Sequence record: MF360958.1
Direction: 5' to 3' (one strand)
DNA: 64,000 nt
How positions within the stretch are numbered: the first letter of the stretch is position 1; each line of letters starts with the position of its first letter. The notes beneath the pieces are model-generated. The model was not told the DNA's origin, searched no databases, and saw nothing but the letters and a program-made list of their open reading frames with translations. Of the stretch, positions 1 through 64,000 are shown one piece after another. The translations under genes were made by a program, and so were the position numbers.

Positions 1-702
1 TATGGTAAAAGAGCACATGTTTGTGGAGATCACGTTTGGGAAGTTTCTACTAATAATGAAGAAAACGTTATAAAATCCACGAATCAAATAAAAGAACTTA
101 TAAAAAATCAACATGTATATCTACCTACTATTAGTTATAATAAAATAAAATATAAAAATAACTTTGATATTATGAATACCTTATCTCATATGGTAATAGC
201 TCATTTTAAAGATGTTAATATATCTATAAAACACAATCAAATAAATGAACATTCATTTGTTAAAGATAATATTTCTCATATATCTTTTGATCAATACAAC
301 GGTCGCATTAATTACTATGAAAATCAGAATGGTTTAATGGTAATTTTTGATGATTACGAATATAAAATAAAAGATTTTATTGAAAAAATTATTCTAACAT
401 CCAATATTGAAACAAAGTTATATATTATTAAACAGATTGAAAAAACGTTTGGTGATATTAATAAAGAACTCATAATTCAATCTTCCTATGTTATGAAATT
501 TATTCAGTGGATGATGTTTTCAATGGGTTACAGTGTTGATATTCAAACAAATAATGATTACTACACTATTAATGTTAATAGAGATCCAGATCGTGATTAC
601 ATTCAATCAATAGAATATGTTAAACAAGAACAAGTTCAATGTATTAGTATTGATGATGATCGCAACCTATACATTACTGATGATTTTATCCCAACACATA
701 AT
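1..702 (+). mobile_element. Intein (C-terminal about 234 aa visible) with an apparently degenerate homing endonuclease region
   Basis: Block B-like CGDHVW near base 22-39. Blocks F/G VQCISIDDDRNLYITDDFIPTHN end in His-Asn (697-702), followed by Thr (703-705) as the +1 nucleophile. Confidence 0.85.
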
Positions 703-1170
703 ACTCTCGAAGAGAAAATGCATCCATGGATGCTTCCAATTTTTGATATTTTAAGTGAATTTTTTGATTCACAAACTCTTAAAAGCTATATTGAAAATGG
801 TAATATTGAAATCGCACCGCTAGCTTATATGCGCGGTCGTAACCTTGGACCTATTATTATGGATGATAATCAAGAAGATCAAAGAGGTTATATCATCATT
901 GCTGATGAAATGCAGAATAGTACAGAAGAACAAATGAAAATGCTTCTTACCCGTATTGGACATAATAGTAAAATGATTATTACAGGTGATCCTAGTCAAC
1001 ATGATAGAGATATGGATTCAAATGGTCTCATTGACATCATTCAGAAATTGAGATATAAAAAGATAAACTCTTGCAGTCTACATGAATTTAATGATCAAGA
1101 AGTTCAAAGATCTAAAGCAGTAAAAGACATTCTTAACGTTTATAGTGAAGGTAACAAGGAAAATCATTAA
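1..1170 (+). CDS. phoH: PhoH-family ATPase interrupted by an intein; 5' end lies outside the window
   Basis: Frame is open from base 1 (YGKRAHVCGDHVW...), upstream of the ORF-track ATG at 172. The C-terminal part has PhoH motifs LEEKMHPW, LAYMRGR, IIADEMQN, LLTRIG, IITGDPSQ. Confidence 0.9.
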   Translation, partial: YGKRAHVCGDHVWEVSTNNEENVIKSTNQIKELIKNQHVYLPTISYNKIKYKNNFDIMNTLSHMVIAHFKDVNISIKHNQINEHSFVKDNISHISFDQYNGRINYYENQNGLMVIFDDYEYKIKDFIEKIILTSNIETKLYIIKQIEKTFGDINKELIIQSSYVMKFIQWMMFSMGYSVDIQTNNDYYTINVNRDPDRDYIQSIEYVKQEQVQCISIDDDRNLYITDDFIPTHNTLEEKMHPWMLPIFDILSEFFDSQTLKSYIENGNIEIAPLAYMRGRNLGPIIMDDNQEDQRGYIIIADEMQNSTEEQMKMLLTRIGHNSKMIITGDPSQHDRDMDSNGLIDIIQKLRYKKINSCSLHEFNDQEVQRSKAVKDILNVYSEGNKENH

Positions 1171-1402
1171 AATAGCCTAGCTTCATCTTTTTGTAATCAT
1201 TATTTGTTAAAATAATCGAAACCGTATTATCATCATTAATGGTTATACGGTTTTTCTCTTTTATTTGAGAAATTCTAAGCTTTTTTGATATAATTCTAGC
1301 ACATATAATATTAAAATTATTATCATTACCGTGAATGATAATTGAATTAGTACTTAATTCCATTCTAAAGTCATAATTTAAAATAGATGCTTTTTTAATC
1401 AT
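1133..1402 (-). CDS. Hypothetical protein
   Basis: 89-aa ORF filling the gap between phoH and the next gene; no recognised motif. Confidence 0.5.
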   Translation of the reverse strand: MIKKASILNYDFRMELSTNSIIIHGNDNNFNIICARIISKKLRISQIKEKNRITINDDNTVSIILTNNDYKKMKLGYFNDFPCYLHYKR

Positions 1403-1489
1403 AAAACCTTATTGTTATTTTTATCTCAATACTATAAATATTTATAAGAAATTAAAATTGATTTCTTAATTCAATAAAGGAGAAGAAAG

Positions 1490-1705
1490 ATGACACATGA
1501 ACAAGCATTTCAGGAATATCTAGGCAGTCCCGCAAGCGGTAAAAAAGCATTTGTTATTGAACTAGCTGAGGGTGAGAATAATCCATTTTCTAAAATTGCT
1601 GGTGGAAAAATTACTGGTCGTGGTCGTATGATTATGAAAAGCAATGCTCTGTATATTGAAGCGGAGAGTTGTTCAAACAATGAAGCGCAAGAGCTTACAG
1701 TTTAA
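1490..1705 (+). CDS. Small hypothetical protein, probably late-expressed
   Basis: AAGGAG RBS, TATAAATA box at 1433-1440, terminator downstream. Confidence 0.7.
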   Translation: MTHEQAFQEYLGSPASGKKAFVIELAEGENNPFSKIAGGKITGRGRMIMKSNALYIEAESCSNNEAQELTV

Positions 1706-1730
1706 ATAATACATTTTAAACATAGAACTA

Positions 1731-1757
1731 AAAAAGCCTCCATAAAGGAGGCTTTTT
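1731..1757. terminator. Bidirectional intrinsic terminator
   Basis: aaaaagcctcc-ataaa-ggaggcttttt between convergent genes. Confidence 0.85.
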
Positions 1758-1759
1758 AT

Positions 1760-2641
1760 TTATACAGCCACTTGTGGTTTTGGAGTTTTCATAGGTGTTT
1801 TATTAACACGACCGTTATACAAAACATCTTCCCATTTCATATATAATAAATCATCAATTGTGTTTAATGATTTATTTAATTTTACACCAGTTTCATTCTC
1901 ATAATATTCACGTGTTAGAATCTCTTCTGTGTATTCTATCTGATTAGTGTATATATGTGCATCTGTTAGATCTATAGCCAGATGTCCTACATCCATATTA
2001 ACTAATTCAGCCATTGCAAGAAGGTATAAAGCATATTGTTGGTAATTGAAAGGGAGTCCAAATACCGCATCAGAACTACGTGAAAATACTTTGAGATTTA
2101 ATACTTTACTACCTTCGTCATTCTTAGTTACTACAAATTGATGAGAATGGAAACAAGGCAATAGTGCCATTTCATGAGATTGAGCCGGATTCCAAAATGT
2201 AACATAATGACGACGACTGAAAGGATTGTTTCTCAATTGTTCTACAGTATCTAATAATTGATCAATATGTTCTCCATTGAAGTTGCGTAGTTGATATCCA
2301 TAAGCTTTTCCCATTGATCCAGTAGGTTCATCGTATAAACCTCGGTTATCTAAGAATTCTCGTGAAGTGTTACCTTCCCAAATTTTAATACCACGATTTA
2401 TAAGATGATTGGTATCCGTTACACCGTTTAGAAACATCCAAAATTCTTCAAACGCAAATCTCAACGGTGTAGGTCGCACTGAAGCGCTCGGGAAATACTC
2501 GCTACAATTAAAAATTAATTGCTGATTGAATAGTTTACGACAACCAAATCCAGTTCGATCTTCTGTATCAACACCATGATTATAAATGTTATTTAATAAA
2601 TTGACGTATCCACTTTCGTTATGATATTGTTGATTAAACAT
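1760..2641 (-). CDS. thyA: Thymidylate synthase
   Basis: DRTG, EEFWMFLNG, YGYQLR, MALLPCF (catalytic Cys), RSSD, GLPFN, DAHIY. Start placed at the ATG at 2641, which has a GGAG RBS. Confidence 0.95.
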   Translation of the reverse strand: MFNQQYHNESGYVNLLNNIYNHGVDTEDRTGFGCRKLFNQQLIFNCSEYFPSASVRPTPLRFAFEEFWMFLNGVTDTNHLINRGIKIWEGNTSREFLDNRGLYDEPTGSMGKAYGYQLRNFNGEHIDQLLDTVEQLRNNPFSRRHYVTFWNPAQSHEMALLPCFHSHQFVVTKNDEGSKVLNLKVFSRSSDAVFGLPFNYQQYALYLLAMAELVNMDVGHLAIDLTDAHIYTNQIEYTEEILTREYYENETGVKLNKSLNTIDDLLYMKWEDVLYNGRVNKTPMKTPKPQVAV

Positions 2642-2720
2642 ACTTTCTCCACTGCTTAAATAAAAGTTTAAAATAAAATTGTTATTTGTCAATAACTTAT
2701 CTATGTTTTAATAAATACGG

Positions 2721-2749
2721 TTGCAATTTCAATAACAAGTCGTTATACT
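2721..2749 (+). promoter_or_regulatory. Sigma70-type promoter
   Basis: TTGCAA-N17-TATACT upstream of the lipoprotein gene. Confidence 0.6.
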
Positions 2750-2777
2750 TGTGAAACAAATATACAGAGGTGAATTT

Positions 2778-3017
2778 ATGAAACGTAATTCTATTTTAAT
2801 GACTACTATTATGGCTATGGGGATTAGCCTTGGTGGATGTGCACATCATCCGGGAATGTCTTATAACGAATATAATCAAAAAATAGTTATGTGTGAACAA
2901 CTTGACATGAACGTAACTGTTATTCATGGTGTTAAGAATAACGTTCCTTATGTTCGTGAGGTTGTCTGTAAAGATCAAAAAGGCGCATCTTGGAACGCAC
3001 AACAACTTAGTCAATAA
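2778..3017 (+). CDS. Small putative lipoprotein
   Basis: Signal peptide MKRNSILMTTIMAMGISLGG-C with a lipobox Cys; GAGG RBS before the ATG at 2778. Confidence 0.65.
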   Translation: MKRNSILMTTIMAMGISLGGCAHHPGMSYNEYNQKIVMCEQLDMNVTVIHGVKNNVPYVREVVCKDQKGASWNAQQLSQ

Positions 3018-3078
3018 TACTCAACTTATGTTTTTTTATTTAATTAAATAAAAAAACATATTATAAATATATTTCAAA

Positions 3079-4215
3079 ATGGAAATCGTTATGAACTATA
3101 AAGAAATTTTTGAAAATTGGTTTAATACCTTTTTTTCCAACAGTGACTATAAAATCCGTATGGAAAACACTGTTGAATCATCTCCGTATCATTTGGAAGA
3201 CAACGTTTGGGTACATACTCAGATGGTTGTGTCTGAATATATGAACTGCGTAAACAATGATGAATGGACACGACAAGACTTCATGGGCGCTATTGCCGCA
3301 AGTTTCCATGATACCGGTAAGCCGCATACGGAAGAAGAATTTTACGATGATAAGCATGGCAAATGGAAAAAGCGTTATTCAAACCATGAATACTATTCTG
3401 GTGGTCTTTTCATTGATTTCGCACTTGGATGTTACGAAGGCAACTGGATTGTACGTCATTATCTTACTGATGATGATATTTATAACGTATGGGTAATGAT
3501 TGCTTATCATATGCCGTATCAATATAACAATGATCGTCTTCGTAAAATCAAAACACATTGTTATACGAACTATATTCTTGGAACTTACTACAATTTCATC
3601 CAAGGTGATATGTTGGGTAGAATTTATCATAATTCTATTCCTGTACATAAGAGACAAGGCAAGTTTGCTAAATTTAAAAGAAACATGGATTCTTTGGATA
3701 ACTGTATTTTTAACCTTAGCGAATTGGCAGTTGATAAAAACGTGATGTTGCTTTGTGGAGTAACTGGTGTAGGTAAAACCAGCATTGCTAAAGAAACTAT
3801 GGATATGCCTGATACATCTCTTATTGCGTATCATAGTATGGATGAATGCCGTTATCAATTCTATGGTTATGATAACTATGAGGATAACTTTAAAGCATCT
3901 TGCGAGGATAGTGATTTCGCTAATCGTGAATATGGCGAGTTTACGAAAAAATTGAAAGAGAATGCTTTTATTATTGTGGACAATACGCATATCTCTTTCA
4001 ATCGTCGTAAAAAGTACTTGCAGCATAGTAAGAAAATTGATGTTTATAAAAGCGGTATTCTGAAAGTTGTGAGTTATCATCGAAATGTCAAACAATGTAT
4101 GAATCGTACTGATAAATACATTGGACAGAACGTTATTGATCGGATGTATTTCGCATTTCAGCCGATTCTGACTGGTGAATTTGACGACATTAAGGTTTAT
4201 ATGGAATATGACTAA
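3079..4215 (+). CDS. HD-domain phosphohydrolase fused to a P-loop polynucleotide-kinase-like (AAA_33) domain
   Basis: PYHLEDNVWVHT...FHDTGKP...H (HD); LCGVTGVGKTS Walker A; IIVDNTH...RR kinase motif. Confidence 0.75.
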   Translation: MEIVMNYKEIFENWFNTFFSNSDYKIRMENTVESSPYHLEDNVWVHTQMVVSEYMNCVNNDEWTRQDFMGAIAASFHDTGKPHTEEEFYDDKHGKWKKRYSNHEYYSGGLFIDFALGCYEGNWIVRHYLTDDDIYNVWVMIAYHMPYQYNNDRLRKIKTHCYTNYILGTYYNFIQGDMLGRIYHNSIPVHKRQGKFAKFKRNMDSLDNCIFNLSELAVDKNVMLLCGVTGVGKTSIAKETMDMPDTSLIAYHSMDECRYQFYGYDNYEDNFKASCEDSDFANREYGEFTKKLKENAFIIVDNTHISFNRRKKYLQHSKKIDVYKSGILKVVSYHRNVKQCMNRTDKYIGQNVIDRMYFAFQPILTGEFDDIKVYMEYD

Positions 4216-4603
4216 GAAAAACGATCAATATTTTAAGGAAGATTCAAAGGGGGAAGTAATTCTTCCCCCTTATATTAATCAACAGTATTTTGAAGAAAAT
4301 CGTGAAAAACTGTTAAAGATGAAACATTTTGATTTTGATTTCACCAAGCGGTATAATCAAAATCAAATTGATAATATTGTTTCTCTGAATGGTTTTCAAT
4401 TATTTTTAACCTGTCATTTACTTTCCAATACATTCAACCGTGCTTTTATGAAATCCCTTCAATTTCAAGTTAGACAGTGGATTAACCATCCGAAATATCA
4501 TTATCCATTGAGTGGTAAACAAGAAAAATCCCTTGAAAAATCCGATTTGTATCAAAAATTCAAGGGACGTAATCATAATTTTAGAATGTTATATGATGTT
4601 TAG
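4208..4603 (+). CDS. Hypothetical protein
   Basis: ATG at 4208 overlaps the stop of the HD-kinase gene (translational coupling). Confidence 0.6.
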   Translation: MTKKNDQYFKEDSKGEVILPPYINQQYFEENREKLLKMKHFDFDFTKRYNQNQIDNIVSLNGFQLFLTCHLLSNTFNRAFMKSLQFQVRQWINHPKYHYPLSGKQEKSLEKSDLYQKFKGRNHNFRMLYDV

Positions 4604-4623
4604 CATTTTATATAAAAGACAGT

Positions 4624-4682
4624 AAGCGCCTATCCTCACCTTCGTTCGGACTTATTCGGCGCTTGATAGCGATCACGTGATC
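4624..4682 (-). promoter_or_regulatory. GC-rich hairpin plus 12-bp palindrome immediately 3' of the CLec-like gene (candidate retrohoming signal)
   Basis: Minus strand AAGCGCC...TCCGAACGAAGGTGAGGA...GGCGCTT; perfect palindrome GATCACGTGATC at 4671-4682 spans the stop codon. Confidence 0.5.
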
Positions 4683-5410
4683 AGTGTTAAGCAGGGACGC
4701 CAGCCAGAATTAGAATTGGAAAAAGACGAGGTAGAGGCAGAGAAGTTGGACAAGGAACCGACACCACGGTAAACACGTCTTGAAGTATCGTAACTAGGGG
4801 TTTCCTGACACCATGTACGTCTACCATCTCCACTACTCACTACAATGTCACTATCCGTATAATTTGCCCAATTTGAACCTTCTTGGTTAGTAGGTGTATC
4901 TTGATGAATACGGTATATTAGGTCATTCCATTCAGATCCTATACTTTCAACAGGGTCATAGTATGAATTACTAGCTCCTTCCGTAGTATTATCTCCATTC
5001 CAACTGGTAGGATCATTACTAGCACCTTTTAGCAAACGTACCTTGAAATTATAACCCGATTTAGCTACCTCTGCATCATTCTCCCCACCATAGACCGCAT
5101 TTACCGCTGATATATCATCCCAAGATATACTATATCGATAAGGTTTCTTAGCTACATATAGGATATCTCCCTTATATGCAAACTTTAGCCATGGTTCATT
5201 ATCCCACTGAGCAGTGCCTGCTGTGAGATTGATTTCACTAGCTAATTCAGGACCAGTGAATAATTCGGAAGCATCGACTTCTCCAAAAAATCCTGCTTGC
5301 ATGTCGCCAGCTATAAGTTCGCTAGGACCGATACCTAGCTCGACTGAAGGACTTGCTTTCTTCACTTTGGTTTGTCCTTGTTGTTTAATATTATTCCATT
5401 TTATGCTCAT
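4673..5410 (-). CDS. Virion structural protein with a C-type-lectin (CLec)-like C-terminus; candidate DGR target
   Basis: FFGEV..EL..G.ELA...LTAGT..WLKF..LYVAKKPYRYSISW pattern of jumbo-phage structural proteins; ends RVYRG...SGWRPCL as CLec-fold variable proteins do; AGGAG RBS. Confidence 0.75.
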   Translation of the reverse strand: MSIKWNNIKQQGQTKVKKASPSVELGIGPSELIAGDMQAGFFGEVDASELFTGPELASEINLTAGTAQWDNEPWLKFAYKGDILYVAKKPYRYSISWDDISAVNAVYGGENDAEVAKSGYNFKVRLLKGASNDPTSWNGDNTTEGASNSYYDPVESIGSEWNDLIYRIHQDTPTNQEGSNWANYTDSDIVVSSGDGRRTWCQETPSYDTSRRVYRGVGSLSNFSASTSSFSNSNSGWRPCLTLIT

Positions 5411-5467
5411 TATAATTTTTCTCCTGTATTGTTCTTTAGTAATTGTTCTAATAATATTTATGTAATT

Positions 5468-7288
5468 TTATTTCTTTTTAATATTACTTTTAGTTAACAT
5501 ATTATCGATACGCTCATTAGCTTCTTCGATTAATGATTTAACGGCTGATTGATAACTTTCATAACTATTTTCACAATACTCAGGAAATTGATTTGAGAAC
5601 CAAAGCATAATCGTTGCATGTTTTACAAACGTTTCAAGATCCGACAGCGCCATACTACTATTCACATCATTATCATTCGGCAAATGAATCTTTCCTTCCT
5701 CAAACATTTGCTTTACTAAACTATTAAAAATAGTTGTGTTTTTTTCATAATCAACAGGACAGTTAACAAGATTATAGTGAGATTTAACCATTTCAGGATA
5801 TTTGTTTTCTAAAAATTCAGCAATTTTAATTTTATTATTCAATTTGGAATTCTTGTATAATCCCTTTTCAGGGAATTTCTCATTTTCTGACCAATCCTTT
5901 AGAATCGAACTTAAACTGTATTTTTCAAGCAATGTTTCTATATAATGCTGTGTTGGAATAACGTTAAGTTTTTTATTTGGAACATCCAACTGATGCTTCA
6001 TTGTTTGTGTTATATATTTCAACGTTTCATTATCCAGTGCGCCATAGTAACCTACGTCATAAATCCCGTAACGTCCGCAACGTCCACAAATTTGCTTAGT
6101 GAGCATATCGCCTAGAACATTAAAGGCATATCCATCATATTTTTTGAAATTATAGAAAATGATATTTTCAATAGGAAGGTTCATACCCATACCAATAGCA
6201 TCTGTTGCAATGAGAACATCTGTATCACCATTGATGAACTTTTCCGCTTGAGACTTACGTACTTCATGGCCCAATGCACCATAAATCATTGAAACCTTAT
6301 AATTCTTTGGTAGTTCCTGTCGCACACGAAAAACATCTTTACGGGAGAATACAACAATTGCACTGTTTGACGGAATATTATTAAAATTATAAGGTTTCTT
6401 AACAGGTTTTATTTTGGATTTTCTTTGAAAATGATGAACTTCAATTTCTTCGCCAAGATCATGAGCAATATGGCGTAAACGATCTTCGTAGTCAGGAGGA
6501 CCAGTTACAATAACATTCTCTGCATCAGCACCAATTAAAGCCTGAACAAAGAACGGTCCCCGATCACGGTCATCAATAAGTTGTACTTCATCAATAACTA
6601 CCGTATCGTAATGATTCTCAGAATTGAAACATTCAATGGTGGATGATGTACATTGTGGTGTTTTACTATTAATAAGCTTTTCTTCACCAGTAATTAGGTT
6701 TGTCTCTATACCTTGAGAATTAAGATAATTATAGTTTTCATATGCAAGTAATCTTAACGGTGCAAGATAAGCCCCTTTAAAACTGTCTGCTAGTTGGCTC
6801 ATTGCATTATAGGTTTTTCCAGAATTGGTTTCTCCTAAATAAGCTATGATTTTTCGTTTACGCTTTCGAGCTTTATAGAAAATATCAGGATAATCTGAAA
6901 TATTACTAAAATATTCTGTTTCATATTTCAAGGATTCTTCATCCAGTCGCTTTCTAATAACACAGGCATAATCTTCTGCGTTCGTTTCAGACATATCTTT
7001 TTCATTAAGCACTGCTTGAATTATATCTTTATCGAGTAATTGGTAATGAGCTAAACATTCTTGGATGAAATTATCAAGGAATTGCTGTTTCTTAAAAATA
7101 CTATTGGTTCTTTGTGTCATCTGTTTCACAAAGCTTTTTGCTTTTTTATTGAAATTTACTTTGATGCGTACTGTTAAATTATTAGTTGTGTAGTCATTTT
7201 GTAAGCCGTTTTCTGTCCATTCGATGTTATTGCTTTTGAGATCTTGAGCTACTTCTGGATATTGTTTAAGTAATTTTTTATAATTCAT
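5468..7288 (-). CDS. SUV3-like superfamily 2 RNA/DNA helicase
   Basis: LGETNSGKTY, YLAPLRLLAYE, LITGEE, DEVQLIDDRDRG, ATDAIGMGMNLPI, QICGRCGR. Confidence 0.9.
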   Translation of the reverse strand: MNYKKLLKQYPEVAQDLKSNNIEWTENGLQNDYTTNNLTVRIKVNFNKKAKSFVKQMTQRTNSIFKKQQFLDNFIQECLAHYQLLDKDIIQAVLNEKDMSETNAEDYACVIRKRLDEESLKYETEYFSNISDYPDIFYKARKRKRKIIAYLGETNSGKTYNAMSQLADSFKGAYLAPLRLLAYENYNYLNSQGIETNLITGEEKLINSKTPQCTSSTIECFNSENHYDTVVIDEVQLIDDRDRGPFFVQALIGADAENVIVTGPPDYEDRLRHIAHDLGEEIEVHHFQRKSKIKPVKKPYNFNNIPSNSAIVVFSRKDVFRVRQELPKNYKVSMIYGALGHEVRKSQAEKFINGDTDVLIATDAIGMGMNLPIENIIFYNFKKYDGYAFNVLGDMLTKQICGRCGRYGIYDVGYYGALDNETLKYITQTMKHQLDVPNKKLNVIPTQHYIETLLEKYSLSSILKDWSENEKFPEKGLYKNSKLNNKIKIAEFLENKYPEMVKSHYNLVNCPVDYEKNTTIFNSLVKQMFEEGKIHLPNDNDVNSSMALSDLETFVKHATIMLWFSNQFPEYCENSYESYQSAVKSLIEEANERIDNMLTKSNIKKK

Positions 7289-7348
7289 AACCAGTCCTAT
7301 AGGTCTTTTAATTTTATACTACGTATTAATTCATTTATGTCAAGTATT

Positions 7349-7580
7349 CATTTGGCATGAATACCTGAATGCCAAATGCTTTCGGGTTGATTAAACCCGA
7401 ATAAAACATATTTGTTTAGCTATATTTATTAGCTACTATAGTATTCATTAATAATGATGTACTTATTCATTGTCATTCATAAGTACATATAAGTAAATTT
7501 TATTTACATCCATATACAGTACTAATTTATTACTATTCAACTTTATTAAAACTCTTACTTATTCTTATTAGGATAATAAG
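7349..7580. repeat. Cluster of inverted repeats in a divergent intergenic region
   Basis: catttggcat/atgccaaatg (7349-7378), ttcgggtt/aacccgaa (7381-7401), atgtacttat/ataagtacat (7457-7488), gtaaat/atttac (7492-7506), cttatt/aataag (7558-7580). Confidence 0.7.
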
Positions 7581-7729
7581 GAGAAAGGTTAGACTTTTGC
7601 ATTCACAATCAGAACAATTCTATGAATAAATCACTGAGTACTTGACAGAAAACACGTTGAATATATGATGAATGTCATTCAAAGAATTATTAAAAACGGA
7701 TATACACTGAAACGGTTAAAAAACATAAT

Positions 7730-9196
7730 ATGAGAAATAATGGATTTAATAAAAATAAAGTCCCGACAATCAACTATGTAAGTGAGCTAACAGGATCAGG
7801 AAAAACAGAATATATTATTAATAAAATAGCAGATGAAGTAACGTATGGGGATGAATATTTTCTTATAGTTACCCCTAATAGAACACTATGTGATGAAATA
7901 TACAGTCGTTTCTTTATTCTAGATAATTTCAATGATGAATGTGTGATGAATATTCATCAGAAAAGTGTAGAAAATCCTTCATCAGAACTTAAAACACGTC
8001 TAAGAAATAAAACCCGAAATGTTCTAATTACCACACATGCCTCATTCATTCTTGGTGTACGATCAACACAAATGCTTGATGACTGGAACCTCATTATGGA
8101 TGAGGAAATGTCATTGTATAAAGAGCATGAGATTAATGTAACGAAACCAACGGTTGATATCCTTAATTCAACAATCACTTACAAAGAATACGATAGTAAT
8201 TTTTATAGAATTGAAGCATCTAATGTATTATTATGGATGAATATTGCTAATGAGACAATTAAGGATAGTTTTTTACATAATAATGATTACACGGATATGG
8301 TAAAGCATGTTATGAACGATAAGTTTGTAACATTAGTCTCACAACATAACTATGAAAAGTTTGTTGAATATAATGATGAAATGGATGACAATGGTAAACG
8401 ATTCTCAAAGTTCTATGCAATGTCATTTATTAATATTGATTTTTTTAATCAATTTAAAACAGTAACCGTTATATCTTCATTCTTTGAGAAAACAATATCG
8501 TATAAGCTTTTACAAGAATTTGGTTGTAATATGAAAAAAGTGTCCGTGCCTACGTATTTTTCGAAACATCCAAATTCTGACAAAATCACATTGCATTACT
8601 TCTTTGAAAAGAATTGGAGTACCCATTTACGAAAATCTAAAGTCAATCGTCAAAAAACGATGGAAGAACTGATATATGATAAACTTATTTCTTTGATAGG
8701 TGATAAACCATTCTTGTATAATGCCAACGTAAGCTTTCGAAGTATGTTTTCTAAAGGGACATTGGCTATATCAACACATGGTATTAACCGATATAAAGGT
8801 TATTCTGAATTGGTATTCATGCCTAGTTTGAACGCAACCAGTTCAATAGTAAGTATTTTAAGCAATTTTGGGTTAAACAGGCATGATATTGATTTTTCAA
8901 GAAACGTCCTATCTGCCTACCAGTTTGTGTCACGAGGCGCTATACGCGATCTAAACAACAGTAAAGATGTCAATATCTATGTAATGGATCGAAGGACTGT
9001 TGATTTCTTAAAAACGGTATTCCCTGATGCTAAAGTTGAGTACCATGAAACTGAAATTGGACAACAGGATCAATCAAAAATACCGAACAATGTGAAAAGC
9101 TTTATCTCTCGTGTAAAGAAGCGTCTCAATAATGGGGATACGATACGTGATAAAACATTAACCAAGTATAATCATTATTTAGAAAAGTATTATTGA
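7730..9196 (+). CDS. Divergent SF2 helicase-like protein (possible origin-binding/replication type)
   Basis: LTGSGKT (I), IVTPNRTLCDE (Ia), ITTHASF (Ib), LIMDEE (II), YQFVSRGAIRD (VI). Confidence 0.65.
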   Translation: MRNNGFNKNKVPTINYVSELTGSGKTEYIINKIADEVTYGDEYFLIVTPNRTLCDEIYSRFFILDNFNDECVMNIHQKSVENPSSELKTRLRNKTRNVLITTHASFILGVRSTQMLDDWNLIMDEEMSLYKEHEINVTKPTVDILNSTITYKEYDSNFYRIEASNVLLWMNIANETIKDSFLHNNDYTDMVKHVMNDKFVTLVSQHNYEKFVEYNDEMDDNGKRFSKFYAMSFINIDFFNQFKTVTVISSFFEKTISYKLLQEFGCNMKKVSVPTYFSKHPNSDKITLHYFFEKNWSTHLRKSKVNRQKTMEELIYDKLISLIGDKPFLYNANVSFRSMFSKGTLAISTHGINRYKGYSELVFMPSLNATSSIVSILSNFGLNRHDIDFSRNVLSAYQFVSRGAIRDLNNSKDVNIYVMDRRTVDFLKTVFPDAKVEYHETEIGQQDQSKIPNNVKSFISRVKKRLNNGDTIRDKTLTKYNHYLEKYY

Positions 9197-9256
9197 AATT
9201 TCATTTAAATAATAGTAAACTGTTGTCAAATAGTATTTGAAAAGGAGGAATAAGCG

Positions 9257-9496
9257 ATGGGTAAACGCAAAAACAAACAGAACAAGTCTAATAATAAAAA
9301 CAAAAACCAAAACATACAGAATTTTGTAGCCAAACATGCCAAAAAGGTTAATAAAGCCGAACCTTTTACTGATAGAAAGAAGGCTATGAAAAAAGGCTAC
9401 AGTAAACATAAAAAATCCCCTAAAAATGGGGATTTTTTTATTATGGCATATCATGTTGACTTTCATATGTTGTTTGATAAACTTAACTCAATATAA
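9257..9496 (+). CDS. Small basic protein of a conserved phage type (VAKHA..NKA..F.DRKKA.K.GY.KHK)
   Basis: AGGAGG RBS; Lys/Asn-rich; recognisable motif. The 3' end runs through a terminator hairpin. Confidence 0.65.
   Translation: MGKRKNKQNKSNNKNKNQNIQNFVAKHAKKVNKAEPFTDRKKAMKKGYSKHKKSPKNGDFFIMAYHVDFHMLFDKLNSI
9411..9437 (+). terminator. Intrinsic terminator
   Basis: aaaaatcccc-taaaaat-ggggattttt followed by T-run. Confidence 0.7.
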
Positions 9497-9527
9497 ATGA
9501 GTATAAAGTACAATAAGGTTTTTAAAT

Positions 9528-11942
9528 ATGAAACTAATACCTAATCGTTTTGTAAAGTTAAAAAACGTCACTCCTTTTGATATTCTTACGTTTTACACGC
9601 TTGAGCTTGAAAATGATCAACATCCATTCCCCAAATCTTCACATAATGAATATTCTAAAATTACATATGTTGATAACGAAAGCGATATTAGAATTAAACA
9701 ATATAGTCTATATGAAACTATATTGAAACCAATCTATGATAGTTGTTTTTGGAACCTTGATAGTATCAAAACTGTCAAATCTAATATTGATAATGGAAAA
9801 AATCTTTGGGAAGGTATCAAATTTTATCATATAAATGATACGGCCACTGATGATCAATTTATCCAGCATTCATATTCCTATGAAGATGGTTTTAATGATT
9901 ATTACACAGCGAGGTATCTTTCTAAGGTTCATAGTGAATTAGATTCTATTAAAATATGCAACTTATTTCATGATGGCGACTATTCTTTCATTAATAATAC
10001 AATTGAACATATTGACAATATAAAGAATAAAGATTTCTCTCAGGGAGATCCTCATGAAACAGTAAAAGATGGTTTATTAATACACCATTATAGCAATAAT
10101 ATAAAAATGCATAATAACAATGTATTAAACTACAATTATAATGTTTTAATTGATTCATTTGATGATATAGAGAATCAGTTATTTCCAGTTGAAAGCATTA
10201 TTGAATGTTCTTCATTCAGTGCATTAAGCAGTAATGCATTTAAACAGGTTATCAAATATCTTTATGAAAAGAATAGTAATAATTTTGATATGTTAAACAA
10301 CGATACGGCTGTTCATAAAGATTACCCAAGCATGTTCTGTGAGAACAGCAACCTTTATCGTTCATACATTCGTTCTCAGGATGATAACAATGTTTTGAAC
10401 ACACTGTACCATGATGCATCAATTATTGATTCGATGATTGAACGAGTTACCAGTATTGATTTGATAAGTCGCAAATGGCAATCAATAGATAGTAAAGAAA
10501 CGTTTGAAAAATATATTGATCAGTGCTTTGTATTTTGTAAAAATACTATTGAAAAATTCTTCAATATTCATATTGATATGAAGGATGACTATCAAATCGG
10601 TTTGATTGGAAAATTAGTATTTTGGTTACTGAATATATATTATTCCTTCAATGAAACCCATGTTGAGCATTTTTTCAATGTTCCTTATTTAAATCAGTTT
10701 AGTGATGAGAATTTTGAAATGCCTCTAATTATACTACGAGGGTATAATATTACTTACACAATGAGTGTTGATATTAGTGAAGAGTTCAGGTACACGAATC
10801 TTAAACAGTTTTCAAAGTTAACCGGTTTTGATAAAGACTACAAAAGGATGGAACGTAACGAATTATATAAAAATAGCAGTAATGGAGAATATTTGTATAG
10901 TTTTCAGGCAGAATATGAAGGCGATTTTAATTCATCCAATACCAATACTATTCAAGATAAAAATCTCTACGATGAGGTATTAGCAAATACTCATGAAAAT
11001 ATCAGTGAAAATATTAAAATGATGATTGCATTTGATTATGCAATTAATGATTTTTCAAAAGACAATATTGTTGATTTTAATGATTTTGAATCCATTCTAG
11101 ATTCTGAAACGTTTAAAACTATAATGAATAAAAGCATTCAGCAATTATATGATGAAGGTTATAGAAAGACTATAAGCCTTAATAGTTGTGAACCGCATGA
11201 TGCTCTCACGCCCGGTGATATTAAAAGAGATGCAATAGTGTATTCTCAAAGCGAAGAAGGTGATAAACGAAGTTACCGTATACCTTATGATAACGGTATT
11301 AACCCAAACGATCCTAAAGAATGTGTATATGATCTTGTTTCAACATGCAGTTCATTATGCGATATTATCTTTTATAATATTAAAATGAACGTTGTTGATG
11401 AATTTATTAATGATTTTATTATAAATAAAGAACATATCAATGAAATAGAAAACTATAATCCTATAGAACATCTGGTAGTAGATGGTTCTAGAGAGTATAA
11501 TGTTTCAGCAATACTATCTCTTAATAAATTAGTTAATCAAATGTTTATAGGTAATATTGTCATTAATAAAACAATGGTAGATGATATTAATATGAATGTA
11601 TCTTACTTAGTTAATTTCTTAAAACATACAACAGAAGTTGGGAATGAATTTTATTTTGTATTTGATAGTGTAGAATATTTTAAAAAATTCACATCTCTCA
11701 TAAAAGTGATCTTTTATGGTTTAGATCATTATCTAGGGAATCGTAAAACTTATCATGATTTAGAAGATGTTTCTGAAGCAACACATATTACATCATTATT
11801 TGATAAGAAAATACGACTATTGATGAAGTATAAAAAACACAATAACCGTTTCAAACTTCAGTATAATGTGGATGAAACGCAAAAAGTGTTTGAAAAGCTC
11901 TTTCAAGAATCACGGCAAAGAGATATTTTTACAAATTATTAG
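9528..11942 (+). CDS. Large hypothetical protein (804 aa)
   Basis: Long ORF; upstream TTGACT-N16-TAAACT at 9456-9483; no recognised motif. Confidence 0.8.
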   Translation: MKLIPNRFVKLKNVTPFDILTFYTLELENDQHPFPKSSHNEYSKITYVDNESDIRIKQYSLYETILKPIYDSCFWNLDSIKTVKSNIDNGKNLWEGIKFYHINDTATDDQFIQHSYSYEDGFNDYYTARYLSKVHSELDSIKICNLFHDGDYSFINNTIEHIDNIKNKDFSQGDPHETVKDGLLIHHYSNNIKMHNNNVLNYNYNVLIDSFDDIENQLFPVESIIECSSFSALSSNAFKQVIKYLYEKNSNNFDMLNNDTAVHKDYPSMFCENSNLYRSYIRSQDDNNVLNTLYHDASIIDSMIERVTSIDLISRKWQSIDSKETFEKYIDQCFVFCKNTIEKFFNIHIDMKDDYQIGLIGKLVFWLLNIYYSFNETHVEHFFNVPYLNQFSDENFEMPLIILRGYNITYTMSVDISEEFRYTNLKQFSKLTGFDKDYKRMERNELYKNSSNGEYLYSFQAEYEGDFNSSNTNTIQDKNLYDEVLANTHENISENIKMMIAFDYAINDFSKDNIVDFNDFESILDSETFKTIMNKSIQQLYDEGYRKTISLNSCEPHDALTPGDIKRDAIVYSQSEEGDKRSYRIPYDNGINPNDPKECVYDLVSTCSSLCDIIFYNIKMNVVDEFINDFIINKEHINEIENYNPIEHLVVDGSREYNVSAILSLNKLVNQMFIGNIVINKTMVDDINMNVSYLVNFLKHTTEVGNEFYFVFDSVEYFKKFTSLIKVIFYGLDHYLGNRKTYHDLEDVSEATHITSLFDKKIRLLMKYKKHNNRFKLQYNVDETQKVFEKLFQESRQRDIFTNY

Positions 11943-11963
11943 AGTTTATGAACAGTATGTCTA

Positions 11964-12158
11964 TTAGAATTGACCTCCCATAGACATACTGTTCATTTCC
12001 ATTTTCTTTTTAAGTGATTCAATGACATGTTTCTTTTCGGCCCCTGATAATGTCCATGCTTCCTCATAACTTATAGAACCATTAGAGAACATCACAATAT
12101 AGGAAATGTCTTCTTGATATTGTGATTCCGTTTCTGGATAACGGTCAATCATGGACAT
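11964..12158 (-). CDS. Small tail/baseplate assembly ORF; probably the -1 frameshift extension of the upstream gene
   Basis: ISYEEAWTLS..E motif as in P2 E'/lambda T-like extensions; its frame stays open back to the slippery site at 12194-12200. Confidence 0.65.
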   Translation of the reverse strand: MSMIDRYPETESQYQEDISYIVMFSNGSISYEEAWTLSGAEKKHVIESLKKKMEMNSMSMGGQF

Positions 12159-12178
12159 AATTTCTTCCGGCTCAGCTA

Positions 12179-13105
12179 TCAGGAGCCATTTTCGAAAAAA
12201 TCTGTTAGATTAATATCGAAAATTTGATTCCATTCATGTCCACATTCTTGACATGTAATGGTTTCGGTATCATCGAGTCCTTTATTATTAATCTCGGAGA
12301 TCTTGTCTTTAATGCTCATATAACTATCGGTGTCGAGATCGTACATCCATTGAACAATTTCATCATAATCGTCTACGTATTCATCAACACCTTCATTGTC
12401 GTCTTTAACATGGACATAGAGGATATTTTTTGCATACGTTTCAATTGCTGATTGAGACATGTCTTTAAAGACTTCTCCGAGCATTCCATAGAATCGTGTT
12501 TTTTGATCTTCAAAATCTTCACTCTCAAATTCTTCTTCAGTGAGGTTATTGATTTTGTTTTCAATTTCGCGTAAGCGTTTTCTTTCTTTGAAATGCTGGT
12601 TGTCTACATCAATATGTTCTTCATAAAGACTTGGACGTAAATATACTGTTAATAATGTGGATTCGTCTTGGCTTAATTCAACAGTATATTGTTCATCAAG
12701 TGTATCAATGCTATTGAGGATTTTGTCTAAATCGCGTGTATATTCAAATTGATGACCGCATTCTTCGTTAGGGCAAGTAACGCTGAAGTTATAAGTAGTA
12801 CTACTATTAGACGCCATTTTGATACCTACAAGTAATGCGTCTACATCTGATTTAATAAGTTTCTTGGGATTAATGTTGAGTGTAGTACAATCTCGAATGA
12901 GACTTTCTACCGCAGAACCATTAATAATAGATTCTGGATTTTTTAGTTCAAGCTCATTCATAGTTGTCATGGGCATAACCCCAACTTCTCCTAGAATGCT
13001 AAGTTCTTCACTTTTATCGATATCACCTTCATTATAAAAATTAAGTTGTGAAGGAAGTGTGAAATAAAACTTAGGTTTGCGGTAATATTTCTGAAGTGCA
13101 GACAT
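12179..13105 (-). CDS. T4 gp26-like baseplate hub / tail assembly chaperone
   Basis: LQKYYRKPKFYFTLPS N-terminus, PMTTMNELELKNP, CPNEEC and CQEC zinc-knuckle pairs, C-terminal DFF; CATAAATA late box at 13154-13161 (minus strand). Confidence 0.7.
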   Translation of the reverse strand: MSALQKYYRKPKFYFTLPSQLNFYNEGDIDKSEELSILGEVGVMPMTTMNELELKNPESIINGSAVESLIRDCTTLNINPKKLIKSDVDALLVGIKMASNSSTTYNFSVTCPNEECGHQFEYTRDLDKILNSIDTLDEQYTVELSQDESTLLTVYLRPSLYEEHIDVDNQHFKERKRLREIENKINNLTEEEFESEDFEDQKTRFYGMLGEVFKDMSQSAIETYAKNILYVHVKDDNEGVDEYVDDYDEIVQWMYDLDTDSYMSIKDKISEINNKGLDDTETITCQECGHEWNQIFDINLTDFFENGS

Positions 13106-13259
13106 ATATATTTTCCTTAGTATAGTCAGTTAATAGTTTGAATTGTCGTATTCTATTTATGTTAGTTATAAAGTCCTCTTAAATCATTTTAATAATATTC
13201 ATGATTGAGTCTTATCATAAATACTAATAAATATAATGATATCAGGAGTATGATTTAAT

Positions 13260-16200
13260 ATGGCTGAAAATACCTATTTAACAGGCGCGTTTTTTGATAA
13301 TAATATGCCTCAATGGGCTACTGAAGAAACACTGTCACGCCTTAGTCAACAAATAAAAAGCTCTAATAACCTTTCCAATAATCAACAAAATAAAATTATT
13401 AATCTATTACAAGGTATTTCTCAGAGCTTAAAATCTGGTGATGAAAAGAAAATGCTTGAAGAAATGGAGAAATTTAATAAATCCATAGAAAAAGCACGTT
13501 CTGATATTACGGATCAAAATAAACAATCCACTAAAGAAATAACCAGTCATATTGATAAACAGACTCAATCTATCGATAAGCAAACAGAAGCTATCGAAAA
13601 ACAAACGGATGCTATTAATCGTCAGAGCAAAACCATTGAATCTCAGGATGATGGTTCAGGCGGACCATCACGCCAATCTGGAAAACCTCAAACAAGTAGT
13701 TCTGAAGGAATTCGTAGTAAAGATATTCAAGAACTTTCAGAAAGCGTTAATACAAATATAAAAAGTGTTAATAAAACTCTTTCTGACTTTCATGGATCGT
13801 TTATTAATATTTCAACACAATCACTTAAAGCAACACAAGGTACCAAAGAAGCAATGTTTTCTAAAGAGGGGTCCAGTGGCGGTAGTAGTACTGAGGGGGA
13901 TACTAAATTAAGCATTGAAAAACAAATTCAGGAAGGTAATGAGGGAGAATATGAACAATACTCTCCTAATTATAAAAAGCAATCATCTGGAAAAGATAAA
14001 AAACAAACTAATAAACAGTCCAGAGAACCAAATTCATCCTTGTCGGAACTTACTGATAATATAGCAGATACTAATGATAATATCCGAGATATTATTGATT
14101 TACTTAAAGAAAAGGATTCCCAGCGAACTGATGGTGATGCTCCTGCTATAGGAGGCGATCAAACTGATGAACGTATAAGACAATTTGGGCATCAAGCGCG
14201 TAATCAAAGAAGTTTAATGCGCCGTGGACGTGAAAAGATAGATAGAACAAAACACGCTGGTTCAAAAATAAAACAAACTGTTAATATGTTAGACAGTACC
14301 TTGGGAAAATTAATAGCGCCACTTACTGTTTTTAGTACTGCATTATCAGGTTTGACTGCTTTAAAAGCTGCTTTTGAAGCTACTACTGATATTGTATGGA
14401 CAGCTCAAAAAGAAGTTTATAATGCAATGCATGAAACAGGTGTATCGTTCACGACATTTAATACTAATCTTCAAAATGTTGAAGATGATATACGTATGGA
14501 TGGTATTCGTTTACGTAGAATGATTGGTGAAGCAGGAATTCTTGCAGAACAAGGTATTGATATCATTAAAAAGAATACTGTTCTTATGAATCGAATGGGC
14601 ACTCAAGGGTTTTTTGGTGCTATTGAAAATATTGCTGGTGATGCCAAAGATATGGAATCTTTCATGAATCAAATGATGTTATCTCGTGAACAAATAGCTA
14701 ATTTCACAGCGGAATATATGTCTTCTTTAATAAAAGTTGGTGGTCAACTTAGGATGAATGAAAAAAATCGTCAAGAATATCTCCAGCAATTCATTAAAGA
14801 TGCATCTGCTTTTGGTCGTGTTGTTGGTAAAGGAATGGATGCTATAACAGAACGTATTAGTGAAATGCGTGATGATGATCGTTCTCGATTAATGCAAATG
14901 AAGTTTCAAAATGATCCCGAAAGAATGAGAAGATTTGAAAAGACGAGTGCTTTTTTAACCAGCCTTAATGTTGGTGAAGATGTTAAAACAGCATTTGAGG
15001 ATGCTTTATATGACCCAAGAGGTATTGGTTTGCGTGTAACGGAAATGGGTCAGAACATAATGAATACTATGCACCGTCTTAATGTTGGAGGTGCTGGAAG
15101 AGATATCAATGAATTAATAAAAGGTATTCAACAAGGTGATGTTGATCAAAAACAATTTGCTAAAGAACTTCGTGGTATTCGTGAATCGATAGTTAATAGT
15201 GAACAACCACAAGAAGAAATTAATGCTTTACTTTCAAGCGGTGATCCACAAATGCGTCGTGCTGCTCAATTAATAACCGGTATAAAACAAATTAATGATA
15301 AAATGCTTGAAAAAATTGAAAAAGGTGAAGTAATGCCTTCTGAGGCATTTAGTAATCTTACTCAACAACAAAAGCTAGCAAAGTCTGCCATTGAAGCTAC
15401 GAAAGCACAACTTGAAGAAGAAAAAGCGAAAGCGTTTGATACAGATGGTTCTCGTGAAGCAGCTGTGCGTTCGTTTGAAGCTGGTGTTGCAGCAACAGAA
15501 ATAACTAATAAGATAGCACATTATGTAAGTTCTATTGCAAGTGTGGTTCTAGACACATTACCTACAATATTAGATTATATAGAATCAATATATAATTTAT
15601 TGCCTTGGGTAGATAGTGCTGAAGAAAAGAAACAACAACAGTATTATGAAAAAGCTACTTCGGAAAATAAGGATTTAGCAGGTTCTATTAAGGCAGGAAC
15701 TAAAGCTGACAATTTTACTGAATATGGGTTTGAAAATGGTCATAATAAAAATGAACAAAAAAATGAAGCATTAAAAGAATCAACAAAAAATAATTTGGAA
15801 TTATTAGCTCGTGCTAAAGAAACAAATCCAAGTTCTCAGGTATGGGAAATGCTTCGCGAGAGAGGATTAAATGATTATGAAATAAAAGATCAAATTGAAC
15901 AAGTTCCTGAACTTATGAAAATGGCGGGTGAAAAATACGGAGAAGAATTTGTTAAAAAAATAGAGAGAAGTGCAAAACATTACAAAAAAATAGCAGATGA
16001 ACGTCAACAGCAACGGTATAAGGAAGATCTTGCTGATATGACTTCCAAACAATTAAGAAGCGAAATGGAAAAATTAAATTTACAGAAAACTAAAACAGAA
16101 GCAAAAGCGGCTATTCCAGAAGAATTTACAACGATAGGTAAAAATTCAAATAATGCCGGTGATATTCAATCGACCGCTAAAGAAAGACTGGAAGAACTTG

Positions 16201-16484
16201 AAAAACGCACTAAAGCTGTTGAAGATAGTTTAGAAAAACAACGCCAAGATAAGATTGATGAATTCAACAAAAAAGCACCCGATGCACTCAAGGAAAAATT
16301 AGGTGGTGAAATCACTCAAGATATGGTTAAAAATAATAATCTTGACGTAGAGAAGAAGACTGATACTATTGAAAGTAGTAAAAATATTGAAGATAGTAAA
16401 GATAGAAAACGAATGATTGAATTACTTCAAGAAATTGCTCGTAGTACGAGAAATACAGAAAATAACACACAAGACAATATCTAA
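13260..16484 (+). CDS. Tape-measure-like tail protein
   Basis: 1074 aa, largely helical/coiled composition, N-terminal WATEETL motif, divergent from the gp26-like gene, late box at 13216-13223. Confidence 0.55.
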   Translation: MAENTYLTGAFFDNNMPQWATEETLSRLSQQIKSSNNLSNNQQNKIINLLQGISQSLKSGDEKKMLEEMEKFNKSIEKARSDITDQNKQSTKEITSHIDKQTQSIDKQTEAIEKQTDAINRQSKTIESQDDGSGGPSRQSGKPQTSSSEGIRSKDIQELSESVNTNIKSVNKTLSDFHGSFINISTQSLKATQGTKEAMFSKEGSSGGSSTEGDTKLSIEKQIQEGNEGEYEQYSPNYKKQSSGKDKKQTNKQSREPNSSLSELTDNIADTNDNIRDIIDLLKEKDSQRTDGDAPAIGGDQTDERIRQFGHQARNQRSLMRRGREKIDRTKHAGSKIKQTVNMLDSTLGKLIAPLTVFSTALSGLTALKAAFEATTDIVWTAQKEVYNAMHETGVSFTTFNTNLQNVEDDIRMDGIRLRRMIGEAGILAEQGIDIIKKNTVLMNRMGTQGFFGAIENIAGDAKDMESFMNQMMLSREQIANFTAEYMSSLIKVGGQLRMNEKNRQEYLQQFIKDASAFGRVVGKGMDAITERISEMRDDDRSRLMQMKFQNDPERMRRFEKTSAFLTSLNVGEDVKTAFEDALYDPRGIGLRVTEMGQNIMNTMHRLNVGGAGRDINELIKGIQQGDVDQKQFAKELRGIRESIVNSEQPQEEINALLSSGDPQMRRAAQLITGIKQINDKMLEKIEKGEVMPSEAFSNLTQQQKLAKSAIEATKAQLEEEKAKAFDTDGSREAAVRSFEAGVAATEITNKIAHYVSSIASVVLDTLPTILDYIESIYNLLPWVDSAEEKKQQQYYEKATSENKDLAGSIKAGTKADNFTEYGFENGHNKNEQKNEALKESTKNNLELLARAKETNPSSQVWEMLRERGLNDYEIKDQIEQVPELMKMAGEKYGEEFVKKIERSAKHYKKIADERQQQRYKEDLADMTSKQLRSEMEKLNLQKTKTEAKAAIPEEFTTIGKNSNNAGDIQSTAKERLEELEKRTKAVEDSLEKQRQDKIDEFNKKAPDALKEKLGGEITQDMVKNNNLDVEKKTDTIESSKNIEDSKDRKRMIELLQEIARSTRNTENNTQDNI

Positions 16485-16532
16485 CAGTTTTCATTTCATA
16501 AATAAAACAATAATCAATGGGAGCTTATATTA

Positions 16533-18227
16533 ATGAGTTGGAAAAAGAAATTTAATACTATAAAAATTAAACCCCGTGAAAAAGAACAAGAAGAATCCCG
16601 CTCAAGCGTTGATTTTAACCGAAATAAATCTTGGCTTCCTGAGTTCTATCAAGGTTCTTATGATCGTGTTGCACGTTATATGCAATATGACCATATGGAT
16701 TATGATATTGACGTTAACATGGCTCTTGATACTATTTCTGAATTTTCTACATTAACAGAAGATGAAAGTCAGATACCATTTGAATTAACAGTATCAAATA
16801 ATATTAATAGCGGTGATGTTCAAATACTTAATGAATATCTAGCAAAATGGTGTCGTATCAATGATTGGAATTCACGTATATTTGATCTTTTCAGAAATAC
16901 TATAAAATATGGTGATCAAATCTTTGTTCGTGATCCTGAAACGTTCGAACTCTATTGGGTTGATGTTTATAACGTCAGTAAAGTCCTAGTAAATGAAGAA
17001 GAAGGTAAAGATCCCGAATTCTATTTTGTTAAAAATCTTTCTTTGAATATGCAACAAATGGTTGCAACAAGCGAATCAGAGTTTTTAATGGATATTCCTC
17101 TTGCTGGTGGTGCTAGAAAGAGTAAACAATTTACCAATAATCAGTCAATGTACAGTTTTAATGATGATTCCTATGGTTCTAGTGGTATTCAGGAAGATAA
17201 AGAATTCCCTGTATCTGCAACTCATGTTGTCCACGTTTCAAGAACTAATGGTATGGATAATTTATGGCCATTTGGGCGTTCAGTACTTGATTCAATCTTC
17301 AAACCTTTCAAACAAAAAGAACTATTAGAAGATGCGATTATTATATATCGTGTTCAGCGTTCACCAGAACGTCTCCTATTCAAGATTGATACAGGTACTA
17401 TGCCACCTAATAAAGCAGATAAATACGTAGAACAGGTTGCAACAAGACTTCGCCAAAAGCGTGTTCCCATTGTAGATACAGAGAAAGGCGAAACGCTTAT
17501 GGATACCACTTACAATCCACTTGGTATGACAGAAGACTTTTTCTTTGCACAAGGCGCTGATGGTCGTGGTTCATCTGTTGAATCACTCCCCGGTGGGGAA
17601 TCTACTGGCAGCATTGAAGACCTCAAATTCTTCACATCTCGTATGATTCGCGGTCTACGTGTTCCAATTGCTTATATGTCCTATCTTACAGAAGATGGTC
17701 AAACGCATCAATACAATGATGGTAAGGTTGGTACAGCTTATATGGAAGAATTCAAGTTCTCCAAATACTGTGAACGTTTACAACGTGAAGTTATTCGTTC
17801 ACTAAATCGTGAATTCAAGCTTTATATTAAAAACAATGATATTGATATCAGTTCTTCTGATTTTGATATTAAACTTCGTAAACCACAGAGCTTTAGTGAT
17901 TATCGTCAGATTGAACTGGATACCGCACAATTGGCAGTATTCCAATCTGTAGCTGACGTAGAATTCCTATCTAAGCGATTCGTTATGCAACGATTCATGG
18001 GTCTAACTGAAGAAGAAATTAAAGAAAACGAACGTATGTGGAAGGAGGAAAACAAGTTCAAGGTTGAATTCCAACGTACTGAACTTCCTGATACAAACGT
18101 AAGTGTTCCTTCTGAAGAGGATATTGAAGATACGGAAGAAGATGAAATGAATATGGATATTGAAGGTGGTGAAGGAGAAGGAGATGAAGAACTCGGAACT
18201 GATGAAGATCTTGATCTAGGATCATAA
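16533..18227 (+). CDS. gp20: Portal protein (T4 gp20-like)
   Basis: RY..Y..MD...DV..A, LLEDAIIIYRVQRSPER..F.IDTG.MP..KA, EDFFF...DGRG..V..LPGG, F..R..RGL.VP; acidic tail. Confidence 0.95.
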   Translation: MSWKKKFNTIKIKPREKEQEESRSSVDFNRNKSWLPEFYQGSYDRVARYMQYDHMDYDIDVNMALDTISEFSTLTEDESQIPFELTVSNNINSGDVQILNEYLAKWCRINDWNSRIFDLFRNTIKYGDQIFVRDPETFELYWVDVYNVSKVLVNEEEGKDPEFYFVKNLSLNMQQMVATSESEFLMDIPLAGGARKSKQFTNNQSMYSFNDDSYGSSGIQEDKEFPVSATHVVHVSRTNGMDNLWPFGRSVLDSIFKPFKQKELLEDAIIIYRVQRSPERLLFKIDTGTMPPNKADKYVEQVATRLRQKRVPIVDTEKGETLMDTTYNPLGMTEDFFFAQGADGRGSSVESLPGGESTGSIEDLKFFTSRMIRGLRVPIAYMSYLTEDGQTHQYNDGKVGTAYMEEFKFSKYCERLQREVIRSLNREFKLYIKNNDIDISSSDFDIKLRKPQSFSDYRQIELDTAQLAVFQSVADVEFLSKRFVMQRFMGLTEEEIKENERMWKEENKFKVEFQRTELPDTNVSVPSEEDIEDTEEDEMNMDIEGGEGEGDEELGTDEDLDLGS

Positions 18228-18239
18228 GGAATAAAAATT

Positions 18240-18458
18240 ATGAATGTTGATGATTTAAATGATAACAGTAAAGATAAAAAAGAAGAAGAAAATAAATATG
18301 TAAAAACCAAACGCGGTGCCCGTTTAACTATGGGTCATTTGCTTAAACTACGTCGAGTTAAAGAAGAAAAGAAATTGTCTAAATTAAAAGATTTAGAGTT
18401 GTATTATGTCATGTACGGTCCCGGAGGGGATGGTGGCGATGAAGGTGGCGGTTTTTAA
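18240..18458 (+). CDS. Small conserved head-module protein
   Basis: RLTMGHLLKLRR..MYG motif, directly after the portal, with GGA RBS. Confidence 0.7.
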   Translation: MNVDDLNDNSKDKKEEENKYVKTKRGARLTMGHLLKLRRVKEEKKLSKLKDLELYYVMYGPGGDGGDEGGGF

Positions 18459-18480
18459 CTAGTTAAAAATAATACGTTTT

Positions 18481-18510
18481 AAAAGGGGATACTTCGGTAT
18501 CCCCTTTTTT
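18481..18510 (+). terminator. Intrinsic terminator
   Basis: aaaaggggatac-ttcg-gtatccccttttt. Confidence 0.9.
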
Positions 18511-18557
18511 ATTGTCCTTAAAAAATACGCCTTTTTTAACTGTAAATTTAATCTGCG

Positions 18558-18565
18558 TATAAATA
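18558..18565 (+). promoter_or_regulatory. T4-type late promoter box TATAAATA
   Basis: Exact T4 late consensus upstream of the head core/protease/scaffold/capsid operon. Related NATAAATA boxes at 1433, 13216, 16497, 23831, 59701 (plus) and 13154-61, 55753-60, 57320-27 (minus). Confidence 0.65.
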
Positions 18566-18612
18566 ATTGTGACTATTAACATTGCTCTAAAAGTTATTAA
18601 AGGAGAAGCGAT

Positions 18613-19155
18613 ATGTCTAAGGTAACTCTCGAACAAGTTTTTGAACAACTTGATACCGACGAAACAAAGGCGCGTGAACTTATGCGCGAATATATTATTC
18701 AGTGTTCACGTAGCGTTTATGAAGATCTTATGGAATCTGATATGTCCGATGAAGACATTCTGACCGATGATCTTGAAAGTGAACTACAACAAAGTTCTGA
18801 AGAACTTGAATCTATGGATGACGAAGTTAGTGCAGAAAACATGTACGATGACGAAGATGTTGATGCATCTCTAGATGACGTTCAAAGCGGTGAAGACGCT
18901 ATTGATGATGTTGAAGACCGTGTTGAAAACATTGAAGACGAACTAGAAGAACTTCGCAAGGATTTTGAAGAACTAGTTGATGATGAAGAAGGTTCTGAAG
19001 AAGGCGAAATGGATGACGAAGAAGGTTCTGAAGAAGGCGAAATGGATGACGAAGAAGGTTCTGAAGAAGGCGAAATGGATGACGAAGAATCCATGGATGA
19101 TAGTGAAAATCTGGAATCTGATATCGAAGAAATTGAGGATGAAGAAACACAATAA
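18613..19155 (+). CDS. Highly acidic prohead core protein
   Basis: AGGAG RBS; between portal and protease; very Asp/Glu-rich. Confidence 0.75.
   Translation: MSKVTLEQVFEQLDTDETKARELMREYIIQCSRSVYEDLMESDMSDEDILTDDLESELQQSSEELESMDDEVSAENMYDDEDVDASLDDVQSGEDAIDDVEDRVENIEDELEELRKDFEELVDDEEGSEEGEMDDEEGSEEGEMDDEEGSEEGEMDDEESMDDSENLESDIEEIEDEETQ
18979..19089 (+). repeat. Coding tandem repeat, 3 x 33 nt plus a partial unit (DDEEGSEEGEM)
   Basis: gatga[t/c]gaagaaggttctgaagaaggcgaaatg repeated head to tail, in frame. Confidence 0.9.
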
Positions 19156-19164
19156 GGATTTGCC

Positions 19165-19803
19165 ATGCAAAATCAAGTATTAAGAGAACATTTAGGATAT
19201 ACCCAAGCTGGTCTTAGTCTTAACGAAAGTTATGATAATAACGGTAATAAAGACCTACATTTAGAAGGACTTTTCATTCAAGGTGATGTTGAAAATCATA
19301 ATGGTCGTGTATATCCGAGTTCGCAAATTAGAACAGCCGTTGATGATGTAAAGGACCGTATTAGTAAAGGGTATTCGGTTCTTGGTGAGGCCGATCATCC
19401 CGACGATTTAACAGTAAATTTGGATCGCGTCTCTCATATGATTGTTGACATGTGGTTAAATCAGTCAGACGGTTATGGAAAGTTAAAGATATTACCTACA
19501 CCAATGGGTCAAATTATCTCGACATTGTTAGAAAATAAAGCAAAACTTGGTGTTAGTTCTCGTGGTTCAGGAACATTGTCTAACACAGGTAAAGTTTCTG
19601 AATACGAAATTATCACTGTTGATATTGTGGCTAATCCTTCTGCTCCCGATGCATATCCTAAACCAATTTATGAAAGTTTAATGAATATGCATGGTGGTGA
19701 ACAGATGAAGAATCTTGCACGTGAATCACTTGTTGAAAGTCGTGCTAGGCGTGAATTAGCTAATAATATTAAAAAGTTCATTGGTGAATTAAATAAAAAA
19801 TAA
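19165..19803 (+). CDS. gp21: Prohead protease (T4 gp21-like)
   Basis: LEGLFIQGDVENHNGRVY, LGEADHP, LGVSSRGSG, DIVANPSAPDA. Confidence 0.95.
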   Translation: MQNQVLREHLGYTQAGLSLNESYDNNGNKDLHLEGLFIQGDVENHNGRVYPSSQIRTAVDDVKDRISKGYSVLGEADHPDDLTVNLDRVSHMIVDMWLNQSDGYGKLKILPTPMGQIISTLLENKAKLGVSSRGSGTLSNTGKVSEYEIITVDIVANPSAPDAYPKPIYESLMNMHGGEQMKNLARESLVESRARRELANNIKKFIGELNKK

Positions 19804-19821
19804 AATTACGGGAGATTAAAG

Positions 19822-21168
19822 ATGGGTATTGAAAATCTAATCAGCAAGCTTGGCTTGGAAGATTACAAAGAGGATCTTCAGGAAGCTTGGAATGAAGCGG
19901 TCGAGCAAAATAAGGCTGAACTTGAAGAACAATACAAACAAAAATTTGATCAAGAGATCAAGACTATGGTGACTGCTGCTGATTCATTAATCAAAGAAAG
20001 TCTTAACAAAGAACTTTCTGAATTTAATGAAGACCGCAAAAAAGTTTATGAAGCTAAAAAACAACTTCTTAATCGTCTCAAGCAAGCACGTCAGCTAAAA
20101 GAGTCTTATCAGAAGAAGAATGAAAATCGTGTTCAAGTTTTTGAAAATTTTGTTATGCAAACCCTTAAAGAAGAACTTAAAGAGTTTAAGGGTGATCGTG
20201 ACAATCTTCAAGAAAGTCTAAACAATGAAAAACTAAAACTACGCAAGGAAAGAATGCGTCATAAGAAACTTTCAGAAAGCAAAGAAAAAGCAATGAATAA
20301 TCTTGTGACTAATGTTCTTAAATCCGAACTGAAAGAATTTAAAGAAGACCGCCAGAACATGGTTGAGAATCTTAACAAAATGGAAAATCTTGTTGTCGGA
20401 CAGCTTACTGAAGAACTTTCAGAATTCCAAGAAGATCGTCAGAAGCTTAAAGAGAAGAAAATCGAGCTACAAAATGACTTTAAAAACAAACTCAAAGAAG
20501 CTAAGAAAGCCTATGTCAATCGTATGGCAAATTCCGCTGAAAAGCTAGTGAATGAGTCACTACGAAATGAACTATCCACACTTAAAGAAGATATTAGAAG
20601 TGCTAAAGAAAATGCGTTTGGTCGTAAATTGTTCGAAGCTTTTGTTTCTGAATTCTACCATTCTCACCTTTCTGAGAATACGGAGCTAGTTAAAACTGCT
20701 AAGAAGTTGAATGAATCTAACAAAAATGTCCAAAAATTACAGAAAATTGTCGAAAAACAGAATAAAGAACTAAATAAAAGTAAGAAATTGTTAAAAGAAA
20801 CTCATGAGCATAACAAGCATGAGCGTAAGGTTGATGAACTTACTAAGTCACTGCCTGAAACTAAACAAAAAATTATGAAAAACCTTCTTGAAGGTGTGGA
20901 ATACGAAAAGTTAGATAGTACGTTTGAACGGTATCTTCCGTCAGTGTTGGAAAACGATAAGAAAAACAATGGTCAAAAAGAACAAGGTGGTCAAAAACGT
21001 AAAATGGTAACTGAAGGAAAGAAAAATAATGCTTCTTATCGCGAAGTTACCGGCAAACGTGAAAAACGAGAAAAAACTACAACTGATTTACACGAAAGTA
21101 AAGAAGATCAGGACGTAGAACAAGAATTAACTCAAATGCTAATTAATGCAGGTATTAAGAAGAACTAA
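19822..21168 (+). CDS. Prohead scaffold/core protein (T4 gp22-like)
   Basis: Coiled-coil, charged protein with repeated L.EEL.EF..DR units, between protease and capsid. Confidence 0.85.
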   Translation: MGIENLISKLGLEDYKEDLQEAWNEAVEQNKAELEEQYKQKFDQEIKTMVTAADSLIKESLNKELSEFNEDRKKVYEAKKQLLNRLKQARQLKESYQKKNENRVQVFENFVMQTLKEELKEFKGDRDNLQESLNNEKLKLRKERMRHKKLSESKEKAMNNLVTNVLKSELKEFKEDRQNMVENLNKMENLVVGQLTEELSEFQEDRQKLKEKKIELQNDFKNKLKEAKKAYVNRMANSAEKLVNESLRNELSTLKEDIRSAKENAFGRKLFEAFVSEFYHSHLSENTELVKTAKKLNESNKNVQKLQKIVEKQNKELNKSKKLLKETHEHNKHERKVDELTKSLPETKQKIMKNLLEGVEYEKLDSTFERYLPSVLENDKKNNGQKEQGGQKRKMVTEGKKNNASYREVTGKREKREKTTTDLHESKEDQDVEQELTQMLINAGIKKN

Positions 21169-21183
21169 AATAGGAGATTAAAG

Positions 21184-22368
21184 ATGGCTAATCTATTCGA
21201 AAACCAGAAAGCTTGGGATACCGTTAAACAGGGTCTATCCGAAGGCTTAGAAGGTAAGAAAAAAGAGAATTTCGAGGTTGTCCTTGAAAATACTCGTAAA
21301 CATATGCTGAAAGAATCTGCAACTTTCGGCGCAACTAGTTCAGGCAACATTGCAACACTTAATAAGGTAATTCTACCTATTATGCGTCGTGTTATGCCTA
21401 ACGTAATTGCAAACGAAATTCTGGGTGTTCAACCTCTACCCGGACCAGTAGCACAGATTCACACTATGCGTTATGTATATTCTGAAAACCATGCTGGTGT
21501 AACTCCCGGTACTGAGGCACTATCACCTTTCGAAGTCGCACGTGCTTATTCTGGTAACGGCGATGTAAACGATCCAAAAGCGGCACCAACTGCTAACCTC
21601 GAAGGTCAGCCCGGTAAGCGTCTAGCGGTAAACCTCGTGAAGCAAACTGCTGAAGCGAAAACTCGCCGTCTAAGTGCACGTTGGACCGTTGAAGCAGAGC
21701 AAGATTCTGAAAGTCAATTCGGCCTTGACCTAGAGTCTGAAATCATGGCTGGTCTTGCACAAGAAATTACCGCAGAAATTGACCAAGAGATGCTAGGTCG
21801 CCTACGTAACCTTGCACGTACTGGTGCAACTTACGACATGAGCGATGACAGTTCCTTTACTGGTACACCTACGTTCGTTGGTGATCGTCACGCAGTACTA
21901 GCAACTCTTATGAACCAACAAGCTAACCTCGTTGCTCAGCGCACTCGTCGTGGTCGCGCAAATTGGGCGGTAGTAAGTCCTATGGCTCTAACTATCCTAC
22001 AATCAGCGACTACATCAACCTTCGCGCGTACTACTGAAGGTCCATTCGATGATCCTGACAACCAGAAGCTAGTTGGTACTCTTAACCAAAACATGAAGGT
22101 TTATTCTGATACTTATGCAAGTGAAGATACTCCTGTTCTACTTGGTTACAAAGGTCAAAATGAGTTTGACGCAGGCGCGTACTTCTGCCCCTACGTTCCA
22201 CTAACTGCAACTCAGGTGATGACTGATCCAAACACCTTCGAACAGGTAGTTGGCTTCATGACTCGCTATGCATACGTTGAACTGTCCAACTCTGCAAGTT
22301 CCTTCGGTAACGCAGCGGACTATGTGTCTAAGATTGAAATTCCATCTGATAGTCTCAAGTACATCTAA
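21184..22368 (+). CDS. gp23: Major capsid protein (T4 gp23-like)
   Basis: LPIMRRVMP..IA..I.GVQP, AKTRRLSARWTVEAEQD, EITAEIDQE, RRGRANW, FCPYVPL, F.TRY; LKE cleavage site near the N-terminus. Confidence 0.97.
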   Translation: MANLFENQKAWDTVKQGLSEGLEGKKKENFEVVLENTRKHMLKESATFGATSSGNIATLNKVILPIMRRVMPNVIANEILGVQPLPGPVAQIHTMRYVYSENHAGVTPGTEALSPFEVARAYSGNGDVNDPKAAPTANLEGQPGKRLAVNLVKQTAEAKTRRLSARWTVEAEQDSESQFGLDLESEIMAGLAQEITAEIDQEMLGRLRNLARTGATYDMSDDSSFTGTPTFVGDRHAVLATLMNQQANLVAQRTRRGRANWAVVSPMALTILQSATTSTFARTTEGPFDDPDNQKLVGTLNQNMKVYSDTYASEDTPVLLGYKGQNEFDAGAYFCPYVPLTATQVMTDPNTFEQVVGFMTRYAYVELSNSASSFGNAADYVSKIEIPSDSLKYI

Positions 22369-22422
22369 TGGATGCTTGGATAGCATAAAGAAGACAGCAA
22401 CAGTTAAAAAGTTGCATATAAT

Positions 22423-22453
22423 AAAAAACCCTACTTAATTAGTAGGGTTTTTT
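22423..22453 (+). terminator. Intrinsic terminator after the capsid operon
   Basis: aaaaaaccctact-taatt-agtagggtttttt. Confidence 0.9.
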
Positions 22454-22722
22454 AATTCTATTCAGAACATCCTATTTGCTTGGCTAGGGCTACGGAATGT
22501 CTGATTAAGAATTTTATATAAAATTGTATTATTTTATAATACATAACATAGTAGCCAATTTTTAGACATTTTAACTTTATTTAAAATTGTAAATTTCAAT
22601 CCATAACAACGCCGGGAACAGGCTGGATTATAGACGAAATTTACTTACATAATTAATTGTTCCCCTCATTTCTAGATTTAAGTTTCAAAACACTTGAGAG
22701 CGTTCTAAATATCTCTCAAGTG
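22454..22722. ncRNA. Candidate structured non-coding element (strand unknown)
   Basis: ORF-free region with nested stems and two pseudoknot-type complementarities, detailed in the findings. Confidence 0.35.
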
Positions 22723-22823
22723 TTTATAAGGTACAATAACTTTGGATCTTTGTCAACAACTTTTTTTCTTTGACTTTTATTTATATTTTCTGTAAAATGA
22801 AATATTCAATTAATGGTGAATTT

Positions 22824-23396
22824 ATGAAAGAAAGATTCCTTTTTGTGTTTGATATTGATCATACCCTCATTAATTGGTTTGATGGATATGAGTTAGATGA
22901 TAATGGAAACTTTGAGTACGTTCAAGAGGGAGATGAACGTATCAATGCTCATGGTATGTTGAAACGTTTAAACAAACTACATAACGTTGATATTGCTCTA
23001 TTTACAACGGGCAAAACATCATATGCGCATAGTATCAAAGAACAATTCTTTCATGATATACATTTCGAATTTGTGCTTGGTAGAGAATATGTAACTTATT
23101 ATAATGAACAAAAAGTTAAAGATATCAGATTTTTTTGTGATCATAAATATAAATTAGTTACAGAAAATAAAAGTTATAATATTAATAATGTTATTCTTTT
23201 AGATGACAAACCTCGTAATGGGCAGCTTTTTCCAAATAATTTTATAAAAATTAGAGATTATCAATGGTATGAATATAATGAAATCTTTGATAATGAATTA
23301 GAAAAAATTGAAAAGAAATTGCTACGAATGATTGACAAAGCATTAAAACATGATATAACACTTATTAATAATAAAAATGGAGTCAAAGATGATTAA
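22824..23396 (+). CDS. HAD-superfamily phosphatase, NIF/FCP1-like
   Basis: FVFDIDHTL (DxDxT), LFTTG..SYA, ILLDDKPRN; start placed at the ATG at 22824 (GGTG RBS). Confidence 0.8.
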   Translation: MKERFLFVFDIDHTLINWFDGYELDDNGNFEYVQEGDERINAHGMLKRLNKLHNVDIALFTTGKTSYAHSIKEQFFHDIHFEFVLGREYVTYYNEQKVKDIRFFCDHKYKLVTENKSYNINNVILLDDKPRNGQLFPNNFIKIRDYQWYEYNEIFDNELEKIEKKLLRMIDKALKHDITLINNKNGVKDD

Positions 23397-23805
23397 ATTA
23401 TTTCATAATAATATTGCATCTTCAAAATTACCAAACTCAGTAGAACAAATTAATATTGAAGATTTATCAATAGTAAAATTCCATCTTAAAGAACTTCTTT
23501 CTGAAAATGAAGGTGAAGAATATGTAAAGGTCTGTATTTTTGATAAGTTCATTGATAATGAAACAACATTTGTTGAATATTTTATCAAATACTTAAATCT
23601 TGATATTTTCAAAATTCATATTATAGATCCTAAAAAGAATTATATAATTCCTGAAGCTATGGAACTTAACCTTCATTTTAATATAAATGAAAAGAAAATT
23701 ATGGATAAAGTAAAAAAGTTCCATGAGAACAATGAAAACAATGCAAAAATGCATGTTATTGATGAATTCAAATTTGCATCTATTACAAACATTGATGATC
23801 AGTAA
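23377..23805 (+). CDS. Hypothetical protein
   Basis: ORF overlapping the end of the HAD gene. Confidence 0.6.
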   Translation: MESKMIKLFHNNIASSKLPNSVEQINIEDLSIVKFHLKELLSENEGEEYVKVCIFDKFIDNETTFVEYFIKYLNLDIFKIHIIDPKKNYIIPEAMELNLHFNINEKKIMDKVKKFHENNENNAKMHVIDEFKFASITNIDDQ

Positions 23806-23884
23806 TTATCAATGTTCTTTTCTCTTATACGATAAATAATCCTAGAAGATAAATATATGTATAAAACAATAGGATTATTTAATC

Positions 23885-26800
23885 ATGGCACACCGAATAA
23901 ATTTTAACGATTATCTTTATTTACAAGGTCATAATGTTCAAATAACAGGAACAGAAGGTTTGCGTGTTCCTATGGGAAATGCATCAGAGCGCCCTATAAC
24001 TATGAAGGGTGTGATGAGGTATAACCCTGATGAAGACCAATATGAATTAGGTACAGATAATGATATTCTTATATTAAATAATAGAAATGATCAAACCGTA
24101 TGGTATAGTAAAAAAGGTGGAGATCTTGATGGCACTCTTGTTATAAAGAATCATAGAATACTTAATAATGTAGGTTCAGCATTTGAACCATCATATTCAT
24201 TTTATTACTATAATAATACCGGTTTGTATTCACCATCATCTAATAATATTAGCGTTATATTAGAGGGGGATAAAAATATAACGCCTATTATTGAAATGGT
24301 TAGAGAAGACAATTCTGATTTTGGACAAACATTCACAATTAATGGTGATTTAGTTGTAAATGGTGAGCAAAAAGTTAAAGATACTAGTGATATTAAATTT
24401 CAAGATAATAGAATAACATTAAATCATGAAGGTCCAGCATCAGGTAAATCAGGGATAGATATTGAAGGAGATGGAAGCATACAAGCAACAATTCATTATG
24501 ATTATTCACTTTCAAAATGGAGTATTGATGGTTCTAATATAACAAATTCGGCCCAACCAGATAGTGATTCTGATCTTACTAATAAAGTTTATGTTGATAC
24601 AATAACAGATAATATAAGTCAAAATTTAACAGATCATATTAATAAAGATCAAGCACATCCTCAATATCTTCGTCGTGATGATAATCTCTCAACAGTAAAT
24701 GATGTTCAATTATCCCGTGATAATCTTAATGTTTATAGTACAACCGAAGTAGATAATAAAGTTAATAATTCTATTAGTGGTGCATTATATGAAGATGATT
24801 ATCAGGAAAACGGAGGAACAATACCTCAAGTAAATAGAACCAATAATTGGGTACAACCTCAAAAATTTGGTAATTATAATATAGGATTAGGAGTAAATTC
24901 TTCTAATGGCATTTCGATACGTTCTACAACTGATCCAGCTGATGGTGAAAATATATTTTCTGTAGAATCATCTGGTACAAATAGTCAATTTGGTGTTACT
25001 AATAATTTTGGATCATGGATTAAAGATGGTATTCGTATTGGCAGTCAGTATAATTCTTCTATGAGTGACGCACAAGGTGGAGTTGTTATAGGTTCTCCTA
25101 ATGGTGACACTCAAGGTGAAGGAACCATTAATTCTCAATTAATTTATAGAAATGGTGAAGAATTAGATTCTAGATATCATACGCAAACAGAAATTAGTAC
25201 AAAACTTAATAATCTTGAAACCACATTAAATAGCGATATATCGGCAGTTGATACTAAAGCTGATAATATTCAACAAGAAGTTACTAACCATAAAAATGCA
25301 ACCGATCCACATACGCAGTATGCTCGTAATGATGAAAATTTATCACAACTAACCAGTGCAAGTTCTGCACGTACTAATATTGATGTTTATAGCACAACTG
25401 AAGTGGATAATCTTACTTCTAGTACTCAACAAAATTTACAAGATCATATAGACGCAACTGATCCACATACACAATACCTAAGAAAAGATAATACATTAAG
25501 CGGTCTTACTGATATTCCCGGTGCAAGATCTACTTTAGATGTTTATAGTACTAGTGAAACAAATAACTTATTAGATCAAAAAATAGATGTATCTGAAAAA
25601 GCGTCAGCAAATGGTGTAGCAACACTTAATTCTAATAAAAAAGTACCAACTAATCAACTCCCTGCGTTGGCTATAACAAATACCTTTTCTGTTGCAAATA
25701 TAACCGAAAGGGATAATTTAATAAGTAACGGAACGGTACAGGAAGGTGATGTTGCGATTGTTACTGATGATGGTAATGGACTGACACGAACTTACATCTT
25801 AGACTCAAATAATACATGGCAAGAAATCGATACCCCCGGAGATGTTTACAATGTAAATGGTTTCACAGGAAATGTGTCTCTTGATTATTCTGATGTAAAT
25901 GCGGATCAACAAGGCACTGCTCAATCTATAATGGATAATCATAAAAATGCAACTGATCCACATACGCAGTATGCTCGTAATGATGAAAATTTATCACAAC
26001 TAACCAGTGCAAGTTCTGCACGTACTAATATTGATGTTTATAGCACAACTGAAGTGGATAATCTTACTTCTAGTACTCAACAAAATTTAACAGATCACAT
26101 CAATAATGATAATGCTCATACTCAATATCTTAGAAAAGATAATACATTAAGTGGTCTTACTGATATTCCCGGAGCAAGATCTACTTTGGATGTTTATAGC
26201 ACTGGTGAAGTAGATAATGCTATTGGGAATGCTACTAATAGTGCATTGTTTGATAGTGATTTACAAAGAAATGGTGGGTTAATACCTGAAACCAATAGAA
26301 TAAATAATTTCAATTCTAAACAAAATTTTCAAAAAATTGAAATACTAAGTAATGATAGAACAACTGAAACTGATTTACTATTTAATACTAATGCTAATAT
26401 AGGGGCAGAAAGTAGTATTTATAATCTAGTAAAATCAACATCTGGATCATCTATATTTGCAGTTGGATTGGGTGATGTTGTAAGAAATAGTAACATAACA
26501 TATTCATTTTTAGTCAGTTCGGATTTAGGTATATTTACTCCTAATAGTACAGGCGGTTCTCAAGGTCCAGATACAATTAATGTGTCAGAAATTTATAGAA
26601 ATGGGGAAGAACTTGATTCTCGTTATTTCACACAAAGTCAAATTAATGAGAAAAAGGCCAACGAATATATAGAAGAAGTTTCATTGGGTTCTGGTTTAAC
26701 TCATACAATTACAGCCTCATCACTTCCTTTTAATGTTACTGAGTTGCGTTCAGTAACGGTTGATTTAAAAGTTCAGGACATAGAATCTGGAAGCCCCACA

Positions 26801-26923
26801 GAAAATATGTGGATTGATGGAACCGCCGTATTAACGTATGGCATTGATACTAATAACAGTGAAATTGTTATAATAAATGAATTCAATCAAAGTCTCAATA
26901 TTTTCATACGAATTATCATGTAA
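23885..26923 (+). CDS. Tail fibre / baseplate-associated structural protein with internal repeats
   Basis: GLRVP.G...ERP...G.MRYN N-terminus, D..NK.YVD and H......HPQY repeats typical of phage fibres; late box at 23831. Confidence 0.75.
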   Translation: MAHRINFNDYLYLQGHNVQITGTEGLRVPMGNASERPITMKGVMRYNPDEDQYELGTDNDILILNNRNDQTVWYSKKGGDLDGTLVIKNHRILNNVGSAFEPSYSFYYYNNTGLYSPSSNNISVILEGDKNITPIIEMVREDNSDFGQTFTINGDLVVNGEQKVKDTSDIKFQDNRITLNHEGPASGKSGIDIEGDGSIQATIHYDYSLSKWSIDGSNITNSAQPDSDSDLTNKVYVDTITDNISQNLTDHINKDQAHPQYLRRDDNLSTVNDVQLSRDNLNVYSTTEVDNKVNNSISGALYEDDYQENGGTIPQVNRTNNWVQPQKFGNYNIGLGVNSSNGISIRSTTDPADGENIFSVESSGTNSQFGVTNNFGSWIKDGIRIGSQYNSSMSDAQGGVVIGSPNGDTQGEGTINSQLIYRNGEELDSRYHTQTEISTKLNNLETTLNSDISAVDTKADNIQQEVTNHKNATDPHTQYARNDENLSQLTSASSARTNIDVYSTTEVDNLTSSTQQNLQDHIDATDPHTQYLRKDNTLSGLTDIPGARSTLDVYSTSETNNLLDQKIDVSEKASANGVATLNSNKKVPTNQLPALAITNTFSVANITERDNLISNGTVQEGDVAIVTDDGNGLTRTYILDSNNTWQEIDTPGDVYNVNGFTGNVSLDYSDVNADQQGTAQSIMDNHKNATDPHTQYARNDENLSQLTSASSARTNIDVYSTTEVDNLTSSTQQNLTDHINNDNAHTQYLRKDNTLSGLTDIPGARSTLDVYSTGEVDNAIGNATNSALFDSDLQRNGGLIPETNRINNFNSKQNFQKIEILSNDRTTETDLLFNTNANIGAESSIYNLVKSTSGSSIFAVGLGDVVRNSNITYSFLVSSDLGIFTPNSTGGSQGPDTINVSEIYRNGEELDSRYFTQSQINEKKANEYIEEVSLGSGLTHTITASSLPFNVTELRSVTVDLKVQDIESGSPTENMWIDGTAVLTYGIDTNNSEIVIINEFNQSLNIFIRIIM
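25289..26203 (+). repeat. Near-identical 264-nt direct repeat (25289-25552 and 25940-26203) inside the fibre gene
   Basis: HKNATDPHTQYARNDENLSQLTSASSARTNIDVYSTTEVDNLTSSTQQNL... duplicated at the DNA level, offset 651 nt. Confidence 0.9.
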
Positions 26924-26935
26924 TAAGGATCAATA

Positions 26936-29900
26936 ATGACAATAGAATTACAACGTTACAAGATTGATGGGTTTGATGTATTTCCTTTTAAAGGTTCAGT
27001 AGATGCAGTAACATATTATGGATATGATACTACATATGGTGGTTCTGCTGCTTTTGAACAACAGGAGACAATGGCAACAACTATATATCTTTATAAAGAT
27101 ATAACAACGGGAAATCTTTCACTTCAGATTGTTTTGGATGCTTATGAGAATTCCAATAGTGGTAGTGTTGTCGTTACAATAGGAGGATTACCTAGTTCAG
27201 CATCATTAGTAGTTCAAGATGATGATGATACTGGTAGTGATTCTTATACATGGGTTGATAATTCCACACTTGAAGCAAGTTTCAATTGGGGAACGTGCTG
27301 TACAGATGGGATGGTATTGGATCAAATAGGAAATTTTTCTAATATTAGTATAAATGTCAATGCTTCTAATGGTGTTGATAAATTTAAAGTAGTATCTTCT
27401 AGTAATAACGTACAGTATATCAATTTTAGTGAAACAACAACACTACAATTAGAACGTTCCATTCAACAATTAGATTCTTATTTATATCTTCAGCCTAAAC
27501 CGTCGATTTATACAGACCCCATAACTATAAGCACAACTGCAAGTGATGAAGTCGATGAAGTTATCTATACTGAAGATGGTTCTAATCCTACATTGGCAGA
27601 ATATCTTGCTTATGATAATCAAGATCCTCCGAATCCTTTTATTGCAGTTGTACAAGACGGTCTTGGTAATGTTCTGTTCGATGGGGGATTCCCAAAATGG
27701 TATAACCAAAATTGGAATGATAATTGGTCTGTATTTTCTGATATGTCAGCTACCTATAAGTATTTAGCAAATGCTTTAGAGTATATTTCTAATAAAAATA
27801 AAGTTCAACAAGGTAATAAAGATATTCTTATTATAGGTGACGCTAATAGTAGTGATAACTATAATATTAAAAATTTAGGTGGTATTGATTTTAATAAAAG
27901 TTTTTCTGAAGTTTGTTCTATAATGGGGTATAACCCTACTTTTAAAACAAGATCTGATTATGGTGGCCAACTTGATATGACATTTTCTGAATTAAACCAA
28001 TATTGTGCTGTCATATTAATGTCTTCAAGATCAACATCAAGTCGGCTTATAACACAAAACGCGGTTGATAATTTAATCACATCACGTGAGCAAGGTAATG
28101 GTATATTAATAGTTACTGACCATGGCGAAGATATAGCTTCTTTAAACGATGCAATAAACACAAGTTATACTGGATTTTTTAGAACTGCTAATTATATTGC
28201 TGTGAGATTTAATGCTTATTTTACAGGATCTATAAATCGATCTCCTGTAAACATAGGCCATTTACGTTCTACATATGGCGACCATATATTATGGAATAAT
28301 ATAAATGATAGTGAAGATATAGAATCTACTGGCAGTGAATCGTCTGTAGTTATTAAACAAGCTACTAGCTATGCTCCTGATAATATACCATTAATAGATT
28401 TAAAAAATGATGGTTATCATACTTATAAATATTTATTAAAATTAAATAATGGTTCTATTGTTACGGAATCTTATACATATGGGTTGAATGTGGATGAAAT
28501 TGTTGAAGTATATGATGAAAATAACAATTTAATATCTCAATTTGGTCCTACTAATTACAATAATATTCAATATGATTTTAATATTTTACCCGGAAATTTA
28601 GGTTCAGTTTCTGGTTATATTAAAAAAAATAATAAAATTATTGGAGATTTTATTCATGATGGTTCAACGTTATCAAAATATTATTATACTTATGATCAAA
28701 ATAATCCTTTTATAAAAAATAATGATCAACTTATTATTGATGTTACTACTCCTTTAGAATATACCAAAACTATTCCAATTATAAGAAACCAGAGAGATGT
28801 AAAACAGCCTATATCTTTTAGTAGAAAATTATCATATATAAACCGCAATGAATGGGAGAACGGGCTTAAATCTTATAAAATCTTAAAGAATGCTCTAAAA
28901 AATATTAATAAAAATAAGCATTTTGATTTTGAAAAAGATTTTACTAATCTTAGAAATTACATGTTAGACTTAGATAGATTACCAAAAGCTAACACCTTAA
29001 TATATGATAATGATAATGATTATAATAATGCTAAGAGTTCAATAGAACCGCCTACTCCTTCAGAAATATTTTCAAATTGGGGTGTTTTTTCATCAGGTGG
29101 TTCGAATCAAGAATTTTATAATACACTAAGTGATGCACCAGATCAAGAACCGTATAGTACTTGGTCATACGATGAAACAAATAATAGAGTTATACAAACA
29201 GCTAATGTTTCAAGTTATACAGGTTTCGTTAATAATATTCCTACAGAAAAATATATTCATGAAGTTACCTTAACATCTTCAAATTCTGATGACGATGGTA
29301 TAGGAGTTATCATTGCTTATTATTGGGATGAGACTAATGATATGAATCATCATTTATCTGTTGTACTAACAAAAGGAGGGGTTATAGGAAACAGTTGCTT
29401 ATTTGTTCTATCTAATTATAACACAGGAAATAGAAAAACAATAGCTACCAGACAGCATGATGATGTGAGTAATGGATGGAGCGGTGATAAAATGCGTGTA
29501 AAAATTGAGAGAGATGGAGATTATATCAGTATTATAGCAACTAAATGGAATGATCTCAATAATTATGATTCAAATAGTGAAGTCATTCTTGATTTAAATT
29601 CAGACCCGGATTTACAGCAATTTCGTGGACCTAAAAAATACGGGTATTCTACAATATCTCAATCTCAATCAACATATATTGATATTAATTTTAGTGGAGG
29701 ATTGAACTACAATTTGATTAGTAATGCTTCCAATGGTTATTCTTCGATATATAAAGATAATTCATGGGAAGAAAAATATATAGCATTACAAACTATTTAC
29801 AATTATCCACGAGTATTATCAAATCCAAAAACTGGCAAGGAATTTTTAATACAAGAGAATAGTTTGGATGCTTATTGGGGCGATCCTGAAAAAATAGAAG

Positions 29901-32143
29901 TTATTGGAGAACGTTATTATTCAGGGTCAGATATGACATTTAAAATATTAAACTATGATCCTAATGTAACATATACATTTAACCCAAGCAGCGGTTCTAT
30001 TTCTCAAAATAATGAATTCTTTACATGGTCATTGTCTAACGTAGTAGATAATGAAACCGTTGATATTAGTAATGGTACTTATAATTTAAATTTAACTATT
30101 TATAAAGAACCTGAAGAAAATAATTATAATATTTATACTGGATCATTGAACAATAATATAGTTTATAAATTTGATAATAATGCCAATATACAATGGAAAT
30201 TCACAGAACATTATGATGCTATTTATGGTGTAGCAGTAGATCAAAGTGGTAATGTATATAGTGCTAGTAGTGATCAAACAGTACGCAAGATTGATTCTTC
30301 AGGGAATGAATTATGGCAATTCGCAGGACATGGTTCTAATAATGTTTATTGCGTGGCTGTAGATATTAGTGGAAATGTGTATAGTGGTTCTACCGATCAA
30401 ACAGTACGCAAGATCGATTCTTCAGGGAATGAAATATGGCAATTCATTGGACATGGTAGTACGATTCATTCTGTAGCAGTAGATCAAAATGGTAATGTAT
30501 ATAGTGCTAGTAGTGATCAAACAGTACGCAAGATCGATTCTTCAGGGAATGAAATATGGCAATTCACTGGACATGGTAGTACGATTCATTCTGTAGCAGT
30601 AGATCAAAGTGGAAATGTATATAGTAGTAGTGGTGATCAAACAGTACGCAAGATTGATTCTTCAGGGAATGAATTATGGCAATTTAGCGGTCATAGTGTA
30701 GCGCCTCAATCTGTAGCGGTAGATCAAAATGGCAATGTATACAGCGGTGGGTATGATCAGACAGTACGCAAGATTGATTCTTCAGGAAATGAATTATGGC
30801 AATTTAATGTTGAAGGGAATTGCTATGCTGTAGCGATCCATAAATCAGGAATTGTATATGCTAATTCTGAACTAACTGATCCTAGTACTGTAGGATATTT
30901 GTATAAATTAGACTCTGAAGGGAACCTGTTCTGGAAATATGGTATAAGTGGAGATCGATTACAACAAGGATTAGCTGTTGATCCCGGATTATATGGCGCT
31001 GGATTTTGGAACAATATTATATTATCTGGTCCATTTAATATACAAGCAGGTGATACCTATGATTATACTATAACTAACTATGTTTCAAGCAAATCTTACA
31101 GTGCAACCACTGATTTAGGAACTGTATCAATTAGTGGTGATACTTTAACATTGGATTTAACGAATATTAGCTCATCAGGAACTGCTAATATAACAATAAC
31201 CGATGGTAACGTTTCCTCGGATTATAGTTATAGTGTTGAAGATAGTGGTATTGTTGAAAATCCCAACGTATATACAAGTTCAATAAATAACGATTTAGTG
31301 TATAAATTAGATAGTAGTGGTAATGAAGTATGGACTTTTTCAGGACATACGGGTAATGTTTATTCAGTAGCAGTAGATCTAAATGGAAATGTTTATAGTA
31401 GTGCTATAGACAACACTGTGAGGAAGATAGACAGTTCAGGTAATGAAGTATGGACTTTTTCAGGACATACCGATTATGTTCGTACCGTAGCGGTGGATTT
31501 AAATGGTAATATTTATAGTGGTTCTTATGACGAAACAGTAAGAAAATTAGATCCTAATGGTAACGAAATATGGCAATCTAGCGGTCATAGTAGTACGATT
31601 CATTCTGTAGCGGTTGATCGAAATGGTAATATTTATAGTGGTTCTTATGACGAAACAGTAAGAAAATTAGATCCTAATGGTAATGAAGTATGGTCATTTA
31701 CTGGTCATACTTATATTGTTTATTCAGTAGCAGTAGACCAAAATAGTAATGTTTATAGTAGCTCAGGAGACACTACTGTTCGAAAAATAGATAGCTCGGG
31801 TAATGAAGTATGGTCATTTACTGGTCATACTAATACTGTTTTTTCAGTAGCAGTAGATCAAAATGGTAATGTATATTCTGGTTCTACTGATGGAACAGTG
31901 CGTAAAATAGACAGTAATGGTAATGAAGTATGGTTATATACTATAACAGGCGATTGTTATGGCTTAACAGTAGATCAATCAGGTAACGTATATGCTAATT
32001 CTGAACAACATAGTCCTCATGAAGGATTCGTGTTTAAGTTAGATTCTGATGGAAATCAAATATGGGTATTTGATACGAATGGAGATCGGTTGTTCTATGC
32101 TATAGCTGTTGATCCCGGATTATATGGCGCTGGATTTTGGTGA
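26936..32143 (+). CDS. Large tail fibre / receptor-binding protein with two C-terminal beta-propeller domains
   Basis: About 42-aa repeats SVAVDQ.GNVYS.S.D.TVRKID..GNE.W.F.GH in two blocks (about 30150-31010 and 31270-32140), each ending AVDPGLYGAGFW. Confidence 0.8.
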   Translation: MTIELQRYKIDGFDVFPFKGSVDAVTYYGYDTTYGGSAAFEQQETMATTIYLYKDITTGNLSLQIVLDAYENSNSGSVVVTIGGLPSSASLVVQDDDDTGSDSYTWVDNSTLEASFNWGTCCTDGMVLDQIGNFSNISINVNASNGVDKFKVVSSSNNVQYINFSETTTLQLERSIQQLDSYLYLQPKPSIYTDPITISTTASDEVDEVIYTEDGSNPTLAEYLAYDNQDPPNPFIAVVQDGLGNVLFDGGFPKWYNQNWNDNWSVFSDMSATYKYLANALEYISNKNKVQQGNKDILIIGDANSSDNYNIKNLGGIDFNKSFSEVCSIMGYNPTFKTRSDYGGQLDMTFSELNQYCAVILMSSRSTSSRLITQNAVDNLITSREQGNGILIVTDHGEDIASLNDAINTSYTGFFRTANYIAVRFNAYFTGSINRSPVNIGHLRSTYGDHILWNNINDSEDIESTGSESSVVIKQATSYAPDNIPLIDLKNDGYHTYKYLLKLNNGSIVTESYTYGLNVDEIVEVYDENNNLISQFGPTNYNNIQYDFNILPGNLGSVSGYIKKNNKIIGDFIHDGSTLSKYYYTYDQNNPFIKNNDQLIIDVTTPLEYTKTIPIIRNQRDVKQPISFSRKLSYINRNEWENGLKSYKILKNALKNINKNKHFDFEKDFTNLRNYMLDLDRLPKANTLIYDNDNDYNNAKSSIEPPTPSEIFSNWGVFSSGGSNQEFYNTLSDAPDQEPYSTWSYDETNNRVIQTANVSSYTGFVNNIPTEKYIHEVTLTSSNSDDDGIGVIIAYYWDETNDMNHHLSVVLTKGGVIGNSCLFVLSNYNTGNRKTIATRQHDDVSNGWSGDKMRVKIERDGDYISIIATKWNDLNNYDSNSEVILDLNSDPDLQQFRGPKKYGYSTISQSQSTYIDINFSGGLNYNLISNASNGYSSIYKDNSWEEKYIALQTIYNYPRVLSNPKTGKEFLIQENSLDAYWGDPEKIEVIGERYYSGSDMTFKILNYDPNVTYTFNPSSGSISQNNEFFTWSLSNVVDNETVDISNGTYNLNLTIYKEPEENNYNIYTGSLNNNIVYKFDNNANIQWKFTEHYDAIYGVAVDQSGNVYSASSDQTVRKIDSSGNELWQFAGHGSNNVYCVAVDISGNVYSGSTDQTVRKIDSSGNEIWQFIGHGSTIHSVAVDQNGNVYSASSDQTVRKIDSSGNEIWQFTGHGSTIHSVAVDQSGNVYSSSGDQTVRKIDSSGNELWQFSGHSVAPQSVAVDQNGNVYSGGYDQTVRKIDSSGNELWQFNVEGNCYAVAIHKSGIVYANSELTDPSTVGYLYKLDSEGNLFWKYGISGDRLQQGLAVDPGLYGAGFWNNIILSGPFNIQAGDTYDYTITNYVSSKSYSATTDLGTVSISGDTLTLDLTNISSSGTANITITDGNVSSDYSYSVEDSGIVENPNVYTSSINNDLVYKLDSSGNEVWTFSGHTGNVYSVAVDLNGNVYSSAIDNTVRKIDSSGNEVWTFSGHTDYVRTVAVDLNGNIYSGSYDETVRKLDPNGNEIWQSSGHSSTIHSVAVDRNGNIYSGSYDETVRKLDPNGNEVWSFTGHTYIVYSVAVDQNSNVYSSSGDTTVRKIDSSGNEVWSFTGHTNTVFSVAVDQNGNVYSGSTDGTVRKIDSNGNEVWLYTITGDCYGLTVDQSGNVYANSEQHSPHEGFVFKLDSDGNQIWVFDTNGDRLFYAIAVDPGLYGAGFW

Positions 32144-32241
32144 TGATTTTTAAAAACAATAAATAACTTGACAACATTCTGAAAAATAGTACTATTATAT
32201 GTACAGTCATTATTAAATAATTAAAATATAGGAGAAAATAC

Positions 32242-32463
32242 ATGACAGATACCGCAATTTTCACAGATGAAGGTGGTGATCGAGTAACATTAGTCCATTA
32301 CATGCCTGATCAACTTGATCAAGATCGTCTTAATGAAGCGAGAGCTATGATTAATAAGGCAGATATGCCTGAGCAACCAACAGTGTCAGAAGATGAAGTT
32401 GCACGTCTCTATTATACTGACGCAAATGGACTCGAATATCGAGTTGAGAAACGATCTTCATAA
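32242..32463 (+). CDS. Small acidic protein, possible fibre-tip chaperone/accessory
   Basis: AGGAG RBS, TTGACA-N16-TACTAT at 32168-32195, directly after the fibre gene. Confidence 0.6.
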   Translation: MTDTAIFTDEGGDRVTLVHYMPDQLDQDRLNEARAMINKADMPEQPTVSEDEVARLYYTDANGLEYRVEKRSS

Positions 32464-32468
32464 ATATT

Positions 32469-32492
32469 AAAAGGGGCTGTCCAAGCCCCTTT
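32469..32492. terminator. Bidirectional intrinsic terminator
   Basis: aaaggggct-gtcca-agccccttt between convergent genes. Confidence 0.85.
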
Positions 32493-33513
32493 ATTTTTTT
32501 AAACCATTAGCAATAATAGGTTGACCAAATTTCCAATGTTTAGCCGTTTGTATATGATCTTTTCTCACAACTTTAGCAATACTAGACATAAATTTTGCAT
32601 ATGGAAATGATTCAGCAATCCTTATAACCAATCCTTCCATACTACTCCAATGTTTAGTATCATCATAAAGTGTTTTAATATGGTTCTCATCATAGATTCC
32701 ATCATATAATACGGGTACAGGTTGTATTCCTAAAAGATCAAACCATTCTAATGTTTCATCCCAAGAGAGACATTCATTTTTTTCATTCCATATAGAAAAT
32801 CCATAAAAATAACTGTCTAAGTTATTGTAAGCAATAGAATGTTGCGCATACATGTTTTCACCGCAAATCCGCCATCCTTTTGGAATATCATGAGCAAATG
32901 TTCGATGAAAATTCTTCACCCAATCTCTTGAAGCATGGCTTTGACCATCTATAGAACGGGCATGGATATAATCATGATATAAACTTGTATTCTCGCCATC
33001 TAGTTTTTCAGTAACTATTACCCTTTGACCATGAAACGGTTTCATTGTTTTATGAACTCGGTCATCGTCATGAATTCCTTTTGACCATGGTGTATGTTTA
33101 GTTCTCGGATATTTTACATATTCGGTGAATAAGTGAAAAACGCCGCCCTGTTTAAGTACTTTTTGAACGGTATCATCATAGAATAATTCTCCTTTAGTAC
33201 GCATTCCGTTTTCTAAAATTCCATTACCCCATTTATCATAGCTATGATCAGGATAAAGATGCTCAGGAACGACAACTTTGGTAATACCCGCGTATTCGCG
33301 AATTTCTTCTACTGAAATCACAGTCTGTTCACATTTAATGTGACACTCTCCACAGACTGAAGCGCCGTTATCTATATAATAACCCCCATCATGGAACAAA
33401 CGTCTTTCCATGATGTGGTGTGCGTCTTGTGCTGGATAACCACAAACAACACATTTATGATTGTCTCTTTCAAACACTGCATTTCGAAAAACATCTCTTG
33501 ATAGTAATTTCAT
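32491..33513 (-). CDS. HNH-type domain fused to an ATP-dependent RNA ligase
   Basis: N-terminus CVVC...DAHH...NG...CGECH; C-terminus KYPRT.H, VTEKLDGEN (KxDG), GEN.YA.HS, EG.VIR, KVVR..H. Confidence 0.85.
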   Translation of the reverse strand: MKLLSRDVFRNAVFERDNHKCVVCGYPAQDAHHIMERRLFHDGGYYIDNGASVCGECHIKCEQTVISVEEIREYAGITKVVVPEHLYPDHSYDKWGNGILENGMRTKGELFYDDTVQKVLKQGGVFHLFTEYVKYPRTKHTPWSKGIHDDDRVHKTMKPFHGQRVIVTEKLDGENTSLYHDYIHARSIDGQSHASRDWVKNFHRTFAHDIPKGWRICGENMYAQHSIAYNNLDSYFYGFSIWNEKNECLSWDETLEWFDLLGIQPVPVLYDGIYDENHIKTLYDDTKHWSSMEGLVIRIAESFPYAKFMSSIAKVVRKDHIQTAKHWKFGQPIIANGLKK

Positions 33514-33525
33514 TATTAATATCCT

Positions 33526-34557
33526 TTACTTATCATCAATTAGACTTTCATTAAAAACGTCTCTAATTTTTTGTTTTGATTCTTCAGTAACTACATTATC
33601 ATAATAATCTTGAAATTTTCTCAGAAAATTTCTGATAGAAGGCTGTTTTCCACTATAAGCATCACATGTTATTTTAAAATCGTTTTCAAAAAACATTTTC
33701 AGTCCATGTTCTGTTAGTGTTGTGTAATACTTATAATTAAGCCTAAAGTTATTATATAAAGCAGGAAATCTATCATTATCAATTCTAAAATTTTTGATAG
33801 TGATATCAAGCATATCCGGTTCAATACCTAAACCTTCATTAATGCTTGAATGAATAGCTTTATCCCAATCTTTTTTTCTCATAGTCCATTCATAATGGCT
33901 TATATCTTCTGGTTGATCTGAACTATTTTGATAATGATAATCGTACATAACACCACTATCAATAATGTTTTTAAATATTTGATCATTACAACTAAAACCA
34001 AGAAGTTTCTCATTATCTAACGGAAATAGATAAATCATGTATGAATTGCTTTCTGGTTTTGCAAACCTGAAATCATAATAATTTTTTAAACTAATAAATT
34101 GTCCTAAAATTATAATATAGAGCACAAGAAAATCACTTTTGTAGTCATCAGAAGTGATATCAATATTATAATTATTTTTTATAAAATTAGTAAATTCTTC
34201 ATTTTTGCCTTGTTTAATATTTTCAAACCGCTTTTGTATTTTCGCATCATTGAACTCTCGTTCAATTTCATTTTTAATAGTTTCATAACTATCATCTTTA
34301 TCGATTAGTGTTTCTCTAATACCAGTAAATACGTTATCAAGAAATCGTATTTCTTGGAAAACATAATCAGTAGGAACATACCCTTTGTAACGTATCAACC
34401 CATAAACGTAATTTCTAAAAAATTCATTAAAGCTGTTATAGATTTCATCTATGATACCTTGCTTCTGAATTTCTCTAAGTGTTTGTTGAAAATTTGATAA
34501 CTGTTTGATTGTCTTAACGTCATTGGTCATAAGACCATTGTAAATTTTAGTTGACAT
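33526..34557 (-). CDS. Conserved phage hypothetical protein (MSTKIYNG family)
   Basis: GGAG RBS before the ATG at 34557; Y.YQNSSDQPEDIS..EW..R..DWD motif. Confidence 0.7.
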   Translation of the reverse strand: MSTKIYNGLMTNDVKTIKQLSNFQQTLREIQKQGIIDEIYNSFNEFFRNYVYGLIRYKGYVPTDYVFQEIRFLDNVFTGIRETLIDKDDSYETIKNEIEREFNDAKIQKRFENIKQGKNEEFTNFIKNNYNIDITSDDYKSDFLVLYIIILGQFISLKNYYDFRFAKPESNSYMIYLFPLDNEKLLGFSCNDQIFKNIIDSGVMYDYHYQNSSDQPEDISHYEWTMRKKDWDKAIHSSINEGLGIEPDMLDITIKNFRIDNDRFPALYNNFRLNYKYYTTLTEHGLKMFFENDFKITCDAYSGKQPSIRNFLRKFQDYYDNVVTEESKQKIRDVFNESLIDDK

Positions 34558-34701
34558 ATATAGCTCCTGTGAGATGATTATTGATGTTAGGAAGATCCTA
34601 CATGATCTTGAAAGCAATATCAAGAATTTCCAAATAGTATTGACATATTATGCTTAATATGATAAATAATCATACACACTTGAAAAAAAGTGTACCCATA
34701 A

Positions 34702-35850
34702 GGCGATAGAGCCAAACTATAATAGGAGATAAGACTATGAGCAATTTCAAAATTGGCGTCATTATTGGACGCTTCCAACCACTACATAATTCTCACGAAA
34801 AACTTATTCAACATGCTTTAGAACACTCGGATTATGTTATTATTCTTGTAGGTTCTGCAAATAGAGCACCAGATTCAAATAATCCTTATTCCTATCAGGT
34901 TCGTAAAGAATTTATTGAAAATATGATGCATGAATATGAAATCAGCCATGGTCGTTTTTCAGTATATCCTCTTAATGATTATAAGTATAATGATGCTTCA
35001 TGGCTTACTCAAATTCATTCCATTGTAAGCACAGTAGAGCGTACTTATAACAAGTATACAAATACTGAAATCAGCTTATACGGGCACCATAAAGATAACA
35101 GTACTTATTACATGAACAGTTTCCCTACTTATAGTATTGTTGATGTAGGAAATATTGATAACGTTTCTGCTACGCAGGTTCGTGAATATCTCTATAATCG
35201 CGAGTACGATAAAGCACGAAGCCTAGTGCCTGATTATGTTTACAATCGTGTATATTATGATGCGAAAGGCAGATATACTCCTGAATCCGAAGAATTTGAT
35301 AGACTAAGACAAGAACATTTTTATATTCAGCATTATAAAGATGCATGGAAAGATGCGCCTTATGAGCCTATTTTTACAACAACAGATTCAGTAGTGTATT
35401 TCAAAGGCTATATCCTTCTGGTTAAACGTAAGTCTCATCCGGGCAAAGGCCAATGGTGTCTACCGGGTGGATTTGTAAAACCAGAAGAATGGATCAAAGA
35501 TTCAATCATTACGAATCTTAAAAAGGATACGAATATTAAAGTAGGAGCGCCTATCCTACGCTCTAACATTCGTGAAATGGAAGTGTTTGATGATCCCGGA
35601 CGTTCACTTCGCGGACGCATCATTACTCATTGCGGGCTTATTGTTCTTGATGGGGTAAGCTCAATGAGTGAACTTCCAAGTGTGAAATCTCAGTCTAAGG
35701 GAGATGTACACGCACAATGGTTCCCCATTAGTGATGTGGAAAGTATGAGTAATGAATTATTTGAGGATCATTACTTCATTATTAAGCAAATGCTTAAAAT
35801 TAATAATTAATGGCGATAGAGCCAAACTACAATAGGAGATAAGACTATGA
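34702..35850 (+). repeat. 39-nt direct repeat forming the leaders of nadM (34702-34740) and nadV (35812-35850)
   Basis: ggcgatagagccaaacta[t/c]aataggagataagactATGa; one mismatch. Confidence 0.9.
34737..35810 (+). CDS. nadM: Bifunctional NMN adenylyltransferase / Nudix-fold protein; Nudix box degenerate
   Basis: IIGRFQPLHNSH, ILVGSAN, NP....R, SATQVR; C-terminus TTDSVV, LLVKR...PGKGQWCLPGGF, DDPGRSLRGR.ITH, FEDH. Confidence 0.92.
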   Translation: MSNFKIGVIIGRFQPLHNSHEKLIQHALEHSDYVIILVGSANRAPDSNNPYSYQVRKEFIENMMHEYEISHGRFSVYPLNDYKYNDASWLTQIHSIVSTVERTYNKYTNTEISLYGHHKDNSTYYMNSFPTYSIVDVGNIDNVSATQVREYLYNREYDKARSLVPDYVYNRVYYDAKGRYTPESEEFDRLRQEHFYIQHYKDAWKDAPYEPIFTTTDSVVYFKGYILLVKRKSHPGKGQWCLPGGFVKPEEWIKDSIITNLKKDTNIKVGAPILRSNIREMEVFDDPGRSLRGRIITHCGLIVLDGVSSMSELPSVKSQSKGDVHAQWFPISDVESMSNELFEDHYFIIKQMLKINN

Positions 35851-37217
35851 ATATTAACAACTTTTTTCTAAACACCGATTCTTACAAATTAAGCCATTTT
35901 AAAATGTATCCTAAAAATACAGAAAAGATGTATTTTTATATTGAAAGCCGTGGTGGTCGATTTGAAAATCAAATTTTCTTTGGGCTCCAATATTGGATTA
36001 AAAATCTACAGAATAACTTCCCAACTATGAATGATGTGGAAGAAGCTAATGAGCTAAGTAAAGCTCACGGAGTTCCATTTAATTACGAAGGAGCTAAGAA
36101 ACTAGTCGAGAAAGGGCATTTCCCCATTCGTATTAAAGCAGTTCCAGAAGGCACTGTTATTAATTACAAAAATGTAATGGTAACGGTTGAAACAACCGAT
36201 CCTGAATTTTATTGGCTTGCTTCCTATCTAGAAACATCACTTCTACGAGATATTTGGTTTGGTACCGCTGTAGCTACATACAGTTATCAGTGTAAAAAAG
36301 TTATCGAACAGTATCTTGAAGAAACCAATGATAATAAAGAAACACTACCTATTAAGCTGCATGATTTTGGGTCTCGTGGCGTATCAACCCATGAAGGTTG
36401 TGGTGTAGCAGGCATGGCGCATCTAGTTAACTTCATTGGTACTGATAATTTAACATCAATTAGTTTTGCGGATAAGTACTATAACAGTGGTGTATGTGGA
36501 ATTACCATTCCAGCAGCCGAACATAGTACAATCTGTGCTTATGGTAAGGATCATGAACAGAAAGCATACGAAAATATCATGAATAAATATCCTACGGGAC
36601 TTCTTTCAATTGTATCCGATACATACGATCTTGATAATGCGGTACGTAACATCTTTGGTGAAAATCTCAAAGATCAGATCCTTTCAAGAGATGGTACTGT
36701 GGTAATCCGCCCCGATAGTGGTGAACCATCTGAAATTGTTCCAAAAGTACTCAATATTCTTTGGGAAAAATTTGGTGGTGAACATAACACTAAAGGTTAT
36801 GCGGTATTGAATGATAAAGTGCGTGTTATCCAAGGTGATGGTGTATCCTATGAATCCATTGGAGAAATTCTTGAAGCTGTTAAACAAGCTGGATTTTCAA
36901 CTGATAACCTTGCTCTAGGCATGGGTGGTCAGCTTCTTCAAGCGCATAATCGTGACGATCTAAAATTTGCAATGAAGTGTTCAAATCTTGAAATCGATGG
37001 ACAAAGTATTGATGTTTATAAAGATCCTGCTACTGATTCTTCGAAACGCTCCAAAAAAGGGCGTCTCGCTCTCATTGAAAATGGTAATGGATCATTTAGT
37101 ACCGTAGCAGAAGATTACACAACGGGCGATATGAACGTTCTCAGGACCGTTTATGAAGATGGTAAACTGCAAGTAGATGATGATTTTGAAACGGTGCGTT
37201 CACGCCAAAATCGATAA
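35847..37217 (+). CDS. nadV: Nicotinamide phosphoribosyltransferase
   Basis: TDSYKLSH, FFGLQY, LHDFGSRG, AHLVNF.GTD, IPAAEHST, SIVSDTYD, VVIRPDSG, VIQGDGV, GMGGQLLQ, KSKKGR-like end. Confidence 0.97.
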   Translation: MNINNFFLNTDSYKLSHFKMYPKNTEKMYFYIESRGGRFENQIFFGLQYWIKNLQNNFPTMNDVEEANELSKAHGVPFNYEGAKKLVEKGHFPIRIKAVPEGTVINYKNVMVTVETTDPEFYWLASYLETSLLRDIWFGTAVATYSYQCKKVIEQYLEETNDNKETLPIKLHDFGSRGVSTHEGCGVAGMAHLVNFIGTDNLTSISFADKYYNSGVCGITIPAAEHSTICAYGKDHEQKAYENIMNKYPTGLLSIVSDTYDLDNAVRNIFGENLKDQILSRDGTVVIRPDSGEPSEIVPKVLNILWEKFGGEHNTKGYAVLNDKVRVIQGDGVSYESIGEILEAVKQAGFSTDNLALGMGGQLLQAHNRDDLKFAMKCSNLEIDGQSIDVYKDPATDSSKRSKKGRLALIENGNGSFSTVAEDYTTGDMNVLRTVYEDGKLQVDDDFETVRSRQNR

Positions 37218-37245
37218 ACTATTGCATTAACCATAGAGGGAAAGT

Positions 37246-37275
37246 AAAATACCGGGAAATATTTCTCGGTATTTT
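37246..37275 (+). terminator. Intrinsic terminator after the NAD operon
   Basis: aaaataccggga-aatatt-tctcggtatttt. Confidence 0.7.
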
Positions 37276-37295
37276 TATATCGATTCCCTTCAATC

Positions 37296-38720
37296 ATGAG
37301 TATAAAATTACAATATACAGGACAAAACAATATGAGTAACGACAATACTTCTCTAATATTTAGGGATGAGCATTATGAGAATGGTTTTAATGCAGAAAAA
37401 ACTTTTCATCTTTATATTGTTCTTCCATGTATGAATATAATGAATTTTTATGATTATAATGCAAATCTAATGTCTTATGAGGATATTGATAATCAAACTC
37501 GTGAAATAATGGCTTCCTATAAAATAAGTAATTTTAATGAAGCACAACCATGGGCAAAGGAAGTTATAAAAAACTTTAATTACAATGATAAAGTTATAAA
37601 AGATAATCCATTTGGATTAAATAAAGCCTTAAATGAGCCTTATGAATTTTTTTACTATAGTGATATTCATAATGCTAATGAACATTATTGTATAGACTCA
37701 TCCAATAAACAGGTTTGTTTAAAAAAGTCTATATTTGATGACCTCTATTTTATCAGGGATAAAAATAATTTCGTTCGCCGTTTCAATGATATAAAATATG
37801 ACACTCACGTAGATAAGTTATATAATTCTATATTTTTACCACTATTTGTTGAAACTAATCAAATATTTTTTAACAAATGTATACAAAATAAGTTAAAGAA
37901 ATATAATGCTGAATATTATGGAACTAATATTGATTTAATTGAATCTAGTTTTACTATTCGCAAATTTCTTAATGATAAAGAACGATTTTCATTTAAACGT
38001 ATTAAAAACATTCTTCCTCAAATTAAGCAATTATATCCTTTTATACTTTCTAGAAATAGTTCTGAAAAATATAATATTGTAGAATTCAGTTTTGATTCTA
38101 AAAAGAAAATGTTAAGCTTTGAAAAGTTTTTAGAAAAAGAGTTTGATTTGTACAATGTTATTCGTTATCTAAATAATGATTTAGATAAAAATGCTATGAA
38201 TTTGAAAGATTACATTCTTCATTATGTATTCTCTCAAGACAAATTTGAGATAAACAATAATAGTTATTTAGGAGCAGTATCAATGACTGGTTGTCATCAA
38301 AGCACCAATCCTTCTTTTTTAAAATTATCGCAAATTCAGCAGATGTTCTCTAAATTCACGTATAATCATTCAAATGCTGAAACGATTAAAACGGTATTCT
38401 TTAGTTTTTTAAAAACAAGCTATGGAAATTGTGATATTGTGATTTTATTTAAATCGCCTACTAATAGGGATGAGTATGAAAAAATCTATAATCTTTATTT
38501 AAAAAAGTATATAAAACCTTTAGGTAATGTTGCTATGAAGTTACCAAAGAATGCTAATGATAAGACTTATTATGAATTGGAAATGTTTCCATTTGTGGTT
38601 GATAACCACAATGTTTTTAATCGTATAAAAATTGATGATAACCTCTATTCACTAATGGGTCAAATTCATGTGAACACAGATAATATCGATGAAATATATG
38701 AAAAATATATAAATCAATAG
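37296..38720 (+). CDS. Hypothetical protein (start may be 37332)
   Basis: Long ORF, no recognised motif. Confidence 0.75.
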   Translation: MSIKLQYTGQNNMSNDNTSLIFRDEHYENGFNAEKTFHLYIVLPCMNIMNFYDYNANLMSYEDIDNQTREIMASYKISNFNEAQPWAKEVIKNFNYNDKVIKDNPFGLNKALNEPYEFFYYSDIHNANEHYCIDSSNKQVCLKKSIFDDLYFIRDKNNFVRRFNDIKYDTHVDKLYNSIFLPLFVETNQIFFNKCIQNKLKKYNAEYYGTNIDLIESSFTIRKFLNDKERFSFKRIKNILPQIKQLYPFILSRNSSEKYNIVEFSFDSKKKMLSFEKFLEKEFDLYNVIRYLNNDLDKNAMNLKDYILHYVFSQDKFEINNNSYLGAVSMTGCHQSTNPSFLKLSQIQQMFSKFTYNHSNAETIKTVFFSFLKTSYGNCDIVILFKSPTNRDEYEKIYNLYLKKYIKPLGNVAMKLPKNANDKTYYELEMFPFVVDNHNVFNRIKIDDNLYSLMGQIHVNTDNIDEIYEKYINQ

Positions 38721-39235
38721 ATATAAATTTGTTGTTGAAAATTGCCTAATAATGTTTTGATTTCATCATTAAATTGATTAATACTAAAATAATCTTCACA
38801 ATCAATATCATATTCAATTAAAAATATTGGTTTATTGTTTTGGCGTACGGTTAAAGGGATAATGTTTTTAAAAATATTATCAACAATGTGAGAAGATGTA
38901 TTAACTAAAGATTTTGCTTGACAGTGGATAATAATATTAATAAATGATTGCCCTCTAAAAGAGTAGCTATTATTTAAGTTGCAAAAAATAGCGTCTTTAC
39001 TAATATTAAAATTAGTGTTTTTTGATTTTATACATTTACATAACTGTGTACTAAAGAAACTATTTTGAAATTCGCTACAAATCGCTATGCGTCCATTATT
39101 TTTATCATATAATGTTGATGTTATATTTGATATCATATCTAATTCATTATTAGTACCGTCATGACGATAATGTATACATAGAGGAGTTTCGTTACATATT
39201 ATTTTTTGATTAATAACATTGTTTATAAAATTCAT
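38714..39235 (-). CDS. Hypothetical protein
   Basis: 173-aa ORF with GAG RBS. Confidence 0.6.
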   Translation of the reverse strand: MNFINNVINQKIICNETPLCIHYRHDGTNNELDMISNITSTLYDKNNGRIAICSEFQNSFFSTQLCKCIKSKNTNFNISKDAIFCNLNNSYSFRGQSFINIIIHCQAKSLVNTSSHIVDNIFKNIIPLTVRQNNKPIFLIEYDIDCEDYFSINQFNDEIKTLLGNFQQQIYIY

Positions 39236-39243
39236 AGAGACTC

Positions 39244-39272
39244 TTGACTTATTTTTTTAATTACACTATAAT
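39244..39272 (+). promoter_or_regulatory. Sigma70-type promoter
   Basis: TTGACT-N17-TATAAT. Confidence 0.8.
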
Positions 39273-39315
39273 TAGCTTAATTCAATAACCTAAATTGTCA
39301 ACAGGATTTCAAACT

Positions 39316-40164
39316 ATGTCGGATTTTAAAGAACTGGATAAAAACGATTTTAAAAAACAATTTCGCTTAAAACACATCATGGGTGATGTGCAGCCTGAAG
39401 GTATGCACCGTCACCAAACATTTTTTCAAGTATCTGAAGAAGATATCATGCGAAAAAACAGTAGTGTGATGCATAATGTTTTCGACAATATCAAGCGTGT
39501 TGGATCAACATCATTTACGGGTAGTAATATTATTAGTTTAATCAACCAAAGAGTTGAAAAGGGTGCATATACTACGGGCAGAACCATTCATATATACGCT
39601 AAAGTATGTAAGATGATTGAAAATTTCTACGCTACTGATAATGAATGCATCGTTATCACTGTTATAATGAATGATAACGATGAATTTGAAATTGACGAAT
39701 ATATTCCCTCATCGATTACTAATGCAAAAGATTATATTCGAGAAAAACATAATTACAATCCTAAAGTGTTTACTGCTGTTTTTATTAAAAATGTGATTGA
39801 TAATACAGAGACAATTAGTAAAACCATTAGTGAAAAATATAATTGTGCCGTTCATATAAGTAATAATAATAATTTCATGGGATATTTTTATCAGATTTCT
39901 ATTGATCTAAATAAATTGTCTGAGAAAAATATTGAAAAAATTCTCGAATTATATAGCAATTATAAAACACAAATGAAGTATAAAAATGAAACTAAACGTT
40001 ATCTGAATAAAAAACGAAAAGTAGTACAGCAAAATGTTAAAAAGCCACGATCTATTAAGATTTTTACAGATAAGATTAGTTGTATTCATAAACTTAAAAT
40101 TGCGGATATAATTGTGAGAAACCTTACAGTCAATGTTTCGCAAGAAGGTCTTAAAGAATGGTAA
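39316..40164 (+). CDS. Hypothetical protein
   Basis: AGGA RBS before the ATG at 39316; downstream of a consensus promoter. Confidence 0.75.
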   Translation: MSDFKELDKNDFKKQFRLKHIMGDVQPEGMHRHQTFFQVSEEDIMRKNSSVMHNVFDNIKRVGSTSFTGSNIISLINQRVEKGAYTTGRTIHIYAKVCKMIENFYATDNECIVITVIMNDNDEFEIDEYIPSSITNAKDYIREKHNYNPKVFTAVFIKNVIDNTETISKTISEKYNCAVHISNNNNFMGYFYQISIDLNKLSEKNIEKILELYSNYKTQMKYKNETKRYLNKKRKVVQQNVKKPRSIKIFTDKISCIHKLKIADIIVRNLTVNVSQEGLKEW

Positions 40165-40169
40165 CATTT

Positions 40170-40210
40170 AATTTTCCCCTAAATACTTAAAATAAGTTTA
40201 GGGGAAAATT
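40170..40210 (+). promoter_or_regulatory. RBS-sequestering hairpin overlapping a late-promoter-like TAAATA
   Basis: aattttcccctaaa[ta]ctta-aaa-taagtttaggggaaaatt; the AGGGGA RBS is in the right arm and TAAATA (40180-40185) in the left arm. Confidence 0.6.
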
Positions 40211-40213
40211 TCA

Positions 40214-41311
40214 ATGCTTATCAAACATGTATTAAATGAATCAGCAAAAGATGACATAGAGATTCTTATAAATATTGCTGACATTATTATTTCAAAACTT
40301 CCTTCACGTATAAGTAAAAATGATTCCATTTCGATAAGTTATGAATCATTATCTAATTCATATAAAATACCTCCCGGCTTGCCTGATAAGTATAAAAATT
40401 ATTATGATATTCTGTTAAATGAAACAAGTTATTATTTTTCAAATTATGAAACCGATTTAGATTCACCTGCTGTTGGTGAATTTAAAGAAAGCGCTGTTTT
40501 AGATAATAATATTATAAATGTTTTTATTCCGGTATTATTAGGAGAAGCAGAAAATATTTCTAAAGATCGCTTAATATCTTTTTATAATCAAAATAGATCA
40601 ATTAAAACTTTCCGTAGTGTACTAATTCATGAAATGCGTCATGCTATACAAAATGATGAATATAAAGATTATTTTAACCAGTCAGCAGATGAAAACCCTT
40701 ATGAGAATGATCCTGTTGAAATTGATGCGGCATGGATGCACCATTTAAATGATTTTGATGTTAATAATTACGATAATGCACAGAATTACGTAAATGCTGT
40801 GATGAAATCATTTTCAAATTACAAGTATCTTTCTAAAAAACAAAAAGAACATTATCGGAGAAAAACAGTACGATATTATTATGAACATAGAGAAGATAAT
40901 AAAGAACATGTTGATATTGAAACTCGGAAAATGAATAAAATTTATTCTTATATTGAAAATGATAAAAATGAAATTCTAAAAGGTTTTGATGCGCTCAGTA
41001 AAGATCTTAGAGAATATGGCCATCCTGAGTCTCAACGTTTTCTATTACCAAAAGATAATTTTCGTAAATTACTTTTTAGGGTGTTAAATAATCCTGAAAG
41101 TGTAAAAGATAATTCTAATTTATATATTATATTTTCAATATTACCTTTAATTTACCAACATTACAAATTTAATATAGTAAATTTAGAAAAGTATTTTAAA
41201 GCTTTATTCGAGATTGATTCAAATAAAGCTTTAAAATTAATACAAACTAAAGGTGTTGGTCCTTTGGATGAAGAATTTTTTATTGATAAAATCAAGGAGA
41301 TATTTAAATGA
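40214..41311 (+). CDS. Zincin-like metallopeptidase-motif protein, putative internal head protein
   Basis: LIHEMRHAIQ (HExxH) and downstream PVEIDA; N-terminal LNE cleavage motif. Confidence 0.6.
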   Translation: MLIKHVLNESAKDDIEILINIADIIISKLPSRISKNDSISISYESLSNSYKIPPGLPDKYKNYYDILLNETSYYFSNYETDLDSPAVGEFKESAVLDNNIINVFIPVLLGEAENISKDRLISFYNQNRSIKTFRSVLIHEMRHAIQNDEYKDYFNQSADENPYENDPVEIDAAWMHHLNDFDVNNYDNAQNYVNAVMKSFSNYKYLSKKQKEHYRRKTVRYYYEHREDNKEHVDIETRKMNKIYSYIENDKNEILKGFDALSKDLREYGHPESQRFLLPKDNFRKLLFRVLNNPESVKDNSNLYIIFSILPLIYQHYKFNIVNLEKYFKALFEIDSNKALKLIQTKGVGPLDEEFFIDKIKEIFK

Positions 41312-42009
41312 AAATAAAAGATTTAATGGAAGCGCCAATCAGTAAAAATCTACTCTATCATGGTGTTCGAATTGAGTATGCTGTTGAACAGTTAAAGAAT
41401 AATTCCATAGAAGGCCATACTAATCAACGTGTATGGTATGATGGTCTGCGTCGTACTGAAGATGATCCCGAATATCAACAATCATGGACACTTTCTGGTC
41501 TTTCTGCAACACGTGACATTAGTATTGCTAGTGGTTTTGGCGATGTTATCTATGTTTTTAATCGTGATAAAATCAATGATAATTATAAGATAATTCCGTA
41601 TAATTGGGGATATCATATTTCAAAAAAACTTAATTCAGATTCAAAAAATGATGATTTTGAACGTATTCGTAAAGCTTCTCATAAGCGTGAAAAAGAAGAA
41701 TTCATTATAACAGGATTAACCAAGCGTTCATTTGAACAAGCTAGAGAGATGTGGGGCGAATTATCTGAAATCGAATCGGATGAAGAATATGAACGATTAA
41801 AAGCTGAAATGGGTGATGATCTTATGGCTTTCATGTTCCCCACTAAAGGTGCTTTAAAACCACTGGATAAATTTATTGAAGGAATCTATTTTTCTAGTAG
41901 CAATCTCGATATTCATAAAAAGTACTCATCTGAGAAATTAGAATATATAACAAATCATCCGAAGTTTAAAGGTTATATAGATAAACCTAAAAAGAAGAGT
42001 CAAAAGTAG
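41308..42009 (+). CDS. Putative ADP-ribosyltransferase-fold internal head protein
   Basis: LYHG (strand 1), GLSATRD (S-x-T), REKEEF (ExE); N-terminal MKIKDLME. Confidence 0.5.
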   Translation: MKIKDLMEAPISKNLLYHGVRIEYAVEQLKNNSIEGHTNQRVWYDGLRRTEDDPEYQQSWTLSGLSATRDISIASGFGDVIYVFNRDKINDNYKIIPYNWGYHISKKLNSDSKNDDFERIRKASHKREKEEFIITGLTKRSFEQAREMWGELSEIESDEEYERLKAEMGDDLMAFMFPTKGALKPLDKFIEGIYFSSSNLDIHKKYSSEKLEYITNHPKFKGYIDKPKKKSQK

Positions 42010-42373
42010 TATAGTAAACTCTTTTAATACCTGCTTCTTTAATGGCTTCTTCGCAAATCTCACAGGGCTTAGCCATAGCTGGTTCATTATTATGGGTTAC
42101 CCTAGCAACATAAATTGCATAAGGCTTACAGCGATTAGAGGAACGCACACAGCGTATAATTGCATTCATCTCTGCATGAAGGAAAATCGCTTCTTCTCTG
42201 TTAACTTTCTGAGCATAGTGAAATTGTATAGGATGTGTTTTGGTATAGCTATTTGCGCCTTCCGCAATAACCCTGCCTTTTTTATCAGTAACAATTGCGT
42301 ACAAACGTGTTTGGTTTGAAATGTAAGGAAGTTCGGATGCTTTTTTAATGGCCTCGTTAATCATGGTAACCAT
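41987..42373 (-). CDS. Zinc-dependent nucleotide/nucleic-acid deaminase
   Basis: LHAEMNAI (HAE) and AKPCEIC (PCxxC), GIKRVYYT. Confidence 0.85.
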   Translation of the reverse strand: MVTMINEAIKKASELPYISNQTRLYAIVTDKKGRVIAEGANSYTKTHPIQFHYAQKVNREEAIFLHAEMNAIIRCVRSSNRCKPYAIYVARVTHNNEPAMAKPCEICEEAIKEAGIKRVYYTTFDSSF

Positions 42374-42392
42374 TCTAGTAAAAATTTAAAGA

Positions 42393-42920
42393 TTAATCAA
42401 TAGTATTTTTTTCAAATCCATGCTTGATTTTTAATTTTTTGTATTCTCTTTGAAAATGTATTGAACGTTTTTCTAATGGTTTATTTTTGAAAACTATATC
42501 ATGAATAATGATATCCCAACTCAATTCTAACGCTGTTAATTCAAGATCTTCGGTCACTATATCTTTTAAATAACATAATGAGTAAGGACAGTTTTCAATA
42601 GAAAACTTCATTATTTCATATGTTGGATTTTCAACACATGACACAGAACGAAATTCTGATTTCATAGCTTCCTTATACACATCATCATCAACTTGATTAT
42701 AGTTTAAATGTCGTAAATTAAAACCATTTCCTTGAACATATTTGATAATAACACTTTTGGAAGGATTTTTTATAAATTTAAAGTTAGATTGATCATGCTC
42801 AACCGCTAAAAGTTGTACTTGTTCTGTAGGATTTTTAATTATTTTTAAAATTTCTTCAGGTTGCATCCTGACGAGATATAGTTGATCTTCTTCTGAGAAT
42901 TCTTGTTGAATATCATCCAT
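42393..42920 (-). CDS. Helical-repeat (I.NPT..Q..AV) protein, short paralog copy 2
   Basis: Repeats IKNPTEQVQLLAV and IKNPSKSV; aligns by eye with 43724-44257. Confidence 0.75.
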   Translation of the reverse strand: MDDIQQEFSEEDQLYLVRMQPEEILKIIKNPTEQVQLLAVEHDQSNFKFIKNPSKSVIIKYVQGNGFNLRHLNYNQVDDDVYKEAMKSEFRSVSCVENPTYEIMKFSIENCPYSLCYLKDIVTEDLELTALELSWDIIIHDIVFKNKPLEKRSIHFQREYKKLKIKHGFEKNTID

Positions 42921-43734
42921 GTTCTTTACTCAATTTAAGTTTTTTTACTTTATGGTTTAGCCATTTACTTTGAGAGCCACCCATTTTGTTCATTATAATG
43001 TCATATACATCGTCTGTAAATGGTCCACCACCATAATACCAGTATCGATTCAACACTTCTAATTTTAATTCATCATGAAGTTCAATGTTTGCTTCGTATA
43101 TTGCAAAAACACATTCCAGAGATTTTTTTATAGCAAATTCCAACGTTTCATATGTTGGATTGTTAATCCATTGTATGGATACCCGATTCTTTTTCACAGA
43201 AACTATTTGTGTTTCAGTATCCATATCTTTTATCTGTTTAATAATTTCTTTTCTAGGCCAATTCTTTATAAAATCTTGCTGCACTCCATTAGATTTTAAT
43301 TTGATTTTACCTAGCACATCAGTGACAACATCAACAGATTTACTTCTGCATAATATATAGATAAATCTTTCTAAATTATCATCAATATTGATATTGATAT
43401 AATCTATTTCATCAGGAAGATTTTCAATTAATGCCTTTCTAATTAAAGCGTAATTTTGATTTTTAATGAATCCCAATATAGGAATCTTTTCATTATTATA
43501 ATAACCATTATAATGAAGATTCACAGCGTATAATGACAGTTCATCATGAATGTCATCAATATACTGAATGATGTAATGGTCATTAGTAATTGCTATATAA
43601 TTGAGTAAAAACTTTAAATTCTCATAACTGTTAATAGAATAACAATTCTTTACATAATGATGTTTTCCATTATATGGTATCAACTTTGTTGACAATAATG
43701 ATATATTAAGATTAAGTAAATTATTAGAAATCAT
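42913..43734 (-). CDS. Helical-repeat protein, long paralog copy 2
   Basis: Aligns by eye with 44266-45099 (INNPTYETLEFAI..SLEC; IIM.K..G.QS.WL). Confidence 0.75.
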   Translation of the reverse strand: MISNNLLNLNISLLSTKLIPYNGKHHYVKNCYSINSYENLKFLLNYIAITNDHYIIQYIDDIHDELSLYAVNLHYNGYYNNEKIPILGFIKNQNYALIRKALIENLPDEIDYININIDDNLERFIYILCRSKSVDVVTDVLGKIKLKSNGVQQDFIKNWPRKEIIKQIKDMDTETQIVSVKKNRVSIQWINNPTYETLEFAIKKSLECVFAIYEANIELHDELKLEVLNRYWYYGGGPFTDDVYDIIMNKMGGSQSKWLNHKVKKLKLSKEHG

Positions 43735-44257
43735 TGTTTATCTCATATTCTGGTATAGGTCCATATTTCAATTTCAGTAATTTAAGTTGTTTCTTAAACC
43801 AATCGGATTTATATTGTAACTTGTTTTCACCGCAAATGTGACCATAGACTGATGGATGCCATTTTCGTTCTAGAGCGTATAGTTCTATATCTTCCCCATA
43901 ATTTTTGACAGGAAAGAACAATATAGCAGCGCCTTTATTATCTAAAGCAGTTTTCATAAGCTCATGAGAAGGATTAGACACATACGCTATAACACAACCG
44001 TTGTTTCTAACAGCTTCAAAAATAACGTTTGGTGTTTTAAATTGCTCATCGATGTATTTCAGAATGTACGGATAACGTCTAGCCACTTCGATACATACAG
44101 GCTCGGTTGGATTTTTTATATCGGGGAATAATCCAATGTTGTGATTGATACAATAATATTGGATAGACTCAGTAGGATTATCGATCTCTTTGATCCAATT
44201 TGGATCTCTTCGCACGAGATCAAATTGTTGGTCTTCTGTAAGTTCATTACTATTCAT
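43724..44257 (-). CDS. Helical-repeat protein, short paralog copy 1
   Basis: IDNPTESIQ, IKNPTEPVC, VSNPSHELM repeats. Confidence 0.75.
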   Translation of the reverse strand: MNSNELTEDQQFDLVRRDPNWIKEIDNPTESIQYYCINHNIGLFPDIKNPTEPVCIEVARRYPYILKYIDEQFKTPNVIFEAVRNNGCVIAYVSNPSHELMKTALDNKGAAILFFPVKNYGEDIELYALERKWHPSVYGHICGENKLQYKSDWFKKQLKLLKLKYGPIPEYEINNDF

Positions 44258-44265
44258 ATAGTTAC

Positions 44266-45099
44266 CTATGATATTGATCGTTCAATTTTTAATTTATGAA
44301 CTTCCTTTCTCAACCATGGAGATTGATTACCTTTTAATTTATCCATGATTATACGATATATTTCTTCTGAAATATGTTCAAATCCATTAGTCATCCAGTA
44401 TTGCTCCATAGCAAAGTATTTTATTTCATCGTCTAATCCAATATTAAGATCTGAAACAGCAAAAAGACATTGTAATGAACAGGATATAGCCAATTGAAGC
44501 ATATCTTGTGTTGGATTTTCAATATGCTCTATTAACAATGGATTACATTTGATAGCATGATAATTCAAATTGTCATTCATTTCTCCTAATGTGAGGATTG
44601 TTGACTTTTTAGGACATAATTCAATGAATCGAAATTTAATATCATCGTCAATATGAACATCGCTTAAACATAATAGTACGAAATGTATTTCTGTAGCTTT
44701 TCTATAGTGGTGGTTATTAAGAAGATATATTTGCAAATCACGATCTAAAAAATCTTTTTCAACTCGGCTAAGCTCCAATAAGTTTTTATCAATTGCTTTT
44801 TTGATAATATTTTTATTTTGCTTTTTAATATAATTTTCTAATATATTTTTCTCATCATTTCGGTGTTTGTAACCATACGGCGAATCGTAATACACATCGA
44901 TAGCCAGATAACATAGTTCATCAGAAGGGTTGTTAATTAAACGTATTACTGTAGGATCATTATATACCGCAATCTGATTAAGTATGGTTTTTATTTCAAG
45001 ACAGTTTATTGAAAAGTAGCCATACAATTCTATAATTGAGTATGACTTTTCAATATATTTTAAACTTAATTTAGAATAATCATATAATTTCTTATCCAC
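44266..45099 (-). CDS. Helical-repeat protein, long paralog copy 1
   Basis: INNPSDELC, IENPTQDML repeats. Confidence 0.75.
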   Translation of the reverse strand: MDKKLYDYSKLSLKYIEKSYSIIELYGYFSINCLEIKTILNQIAVYNDPTVIRLINNPSDELCYLAIDVYYDSPYGYKHRNDEKNILENYIKKQNKNIIKKAIDKNLLELSRVEKDFLDRDLQIYLLNNHHYRKATEIHFVLLCLSDVHIDDDIKFRFIELCPKKSTILTLGEMNDNLNYHAIKCNPLLIEHIENPTQDMLQLAISCSLQCLFAVSDLNIGLDDEIKYFAMEQYWMTNGFEHISEEIYRIIMDKLKGNQSPWLRKEVHKLKIERSIS

Positions 45100-45104
45100 A
45101 ATAT

Positions 45105-46175
45105 CTATCCTAATGATTTGATCTTGTTAATTTTAAGTCCTTTCTGGTAGTACCTTAATTCTTCTTGATTTAGAAGGTGCTCATTGGCGTATATAGATTC
45201 ATCTTGAGCCAGATACTGATATACTTCTGGTTTAATTTCATCAATCACTTGGAAGCTTACACTTCCATAGGGTTCAATGATGAGTTCATAACCGTAGAAG
45301 TTAACTATGGGTCTATAAAACTCAACCACCTTTGCAAACATTTGTTTGTTTTGTTGTTTGGTTAAATGGTTACTATAGAAATAATATTTAAAAATGATTT
45401 CATAAAATTTTGAACGTGTCAAATAATTCATTGAATAGGATATTTTATACAGTCTATCAAAAACGTGATCACTGTATCCTCCAAGCAATGAATTAACTAC
45501 ACTTAGTTTATTATCACCAATGGAAGCATTGACTTCATGAGTCGCAATTGGATCAAAGACGATTTCTACTTTTGATTTTATTTCACCACTATCGGGATCT
45601 TCATAATTAACTTTTTTAGGACTTAACAGATAATCAAAAAATAATTTAAAAAGACCATAAGTAAAATATTCATCCATAATATTTTCAGATTTTTCATAAG
45701 GATATATTACATGATTGATGAAACCGATTAAAATATTATCTTTATTATACTCTTCAATTGTTAATGATTCCAAAAAATACTCATCAAAATCGTAATAATT
45801 AATAATTTCTTGCTGTTCATCATTTAATAATGTTTCAATAGCATGGTTTAATCCAACATTATTAATATATTCTCTATTTGTTTTGAATATAGAATGGATT
45901 TTTAAAAGCTCAATAAAGATGTTATTAGGGTAATCCGTATTATTAAGTGCACAGTATACGAGAATACCTTGATGGGCAGTATACCAATCGTTAAACATTT
46001 CGGTGAAACAATGAGTTGTGTAATATCGACCCGAATATATGTTTTTAAAAATAATACTGTCCGAGCTTAGTTTATGATAAAAGCTTTTAGATAAAAAATC
46101 AATTTTAGAAATTAAAGATGTTGACGACTCCACAAATAATTTTTTATTTGAAATCAAGACATTAGATTTTGCCAT
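45105..46175 (-). CDS. Hypothetical protein
   Basis: 356-aa ORF co-oriented with the array; basic C-terminus (GLKINKIK). Confidence 0.75.
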   Translation of the reverse strand: MAKSNVLISNKKLFVESSTSLISKIDFLSKSFYHKLSSDSIIFKNIYSGRYYTTHCFTEMFNDWYTAHQGILVYCALNNTDYPNNIFIELLKIHSIFKTNREYINNVGLNHAIETLLNDEQQEIINYYDFDEYFLESLTIEEYNKDNILIGFINHVIYPYEKSENIMDEYFTYGLFKLFFDYLLSPKKVNYEDPDSGEIKSKVEIVFDPIATHEVNASIGDNKLSVVNSLLGGYSDHVFDRLYKISYSMNYLTRSKFYEIIFKYYFYSNHLTKQQNKQMFAKVVEFYRPIVNFYGYELIIEPYGSVSFQVIDEIKPEVYQYLAQDESIYANEHLLNQEELRYYQKGLKINKIKSLG

Positions 46176-46192
46176 AGTATATAATTCCTATT

Positions 46193-47113
46193 TTAAATTA
46201 ATTTTCGATTCACAATAACTGTGTTGTAAGAAAAAACATTTTTATTTCTTTTTAAAAATAAAATAATATGCGTGATTATATATATTGCTATTATTAAAAT
46301 AGCAATATAGTTGATAACTATAATAATATTATGAATAGTATTTGTTGAATGTTCATATATCATGTGATAGTTTATACTATTTTCAATTAAAACAATAAAA
46401 ACTTTTATGAATATTAACAGAACTAGGTATAATTCAACTATATTCATAATGACTGATAAAGGATTCTTAATACATTTTATGAATGCCTTTCGTAAAAATC
46501 CGACCTTGACGCAAAATTGATTATCCATCATTTGATAGTTATCTTCATGATGAACAATCTCATTCTTTCTTAAAGTTTCAAATCGAATATTATTAAATTT
46601 ATTCTTTGATGTATTATTTGCTAAAATAGTTTCAACAACGTTATTTCGATGTTCACAATAAGAACAAATGTTTTTAATATTATTTTCTTTATGATGAAAT
46701 GTAATACATTCTCTACTATGATTCGTGAAACTATCCTTACGTTGCGAATTTGTTGTAATAGTGTTGGTATAGAGAGCTTTGAAGTTCTCAGGTAAATCTT
46801 CGACTAAACTTTTTATTCTTGGTATAACCGTTTGATTAAAATTTGTATTGAACGTACAAATACTATTGATCAAAGATAGAATCAATACAGGTAGCATTAT
46901 AGAGGGAAAAATACCATCCCAAAATAGATTAAAGGAACCATCTGACACACTATGAGAGATATTTGTGATTATAATGAACACAAGACTGGCTGCAATAGCG
47001 TATAAAAATTTATACCACAGCGATCCATTATAAAGACGAATATTGTCTTTAAGAACATTGGGATTGAAATCTACTTGATTATGTAAGAAACGCTTTATAC
47101 TATCTGGAACCAT
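46193..47113 (-). CDS. Hypothetical membrane protein
   Basis: Two hydrophobic segments near the N-terminus and two near the C-terminus. Confidence 0.7.
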   Translation of the reverse strand: MVPDSIKRFLHNQVDFNPNVLKDNIRLYNGSLWYKFLYAIAASLVFIIITNISHSVSDGSFNLFWDGIFPSIMLPVLILSLINSICTFNTNFNQTVIPRIKSLVEDLPENFKALYTNTITTNSQRKDSFTNHSRECITFHHKENNIKNICSYCEHRNNVVETILANNTSKNKFNNIRFETLRKNEIVHHEDNYQMMDNQFCVKVGFLRKAFIKCIKNPLSVIMNIVELYLVLLIFIKVFIVLIENSINYHMIYEHSTNTIHNIIIVINYIAILIIAIYIITHIILFLKRNKNVFSYNTVIVNRKLI

Positions 47114-47182
47114 ATTGCTATTCTCTTTTAATTAATAGCATTACTATACCATTAAAAGGTACTATTATTCAACAAGCATATT

Positions 47183-47845
47183 TTAATTATAAATTATATA
47201 GTCTGAATCGATGGACAGTTTAAGATGTTTGAGTAGTTTATCACTAATCATTAACGTGGGTTTGGTTCTCATTATTTTACTTAATGTGAAACTGTTATAT
47301 ATACAATCCAGTGATTTAAATTGAAATGAATTTATTGAATTTCCATTTGTTGCAAAACCTAATTTATTTAAAACATAGTTGGTATCTTGTAATATTATTT
47401 GATTATTGATTAAATGTTCACCTATATCAGATCGAATAATGGTATTACAATGTTTATAAAAATAGTCACCATTATTTTGAAACGTTATCTGTTTAAATAA
47501 TAAATCAATAAAACATAGATAGTATATTTTATTGATGTTATCTAAATCATAAGTATTTTCTTCAATACTATTAATTAAGCTGCTATCGCTTTGTGTTAAT
47601 TCTGTATGATATGTCTGTTCAAATTCCGTACTAATGGAAAACATTAGATAATCATCGCGGAATCTTATATTTTTGTTTAAAATTAACAAGCATATATTTA
47701 AGAAACTATTTTTAATTATAATATTGTTACTAGGAATATTGCTTGTATTGTATGTAAACCCTTCTGAATGATCAATACAGTTTTGATCGAAGAATTTATT
47801 TAATATCCACTCTGCTACCGGTTTTGTTATTATTATGTTATTCAT
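47183..47845 (-). CDS. Hypothetical protein
   Basis: GGAA RBS; TTGACA-N17-TAACAT at 47900-47872. Confidence 0.7.
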   Translation of the reverse strand: MNNIIITKPVAEWILNKFFDQNCIDHSEGFTYNTSNIPSNNIIIKNSFLNICLLILNKNIRFRDDYLMFSISTEFEQTYHTELTQSDSSLINSIEENTYDLDNINKIYYLCFIDLLFKQITFQNNGDYFYKHCNTIIRSDIGEHLINNQIILQDTNYVLNKLGFATNGNSINSFQFKSLDCIYNSFTLSKIMRTKPTLMISDKLLKHLKLSIDSDYIIYN

Positions 47846-47904
47846 GTATAAGTTCCTAAAATATATAAACTATGTTAATAATCTTTTTGTTAATTGTCAA
47901 TAAT

Positions 47905-47931
47905 AAAAAAGCCCCTCAACTGAGGGGCTTT
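47905..47931 (-). terminator. Intrinsic terminator
   Basis: aaagcccctca-gt-tgaggggctttttt on the minus strand. Confidence 0.85.
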
Positions 47932-47980
47932 CCGCCATCTACATCATCACATACCAATGGGCAAGAAGGAGGAAACCCTT

Positions 47981-48271
47981 TTATGCTTTAACGTAGACAG
48001 CTTGAGGACGGCCTTTACCATCACTTTTGCGTACACCGACCTTTACCACTTTACCAGCACGTTCCAGCGCATTGAGGCGGTTACGCACTGCTGTAGCACT
48101 CATTTTACCTTGCCGTGCAATGTCCTTGGCAGTGACGCCCTGTGTGCCTTGCTCGCTGTTCAGGATGCGAAGTACTGCGTTGCGTGCTTTACGGCCCTTA
48201 GTGCTAAGCGGACGACCACGGCGAGTAGCGGTAACAGTTTGGGTCTGAGTTTGGGTAGTTTCGTTAGTCAT
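47981..48271 (-). CDS. Winged-helix DNA-binding protein with flanking AT-hook-like GRP motifs
   Basis: VTAKDIARQGKMSATAVRNRLNALERAGKV (wHTH); RRGRP and GKGRP; GGAG RBS; about 50% GC by eye. Confidence 0.8.
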   Translation of the reverse strand: MTNETTQTQTQTVTATRRGRPLSTKGRKARNAVLRILNSEQGTQGVTAKDIARQGKMSATAVRNRLNALERAGKVVKVGVRKSDGKGRPQAVYVKA

Positions 48272-48336
48272 AGTGTCAATCTCCTGTACAATTTAGTTTA
48301 GGTGTCTTTGAGGGCTTTTCCTCAAATTCTGTAAAT

Positions 48337-48365
48337 ATTATATCTATAAATATTGCCCTCGTCAA
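48337..48365 (-). promoter_or_regulatory. Near-consensus sigma70 promoter for the wHTH gene
   Basis: TTGACG-N17-TATAAT on the minus strand. Confidence 0.85.
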
Positions 48366-48383
48366 CACCTTTCTACTATTTTT

Positions 48384-49433
48384 CTAGGAAAAAATATCAT
48401 CAAAATCTTCATCCGATTTGATATATGAATTAGAAGCTACTGATAGTGTAGCATTTTTAAATCCATAAAGTTTGATAGCGTTAATAATCTTTCGATTTCG
48501 AGACATAATAGTAACAGATGCCTGTGATCGGGTTTCTCCATCACCAGTAGAGTAATGCGGTTTGGATATACCCCACCGTAAGAACATTGGATTTTGTCGT
48601 TCACAAAAACTACCAAAATTTCTAATAGAATCTAAAACACTTTTGATATTAGCTTCGCCGTGAACATTTACAGTTTCTGCATTCAGAGACACAATCATTT
48701 TAAACATCAAACCATGGTCTTCTGTAAATTCATAAAGTGTACTGTCTTTGCTTTTCTTCACTTTATTATTTTGCATATAATCACAATACTTACTGTATTT
48801 TTCTGGCGACATTGTAATAATAACGTAAGGACTTATTCGAAAATTAAATAGACTTTTAGGATCAACCGTATTAAATATGGCTTTTTGTTTTTCTTCTTTT
48901 AATTGCTCTTTATCTTGTTCATCATTTTCGTCATCACTATAATTATTTTGAATGGTTTTTCCAGTTTCTTTATGTTTTTTAACTTTTGATTGATTTTTCT
49001 TAGATTTTTCATTAAGTTGTTTTATTTTATATTCATCTTTAACAAAGCGCTCATAATAGTTTTCGACATTTTTCAAAGCAACAATGTCTTCTGAAACATT
49101 GTCTTTTTTTTTACTCAAGATAATTAGATTTTCTTTGAAACTATCGTTAAGAGCGGGAATTGTTACTAAATCCAAATTGTATAAATCAATAAGCATTTTA
49201 TGTAGAGAACTTTTTGATTCATAAATCAATACATTATTATAATGATGATATTGTGAAATAACTTCAAGTTTATTTCTTACATGATCATTATCTGTTTTAG
49301 AATCGTGGATTGTGTTTAAAATTTGACTAGGAGACTGTTTTAAAATATCTCCTTTATCCGCGCTGGAAAGGTTATTAGTATACTTCGAACCATCTAGAGA
49401 GGTTGAATTTGAAGAAGGGAATCGACCAAACAT
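48384..49433 (-). CDS. Hypothetical protein
   Basis: 349-aa ORF with GGAG RBS. Confidence 0.75.
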   Translation of the reverse strand: MFGRFPSSNSTSLDGSKYTNNLSSADKGDILKQSPSQILNTIHDSKTDNDHVRNKLEVISQYHHYNNVLIYESKSSLHKMLIDLYNLDLVTIPALNDSFKENLIILSKKKDNVSEDIVALKNVENYYERFVKDEYKIKQLNEKSKKNQSKVKKHKETGKTIQNNYSDDENDEQDKEQLKEEKQKAIFNTVDPKSLFNFRISPYVIITMSPEKYSKYCDYMQNNKVKKSKDSTLYEFTEDHGLMFKMIVSLNAETVNVHGEANIKSVLDSIRNFGSFCERQNPMFLRWGISKPHYSTGDGETRSQASVTIMSRNRKIINAIKLYGFKNATLSVASNSYIKSDEDFDDIFS

Positions 49434-49497
49434 ATAAACTCCAAAATAATCATTATGTTTTCAATAAGTTATGAGAGTATACCATATAAACCAGCTA

Positions 49498-50199
49498 TTA
49501 CAATAGCTTGGAACGTTCATTAATTTCTTTTTGTATATTACTTCGTGTTGCCACTTCATAACGATTGTAAAAATAATCAAGATTAAAGATACGTTCCTTT
49601 TCAAACATACTTTTCAAAAATTGAATTCTTCCTTTGTTAAAATCTTCTTTTGATACCGTATTGCTGTATTCATTAAAAATTCTTTTACCGTCATCTCGAA
49701 AGTCATTGTAGCTTTTACCAAGTGGTGTGAAATCAAGATCAAACATCAGTTGTCCAAGATAGTTACGTCGATTACCACCTTTGTAATCGCCAAAACGTGG
49801 AATATGATCTTTAGAATCTCGAATGACATCACCAATAATTTTCACTTGTGTTTCATTAACAGAAATTTGTCTTAAATAATGCTGAGCAATTTCAGCACTT
49901 TTATCTTCATTATCACCTTCAGTTGCAATGTAAATGACATCATGAAAGATAATAACACAAACTAGTGCAAAAAGATCTTCATTTTTTAGCTTATAAGTAT
50001 CTTCATGACTAATATCTGTCTGATGAGTGTCTAATGTTTTTAGGAGTTCATCAATATGATTGAGATTATGATATCCATTATGCCTAAAACCATATAGTTG
50101 AATAATAAATGATGTATCGAGGTAAGTATCAAGAAAATTGATAGTGTTTTGAATTTCGGGAGAGAATATGTGGAAGCTAAGGTTATCTTTTAGAGTCAT
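49498..50199 (-). CDS. Predicted metal-dependent HD phosphohydrolase (COG4339-like)
   Basis: YHNLNHI, FHDVIY...DNEDKSA, D.D...LG, I..EY......F..GR..FL. Confidence 0.85.
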   Translation of the reverse strand: MTLKDNLSFHIFSPEIQNTINFLDTYLDTSFIIQLYGFRHNGYHNLNHIDELLKTLDTHQTDISHEDTYKLKNEDLFALVCVIIFHDVIYIATEGDNEDKSAEIAQHYLRQISVNETQVKIIGDVIRDSKDHIPRFGDYKGGNRRNYLGQLMFDLDFTPLGKSYNDFRDDGKRIFNEYSNTVSKEDFNKGRIQFLKSMFEKERIFNLDYFYNRYEVATRSNIQKEINERSKLL

Positions 50200-50284
50200 A
50201 AATTAGTCCTGTGAATATTGACAATATTTGATAAGAGTATAACATAAAATAAATATAGATTAAAGTAGATAAAAACAAAATATT

Positions 50285-50803
50285 ATGCCAAGTAAAAATA
50301 AATCAAATGAACAGTATATAAACGAATTAAAAGAACTTTATGGAGTATAACATAAAATAAATATAGATTATAAAGGTATTCAAACTAGAATCTATTTTAA
50401 ATGTTCAAATTGTAACACACAATACAATAGAAATGCGCGTAAATTATTAAGGGGACAGTTTAATTGTAAAAAATGTACAAAACATATTTCAGGTATATCT
50501 CAAGAATGGTTTGAAACATTAGATAATGAAGTTATCTTTGAATATATGTTACCAGAGAATAAAAACTTAATTGTGGATGGGTTTGATCCTGAAACAAATA
50601 CAGTATATCAGTTTCATGGGGATTATTGGCATGGTAATCCAGATGTATATGATCAAAATAGAACACATGGACATCGGAATGTGACTTATAGAGAATTATA
50701 TGAGAACACAAAACGGATTGATAATGAAATTGAAGGCTACGGGTATAATCTAGTAATTATGTGGGAAAATGACTATAGGAGGCAAAGAGCCTCCTATAGA
50801 TAG
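50285..50803 (+). pseudogene. Zn-finger + Vsr/DUF559-like endonuclease (homing-endonuclease type) broken by one in-frame TAA
   Basis: The ATG at 50285 is in frame with the 50546 ORF, with a single TAA at 50348-50350. After the stop the frame reads CSNC...CKKC, then VDGFD...VYQFHGDYWHG...IMWEND. Confidence 0.65.
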
Positions 50804-50841
50804 TCAGGAAAGATAAGGTAGCAAGTTTTACTTGCTACCTT
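50773..50841. terminator. Two long perfect hairpins at the convergence of the endonuclease gene and clpP
   Basis: ctataggaggc-aaaga-gcctcctatag and aaggtagcaagt-ttt-acttgctacctt. Confidence 0.6.
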
Positions 50842-51424
50842 CACCCGGTTCGAGTACTTCATCACAAAGACCAAAATCAAGAGCTTCTTGGGCAGACATA
50901 AAGTTATCTCGATCACATGCTTCATTGATATCTTCTAATGACCTACCGGTACATTCCGCATAGATTTTTTCAAGACGCTCACGAGTCTGTTTAATATGAC
51001 GAGCACGAATTTCAATATCGCTTTGCTGCCCCGAGGCTTGGCCTAGAGGCTGATGCACCATATGTTGCGTTTCAGGAAGCATATAACGCTTACCTTTCGT
51101 ACCCCCACAAGCTGCAATAAAGCTTCCCATGCTTGCTGCAATGCCTGTAACAGTAGTCACGATTTCAGAACGCGCCATACGCATTGTGTTATACATCACC
51201 ATGCCTGCATCAACAGAACCACCGGGGGAATGAATATAGACGTGGATATCATCACTGGAATCGTTATCCAGATACAGTAGCTGAGCAGAAATAAGTTCTG
51301 CCATATGATCATTGACTTCGCCAGTCATAAACACGATGCGATCTTGAAGCATACGTGAATACAGATCCATAGAACGTTCGCCATCACTTGTTCGATTCAG
51401 AACCATTGGTACTAGATTAGCCAT
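50828..51424 (-). CDS. clpP: ClpP protease proteolytic subunit
   Basis: DLYSRMLQDRIVF, YIHSPGGSV, GIAASMG (Ser), MVHQPLG (His), DRDNFMSA.EA..FGL.D. Confidence 0.95.
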   Translation of the reverse strand: MANLVPMVLNRTSDGERSMDLYSRMLQDRIVFMTGEVNDHMAELISAQLLYLDNDSSDDIHVYIHSPGGSVDAGMVMYNTMRMARSEIVTTVTGIAASMGSFIAACGGTKGKRYMLPETQHMVHQPLGQASGQQSDIEIRARHIKQTRERLEKIYAECTGRSLEDINEACDRDNFMSAQEALDFGLCDEVLEPGEGSK

Positions 51425-51490
51425 ACTTTTTCTCCTATTGATTTATGGATTGGTTAAGCATTGTAAGATTTCTGATGTGCCATGTCAAAC

Positions 51491-51886
51491 TTATTCAGAA
51501 GAATTGTTATCTTCAACAATCCCCCAATAGTAGTCGCCATTGTCATCAGCAATTTTATCAATTTTTTGATTCTCGGTAAGAACTTCGCTATCTTCCCCTG
51601 ATTCTCTTAGTTGATTCTCAATAGCACTTACTACGAAGTATTCAATAGCTTGTCCAACATGGGTTTCAATATCTTCAAGCTGTTGTTCGGTAAGATGCTG
51701 TTCGACATTGTTTCCTTCAGAATCAACAATATCATAGTTATGGTCTACATTGATATTACCAGAACCATCATCGTCTTCAATGATATCGGATACGGTGTTG
51801 ATAGTCACGTTTGCTTGGTATCCATTACCAAGATCTAGTTTTATAGGTTCCAATGTGGAATTATCTTCGGATTGGTTTTCGCTCAT
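51491..51886 (-). CDS. Acidic hypothetical protein
   Basis: GAGG RBS; Asp/Glu-rich. Confidence 0.7.
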   Translation of the reverse strand: MSENQSEDNSTLEPIKLDLGNGYQANVTINTVSDIIEDDDGSGNINVDHNYDIVDSEGNNVEQHLTEQQLEDIETHVGQAIEYFVVSAIENQLRESGEDSEVLTENQKIDKIADDNGDYYWGIVEDNNSSE

Positions 51887-51965
51887 AAATTTGCCTCATA
51901 AAGTTGAATATGAGGCAATTATGGTAGAGGTATAAGGTAATGTCAAGTATGAATATATTTTTAAT

Positions 51966-53909
51966 TCATGTAATAATACCTTGATAGCGTGTCATGAAAT
52001 TTACATAATCTGATTTATTCGTAGATTCCATATATTTTAGTGTCTCATCAAAGCCTTTAGATTCAATTAATTTTTTAAGATAGATCACACTGCTGATATC
52101 CAAACGGTCATCTGAATGTTCAAAAGCATTGTTGATAAATTGATAAAGTGCTTTGTGATATTTTTTATCATACTTTTCATCCATAACAACGTCTAATATG
52201 TAAACACTGCGAAGCAGTAGTGTTTTAACATCATCGTAACGATCTTCATAACTTTCACCGCCGAAGAATCGTAATTCGATACGGCCATTTTCAGCATCCA
52301 TGCTTGAAAAGTTGGTGCTGAGATATTTTTCTCTAAGAACACCATACTTGGTTAGTTCATTTTCTACGTATTCAACGATTTGAACCATCATATTATTTTG
52401 AGAAAAATTATTAAAAATATTTTCAATAAGATTTTTCTTTATAAGATTATGAAAATTATTAACTAATTGTTCATAAAGATCGCTGACATTTTCTCGTTCA
52501 GGAAAAATTTCAAGGATATACTCATATTGTTGGAGCAATATAAATTTAGCCAAATCGCGAGAAGCCATATTGGATTTTTGTTTAGAGCTTATTGAAATGT
52601 GTAAGCCTGAATCATCATGAGTTTGGAGTTGATCAGTTTTTGAAATTTTATTAAAAGCGATTTTTAGATTTTGCAGTGCGCTTTCAACGTCCATAGGATA
52701 GGTGATAACTTCAATTTGATCACCCTGTTCTTCCACAACAACATCACTTTGATTAGGGACAAAATCTTCTAAATCCGAATCACTCCCTTTTTTTGATATT
52801 TGTTGCTCGACATATTCATAATCCATAACGTATAATTTTTGTTCATTACAATATTTCTCGATGAAATTCTTGTCTATTTTGATATTAGTTGTTAATGAAT
52901 AATCTAATGGGTTCCCGCCTGTAGACCTCAAGATAGAATATATTTTTTTCATAGTGTCTTCTACAGAAACAGAATCATCTTCATTATAGTAATTATATAG
53001 ATCGTTTTGTAAAACATCGAAAGCTGTTTTAATAAATTTAGGACAGTAATCGCTATTTGGGTTTATAAAAGGTTCATTTGTATCAGTGGTATTATTAATT
53101 TCTTCATTAATGCTATTAATGAATTCATCTTTATCGATATCGTATTTTTCGAATGATTTAACAATAATATTTAACTGGTCGGTGTAAAGCTCGTCACTGA
53201 ACATATCATCTTGAACTTGAGAATCATGCTTATTAAGATATTTCATTATCTTTTCACTATCTCTTACAAATTGTCTTTCATCATCTTCATCGTTTTCAAC
53301 ATTCTTTGATATATTTTTACCGAGATCATTGATTGCTCTCATAAAGGTATGAAATAATGAATATTCACCGGTATCGCCTGTAATAACTGGATCATAAACA
53401 ATAGTTAAATAGTCACGTAAAAATGCAACCTGATCACTATTATCTAAAGATTCTTCATCATTTTCGATGTTATAAATATCATAGGATGTTGCACTATCAG
53501 CGTTAGCTGTTGAAATATAGATCACAGGAGTAGTAATAGGTAAATCATCATCCAATTGTAATACAGCAATGCCTTCATTTGAAAGTTCTGATGAAAGTGT
53601 CTTCCAAAATGTTTCTGGATCACCTTTTTCGATAATCCCTTCATTTTCATACATTCCGAAAATAATTTCATCTAATGAAAAATCATCTAACGAGCCGCTA
53701 TTGTATAATCTCTTTGTGAGATCATCTTCGTCTTCATCTTCCTCATCAGACAGATATGAAGAGGCACCGCCTTCAATATGAAATTCATATTCAATACCGA
53801 CTTTGTAATGATCTGACAGGCTTAAAACATATTGTTCTTCTTTTGAACCATAACGAACGCCTTCTTGAATAGTTCTATTATTTTTTATATGTTCGAATTT
53901 CATATTCAT
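51966..53909 (-). CDS. Putative amidoligase (COOH-NH2 ligase, Amidoligase_2-like), paralog 2
   Basis: VGIEYEF, IEVITYP, DSGLHISIS, KY.S.NF, GRIELRFFGG; N-terminal IQE cleavage motif. Confidence 0.7.
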   Translation of the reverse strand: MNMKFEHIKNNRTIQEGVRYGSKEEQYVLSLSDHYKVGIEYEFHIEGGASSYLSDEEDEDEDDLTKRLYNSGSLDDFSLDEIIFGMYENEGIIEKGDPETFWKTLSSELSNEGIAVLQLDDDLPITTPVIYISTANADSATSYDIYNIENDEESLDNSDQVAFLRDYLTIVYDPVITGDTGEYSLFHTFMRAINDLGKNISKNVENDEDDERQFVRDSEKIMKYLNKHDSQVQDDMFSDELYTDQLNIIVKSFEKYDIDKDEFINSINEEINNTTDTNEPFINPNSDYCPKFIKTAFDVLQNDLYNYYNEDDSVSVEDTMKKIYSILRSTGGNPLDYSLTTNIKIDKNFIEKYCNEQKLYVMDYEYVEQQISKKGSDSDLEDFVPNQSDVVVEEQGDQIEVITYPMDVESALQNLKIAFNKISKTDQLQTHDDSGLHISISSKQKSNMASRDLAKFILLQQYEYILEIFPERENVSDLYEQLVNNFHNLIKKNLIENIFNNFSQNNMMVQIVEYVENELTKYGVLREKYLSTNFSSMDAENGRIELRFFGGESYEDRYDDVKTLLLRSVYILDVVMDEKYDKKYHKALYQFINNAFEHSDDRLDISSVIYLKKLIESKGFDETLKYMESTNKSDYVNFMTRYQGIIT

Positions 53910-55726
53910 TTCTTTCCATATATTGTATCGTATATAATTTCCAGATAACGATCCGAATTTAATTTTAATTTCTTCATCATGCTATCTAATGCATTAATTT
54001 TTTCTTGATCCGTGTCTCGAAAGTATTTTGTTGCATAAATGATATCACTAACACTCAATCCAACTTGTGTTTGGAACGATTGATCTAATACTTGGTATAA
54101 TGATTTCATGTATTCTTTATGGTAAACATCAGTAGTGCTTATAGTAAGAAAGTAGAGACTTCTTAAAAGTAAATGTTTAATATCGTCGTAGCGGTTTTCG
54201 TAGTTGCGTCCTCCAAAATAACGAAGTTCAATACGACCATCCATATACTTGAATTCTTTAAAATTGATACTTACTGATTTATTATCAAATATAATATTTT
54301 TAGTTAATTTCTCATCAATATCTTTTATAAACTGTTGTGACTTATTATTCAATATGTAGTTTACAAATTCAGGTAGTTTCCTTGAAGAACCTATATGATC
54401 CATAACATCACTCATAATAGAATCAACATTTTTTCTTTCTGGAAAAAGGTCGATCACATAATCCATCTTATGAAGCATTAAAAATTTAACTAAATTCACA
54501 TTTTGAGGATCGTCTTTCATACTAATTGATATATGAAGCCCTGATTCATCGGTAGTATATAGGCTCTCTTTGGAATTAATCATACTGAAAGTTTTCTTGA
54601 TATGATTAAGAGCATTTTCAAGATTGATCTTTTTTGTAATTATTTCAATTTGATCACCTTGACTTTCTGAAACAACGGATTGTATTAGATCATCGTTGCT
54701 TTCGAGATTAGAAAAAAAATCTTTATCTATACTTTCACTGTAATCAATAGAAATGATTAAATGATCAATGGTATTATTCTCATATAGTGAATCAAAATTT
54801 TCTTCAATTGTATTAGAAATATGTTGTGTAAAAGGTATGTTTTCTATATTTGTTTCAAAATTGAATGAAAAGCTATAGAGTGCGTATATAAAATCCTCCG
54901 CTATTTCTTCTACTTCTTGTTCAAAACGCTCAGGGCGGGTATCTTTATAATTAATCTCAAACATGGAGTAAGTACGTATATAATCATCCATAATATTAAA
55001 AAAATCAGGCATAAAATCATAAACATAGGGGCTTGTTTCATTAAAGAAAATATTATCAAATTCGAGGCTTACATCTGACGCAATATCGACATTATCTTTG
55101 TTTGCATAATTTGATAATGTTGTCATGAAATCTTTTATGATTTTAACAGATTGGTCTTGTGAAAACTCTGCATCTTCAACATATTCGTCATCTGCATTTT
55201 TGAACTGTGATTGATATTTAGAGAGTGCCTTAAAGAAATGCTTGATAACTTGATAGTCTGGGTCTGTGTACTGATTAATGTACTCTTCAAGATTTGAAAC
55301 ATTTACAGGCTTTGTTTGCCAATTGCTATATGTATAAACTTTGCCTTGATTTTTAGTAAAAATTACACCAGTACGTGGCTGTTCTTCATCTAAAGGAGGA
55401 TTAAGAAGGCACAATCCTTGCTCTTCACCATTGAATACTTTACTTATGAATAAAGTATCACTAACTGTATCTATTGGTGATGCTACCCCTTCATCAGTAT
55501 TGATATGTTCTTCAATATCACGTATAGAAAGATTTTCAATATTAACAGTTTCAACATCAGAAATGTCTGTATCGCTGAGAGATGTTGATGCCCCGCCGGG
55601 AACATGAAATTCATATTCTATACCGATATTAAATTTGTCTCCATAAGAAAGAACCATGTTCTTTTCACTCTGGCCAAATTTAACACCTTCATTAATTTGA
55701 TTAGTTTTGATTTGGTTAAACTTCAT
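53906..55726 (-). CDS. Putative amidoligase (COOH-NH2 ligase, Amidoligase_2-like), paralog 1
   Basis: IGIEYEF, IEIITK, ESGLHISIS, SINF, GRIELRYFGG; N-terminal INE motif; CATAAATA late box at 55753-55760 (minus). Confidence 0.7.
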   Translation of the reverse strand: MKFNQIKTNQINEGVKFGQSEKNMVLSYGDKFNIGIEYEFHVPGGASTSLSDTDISDVETVNIENLSIRDIEEHINTDEGVASPIDTVSDTLFISKVFNGEEQGLCLLNPPLDEEQPRTGVIFTKNQGKVYTYSNWQTKPVNVSNLEEYINQYTDPDYQVIKHFFKALSKYQSQFKNADDEYVEDAEFSQDQSVKIIKDFMTTLSNYANKDNVDIASDVSLEFDNIFFNETSPYVYDFMPDFFNIMDDYIRTYSMFEINYKDTRPERFEQEVEEIAEDFIYALYSFSFNFETNIENIPFTQHISNTIEENFDSLYENNTIDHLIISIDYSESIDKDFFSNLESNDDLIQSVVSESQGDQIEIITKKINLENALNHIKKTFSMINSKESLYTTDESGLHISISMKDDPQNVNLVKFLMLHKMDYVIDLFPERKNVDSIMSDVMDHIGSSRKLPEFVNYILNNKSQQFIKDIDEKLTKNIIFDNKSVSINFKEFKYMDGRIELRYFGGRNYENRYDDIKHLLLRSLYFLTISTTDVYHKEYMKSLYQVLDQSFQTQVGLSVSDIIYATKYFRDTDQEKINALDSMMKKLKLNSDRYLEIIYDTIYGKK

Positions 55727-55772
55727 AATTTTATTCCATAAACATTTATTTGTATTTATGGAATAAAATTAG

Positions 55773-56366
55773 TTATTCGTACCAATTCTTGATGTGATAA
55801 TAAATTTCTTCCCAAGATGATACTTGAGAAATATAATCATCTTCATGTTTATTAAATTGGGTTTTTAGGAGAATGGATTTTAGTCCTAAATGTTCACCTA
55901 TATAATAGTTTTCAATATTATCTTCAATCCAAATATAATCACTATGTTCGTATTGTTTTAGATAACGATATTTACTATCAAAATAGTCAATCATGATTAC
56001 ATCATTAAATGATTCAGGAGGAAAGTAATCATTTAAATTTCGCATACGATTATTAGCAATTGTTTGACTATTACCACATTTACTAATTAGAACAAATTCA
56101 TAGTTCTCTTTAAGCAACCGGTTAATATAATACACAGAATGATGAATAGGATTCAATTGAGAAAAATACTCGCTATTATTAAATTCTTCAATCATTTTAT
56201 TGAACACATTTAAACTTAATGGTTCTATGTCCAATGTGTTTACATAATCATATAAACAAGGATATTGCGTTAGAGAATTTGGAAATGCAAAGTTATGATA
56301 TTGTAAAAATCCATAACTATAATTAAAAATAACATCATCAATATCACATAAAATAACTTTATTCAT
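55773..56366 (-). CDS. HAD-family 5'(3')-deoxyribonucleotidase-like protein
   Basis: LCDIDDV (DxD) and IWIEDN motifs. Confidence 0.8.
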   Translation of the reverse strand: MNKVILCDIDDVIFNYSYGFLQYHNFAFPNSLTQYPCLYDYVNTLDIEPLSLNVFNKMIEEFNNSEYFSQLNPIHHSVYYINRLLKENYEFVLISKCGNSQTIANNRMRNLNDYFPPESFNDVIMIDYFDSKYRYLKQYEHSDYIWIEDNIENYYIGEHLGLKSILLKTQFNKHEDDYISQVSSWEEIYYHIKNWYE

Positions 56367-56388
56367 AAATTTGTTTCCTCAATAAATT

Positions 56389-56411
56389 TTTGGGGCATAT
56401 TATGCCCCAAA
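56389..56411. terminator. Intrinsic terminator-like hairpin
   Basis: tttggggcat-att-atgccccaaa. Confidence 0.65.
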
Positions 56412-56442
56412 GAAATCTTAAAAATACATGATTTACATGATT

Positions 56443-56844
56443 TTAACCATGATTTTCTTTCTGTCCTCGATTTCCTTTAAATCGATTAGCCGCATTAACT
56501 ACACGATTAGTAGCTTTTTGAACACCAATTCCATGAGCAGTCTTAATTGCTTTTTCCACACGTTCGGTGAATTCTTCAAAGTTACTTTCTGCATATTGAG
56601 AAAGCATATTTCGGACTTGTGATTTAACTTTTTCAGTAAAGTCATCATCGGATTCTTCATTTTCAATAAGAGCTTGAAGGTTTCGAATAGATTCTTCTTC
56701 AGTAATGATGACATAATAAATGTCCACATTTGCGAAAACAACAGTCATTTCCCGATCATATGTAACAACTGTACGTTGAAGAAGATTTTCACGATCTACA
56801 TGTTCTGATTCTGGACCAATACGAATAATTACTTTGCTAGACAT
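56443..56844 (-). CDS. Hypothetical protein
   Basis: GAGG RBS; 133 aa. Confidence 0.7.
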   Translation of the reverse strand: MSSKVIIRIGPESEHVDRENLLQRTVVTYDREMTVVFANVDIYYVIITEEESIRNLQALIENEESDDDFTEKVKSQVRNMLSQYAESNFEEFTERVEKAIKTAHGIGVQKATNRVVNAANRFKGNRGQKENHG

Positions 56845-56991
56845 AAGTTAACCTCTTTAGATTTATTTAACATATTTTTGTTCATTTTTTGAACAAGATT
56901 AATAGTTTCCAATATAAACCGTCGAAACGGTAATTTACATATTACTGTAACATTATAATTTTGTCAAGATCATTTCCTCCTATATTAATGT

Positions 56992-57291
56992 TTAGCCTCC
57001 AATTATAATTGTAGGTGCACCTGTTGCTATAATATCAGAGCATGACATAAAATCACCAATTCGAGCAGCAGGCATAGATTCAATTATAACAGTAGTTGAT
57101 CCTGTTGCAATAATTAGCCCATGGGCTGGAAATGGAAACGATACGCATACGTGAGGAATTGCCATATCTCCTATCCTTGACAATGGTAAAACGTCACCAA
57201 TAACAGTTGTAGCTCCTTGAGATATTATAGTAGGAGGCCAACAACCATGTCCTGTGGTTATAGAACCAATTTGTGCAGCAGGCATAGACAT
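56992..57291 (-). CDS. PAAR tail-spike tip protein (T4 gp5.4-like)
   Basis: GHGCWPP, RIGD...H..H, TGS..V.I...PAARIGD...C; TATAAATA box at 57320-57327 (minus). Confidence 0.9.
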   Translation of the reverse strand: MSMPAAQIGSITTGHGCWPPTIISQGATTVIGDVLPLSRIGDMAIPHVCVSFPFPAHGLIIATGSTTVIIESMPAARIGDFMSCSDIIATGAPTIIIGG

Positions 57292-57311
57292 ATAAAAAAT
57301 TCCTTTGATTA

Positions 57312-57656
57312 TTAATTATTATTTATATCAGAATGTTGTTTTGTTTCTTCTATTTGTTGCTCTGCATTAGAAGCATTATTAATAATATTGTCAATATATT
57401 GCTTAATTTTTGCTGGTTCATTATGATGTTGGGCTAAATAACTTAAATATTCATAAAATGAATAATCAGTATTTCCTCTATCTTTACGAACTTCCATATT
57501 ACCGCAATCTAAAACGACATTGGCTGTCTGTAAAAGATTTGTTTTTAAACTATTACGAGTATATACTTCTTCGTACACATCCCATTTACCTTTTTCTTTT
57601 TGAGAAGCTGTGCGTTTATGGATTACGTAAATGTGGAGACTGTTAGATTTTTTCAT
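57312..57656 (-). CDS. Hypothetical protein
   Basis: GGAG RBS; 114 aa. Confidence 0.7.
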   Translation of the reverse strand: MKKSNSLHIYVIHKRTASQKEKGKWDVYEEVYTRNSLKTNLLQTANVVLDCGNMEVRKDRGNTDYSFYEYLSYLAQHHNEPAKIKQYIDNIINNASNAEQQIEETKQHSDINNN

Positions 57657-58047
57657 TATTTACTCCTTAAATTGTAATAATAATAACATTATTGCAAATT
57701 ATTGAATTGTCAATAGTTATTTAGGATTGACCTATCTATAAATATGGAATAATATGTAATATTTAGTCACAAAAAAAGATTGATTAATTTTTAAACATAA
57801 TCAAATTATAGTCAATATAACATAATAACTATATAAATAATGATAATCTTTAAATATCAAACATTATATTTCTTAAAAATCATAAATTGTTATTGTAAAA
57901 TACTTGACGAGTATAAATACAATGCTAATATAATTGTTCATATGTGGTTGATTTTGATCAAATTAAAAAACAGTAAATAAGTTATTGACAAATCAACAAT
58001 TAATGTTCTAATTAATTATATTAAATACTCAATATAGGAGAAAAATC

Positions 58048-58317
58048 ATGAGCAAACAAAAAACCCAAGAAGTTGAAACCCAAAATGAAGAAACCCAAAA
58101 TGGTGGTGAAGAAGCTCCTAACATTTCCCTACAGGATATCGTCACAGCACGTGATGTAATTAATGCTGCGACTACACGTGGTGCTTTCCGTGCTGAAGAA
58201 CTTTCTACTGTGGGCCGTCTTTATGACAAAATTAATAGTTTTGTTAAACATCACGTTCCTGAAAGCCAAAGCAACGATTCAACTCAGGAAAATGAAAAAG
58301 GGGGTGATGCTGAATAA
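58048..58317 (+). CDS. Small conserved myophage protein (L.DI.....I..A..RGAF.A.E...VG..YDK)
   Basis: AGGAG RBS; recognisable motif; terminator downstream. Confidence 0.75.
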   Translation: MSKQKTQEVETQNEETQNGGEEAPNISLQDIVTARDVINAATTRGAFRAEELSTVGRLYDKINSFVKHHVPESQSNDSTQENEKGGDAE

Positions 58318-58363
58318 TATGCTAAGATAGAATTTGGCATAGAACGTGATGTTTCTAATTATT

Positions 58364-58389
58364 AAAAGGCAATTTTTTAATTGCCTTTT
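58364..58389 (+). terminator. Intrinsic terminator
   Basis: aaaaggcaatt-tttt-aattgcctttt. Confidence 0.75.
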
Positions 58390-58425
58390 TAAAACATTAA
58401 AAAATAATAAAATGAGGTAAAAATT

Positions 58426-59319
58426 ATGATTAACAGTCGTTTTAATGGTGTACTAAGAACAACAGTACCAGACACAGGCCAAAATGAGAGTCGTCGAGTT
58501 CTTATTTTAAGTCCTTATATTCAAACTTCCGAACAGGATATTGATTATCAAAAAGCTTTAGTGGTGGATCTTCAAACACAAGAAAATGAAGTTGTAGCTC
58601 AAATTGAAGAAATGATGAAGAGTGAACAAGCAAATAGTTCTAAAACATTTCTTGAATATTCGCAGTTTTCACAATTTAAAAATGGCGAAAATGTTATGAA
58701 ATGGCTCCATGACCATAACGCTATTCAACAAGTAGCAGTAGATGACGTTGATATTGTTATGAATGGTCAGCATATGAATCTTCGCCAAATTAATGAAGAA
58801 ATTGCACGCCAGAATGGTCATTCTATGAATACGTCACAGCAATCTGCTACATCTATTGCTAGTGAATTTTCTGATAGCAGTATGAATGCAAATAATACTC
58901 ACCCTGCCCTCATTGAAGGCGGTCCTCGTGATGATGGACATGGGCAAACATCTTCACAACTTAATGAACAAGCTACCACCAGTACAAGTTCCATCATGGG
59001 GGTAGATAGCTCTAGAGAACAAGAAGCTGTTCAAGCTCTTCAAGAAGAAGCTCCAATCAACCCACATATGGAAAATAATGATTCAACTGTAGATCGTAAA
59101 GAATTTCTAGAAAATATGGAAAATCTCAATAAGCGTCTTGATGAAATGGAAAAAAAGCTTAAAAACAGTAGTAATAAAGAAACAGTGATGCTTCGTATGG
59201 CAAAACGATATGATATGACTGAATCTGAAATTGTTAAAGCTCTTGAATCGGCAGGTGAGCGTAAACAAAAACGCGAACAGAAAAAAGCTAATGAAAGTAA
59301 AAATCAGCAAAAACAATAA
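58426..59319 (+). CDS. Hypothetical protein with low-complexity middle and coiled-coil C-terminus
   Basis: GAGG RBS; 297 aa. Confidence 0.75.
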   Translation: MINSRFNGVLRTTVPDTGQNESRRVLILSPYIQTSEQDIDYQKALVVDLQTQENEVVAQIEEMMKSEQANSSKTFLEYSQFSQFKNGENVMKWLHDHNAIQQVAVDDVDIVMNGQHMNLRQINEEIARQNGHSMNTSQQSATSIASEFSDSSMNANNTHPALIEGGPRDDGHGQTSSQLNEQATTSTSSIMGVDSSREQEAVQALQEEAPINPHMENNDSTVDRKEFLENMENLNKRLDEMEKKLKNSSNKETVMLRMAKRYDMTESEIVKALESAGERKQKREQKKANESKNQQKQ

Positions 59320-59336
59320 TAATTGTTTTTATCTTT

Positions 59337-59361
59337 AAAGGGGAGTTTATTACTCCCCTTT
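59337..59361. terminator. Bidirectional intrinsic terminator
   Basis: aaaggggagt-ttatt-actccccttt between convergent genes. Confidence 0.85.
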
Positions 59362-59682
59362 TTTATGTTTATCTATATAATAATTATAACAAGACATAAT
59401 ATTTGTACGAAGATTGTTCATGTAATTCTTCATTTTATCAATATCAATTTTTACGTTAATTTCTGATATACCCTCATAGTAATTAATCATATCTGTAGTG
59501 GTATGAGTAATGTTAGGGAAAAAGTATTGCATTTCTTGCTGTTCAATTTCTTTAACTTCACCGTTATCATAAAATACAATAATGTGATCAATAAATACAA
59601 CAGGAATAGATTCACCCGGAAGTTTTTTTATAAGATTTTCTATATCTTTTTTATTATAATAGCTATTATTATCATTTATCAT
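59350..59682 (-). CDS. Hypothetical protein
   Basis: 110-aa ORF. Confidence 0.6.
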   Translation of the reverse strand: MINDNNSYYNKKDIENLIKKLPGESIPVVFIDHIIVFYDNGEVKEIEQQEMQYFFPNITHTTTDMINYYEGISEINVKIDIDKMKNYMNNLRTNIMSCYNYYIDKHKKGE

Positions 59683-59748
59683 ATTAATATTTATTAAAAA
59701 GATAAATAATTGAAAACATTAATGATTAAATATAAGAGGAATTTACTA

Positions 59749-60867
59749 ATGCGTCTGAATCAAATTAACAAACCCAATTATCATTACATTCTTAAAGAAG
59801 ATGTAACAAATTTTCATGAATTTCTAAAACAAAAAGTACGTGCTTTCAAATCAATGGTTCAAGATGGTGAAAATAAAGTAGAATATGAAAAGAAAATTAA
59901 TGAATTTATGAATAGTTATATGCATTGCTTTCTCGTTTTAAGAACACTTATTGCATATGATCAATATGCATCACAAAAAGATAGTTCTCGTGCAACTATG
60001 TTTGGTATTGGTGATATTATTAAATCAAAATCAGTAGAAGATAGCTGTGCAGCTCTTGAATCATTTTATAAAAATACTATTAATAGTGATAGTAAAATTG
60101 GTCAAAAATTGAAAGCAAATTATGATTATTTTAAGCGATCTATAGAGCGTTTAAAAGAACAATCGTCAAATAATGGCTATCCATATTACCCTGTTATAGA
60201 TCATATAGATGAAATTTTAAATTCAGAATTTGACTCATTTGTAAATGAATTTGATGAAAAACATCAAGATAATGTTCAATTGGAAATGGTTGAGAATTCG
60301 AATCAAGCAAAAAATAAAATTTCTTATATTATAGAAACTATGGATAAAGCTGGTTATACAGAATTAATGGAATCTAAAGACGATGTATATAATAATGAAG
60401 AAGATGAATATTATATGGTAGTCGATATGAAATTATATGATAGTCATAATAATGATAAAACCTCATTAAATAATTTTAAAAATACACTTGTAGCTCGTGC
60501 TAAAGATTATAATGAAGCTCGTAAAGTTCTTAAATCTAATGCGGAAAAGTCTCTCAAAGAGCTTAATCGCTATTTACAACGCCGTAATGAAAAAGAGAAT
60601 CGAAATCTGAAAGTAGATTTTTCACGTTCTGATTGGTATGATTATCATACTTTATATAAAGGACGTGATAAGATTAAAAAGAAAAATATAAAAGGTTTAA
60701 CAGGAACTGATATGGTTTCAACAGGCGTTATGTATCTTCGTGGTCTTGATAATCCCGGTGGTAATATTTCATCACATCCTGAATATTGTCCTCATAAACA
60801 GGCAATATTAAGTTCTAATTCGTCCCTTAGTCGATATCTTAATAAAAATTTTCTCAAAAAGAATTGA
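59749..60867 (+). CDS. Hypothetical protein, putative internal head protein
   Basis: GAGG RBS before the ATG at 59749; late box at 59701; MRLNQI...ILKE N-terminus. Confidence 0.7.
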   Translation: MRLNQINKPNYHYILKEDVTNFHEFLKQKVRAFKSMVQDGENKVEYEKKINEFMNSYMHCFLVLRTLIAYDQYASQKDSSRATMFGIGDIIKSKSVEDSCAALESFYKNTINSDSKIGQKLKANYDYFKRSIERLKEQSSNNGYPYYPVIDHIDEILNSEFDSFVNEFDEKHQDNVQLEMVENSNQAKNKISYIIETMDKAGYTELMESKDDVYNNEEDEYYMVVDMKLYDSHNNDKTSLNNFKNTLVARAKDYNEARKVLKSNAEKSLKELNRYLQRRNEKENRNLKVDFSRSDWYDYHTLYKGRDKIKKKNIKGLTGTDMVSTGVMYLRGLDNPGGNISSHPEYCPHKQAILSSNSSLSRYLNKNFLKKN

Positions 60868-60937
60868 GGTATAAAATAAGTTATATTATTAACATAATAA
60901 ATCTTTTTTAGTAAATGTTTTCACAGGAGGCTTTAGA

Positions 60938-61735
60938 ATGGAGAAAAAAATGTTTGAAAGGTTTAATATAAAAAAATCTTCTAATAAAAGCCTCCTTTGC
61001 TGTTATCTTTCTGCTATATCCTATCAAAGTAAAAAAAATCAATATAAATGGCTTATCGAACATTTTAGAATGAAGAATTTTAATAGTAATGAAATTGATT
61101 ATGTTAATTTTTTCACAGTTATTGATGATACAGACGACACATTTTATATAGTTTTTAGAGGAACCCATATAAAAAGTTTTAAATATCGTATTAAAAATCT
61201 TCTTATAAGTCTTAATTTTAATCTCACTTATGATAGAAATAAACATTGTAAAATCCATAGTGGTTATAAGAAATGCGGAGACACTATGTATGATAAGTTG
61301 TTCTTTAAAATTAAAGAAAAATATAAAGAGGGTTATAACGTTATTTTTACTGGCCATTCTCTTGGAGGTGCTGTTGCACAATATGTTGCTTCTAAGATTG
61401 ATTTAGATTGTGATGTATACACATTTGGAGCGCCTAGAATCGCAGAAGATTATTTTTTTCATTCATCTAATTCTAATATTTCTTATTATGAATATATCAC
61501 AAAAAACGATATTATATGTGATTTTCCATCGGGTATTATTTCATTCAGAGAATATATAGAAATTGATTATCTTGGTGGTTTTAAGAAAAAAATTAAATGT
61601 AATCGTTGTTGGATTTCTACACTTCTTTATCTTTTAGAAATTAAACTTCTTATGAGAATTACACAATTAAGTCGAGTTCATGGAATGAATCATTATTTAA
61701 AACTTATGAAAAGGTGTTTTAAAAACGAAGTTTAA
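60938..61735 (+). CDS. Class-3 lipase (alpha/beta hydrolase)
   Basis: IVFRGT, IHSGY, FTGHSLGGA (GxSxG), YTFGAPR, NDII...P (Asp), HGMNHY (His). Confidence 0.88.
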   Translation: MEKKMFERFNIKKSSNKSLLCCYLSAISYQSKKNQYKWLIEHFRMKNFNSNEIDYVNFFTVIDDTDDTFYIVFRGTHIKSFKYRIKNLLISLNFNLTYDRNKHCKIHSGYKKCGDTMYDKLFFKIKEKYKEGYNVIFTGHSLGGAVAQYVASKIDLDCDVYTFGAPRIAEDYFFHSSNSNISYYEYITKNDIICDFPSGIISFREYIEIDYLGGFKKKIKCNRCWISTLLYLLEIKLLMRITQLSRVHGMNHYLKLMKRCFKNEV

Positions 61736-61801
61736 TCCTTCCAAAATACTATAACTCCTAACGATAATAAATAGGTTAGCAATATTATGGAGTTATAATT
61801 A

Positions 61802-62089
61802 ATGAGATCAAAATATACATACCTTTATGTTTTAAGCTGTGAAGATCAAAAATATTTAAAAATTGGAATTTGTAGTGAAGGAAATGTTAGTAAACGTATA
61901 AAACACCTACAAACAGGCAACCCCCATCCGATTTATCTTGAATGGTCGGAACAACGTATTGATGCACATAAAGCTGAAAATTATTTGCATCGTTGTTTTC
62001 AAGATTATAAAATTATTGGAGAATGGTTTGAAGGTATAACATTAAAAGATATTAGAAGAAAACTTTTAATGTTTCATGATCAAGATTGA
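61802..62089 (+). CDS. T5orf172/MUG113-type GIY-YIG-like nuclease domain protein
   Basis: YLYVL...YLKIG...KRIKHLQTGNP...AE..LH..F...GEWF. Confidence 0.85.
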   Translation: MRSKYTYLYVLSCEDQKYLKIGICSEGNVSKRIKHLQTGNPHPIYLEWSEQRIDAHKAENYLHRCFQDYKIIGEWFEGITLKDIRRKLLMFHDQD

Positions 62090-62091
62090 AT

Positions 62092-63690
62092 TTAAACCCA
62101 AGAGCTTTCTATTAAGGGTCCGAGTAGTGTTCCATTGTTTTTAAATCCAAATTTGATTTCAGAAATAAAAGGCATAATCATATTGATTTTATAAGCTTTT
62201 ATTTCTAACTTTATATATTTAATATTATCATTAAATTTTGGAGTATTTTTATATAATTGTTTTAAACCTGTACCGCCTTCATATATGGGATAATTATCAA
62301 TCTTATTAAAACGATGTAAATCAAATCTAGTTGATTTTCTAGATAATAAGAATGATTGACTGAAACCATATTCATTATTATCAATTTTATAATTATCAAT
62401 TAATATTGATTGAGAAAAATTACCATCAAAATATTCAGCATTTATAGGGTTTTTATTTGAATCATAAAAATAAGTTTTAATTTTTATTTCATCATTATCC
62501 ATTTCTCCATGAAACCAAGTAGTAAATGAATAATCTATATTTGGATCTATTTCAATATAATCACTTATCATAGATGAAAGAATATTTATAGATTGTTTTT
62601 TATCTTTATATAAGAATGTTTCTTCATCCATTACAAATGGTTTGATTCCTTGATTAAAAGCATTCTTATAATCATTTTCATTTTCATAATAAAAATTTCC
62701 ATAACATTCATATATATCAAAACAAGAAAGATTTTCACTATTTTTATTAAATTTAAATTTAGTATTTGTGTCAATTAAAGATTTGCCGCATTTGACTACC
62801 GAAATATTTTTTATAGTTATTGATATATCTGAATCTTTATCGATTATTAATTTATAGTTCTTATTATTATTCATATATAAGATATAATCTATACTTTCCC
62901 ATATATTACTATCTATTTTAAAAGATTTAATGTTATTCCCATCTTCATTAATATAAACATTTGCGTTTTTATTAGGATACTCATGTAAGTTTTCTATGTA
63001 TCCTTCAAACTGAATTCTTATATTTTGACTTATATCAATATTACTAATTGGAATTTCATAGTTTGTAGAGTTTTTTGATTTACTTTTATAATCTTCTTTA
63101 TTAACTAAATTAATTCCATAACCATTTAACCCAAAACTATGAAAATCGTGATATGGAACATTAAGTAATGCATTATCATCTTCATCATTGACGATATAAT
63201 TACCGTATTTTTCATAAACAATTCCAAGATCATTACTCATAACACAACAATATGGTATTTCATTTTTAACAAATTTATTATCTATAATTTTATTATTAGA
63301 CTCTTTTTTATTCCATAAAACGCTACCAATATTTTTAAAAGTATTTTTTAGTATTGAACTATTATCTTGTTCTAGATTGCCTGATGAAACAATACAAATT
63401 AAATACTTTGTATTTGAATTATTAATACTATTAATGAATCTCATAGCACTTTTAGATTCTTGTTCTTTCTTTATTTTAAAGAACTTTTGTCTATTTAAAG
63501 TTAAATCGGGATTTATAACAACGATAAGTAATCCATTTTCATCGTTTATTTCGCTAATAGTTTCATAATTTATAGAAACGTATGAAGAATAAGATTCATT
63601 AGAATTTGAACCTTGTAATGTTATTATATTACTGCCATAAGCAGTTGACGTTCCTTTTGTGTAAAATCCTTGATATCTTATTACTTTCAT
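62092..63690 (-). CDS. T4 gp35-like long-tail-fibre hinge protein
   Basis: N-terminal ILEI-like segment (LICIVSSGNL...FKNIGSVLW) as in gp35; follows a fibre C-terminus. Confidence 0.5.
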   Translation of the reverse strand: MKVIRYQGFYTKGTSTAYGSNIITLQGSNSNESYSSYVSINYETISEINDENGLLIVVINPDLTLNRQKFFKIKKEQESKSAMRFINSINNSNTKYLICIVSSGNLEQDNSSILKNTFKNIGSVLWNKKESNNKIIDNKFVKNEIPYCCVMSNDLGIVYEKYGNYIVNDEDDNALLNVPYHDFHSFGLNGYGINLVNKEDYKSKSKNSTNYEIPISNIDISQNIRIQFEGYIENLHEYPNKNANVYINEDGNNIKSFKIDSNIWESIDYILYMNNNKNYKLIIDKDSDISITIKNISVVKCGKSLIDTNTKFKFNKNSENLSCFDIYECYGNFYYENENDYKNAFNQGIKPFVMDEETFLYKDKKQSINILSSMISDYIEIDPNIDYSFTTWFHGEMDNDEIKIKTYFYDSNKNPINAEYFDGNFSQSILIDNYKIDNNEYGFSQSFLLSRKSTRFDLHRFNKIDNYPIYEGGTGLKQLYKNTPKFNDNIKYIKLEIKAYKINMIMPFISEIKFGFKNNGTLLGPLIESSWV

Positions 63691-64000
63691 TAATAAAACC
63701 TGAATTCTAATGCATGATTGTTTTGATTGTATTCCATTTCAACACCATTATTGGTGTTTTCATGTTCTACTTGTAATTTTCCTTTTGTTCTTAATGTTCC
63801 AGCTGTAGCGTCAATAATATCATTTTTAACTAATAACTTTTCATTATTATTATGTTTTACAACTAAATAGTCATTATTATCAGAAGACGTGTTAAGTACA
63901 AGTCTAGTATCTTTATTATTAGAATATTCTTCTACGTATATTCTATGAGAATCATTCAATCCTTGCCATGAAATACCATAAGAATCTGTATTCTTATTAA
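63690..64000 (-). CDS. C-terminal end of a probable proximal tail-fibre (gp34-like) gene entering from outside the window
   Basis: Frame is open to base 64000 (…NKNTDSYGISWQGLNDSH…); ends MEYNQNNHALEFRFY. Confidence 0.55.
   Translation of the reverse strand, partial: NKNTDSYGISWQGLNDSHRIYVEEYSNNKDTRLVLNTSSDNNDYLVVKHNNNEKLLVKNDIIDATAGTLRTKGKLQVEHENTNNGVEMEYNQNNHALEFRFY

What the first reader, a model, noticed from the sequence alone, without database searches (positions are those of the whole stretch)
4673..4800. Orphan diversity-generating-retroelement (DGR) variable region in a virion lectin-like gene
Seen: the 29 codons from 4777 to 4691 (CGT GTT TAC CGT GGT GTC GGT TCC TTG TCC AAC TTC TCT GCC TCT ACC TCG TCT TTT TCC AAT TCT AAT TCT GGC TGG CGT CCC TGC) include none ending in A (26 end in T/C, 3 in G) and hold only 8 adenines in 87 nt. 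The genome is AT-rich and the same gene uses A-ending codons freely upstream. The peptide RVYRG...GWRPCL is the typical end of CLec-fold proteins. Established: DGRs mutate template adenines, mostly at positions 1-2 of AAY codons, leaving NNY-rich, A-poor variable regions at the C-terminus of CLec-fold receptor-binding proteins (Bordetella BPP-1 Mtd). I found no template repeat or reverse transcriptase in these 64 kb. Inference: a jumbo-phage DGR that diversifies a remote, stand-alone target in trans, or the fossil of one. The gene also looks GC-richer than its neighbours, as if acquired.
Basis: partly seen in the sequence, partly recalled or inferred. Interest (0 to 1): 0.82.

Follow-up and report, generated by a model that had tools for sequence, protein, structure and literature searches.

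The report
Orphan DGR variable regions, jumbo phage
A small virion-type gene of the 440-kb Salicola phage SCTP-2, present in three copies, ends in a stretch that carries the clear footprint of a diversity-generating retroelement, yet the phage genome holds neither the template nor the reverse transcriptase that must have written it.

Summary
In window 4691-4777 (- strand), none of 29 codons ends in A and there are 8 A in 87 nt (P about 1e-5 and 1e-7 against the same gene upstream).

The window is Salicola phage SCTP-2, and the gene is gp82 (245 aa). I found two paralogues elsewhere in the genome, gp434 and gp486. The three copies share one almost adenine-free scaffold. They differ almost only at positions 1-2 of 11 NNY codons. 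Nine of these 11 codons align with codons that are AA(N) in the template repeats of 13 complete DGR cassettes (target, Avd, TR, RT) next to homologous genes in uncultured phages (Fisher p = 8e-6). So these are genuine DGR-type variable regions.

No TR, RT or Avd was found anywhere in the 440 kb, nor a matching TR in three public collections.

My best reading (0.55) is that the cassette was lost and left three frozen specificities on a virion protein. A donor acting in trans remains possible (0.25). The high GC content is not evidence of acquisition, because the capsid gene is GC-richer still. A 220-kb metagenomic phage contig shows the same orphan, multi-copy state.

The parts
4673..5410 (-). 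gp82 ORF (245 aa). It is one of three paralogues in Salicola phage SCTP-2. The others are gp434 (record 345633-346373, - strand; L007:24134-24874) and gp486 (record 400059-400799, + strand; L008:29560-30300).
   Evidence: ORF and translation. Annotation. Paralogues at 86% and 83% amino-acid identity. PHROG virion structural protein families. Structural matches to virion structural proteins of phiKZ-like jumbo phages, TM about 0.7.
4691..4777 (-). Variable region core (29 codons). Eleven codons vary at positions 1-2 among the three paralogues. Their first bases are at 4771, 4762, 4759, 4747, 4741, 4738, 4735, 4723, 4717, 4711 and 4708. All of them end in C or T.
   Evidence: Nine of the 11 align with codons that are AA(N) in most of 13 canonical template repeats of relatives, and 0 of 17 invariant codons do.
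4691..4705 (-). G+C-rich 3' end of the variable region (12 of 15 bases are G or C, in a 30% GC genome). It has one difference in each of gp434 and gp486. It corresponds to the last stretch that VR and TR share in the complete cassette of relative L014, so it is IMH-like.
   Evidence: The role is inferred, not shown.
4671..4682 (-). Perfect 12-nt palindrome overlapping the stop codon. It is identical in all three copies.
4624..4664 (-). Conserved inverted repeat downstream of the stop: 7-nt arms at 4658-4664 and 4624-4630, with a 27-nt loop. Homology among the three loci ends just past the distal arm. gp486 has one change inside the distal arm.
   Evidence: 2 of 49 pairwise differences against 26-29% at third codon positions upstream. 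The folding energy is no better than that of shuffles. A long-loop G+C-rich hairpin sits in the same place in the complete cassette of L014.
5411..5467 (-). Conserved leader shared by the three copies (about 55 nt). It holds an A/T-rich 8-nt box (exact in gp434 and gp486, 7 of 8 in gp82) and a GGAG ribosome-binding site. It abuts the stop codon of gp83.
   Evidence: The box is not enriched in the window (23 found against 19 expected). Its likeness to a T4-type late promoter is therefore only a lead from my own knowledge.

Best explanation
The tract is the variable region (VR) of a DGR target gene. SCTP-2 carries three copies of this gene. Each is a self-contained cassette: a conserved leader of about 55 nt, a 245-aa ORF, and a conserved 3' block of about 50 nt with inverted repeats. 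The copies lie at about 67 kb, 346 kb and 400 kb of the genome.

Shown: the copies share one scaffold that is almost free of adenine. They differ at near-saturation level only at positions 1-2 of 11 NNY codons. Those codons are the ones that are AAY in the template repeats of complete DGR cassettes (target, hairpin, Avd, TR, RT) found beside homologous genes in uncultured phages.

Inferred: the three tracts were written by adenine-directed mutagenic retrohoming from one template, after the gene had been triplicated.

Shown: the genome as deposited holds no TR, no RT and no Avd, not even a remnant.

Inferred, and my commitment: the writing cassette was lost from this lineage. The phage now carries a frozen set of three binding specificities on a small, late-expressed virion protein, which probably binds a surface ligand. 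Mild decay is already visible in one copy (gp486).
For: - Identity of the window.
- Paralogues and their alignment.
- Pairwise differences: 64-73% at position 1 and 55-64% at position 2 of the 11 variable codons; 0 of 50 at positions 1-2 of the scaffold; 1-3 of 25 at scaffold third positions, against 46-53 of 180 upstream.
- Nine of 11 variable codons align with majority-AA(N) codons of 13 canonical TRs and 0 of 17 invariant codons do, p = 8e-6.
- The family is a proven DGR target elsewhere. 21 of 83 related loci have an RT within 10 kb, in all but two of them 1-2 kb downstream. 17 have a TR 520-620 nt downstream, 13 of them with 0 non-adenine mismatches and all with 3-17 adenine mismatches. 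There is an Avd-like ORF, and the RT is 31% identical to the brt reverse transcriptase of Bordetella phage BPP-1.
- Absence in SCTP-2: blastn-short and an adenine-tolerant scan of all ten genome pieces find only the three VRs. tblastn and a profile of 15 family-linked RTs give a best E of 1.7. An Avd profile gives a best E of 0.5. SCTP-2 is not among the 141 phage records with such an RT.
- Signs of decay: 5 scaffold third-position differences, 4 of them in gp486, plus a change in the gp486 hairpin arm. Most active relatives have 0 non-adenine mismatches.
- No matching TR in GTDB genomes, JGI metagenomes or IMG/VR.
Against: - The scaffold and the non-coding 3' block are much less diverged than the rest of the genes (about 4-12% against 26-29% at comparable sites). 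The last rewriting was therefore recent relative to the triplication, or the 3' block is still under selection. That fits continuing use as well as it fits a recent loss.
- No remnant of a cassette was found, although a recent loss might be expected to leave one.
- The genome of the host strain (Salicola sp. PV4) could not be examined.
- A second jumbo-size contig (220 kb) shows the same multi-copy VRs with no TR on the contig. This hints that the state may be stable rather than accidental.
- The virion location and binding role of the protein are inferred from distant homologues only.
Confidence: 0.55

Rival explanations
1. The DGR is active and supplied in trans. The three VRs are still rewritten, but the TR, Avd and RT sit on another replicon: the host chromosome, a prophage or plasmid, a co-infecting phage or satellite, or a part of the phage genome missing from the record.
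For: - The scaffold and 3' inverted-repeat block are strongly conserved against diverged gene bodies.
- Homology stops exactly after the hairpin, as if that element were part of the functional unit.
- Published work shows that avd, TR and brt function when expressed in trans, and that DGRs act on remote targets (PMC5758913, PMC3240598).
- In a phage of about 150 kb, a VR without a nearby RT (L042) fits the TR of a cassette seen on a related contig, with 3 non-adenine and 12 adenine mismatches.
- A 220-kb contig also carries 4-5 VR paralogues and no TR.
Against: - No TR with this scaffold exists in 185,579 species-representative genomes, the JGI metagenomes or IMG/VR.
- Five scaffold differences among the copies and a damaged hairpin arm in gp486 are not expected if one TR keeps resetting them.
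- A phage that depends on a host-borne writer would lose it on every change of host (argument in PMC5758913).
- The DGR of the only halophile phage with such an RT in the collection, Chromohalobacter phage YPCBV-1, has an unrelated TR.
Confidence: 0.25
2. The alleles were imported. SCTP-2 never had its own cassette. Ready-diversified gene cassettes (leader, ORF, hairpin) were acquired by recombination from related phages that do carry the DGR, possibly more than once.
For: - Each copy is a compact, separately inserted unit with sharp homology ends. gp434 lies alone on its strand between oppositely oriented genes.
- GC is 40-41% against a genome mean of 30%.
- The closest relative, at 68% identity (L093), has the same scaffold with other variable codons and different synonymous sites.
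Against: - The three copies share leader, scaffold and 3' block far more closely with each other than with any outside sequence.
- High GC is also seen in the phage's own capsid gene.
- Three independent imports of the same scaffold are less parsimonious than duplication within the genome.
Confidence: 0.1
3. This is not a DGR footprint. The adenine-poor, NNY-rich tract would simply reflect Ser/Thr/Gly-rich coding, and the paralogue differences would reflect ordinary positive selection on a binding loop.
For: - The scaffold is rich in Ser codons of the TCN type.
- No TR or RT is available to prove the case directly.
Against: - Differences reach saturation at positions 1-2 of 11 codons while the 25 scaffold codons show 0 of 50 differences at positions 1-2.
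- Every variable codon ends in a pyrimidine, so none can be a stop codon.
- The positions coincide with the AAY codons of the relatives' TRs (p = 8e-6).
- Homologues are bona fide DGR targets.
Confidence: 0.04

Closest known systems
Complete DGR cassettes next to homologous genes in uncultured phages (for example loci L014/L015, L017, L053, L062, L064 from IMG/VR)
   Same: - Same protein family (34-51% identity, same C-terminal motif frame).
- Same VR length and register.
- The variable codons fall in the same columns.
- G+C-rich VR end followed by an inverted repeat.
   Different: Those loci carry an Avd-like ORF, a TR 520-620 nt downstream and an RT 1-2 kb downstream. SCTP-2 has none of the three anywhere in its genome.
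Bordetella phage BPP-1 DGR (Mtd, avd, TR, brt), the prototype
   Same: - Adenine-directed variation of AAY codons at the C-terminus of a phage binding protein.
- Some family members carry the Mtd N-terminal domain (Pfam Mtd_N in P0012).
- The relatives' RT is 31% identical to brt.
   Different: - BPP-1 has one target next to its cassette. SCTP-2 has three dispersed targets and no cassette.
- The BPP-1-type hairpin (7-10 bp stem, 4-nt GRNA loop; PMC3240598) is not matched. Here the stem is 7 bp with a 27-nt loop.
- No sequence similarity to any solved structure.
Treponema denticola variable protein (PDB 2y3c) and DGRs with remote targets
   Same: - Best structural match of the predicted gp82 model.
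- That DGR serves several non-adjacent targets (PMC5758913).
   Different: - The structural match is weak (E = 4.7e-3, TM 0.28).
- In Treponema the TR and RT are in the same genome.
- Remote targets more than 100 kb away were thought not to occur in phage DGRs (PMC5758913).
Paralogous virion structural proteins of phiKZ-like jumbo phages (PhiPA3, EL, Noxifer, RSL2, 201phi2-1 and others)
   Same: Same domain by structure (TM 0.6-0.77) and by PHROG family. They are often multi-copy within a genome.
   Different: They are at most 35% identical. No DGR is known in those phages, and I did not examine whether their C-termini vary in the same way.

Membership tests
Diversity-generating retroelement (complete system) | A reverse transcriptase of the DGR clade encoded in the same genome | tested here: not met
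   tblastn with the RT of L011 and L012 gave a best E of 0.037, on a small winged-helix-like ORF. hmmsearch --max with a profile of 15 RTs linked to this target family, run against all six-frame segments of at least 30 aa of the whole genome, gave a best E of 1.7. SCTP-2 is not among the 141 phage records hit by the L014 RT. Neighbours of the three genes have no RT domain.
Diversity-generating retroelement (complete system) | A template repeat: a copy of the VR that differs from it only at TR adenines | tested here: not met
   blastn-short (word size 7) and an ungapped adenine-tolerant scan of all ten genome pieces found only the three VRs. The same scan found TRs in 17 related loci, which serves as a positive control. 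Two IUPAC patterns found nothing in the genome, metagenome or viral collections.
Diversity-generating retroelement (complete system) | A VR at the 3' end of the target ORF, with variation confined to adenine-templated positions (positions 1-2 of AAY codons) and no stop codons possible | tested here: met
   This could be tested only indirectly, through paralogues and the relatives' TRs. Eleven NNY codons vary at positions 1-2, and the scaffold shows 0 of 50 differences at positions 1-2. Nine of the 11 coincide with majority-AA(N) TR codons in 13 relatives.
Diversity-generating retroelement (complete system) | The accessory protein Avd | tested here: not met
   A profile of 10 ORFs lying between VR and TR in relatives gave a best E of 0.5 in SCTP-2. 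One of those ORFs hits the NCBIfam Avd model weakly. Avd is poorly conserved, so a very divergent copy cannot be excluded.
Diversity-generating retroelement (complete system) | A target-recognition element: a G+C-rich VR end (IMH) followed within 4-34 bp by a G+C-rich hairpin with a 7-10 bp stem and a 4-nt GRNA loop (PMC3240598) | tested here: inconclusive
   A G+C-rich end and a conserved 7-bp inverted repeat are present. However, the loop is 27 nt and the folding energy equals that of shuffles. The complete cassette of L014 has a comparable long-loop hairpin.
C-type lectin / formylglycine-generating-enzyme fold of DGR variable proteins | The fold is recognisable by sequence or structure, with the variable residues on one face | tested here: inconclusive
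   No Pfam hit and no PDB sequence hit. The AlphaFold model has pLDDT 83.5. Its best PDB matches are 2y3c (a DGR variable protein), then FGE and PorK chains, but with E >= 4.7e-3 and TM <= 0.31. I could not map the variable residues onto the model.
gp82-like virion protein family (PHROG 1062 / 16120 / 3589) | Full-length sequence homology | tested here: met
   262 homologues at E <= 1e-3. PHROG hits at E = 1.8e-50 and 1.1e-38. Alignment A2 has 22 invariant columns.

The most novel reading that the evidence does not exclude
Jumbo phages may run a distributed, cross-replicon DGR. In this reading, several target genes spread over hundreds of kilobases of the phage genome are rewritten by a template and reverse transcriptase that the phage itself does not carry. 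The writer would sit in the host, a prophage, a satellite or a co-infecting phage, so that the phage's binding repertoire is edited by a partner. The conserved 3' block, the scaffold identity, and the second example on a 220-kb contig with no TR on the contig do not exclude this.
Probability: 0.15. Interest if true: 0.85.

Novelty: new member of a known kind. Interest (0 to 1): 0.55.

Why it matters
- DGR finders start from the reverse transcriptase, so variable regions without an RT are invisible to them. Here paralogue comparison alone exposes the footprint.
- A survey of 224 jumbo phages that included SCTP-2 reported no DGR-type lectin domains in jumbo phages (PMC7824862).
- A large DGR survey expected phage DGR targets to lie close to the RT (PMC5758913).
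- SCTP-2 shows three DGR-written genes up to about 330 kb apart in a cultured phage whose host is also cultured. Whether such repertoires are frozen relics or are still edited from elsewhere can therefore be answered with descriptive data: reads, the host genome and viromes.
- The result also assigns a likely role (a variable binding protein) to a widespread family of jumbo-phage 'virion structural proteins' of unknown function.

Tried and rejected
- A 15-nt match to the VR inside gp516 (L008, about 46390-46404) looked like a possible TR. On reading, it is an isolated chance match inside an ORF with no Pfam hit.
- The weak tblastn hit of the RT on gp474 (E = 0.037) is a small DNA-binding-like ORF, not an RT remnant.
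- The neighbours of the three genes are unrelated to DGRs: a Suv3-like helicase, an AAA kinase-like protein, a PDDEXK nuclease, an HD protein and a CheW-like protein.
- The DGR of Chromohalobacter phage YPCBV-1, a phage of another halophile, was tested as a possible donor. Its TR is unrelated.
- I checked whether the remote copies L042 and L066 are served by the L014 cassette on the same 150-kb contig. They are not (21 and 32 non-adenine mismatches).
- Folding of the 3' block gave no energy signal.
- tRNA and Rfam scans of the window found nothing.
- The A/T-rich 8-nt box in the leader is not enriched in the window.
- I did not build any inferred template, consensus or ancestral sequence. The search patterns only put N where the existing copies differ.

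Full report
**What is at the coordinates.** The window is bases 62001-126000 of Salicola phage SCTP-2 (MF360958.1). This is a 440,001-bp myovirus-type jumbo phage from an Italian solar saltern, with T4-like core genes. Window 4673-5410 on the - strand is gp82, a 245-aa 'hypothetical protein'. None ends in A (14 T, 12 C, 3 G), and there are 8 A in 87 nt. Measured against the same gene upstream (68 of 211 codons end in A; 33.8% A), the probabilities are 1.3e-5 and 8.7e-8.

**Three copies, not one.** A blastn of the region against the phage record reported three places. I fetched the genome in separate pieces (L001-L009) and scanned each piece on its own. This located two paralogues: gp434 (record 345633-346373, - strand) and gp486 (record 400059-400799, + strand). 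They are 86% and 83% identical to gp82 in protein. A tblastn finds exactly three places in the record.

Each copy is a compact unit. Homology starts about 55 nt upstream of the ATG, in a shared leader with a GGAG site and an A/T-rich 8-nt box. It ends just past a conserved inverted repeat about 50 nt after the stop codon. The flanks are unrelated.

**The pattern of differences.**
- In codons 1-180 the copies differ as ordinary paralogues do: 46-53 of 180 third positions, 21-22 first positions and 11-16 second positions per pair.
- In the last 35 codons the picture inverts. Eleven codons differ at 64-73% of first positions and 55-64% of second positions, which is close to the 75% expected for random bases.
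- The other 25 codons show 0 of 50 differences at positions 1-2 and only 1-3 of 25 at position 3.
- The 49 non-coding bases after the stop show 2 differences per pair.
- These contrasts are significant. The pairwise counts are not independent, so the p-values are approximate.
- All variable codons end in C or T, so no combination can give a stop codon.
- Of the 66 bases at positions 1-2 of the variable codons in the three copies, 25 are A (counted).
- In gp82, seven of the eight adenines of the tract lie in variable codons.

This is the design of a DGR variable region: a scaffold without adenines, and AAY codons whose adenines are replaced at random.

**Independent test with relatives.** The protein has more than 260 homologues in public data and no Pfam domain. 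I fetched 79 loci from IMG/VR and several metagenome contigs.
- In 21 of 83 loci an RT lies within 10 kb of the homologue, in all but two of them 1-2 kb downstream.
- In 17 loci my adenine-tolerant scan finds a template repeat 520-620 nt downstream of the VR. Thirteen of them have 0 non-adenine mismatches, and all have 3-17 adenine-to-N changes.
- L014 shows the full order: target, hairpin, Avd-like ORF, TR, RT.
- Its RT is 31% identical to brt of Bordetella phage BPP-1.
- Some members carry the Mtd N-terminal domain.

I aligned the 28-codon VR frame of SCTP-2 with 13 of these TRs. Nine of the 11 SCTP-2 variable codons fall on codons that are AA(N) in most TRs, and none of the 17 invariant codons does (Fisher p = 8e-6). 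The closest outside relative (L093, 68% identity) has the same scaffold with different variable codons and several synonymous scaffold changes. I conclude, with about 0.9 confidence, that the SCTP-2 tracts were written by a DGR.

**The writer is missing.**
- The same adenine-tolerant scan and a word-7 blastn over all genome pieces find only the three VRs. The next-best windows are A-rich runs.
- tblastn with a family-linked RT, and hmmsearch --max with a profile of 15 such RTs against every six-frame segment of at least 30 aa, give nothing better than E = 1.7. One weak tblastn hit is a small unrelated ORF.
- An Avd profile gives E = 0.5 at best.
- The neighbours of the three genes are unrelated to DGRs.
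- Two patterns that carry N wherever the copies differ, and would therefore match a cognate TR, find nothing in 185,579 species-representative genomes, the JGI metagenomes or IMG/VR. The second pattern does recover the known copies among the fetched loci.
- The DGR of a halophile phage, YPCBV-1, has an unrelated TR.

**Relic or still in use.** Points in favour of recent or continuing use:
- The scaffold and the non-coding 3' block are several-fold less diverged than comparable sites upstream.
- Homology ends exactly after the inverted repeat, as if that element belonged to the functional unit.

Points in favour of a relic:
- The copies differ at five scaffold third positions, four of them in gp486.
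- gp486 has a change inside the hairpin arm.
- 13 of 17 cassette-bearing relatives have no non-adenine mismatch at all.
- No donor was found.

I favour loss of the cassette (0.55) over a donor acting in trans (0.25). The host strain's genome and read-level data would decide between them.

**The protein.** AlphaFold with the family alignment gives pLDDT 83.5 and pTM 0.83. The best PDB matches are the DGR-diversified Treponema variable protein 2y3c, then formylglycine-generating enzymes and PorK. The scores are weak (E = 4.7e-3, TM 0.28). The lectin-type fold is therefore plausible but not established. Against predicted viral structures, the model matches virion structural proteins of phiKZ-like jumbo phages with TM 0.6-0.77. 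PHROG families say the same, and tblastn finds the domain in 166 phage records, nearly all of them jumbo phages. A role as a variable, virion-borne binding protein is an inference from these relatives.

**GC content.** The three genes have 40.5-41.3% GC against a genome mean of 30%, which places them in the top 1.4-1.9% of windows. However, the GC-richest window of the genome is the major capsid protein gene (48%). The bias therefore need not mean foreign origin.

**A second case.** The IMG/VR contig 3300037502_002993 (220 kb) carries five paralogues. Four of them share one scaffold and have variable NNY codons. A pattern that would match their TR finds only the four VRs on the whole contig and nowhere else in IMG/VR. 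No RT lies in the roughly 98 kb that I fetched. In another phage of about 150 kb, a copy without a nearby RT (L042) fits the TR of a cassette seen on a related contig. Dispersed targets are thus recurrent in large phages.

**Literature.**
- A comparative study of 224 jumbo phages, which names SCTP-2, reported no DGR-type lectin domains in jumbo phages (PMC7824862).
- A survey of 372 DGRs found remote targets only for non-phage DGRs and expected none in phages. It also cites evidence that avd, TR and brt work in trans (PMC5758913).
- The requirement for a hairpin downstream of the VR is described in PMC3240598.
- I found no paper on RT-less variable regions.

Noticed in passing
L019, L037, L050, L079, L092 (IMGVR_UViG_3300037502_002993, 220 kb): This contig carries five dispersed paralogues of the same family. 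Four share one scaffold with variable NNY codons. No TR lies anywhere on the contig or in IMG/VR, and no RT lies in the roughly 98 kb that I fetched. This is a second orphan multi-copy case.
   Followed up: partly
L011:6001-7886 and L012 (416-kb T4-like metagenomic contig): A short RT (283 aa, RVT_1) lies tail-to-tail with a homologue of gp82, but no TR lies within 6 kb on either side. The same phage type has a second paralogue with a different scaffold (L095).
   Followed up: partly
L042:10625-10708 against L062:11233-11316: A copy without a nearby RT, on a 150-kb phage contig, fits the TR of a cassette on a related contig (3 non-adenine and 12 adenine mismatches). It is a likely remote target inside a large phage genome.
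   Followed up: partly
window 21184-22368: The major capsid protein gene is the GC-richest stretch of the whole genome (48% against a mean of 30%). High GC in this phage therefore goes with a strongly expressed virion gene.
   Followed up: yes
window 5468-7288 (- strand): gp83, directly upstream of gp82, is a Suv3-type DExQ-box helicase with the SUV3 C-terminal domain. This is unusual for a phage. It is annotated as hypothetical.
   Followed up: no
L008:31259-31678 (SCTP-2 gp489, record 401758-402177): A full-length CheW-like domain protein (E = 7.9e-18) is encoded by the phage about 1 kb downstream of gp486.
   Followed up: no
SCTP-2 record 215993-218077, 256428-257321, 429356-429748 (outside the window): Three separate CDSs are annotated as 'terminase large subunit'. 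This could be a split gene or paralogues. I did not examine it.
   Followed up: no
L010:267-5876 and L094:178-6051: In two metagenomic relatives the gp82 homologue follows a beta-propeller protein of 1,870-1,960 aa. This suggests a fibre or adhesin module.
   Followed up: no
window 1-64000: The whole window holds no tRNA gene and no Rfam family at gathering score.
   Followed up: yes

Follow-up and report, generated by a model that had tools for sequence, protein, structure and literature searches.

A putative programmed -1 ribosomal frameshift at the end of a gp26/gp51-family gene in Salicola phage SCTP-2 and its relatives

Gene 88 of the giant Salicola phage SCTP-2 (MF360958.1) terminates shortly after a run of six T, and a small ORF annotated as gene 87 follows it in the -1 frame. 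The question raised by this locus is whether these are two genes, each with its own start, or a single gene from which two proteins are made. We addressed it in a stretch of 64,000 nucleotides of the record (hereafter the window, whose coordinates are used throughout) and in related phages. The initial annotation had proposed that a -1 slip joins gene 88 to the next ORF and gives products of 308 and roughly 380 aa, a proposal that the comparative sequence evidence presented here strongly supports. Judging from this evidence, gene 88 is very probably one gene encoding two proteins through programmed -1 ribosomal frameshifting at T TTT TTC, and gene 87 is unlikely to be a separate gene.

The gene 88 locus and its protein family

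Gene 88 occupies positions 12179-13105 on the minus strand and, according to the ORF list, encodes in frame 0 the short product of 308 aa. Read on the minus strand of the window, its final codons are GAT TTT TTC GAA AAT GGC TCC TGA. The heptamer T TTT TTC (12200-12194) is composed of the last base of codon 302 and the Phe codons 303 and 304, so that it lies in the X XXY YYZ register of a slippery site, and both its register and its coordinates, as initially annotated, were borne out on the minus strand. The frame-0 stop TGA (12181-12179) starts 19 nt past the first base of the heptamer. In the -1 frame of the same strand, a TAA is found at 12212-12210, 9 nt 5' of the heptamer, and from the heptamer onwards the frame is open for 78 codons until a TAA at 11966-11964 (extension, 11964-12200). 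This confirms the earlier observation that the -1 frame is closed just before the slip site and then open into the 64-aa ORF. The latter, annotated as gene 87 (11964-12158, minus strand), is the part of the -1 ORF lying 3' of its first ATG, at position 12158.

The mechanism we propose is the following. Most ribosomes would stay in frame 0 and stop at 12181-12179, giving the 308-aa protein of the gp26/gp51 family. Some would instead slip back by one base with both Phe codons of T TTT TTC in the P and A sites, where the Phe-tRNA would be able to re-pair fully after the slip. The slipped ribosomes would then read 76 further codons, leading to a predicted product of 380 aa (304 frame-0 residues followed by 76 codons of the -1 frame) that would carry a small helical domain at its C-terminus.

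We did not observe an over-representation of the heptamer in the window, where TTTTTTC occurs 43 times against an expectation of 46 +/- 6. The slip site of gene 88 taken alone is therefore at chance level, and its significance comes from its conservation among relatives.

Based on its sequence, the product of gene 88 is a member of the T4 gp26/gp51 family (PF12322, PHROG 150). It matches phrog_150, 'baseplate hub', at 4.6e-24, and an HMM built from nine T4-type members matches it at 1.4e-7. A direct match of the SCTP-2 protein to PF12322 was not found at E <= 0.01, and PF12322 was detected in 12 out of 13 of its database homologs (27-48% identity). Across 18 sequences, residues C111, C116, C285, C288, F303 and F304 are invariant, and the CxxC...FF stretch near the C-terminus can be aligned to its counterpart in T4 gp26. 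When the AlphaFold model of the 308-aa protein (pLDDT 84.8) was compared with predicted structures, entries carrying the names baseplate protein or T4-like baseplate hub assembly protein were matched with E values of 1e-20 to 1e-19. No relation to a solved structure emerged from the PDB, in which the best E value was 0.55 for the model by fold and 0.042 for the gene 88 profile by sequence, the latter corresponding to designed helical proteins. With a cutoff of E <= 0.001, the profile search returned 2,544 protein clusters, among them those of abundant marine cyanophages. A second full-length gene of the PF12322 type was not found in SCTP-2.

A GC stem (GGCTC-N9-GAGCC, 12187-12169, minus strand) had also been pointed out in this region. 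The stem is indeed present 6 nt past the heptamer, with arms at 12187-12183 and 12173-12169, but it does not exceed chance and covariation in the relatives is not significant, so we regard it as a candidate stimulatory hairpin. In SCTP-2, the folding energy of the region is -8.1 kcal/mol (z = -1.0), a value also reached by 29 of 200 shuffled sequences. Among 15 distinct relatives, 81% of the cells of the stem are paired, compared with 17-60% in slid controls; the stem is broken in loci L002 and L010-L012. Within the SCTP-2 clade, covariation did not reach significance (21/500) and the hairpin was not recovered by RNAalifold. Both arms also encode conserved residues of the -1 frame. Relatives with an A AAT TTT site form a clade with strong hairpins (z down to -6.6), again with no significant covariation. 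Since the SCTP-2 stem has a chance-level energy and covariation is not significant in either clade, we did not retain the hairpin as proof of frameshifting. An Rfam search of positions 11800-12400 gave nothing credible.

The slip site and the -1 frame in relatives

The slippery signal is conserved well beyond SCTP-2. At the homologous place, an in-register X XXY YYZ heptamer is present in all 76 distinct loci of Rak2-like and SCTP-2-like phages, which were taken from 80 loci with a raw heptamer tally of 32/43/4/1; the distinct loci carry T TTT TTC (39), A AAT TTT (32), T TTT TTT (4) or T TTT TTA (1). We also found an in-register heptamer in three further isolates (CBB, Phosso and XacN1) and in S-WAM1, OLIVR5 and LPCS28, which belong to other T4-superfamily phages, while T TTT TTC is kept in 54 out of 54 distinct cyanophage-type loci. 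The same arrangement thus recurs in more than 130 distinct loci, obtained from independent isolates and metagenomes by different groups and assembly methods, although these loci are phylogenetically related and their counts do not represent independent events. The relatives share as little as about 24% identity with the SCTP-2 protein. In the first IMG/VR set, one of the two collecting patterns included the FF peptide, which biases this set towards the peptide, not towards particular codons.

The codon that precedes the two Phe codons, or their equivalent, is informative in this respect. Before T TTT TTN, eight kinds were observed (GAT, AAT, AGT, CAT, CGT, TAT, ACT and TTT), all of them ending in T, and before A AAT TTT three kinds (GTA, GCA and ATA), all ending in A. 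Over the 76 loci, 11 different codons therefore keep the required wobble base constant while the amino acid varies. Cyanophage-type loci have TCT, AGT or GCT at this position. As a background, in-register heptamers occur 100 times in 20,021 codons from the bodies of these same genes, or 0.005 per codon.

Conservation extends to the -1 frame, which is coding. The -1 ORF that follows the heptamer has 73-86 codons in all 76 distinct loci, and 59-86 codons when all relatives are considered. Residues of the SCTP-2 -1 frame are conserved over the 76 loci at L6 (89%), P11 (64%), G41 (91%) and W49 (68%), and the conserved columns begin at the first codons, upstream of any ATG. The initial annotation had suggested looking in homologs for a conserved slippery site and for coding conservation of the -1 frame 5' of the small ORF's ATG, and both were found; among these loci, we encountered no homolog that had lost the site or that interrupted the -1 frame bridge with a stop.

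We then considered that no frameshift takes place, that gene 87 is translated from the ATG at 12158 or by termination-reinitiation, and that the T run merely encodes two conserved Phe residues. The -1 ORF of SCTP-2 does contain an ATG at codon 15, 20 nt past the frame-0 stop, which would make separate initiation possible there, and in some relatives, too, an ATG occurs 14-16 codons after the -1 ORF begins. The GenBank records examined, which annotate two separate genes or none, and the chance frequency of the heptamer in the window would also be in line with such a reading. On the other hand, the ATG is not conserved: 50 of the 76 distinct loci have none in the first 20 codons of the -1 ORF, the first one coming after codon 20 in 48 loci and being absent altogether in 2. 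Only one of the 74 loci with an ATG showed an SD-like sequence ahead of the first one, and a pattern search upstream of the gene 87 ATG, where the initial annotation had noted a weak ribosome binding site, found none. Moreover, independent initiation would not account for the conservation of L6 and P11, which lie upstream of the ATG, nor for a preceding codon whose wobble base always suits the heptamer despite a varying amino acid. Finally, T4 gene 26, which is directly followed by gene 25 and has no downstream extension ORF, encodes the homologous FF as TTC TTT after GAG, a sequence that is not slippery. Considering all of the above, we find a separate gene 87 improbable.

Transcriptional slippage, with RNA polymerase adding or dropping a base in the six-T run, appears slightly less probable still. 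In bacteria and their elements, RNA polymerase is known to slip on runs of A or T, and a run of 6-7 T is found in SCTP-2 and about half of the relatives; six T are, however, short for efficient slippage of the polymerase. In addition, 32 of the 76 loci carry A AAT TTT, a sequence that is no homopolymer and yet constitutes a canonical heptamer for tandem slippage, and the site always stands in the register of ribosomal tandem slippage, which a polymerase would not need. Chance or artefact, meaning an AT-rich genome with a coincidentally open frame or a homopolymer sequencing error that splits one gene, is very unlikely: the heptamer count and the hairpin are at chance level in the window and homopolymers are error-prone in some sequencing chemistries, but the arrangement is found in more than 130 distinct loci, with a frame-0 stop that always starts 7-40 nt past the first base of the heptamer, and a sequencing error is discounted because it would not recur at all loci.

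A programmed -1 ribosomal frameshift in gene 88 therefore remains the reading that we favor. We found no description of it in the full-text literature outside subscription journals or in the GenBank annotations examined.

Counterparts in T4, cyanophages and lambda

The closest parallel, which the initial annotation did not see, is offered by T4 gp26 and gp51, and we believe it to be a better comparison than lambda: gp26 would be the counterpart of the short form and gp51 that of the long form. Both T4 proteins match PF12322 (8.8e-64 and 3.9e-52, respectively), and gp51 consists of a PF12322 part (residues 1-201) followed by a C-terminal part that matches phrog_634. Like the short form in SCTP-2, gp26 ends just past the FF, and like the long form, gp51 runs on into an extension of ~50 aa, which in T4 is in frame. 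Unlike in SCTP-2, the short and the long protein are encoded in T4 by separate, divergently transcribed genes (26 and 51) without a slippery site, and an internal in-frame product, 26', is annotated in the T4 record. The SCTP-2 protein is also about 100 aa longer than T4 gp26. The absence of the slip site is shared by T4, avDM7 and Acinetobacter phage 3014, and in all three a second PF12322 gene, gp51, adjoins.

A published listing gives gp26 and gp51 of T4 as chaperones of hub assembly; the particle itself does not contain gp51 (PMC3004832). Given this listing, the slip rate in gene 88 would fix the ratio of two assembly factors of the baseplate hub, should its products act as chaperones as well.

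How far the extension itself is related to gp51 depends on the phage. The -1 ORFs of S-WAM1, OLIVR5 and LPCS28 match phrog_634 (4e-31, 3e-8 and 6e-11, respectively), and that of S-WAM1 matches residues 200-244 of T4 gp51 at 9e-6. We did not obtain any phrog_634 match for the -1 ORFs of SCTP-2 and Rak2-like phages, and the comparison of the Rak2-like extension profile with the gp51 C-terminal profile was weak (hhalign E 1.3e-3, probability 18%). Otherwise they resemble gp51 in having the same position, a comparable length and an identical pair of first residues. Homology between the SCTP-2 extension and the gp51 C-terminus is thus weakly suggested.

A search of a large protein database for homologs of the extension returned the SCTP-2 entry alone, and the extension was therefore folded without an alignment. 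The resulting single-sequence model (pLDDT 73) has five helices, predicting that the long product ends in a small all-helical domain; in a fold search this model matched only its own entry.

The -1 ORF of the cyanophage type, on the other hand, matches the gp51 C-terminus and may account for an observation already in the literature. Sullivan et al. (2010) described a cyanophage gp51 lacking the first ~200 aa, with no mention of a frameshift, and resemblance to the T4 gp51 C-terminus was noted for a small ORF of T4-like cyanophages and marine vibriophages (PMC3037559). These short gp51 ORFs are gathered in PHROG 634. Whereas they were treated as a separate truncated gene (PMC3037559), here they appear as the -1 frame extension of a gp26-like gene. 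If this is true, it would explain the recorded anomaly of a cyanophage 'gp51' that is a fifth of the T4 length.

The initial annotation had instead described the gene 88 product as a G/GT-type chaperone. The tail assembly chaperones of lambda (G/GT) and P2 (E/E') are produced through a conserved -1 frameshift in tail genes. Chaperones of the G/GT type are characterised by two forms that are both needed for tail assembly and absent from the virion, the short part binding the tape measure protein and the extension binding the tube protein. As an analogy of expression strategy, the description stands: in both systems the ribosome would slip back by one base on an X XXY YYZ heptamer shortly before the short ORF terminates, yielding a minority product with a C-terminal extension, and fixing the ratio of two assembly factors in this way would be the same strategy as that of G/GT. 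By analogy, both would also concern factors of tail morphogenesis that are thought to be chaperones and thought to be absent from the particle. We could not extend the description to a relationship by sequence or fold. No tail-assembly-chaperone family was matched by gene 88 in Pfam, NCBIfam or PHROGs, nor was one in the PDB by sequence or fold, and its protein differs from G/GT in being twice as large and in having a four-Cys motif.

Its location differs as well, since gene 88 does not lie between tail tube and tape-measure genes. It is flanked by a convergent gene of 804 aa and by the divergent gene 89 (13260-16484, plus strand, outside the signal), whose 1074-aa product is homologous to a major virion protein from Rak2-like phages. 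In the record, about 320 kb separate the locus from the tail sheath gene. Gene 89 matches RaK2 ORF088 (BLASTP 9e-8), which the RaK2 annotators likened to a tape measure protein in a record note, and its positional counterpart in CBB, CBB_251, is represented by 29 peptides in virions. Gene 89 gave no match to T4 gp29, Pfam, PHROGs, NCBIfam or the PDB; it is possibly the tape measure gene. As for the virion data, CBB_250, the CBB homolog of gene 88, is not listed in the CBB virion MS table, in which its neighbors are present, and the PA5oct homolog of gene 88 bears no MS note while its neighbor has one.

Meaning for the T4 superfamily

Lambda-like and P2-like phages are the textbook examples of programmed frameshifting in tail assembly genes, for which a counterpart in T4-type phages was not known. 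If our reading of gene 88 is correct, the same trick would be used by an unrelated protein family across a very large group of phages, providing a second counterpart of lambda G/GT that is not related to the lambda proteins themselves.

We see an even chance that phages of the T4 superfamily usually, and probably ancestrally, obtain their pair of hub assembly factors from one gene through a -1 frameshift, and that genes 26 and 51 of T4 represent a later duplication that replaced this arrangement. Such a scenario would span Rak2-like giants, T4-like cyanophages and others. The long-puzzling, essential gp51 would then be the long form, and gp26 the short form, of a single chaperone system in which the ratio of the two is important. 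In addition, the extension, at present annotated as an orphan small gene or left uncalled, would require a correction in hundreds of genomes. Likewise, the two arrangements would offer a natural comparison between frameshifting and gene duplication as ways of fixing the ratio of two related proteins.

The proposed slip site of gene 88 and its relatives

Salicola phage SCTP-2 (MF360958.1), to which the window is 100% identical, is a 440-kb myovirus of solar saltern origin, and its record lists genes 88 and 87 as 'hypothetical protein' (record position minus 62000 gives the window position used here). Gene 88 (12179-13105, minus strand) encodes 308 aa and ends in the codons GAT TTT TTC GAA AAT GGC TCC TGA, so that the heptamer T TTT TTC (12200-12194, minus) lies in the X XXY YYZ register. 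On the same strand, the -1 frame is closed by a TAA at 12212-12210, upstream of the heptamer, and then stays open for 78 codons, counted from the heptamer and ending with a TAA at 11966-11964; gene 87 (minus strand, 64 aa) begins within this stretch, with an ATG at 12158. The minus-strand reading and the ORF listing agreed with the initial annotation in all its sequence details, namely the heptamer, the -1 frame, gene 87 and the arms GGCTC/GAGCC. The window contains 43 copies of TTTTTTC (46 +/- 6 expected), no Rfam family matches the slip region of SCTP-2, and the arrangement is by itself unremarkable.

We therefore rely on relatives, as the initial annotation had proposed, and found the heptamer and an open -1 ORF in every distinct one. 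The DNA around gene 88 homologs came from nine metagenome contigs, 80 IMG/VR loci, six isolates of the Rak2-like group (Atu_ph07, BF, PA5oct, RaK2, 121Q and Vibrio phage 2.275.O) and three further isolates (CBB, Phosso and XacN1); removal of duplicates left 76 distinct loci, plus CBB, Phosso and XacN1. An in-register X XXY YYZ heptamer stands at the homologous place in 76/76 loci and in these three phages, a count in which one of the two IMG/VR collecting peptide patterns contained FF and so introduced a bias at the peptide level but none at the codon level, the second pattern and all remaining sources being free of it. Throughout this set, the heptamer lies 7-40 nt before the frame-0 stop, and the -1 ORF behind it has 72-86 codons. 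The codon table of the 76 loci contains two canonical types, T TTT TTN (44) and A AAT TTT (32). The residue preceding the former is Asp, Asn, Ser, His, Arg, Tyr, Thr or Phe, and that preceding the latter is Val, Ala or Ile; despite this variety, the third base of the preceding codon always fits the heptamer, in genes where T and A each take ~36% of third positions. The rest of these genes contains in-register heptamers at a background of 0.005 per codon.

The downstream ORF might instead be a gene of its own, as the annotated gene 87 would have it. However, the first ATG of the -1 ORF comes after codon 20 in 48/76 loci and is missing altogether in two, and an SD-like sequence precedes it in only one locus; RaK2 and PA5oct have no gene annotated there. 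Conservation in the -1 frame begins with the very first codons (the position 6 residue in 89% of loci, Pro 11 in 64%) and continues further on, with one Gly in 91% and one Trp in 68%. This pattern would be expected for an ORF entered from upstream through a frame shift and unexpected for an independent gene. The main reading of the initial annotation, a programmed -1 frameshift joining the gp26-like gene to the next ORF, is thus supported by strong comparative evidence from the heptamer and the -1 ORF. The predicted mechanism, read from sequence comparison, would be a classical tandem -1 slip, yielding a short product of 308 aa and a long product that continues into the -1 ORF (the extension).

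The GC stem proposed downstream of the heptamer fared less well, since its arms are where they had been placed while folding beyond chance and covariation did not bear it out. When the 50 nt that follow the heptamer were compared with mononucleotide shuffles, the native sequences of the 76 loci folded better (mean z = -2.4; 46/76 below -1.64). The SCTP-2 hairpin region reaches z = -1.0, with 29/200 shuffles folding as well. The A AAT TTT clade (loci L021-L078) has long stable hairpins 2-5 nt past the heptamer that enclose the frame-0 stop (z down to -6.6), with 80% pairing against 22-57% in slid controls, and its compensatory-change counts were not significant. Because such counts were also not significant in the SCTP-2 clade, the GGCTC/GAGCC stem is broken in four relatives of that clade, and its arms double as codons for conserved -1 frame residues, the SCTP-2 hairpin is for us no more than a candidate, its role as a stimulator being unproven. 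Some -1 frameshifts of this kind function without a strong stimulator.

The gene 88 protein family and T4 gp26 and gp51

The 308-aa protein matches PHROG 150 'baseplate hub' (4.6e-24) and has 13 relatives (27-69% identity) in a large protein collection, 12 of which carry PF12322 (T4_baseplate); searched against 1.8 billion representatives, a profile made from this set retrieved 2,544 clusters (E <= 0.001). Its alignment-based AlphaFold model is confident (pLDDT 84.8) and resembles predicted structures named baseplate protein or T4-like baseplate hub assembly protein (E 1e-20); among solved structures we found no relative by fold (best E 0.55) or by sequence. C111, C116, C285, C288 and the slip-site residues F303 and F304 are invariant across 18 sequences. 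The Cys pairs C111/C116 and C285/C288 (12242-12775, minus) lie ~170 residues apart, which suggests a zinc-binding site that would connect the central part of the chain with the C-terminus, directly before the slip site. The RaK2 homolog gave a sub-threshold zinc-ribbon match.

In T4, gene 26 (208 aa) has the homologous C-terminal Cys motif and FF, encoded by the non-slippery codons GAG TTC TTT, with gene 25 directly after it. Next to it and divergent from it is gene 51, a 249-aa 'baseplate hub assembly protein' that matches PF12322 over residues 1-201 (3.9e-52) and PHROG 150 over its full length; the final 100 residues of gp51 correspond to PHROG 634 'baseplate hub assembly catalyst'. We sampled distant matches of T4 gp26. 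Aeromonas phage avDM7 and Acinetobacter phage 3014 lack the heptamer and have gene 25 directly after and a separate gp51 adjoining, while cyanophage S-WAM1, Agrobacterium phage OLIVR5 and Cronobacter phage LPCS28 have an in-register T TTT TTC and a -1 ORF of 59-67 codons that matches PHROG 634 (4e-31, 3e-8 and 6e-11, respectively); the S-WAM1 ORF also matches T4 gp51 residues 200-244 (9e-6). T4 gp51 thus has, within a single frame, the layout predicted for the long product, and gp26 the layout of the short product. In all 54 distinct cyanophage-type loci from a further scan, T TTT TTC stands exactly 10 nt ahead of the stop; the codon in front of it is TCT, AGT or GCT, and a -1 ORF of 64-70 codons follows. 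The 'gp51' of cyanophages and marine vibriophages was described as ~20% of the T4 length, its first ~200 residues missing, with no mention of a frameshift (Sullivan et al. 2010, PMC3037559); for cyanophages, we predict that the frameshift supplies these residues.

Three observations touch on this comparison. In OLIVR5, a 46-aa ORF inside the -1 ORF (1620-1760, plus strand, of the fetched DNA L104) is named 'baseplate hub assembly catalyst' in GenBank, so its annotators noticed the likeness to gp51 but made it a separate tiny gene. The T4 record annotates 26' (10803-11090, minus, of the T4 DNA L099), an internal in-frame product of gene 26; in T4, too, gene 26 therefore yields more than a single product, and does so by another route. 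Lastly, matches to the neighbouring UniProt entries A0A343LED6/A0A343LED7 (BFVD) of Leptospira phage LE4 stand at rank 33 for the 0-frame model and at rank 8, where the match is weak, for the extension model, and the two-part arrangement may reach this unrelated-looking phage.

The predicted extension in SCTP-2

Rak2-like and SCTP-2-like extensions do not match PHROG 634, and their profile matched that of the gp51 C-terminal part and cyanophages only weakly (E 1.3e-3, probability 18%, 30 columns). The single-sequence model of the SCTP-2 extension is a five-helix bundle (pLDDT 73); a fold search with it retrieved, besides the entry of the extension itself, only a few small orphan proteins. In a piecewise scan of the whole SCTP-2 record with our own family profiles, gene 88 was the sole full-length gp26/gp51 family member, and its long product is therefore the only gp51-like candidate in this phage. 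Gene 200 (L191:25853-26296, plus, L191 being a piece of the record; record 199852-200295, outside the window) encodes a 130-aa hypothetical protein that partially and weakly matches the central part of the T4-type gp26/gp51 profile (20 bits; E 2.7e-5 in a set of 1,291 ORFs). It lacks the Cys motifs and the C-terminus and could be either a fragment of a paralog or a coincidental match. Position, length, shared first residues and the weak profile match hint faintly at homology between the SCTP-2 extension and gp51.

Hub assembly and known frameshifts

T4 gp26 and gp51 are listed as hub assembly chaperones, gp51 being required yet absent from the particle, and the composition of the hub, including the tape measure gp29, is described as contradictory between studies (Leiman et al. 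2010, PMC3004832). The virion MS table of CBB contains the neighbours CBB_247 and CBB_251 and lacks CBB_250, the gene 88 homolog; PA5oct has an MS note on a neighbour and none on the homolog. As an absence of detection, this pattern fits a non-structural assembly factor. Divergent from gene 88, gene 89 (13260-16484, plus, 1074 aa) is homologous to RaK2 ORF088 (9e-8), which is assigned to PHROG 14121 'virion structural protein' and was likened to a tape measure by the RaK2 annotators; CBB_251, in the same position beside the gp26-like gene, is abundant in virions. Gene 89 may be the tape measure, but we found no family, structure or T4 gp29 match for it as such. A DEAD-box-like helicase gene (7730-9196, plus, in the window; PHROG 2467, 6.8e-103) consistently lies two genes downstream of the gp26-like one, both in SCTP-2 and in its metagenomic relatives L002, L003 and L006-L009. 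Outside the window, SCTP-2 genes 224, 267 and 534 (record pieces L191, L192 and L196), spread over ~210 kb, are all named 'terminase large subunit' and could be a split gene or paralogs.

The initial annotation had called the gene 88 protein a G/GT-type chaperone. By analogy this holds for the biological strategy, which gene 88 shares with lambda G/GT and P2 E/E', but not for family membership, since its protein has no sequence or fold similarity to those chaperone families and occupies a different genomic position; it belongs to the T4 gp26/gp51 family. In the full-text literature, whose coverage is incomplete, we found no published description of a gp26-type frameshift, and none of the GenBank records examined for these phages annotates a joined CDS. 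The finding reaches well beyond the window: the frameshift seems to be shared generally within a large family of phage proteins, and it links two enigmatic T4 proteins, gp26 and gp51.

Follow-up and report, generated by a model that had tools for sequence, protein, structure and literature searches.

Depletion of NAD is a widespread bacterial defence, and the phage pathways that rebuild NAD have become a topical subject. To our knowledge, NatV of Vibrio phage KVP40 is the only phage homologue of the NadM-type NMN adenylyltransferase (NMNAT)-Nudix fusions to have been studied biochemically, and we know of no work asking what the Nudix domain fused into the NARP2 pathway does. NARP2 is the pairing of a nicotinamide phosphoribosyltransferase (NAMPT) with an NMNAT (bioRxiv 10.1101/2024.02.11.579819). 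Its ability to rebuild NAD+ and to overcome an NAD-depleting defence has been demonstrated for KVP40 only (bioRxiv 10.1101/2024.02.11.579819), and it is reported to be costly and somewhat toxic through overproduction of NAD+ (bioRxiv 10.1101/2024.02.11.579819; 10.64898/2026.01.28.702374).

Among cellular proteins, NadM-Nudix fusions have been described in Synechocystis (slr0787, PDB 2qjo) and in Francisella (2qjt/2r5w). A Nudix domain is also the effector domain of NrtR, a transcription factor with a winged-helix DNA-binding domain. NrtR proteins with perturbed Nudix boxes bind ADP-ribose with no appreciable or detectable ADP-ribose pyrophosphatase activity, and restoring the box of the Synechocystis protein slr1690 raised its catalytic rate 600-fold (PMC2330246). 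Nudix folds that bind NAD metabolites inside multidomain proteins are likewise found in DBC1 and in channel-gating domains (PMC5389931).

A NARP2 gene pair in Salicola phage SCTP-2

The DNA analysed here (the window) is a stretch of 64,000 nucleotides from record MF360958.1, the 440-kb genome of Salicola phage SCTP-2, a phage of a solar saltern. Within the window, gp103 (34737..35810, + strand) encodes a protein of 357 residues in which a NadM-type NMNAT (PF01467) is fused to a Nudix-fold domain (PF00293), the latter match reaching 30.7 bits, above the Pfam gathering threshold of 21.1. The protein could be aligned end to end with Synechocystis slr0787 (E 9e-63) and with Francisella NadM (E 3.5e-60). 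Directly downstream lies its NARP2 partner gp104 (35847..37217, + strand), encoding a nicotinamide phosphoribosyltransferase (NAMPT/NadV; PF04095, 1.2e-51; PF18127, 4.8e-23). gp104 is the only NAPRTase-family gene of the SCTP-2 genome and gp103 its only NadM gene, a search of the genome for a second NadM paralogue having found none. By gene content, a NAMPT and an NMNAT in the same phage, gp103 and gp104 thus make up a NARP2, like the tested pair NadV and NatV of KVP40, in which the NMNAT is also a NadM-type fusion with a Nudix domain. It had been suggested that gp103 might spare ADP-ribose for another route; the 440-kb genome holds no PRPS-like Adps gene of NARP1, and this idea was rejected.

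Both signature motifs are intact in the NMNAT half of gp103. The HxGH-type motif IGRFQPLHNSH (residues 10-20; 34764..34796, + strand) has G11, R12, Q14, P15, H17 and H20 in columns that are 96-100% conserved among 149 canonical homologues, and the ISSTxxR-type motif SATQVR (residues 144-149; 35166..35183, + strand) has T146 and R149 in columns 95-100% conserved. N49, G116, K119 and D120 complete the set of 12 canonical-invariant NMNAT columns, none of which is altered in gp103. Judged by these motifs, gp103 most likely functions as an NMN adenylyltransferase that converts the NMN of the adjacent NAMPT into NAD+.

A replaced Nudix box beside a retained pocket

The Nudix-fold domain comprises residues 196-357 (35322..35807, + strand); taken alone, it matched 2qjo (2e-37) and the NrtR Nudix domain 3gz8 (1.8e-6). 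The original prediction, made from the DNA alone, held that its Nudix box had lost the catalytic residues. The box occupies residues 245-267 (35469..35537, + strand), the same 23 residues as were quoted in that prediction, and alignment to 2qjo and 2qjt bore out four of the five proposed substitutions: T259, N260, K263 and D264 stand opposite the R, E, E and E of the signature GX5EX7REUXEEXGU (R15T, E16N, E19K, E20D), SCTP-2 reading ...IITNLKKDTNI where slr0787 reads ...MLRELKEETRL and Francisella NadM ...IIRELFEETNI. An intact signature is therefore absent from gp103, and the glutamate of GX5E (E251) is kept. The fifth substitution, G22 to N, is not a loss, as slr0787 has R at this position and both the active Francisella NadM and KVP40 NatV have N.

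At the core of the box, NLKKDT (residues 260-265; 35514..35531, + strand) takes the place of ELxEET. Besides the box glutamates, the canonical acidic KGxDDA loop is gone from gp103: VKSQSKGD (residues 316-323; 35682..35705, + strand) lies at the site of VKGxDDA. Canonical proteins keep G318, D320, D321 and A322 of that loop at 94-99%; the variant group described below lacks these residues. The REUXEE glutamates serve as ligands of the catalytic metals, and this role, together with the concerted loss of the acidic loop, makes canonical hydrolysis very unlikely. The flanking elements TTDSVV, LLVKR, PGKGQWCLPGGF, DPGRS.RGR.IT and FEDH, predicted to be intact, are indeed so and coincide with columns invariant in the 149 canonical homologues. 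For the pocket motif DPGRSLRGRIIT (residues 286-297; 35592..35627, + strand), D285, P287, R289, S290, R292, G293, R294 and T297 are 100% conserved in canonical and variant proteins, and in FEDH (residues 342-345; 35760..35771, + strand) neither group shows any change at E343, D344 or H345. Sequence comparison thus finds in gp103 both a perturbed Nudix signature and a retained ADP-ribose pocket: as read from the alignment, the side of the site that held the metals has turned from acidic to basic and the other parts of the pocket are untouched.

gp103 shares two-domain architecture, fold, NMNAT motifs and pocket motifs with slr0787 and Francisella NadM (34% identity) and departs from them at the four box positions and the acidic loop. 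KVP40 NatV (32% identity) has, unlike gp103, a canonical box, IRELQEETNI, and a PADDA loop. None of the seven NCBIfam equivalog models reached its cut-off with gp103, the best being NF003786 (311.6 bits, cut-off 397). Because gp103 fails both the Nudix signature and all of these cut-offs, annotation as an ADP-ribose pyrophosphatase is not warranted.

SCTP-2 encodes three further small stand-alone Nudix ORFs (L086, L087 and L088, at about 255.3, 236.9 and 329.3 kb of the record), all below NCBIfam cut-offs and all with canonical boxes. Since these lie in the same AT-rich genome, the box change of gp103 does not reflect genome-wide drift or composition. One of the three, gp402, is found 2 kb upstream of a cREC gene.

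NLKKDT marks a constrained group of phage proteins

Two word-index searches yielded a homologue set of 176 aligned sequences. The canonical RE[LVIM]xEET is present in 149 of them; NLKKDT occurs without any deviation in 13 proteins, SCTP-2 included, a number to be read as a lower bound for the variant group. The members besides SCTP-2 come from phage-like metagenome contigs of at most 458 kb, and identity between the sub-groups of the 13 is 32-45%.

The group was compared column by column with the 149 canonical homologues. Seven residues occur at the former R15 and six at the former E7, with N, K, K, D and T fixed; on this alignment, the R15 and E7 positions are freed from constraint. All remaining Nudix columns that are invariant in canonical proteins are retained at 100%: T215, D217, R231, G236, PGGF, T265 and W328 in addition to the eight residues of the DPGRSLRGRIIT region and the three of FEDH given above. 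The KGxDDA loop is Lys/Arg-rich instead, and T295I, A241C and G276S covary with the loss of the acidic loop across the group. The claim that catalytic residues were lost is therefore right as regards the metal-binding residues, which are gone, and too modest in its wording, as a new invariant motif and not random degradation is found in their place. The homologue survey had been expected to reveal selection on the pocket but not on the box: the pocket is 100% kept, but the replacement in the box is invariant too.

Over the Nudix half, NLKKDT proteins share on average 59.0% pairwise identity, and canonical proteins 58.8%. In codon alignments of close NLKKDT pairs, the Nudix half gave pN of 0.04-0.10 against pS of 0.55-0.70, and dN/dS of about 0.04-0.08 where dS was unsaturated; because saturation of dS affected several pairs, with pS as high as 0.9, the figures are pN/pS and values from unsaturated pairs. 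The N-terminal half of the NLKKDT relatives is likewise constrained (pN 0.09-0.16). Neutral decay, the outcome that the original prediction had set against itself, is contradicted by these values, by conservation at the canonical level and by the intact frame. It is excluded for the relatives, and it is implausible for SCTP-2 because gp103 keeps all group-invariant residues.

The variant appears to be rare in the collections searched. Among 77 NadM loci recovered from IMG/VR, 76 have the canonical box, the sole exception (L071) being an NLKKDT protein on a 239-kb fragment with an estimated completeness of 54%. When two divergent NLKKDT queries were run against 50,697 GenBank phage records, SCTP-2 was the top match by far (3e-48 vs 9e-27 for the next best with one query, 7e-76 vs 4e-54 with the other), which makes it the only cultured NLKKDT carrier found.

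Placement of SCTP-2 within the group

The nearest sequence relatives of gp103 are seven proteins (P0002-P0008, 45-47% identity) with the box KE[VIL]KEET, intact NMNAT motifs and a DA loop. They show R15K and have M, L or I for the GX5E glutamate, and all three metal-binding glutamates are kept. NAMPT is the next gene in P0008 (L110 2808-5359), the one KE-type member checked in context. This sister group may represent an intermediate state.

The NLKKDT and KE-type groups formed a clade of 20 proteins (support 99/95). SCTP-2 joined the NLKKDT proteins in a quick tree built with the box columns removed (SH-aLRT 92) and the KE-type group in a more careful tree from which the box and the co-varying columns had been dropped (96/89). 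The AU test did not reject NLKKDT monophyly (p 0.394), and single-domain trees gave no decision on the placement of SCTP-2. SCTP-2 may be separated from the other members in such trees because their dead NMNAT halves evolve fast. A single origin of NLKKDT, with SCTP-2 as the least derived member, appears more parsimonious, if not proven, because about ten derived states are shared: the six box residues, C241, S276, I295 and the loss of the loop. Convergence, or an exchange of the box region, may also have given SCTP-2 its NLKKDT.

Structural comparison with NadM and NrtR

An AlphaFold2 model of gp103, built from a nine-sequence alignment, had a mean pLDDT of 84.7 and placed the box on a helix (residues 253-265). 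Foldseek searches with this model returned 2qjo and 2qjt at the top (TM 0.85-0.94), the whole model scoring TM 0.86-0.94 against 2qjo, followed for the Nudix half by the ADP-ribose-bound NrtR Nudix domain. After NadM, the NrtR domain (Shewanella oneidensis 3gz8 with ADP-ribose; Synechocystis slr1690) is the closest to that of gp103, and the Shewanella box, RKLAEKT, also has lysines for glutamates. By analogy, the Nudix domain of gp103 probably works like the NrtR effector domain. The two differ in that the gp103 domain is fused to an enzyme, and in that the box changes of NrtR are irregular whereas the replacement motif of the gp103 group is invariant. A C-terminal winged-helix DNA-binding domain is absent from gp103, which ends 12 residues past FEDH and scored 27 bits with NF050029 against a cut-off of 400. 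DBC1 and the channel-gating domains also have a non-catalytic Nudix fold within a multidomain protein; these are eukaryotic and are expected to share no recognisable sequence similarity with gp103 apart from the fold.

Loss of NMNAT motifs and gene context in the relatives

Most NMNAT-invariant residues have been lost in the other 12 NLKKDT proteins, SCTP-2 alone having intact motifs. At the site of GRFQPxHxGH the relatives have SKFSFVTREMFH, NRFSYITEDH or GSYQPLDNKE, and their second NMNAT motif lacks the arginine. NAMPT adjoins the NLKKDT gene in SCTP-2 but in none of the other 12. The relatives' gene lies in a conserved block consisting of cREC, DUF3307, one or two small genes, the NadM-like gene, a gene of about 74 aa and Thg1, then Rhomboid and HD domain genes, with Acb1 and ArfA a few kb upstream (contigs up to 458 kb). 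For cREC domains, a role in processing derivatives of ADP-ribose has been predicted (PMC9503650).

In seven of these loci (L103, L104, L002, L004, L005, L071 and L109), NMNAT motifs and Nudix box are both changed and both halves are under strong purifying selection; the gene order on these contigs is cREC-DUF3307-x-NadM-like-74aa-Thg1-285aa-...-Rhomboid-HD. One relative with an NMNAT-dead NadM-like gene, of 239 kb (IMG/VR UViG_3300021979_000003), has no NAMPT in the available fragment. It encodes a NadR-like NMNAT-kinase (347 aa) followed directly by a PnuC-like membrane protein (235 aa; L099 1486-3233), a pair that corresponds to the NARP3 arrangement (PMC13464706).

Possible functions of the NLKKDT domain

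We favour, with modest confidence, a reading in which gp103 combines an NMNAT with a non-hydrolytic Nudix module that binds an ADP-ribose-type molecule and has a role separable from NMNAT catalysis. The domain would belong to a conserved, phage-specific subfamily in which the nucleotide pocket is untouched and the metal-holding acids (E16, E19 and E20 of the box and the downstream DDA loop) are swapped for N, K and D and for basic loop residues. It would no longer carry out the canonical Mg-dependent hydrolysis of ADP-ribose, and would instead bind ADP-ribose, or a more phosphorylated or cyclic derivative, directly through its lysines, as a sensor or a sequestering module. The retained pocket, the invariant replacement residues and the strong purifying selection argue for a ligand-dependent function, and the acidic-to-basic shift suggests direct, metal-free contact with phosphate; the ligand may be more heavily phosphorylated than ADP-ribose itself. 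That the module is kept in relatives with a catalytically dead NMNAT half implies a selected role separable from NMNAT catalysis. To this extent the predicted ADP-ribose sensor is upheld, NrtR-like ligand binding without hydrolysis being the best reading of a site that has lost its metal residues. Against such pure binding, D264 and the invariant E343, D344 and H345, in SCTP-2 also E251, could still support chemistry, and an invariant K-K-D motif is equally to be expected of a new catalytic centre. A new enzyme, one that converts an ADP-ribose-type substrate through another mechanism, is thus a serious rival, although on balance we think it unlikely. K262, K263 and D264 could act with E343, D344 and H345 in metal-independent or single-metal chemistry, which could for example open or trim a cyclic or phosphorylated ADP-ribose derivative. 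The six NLKKDT residues are strictly invariant, beyond mere tolerance, and the relatives' neighbours cREC, Thg1 and Acb1 are enzymes acting on cyclic phosphates and RNA ends; yet no Nudix-fold enzyme with such a box was found in the literature searched, and every known ligand residue of the catalytic metals has gone at once.

The original prediction had gone beyond ligand binding and proposed that the inactive Nudix domain detects ADP-ribose set free by host NADases and in response turns the NMNAT on allosterically, yielding a demand-regulated NARP2. In SCTP-2 both halves look functional, are fused and have NAMPT adjacent, and regulation would pay, given the reported cost and toxicity of NARP2 (bioRxiv 10.1101/2024.02.11.579819; 10.64898/2026.01.28.702374). 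However, the domain is strongly selected in 12 relatives after loss of their NMNAT motifs, which argues that its conserved function is not control of NMNAT; one NMNAT-dead relative carries the NadR/PnuC pair instead; and P0002-P0008, the nearest proteins with an intact NMNAT (with NAMPT as neighbour in P0008, the member checked), keep the box glutamates. A switch of NMNAT in SCTP-2 itself is possible but unsupported, and we regard it as rather doubtful. Still less probable is that the Nudix fold persists only as a dimerisation surface or scaffold of NadM, hydrolysis having been dropped to avoid a futile NAD cycle. NadM-Nudix enzymes do dimerise via domain swapping (PMC5389931), and an activity degrading NAD or ADP-ribose would be a disadvantage in an NAD-rebuilding enzyme, but a mere scaffold fails to explain the 100% kept pocket (R289, S290, R292, R294, T215, D217, W328 and EDH) and leaves the invariance of the replacement residues unexplained. 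As for the decay of an unneeded domain, for which the missing glutamates alone speak, the low dN/dS in the relatives, the invariant motif and the other signs of constraint make it extremely improbable.

Non-catalytic Nudix domains are already known; the NLKKDT form in phage NadM is new, and our literature search found no paper describing it. The lineage is deep and selected, has given up the canonical catalytic residues, has kept the pocket and has survived the death of the NMNAT; this suggests a second function, independent of the first and connected with ADP-ribose-type molecules. Among cultured phages, SCTP-2 alone provides a protein in which the two functions can be compared directly, and the switch, if true of this phage, would answer the reported cost of an unregulated NARP2. 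A bolder and decidedly speculative proposal, improbable as it stands, is that NLKKDT Nudix domains are a new class of phage counter-defence module. They would capture or sense a molecule derived from ADP-ribose and formed when the host defends itself or when RNA is damaged; examples are cyclic ADP-ribose isomers, ADP-ribose-1''-phosphate and ADP-ribose 1''-2'' cyclic phosphate. The module would be coupled to NMNAT in SCTP-2, as a demand-gated NARP2, and would stand alone within the cREC/Thg1/Acb1 block in the relatives.

Leader copies and RNA-repair genes in SCTP-2

gp103 and gp104 are each preceded by a copy of a 38-nt leader. The first, before nadM (34702..34739, + strand), comprises a -10-like box, an AGGAG ribosome site and the ATG; the second lies before the NAMPT gene (35812..35849, + strand). 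The copies differ at one base, and these two are found in the window where none is expected by chance. Each leader has a small GGC...GCC hairpin, with weak folds (z about -2.4). An Rfam scan of positions 34400-36000 gave a chance miRNA match only, the leader itself having no Rfam match.

Two genes upstream of gp103, gp101 (32491-33513, - strand) encodes an N-terminal HNH motif and an RNA-ligase domain (PF09414, 3.2e-33), so that RNA-repair genes are found near the NadM-like gene in SCTP-2 as in its relatives. The cREC and Thg1 genes of SCTP-2 lie elsewhere in the genome, away from gp103. The Thg1-like gene (record positions 335384-336199, outside the window; L096, and L111 7885-8700) appears in the annotation as two adjacent CDS, gp417 and gp418, and its Pfam match crosses one in-frame TAA, which may reflect a split gene, readthrough or a sequencing issue.
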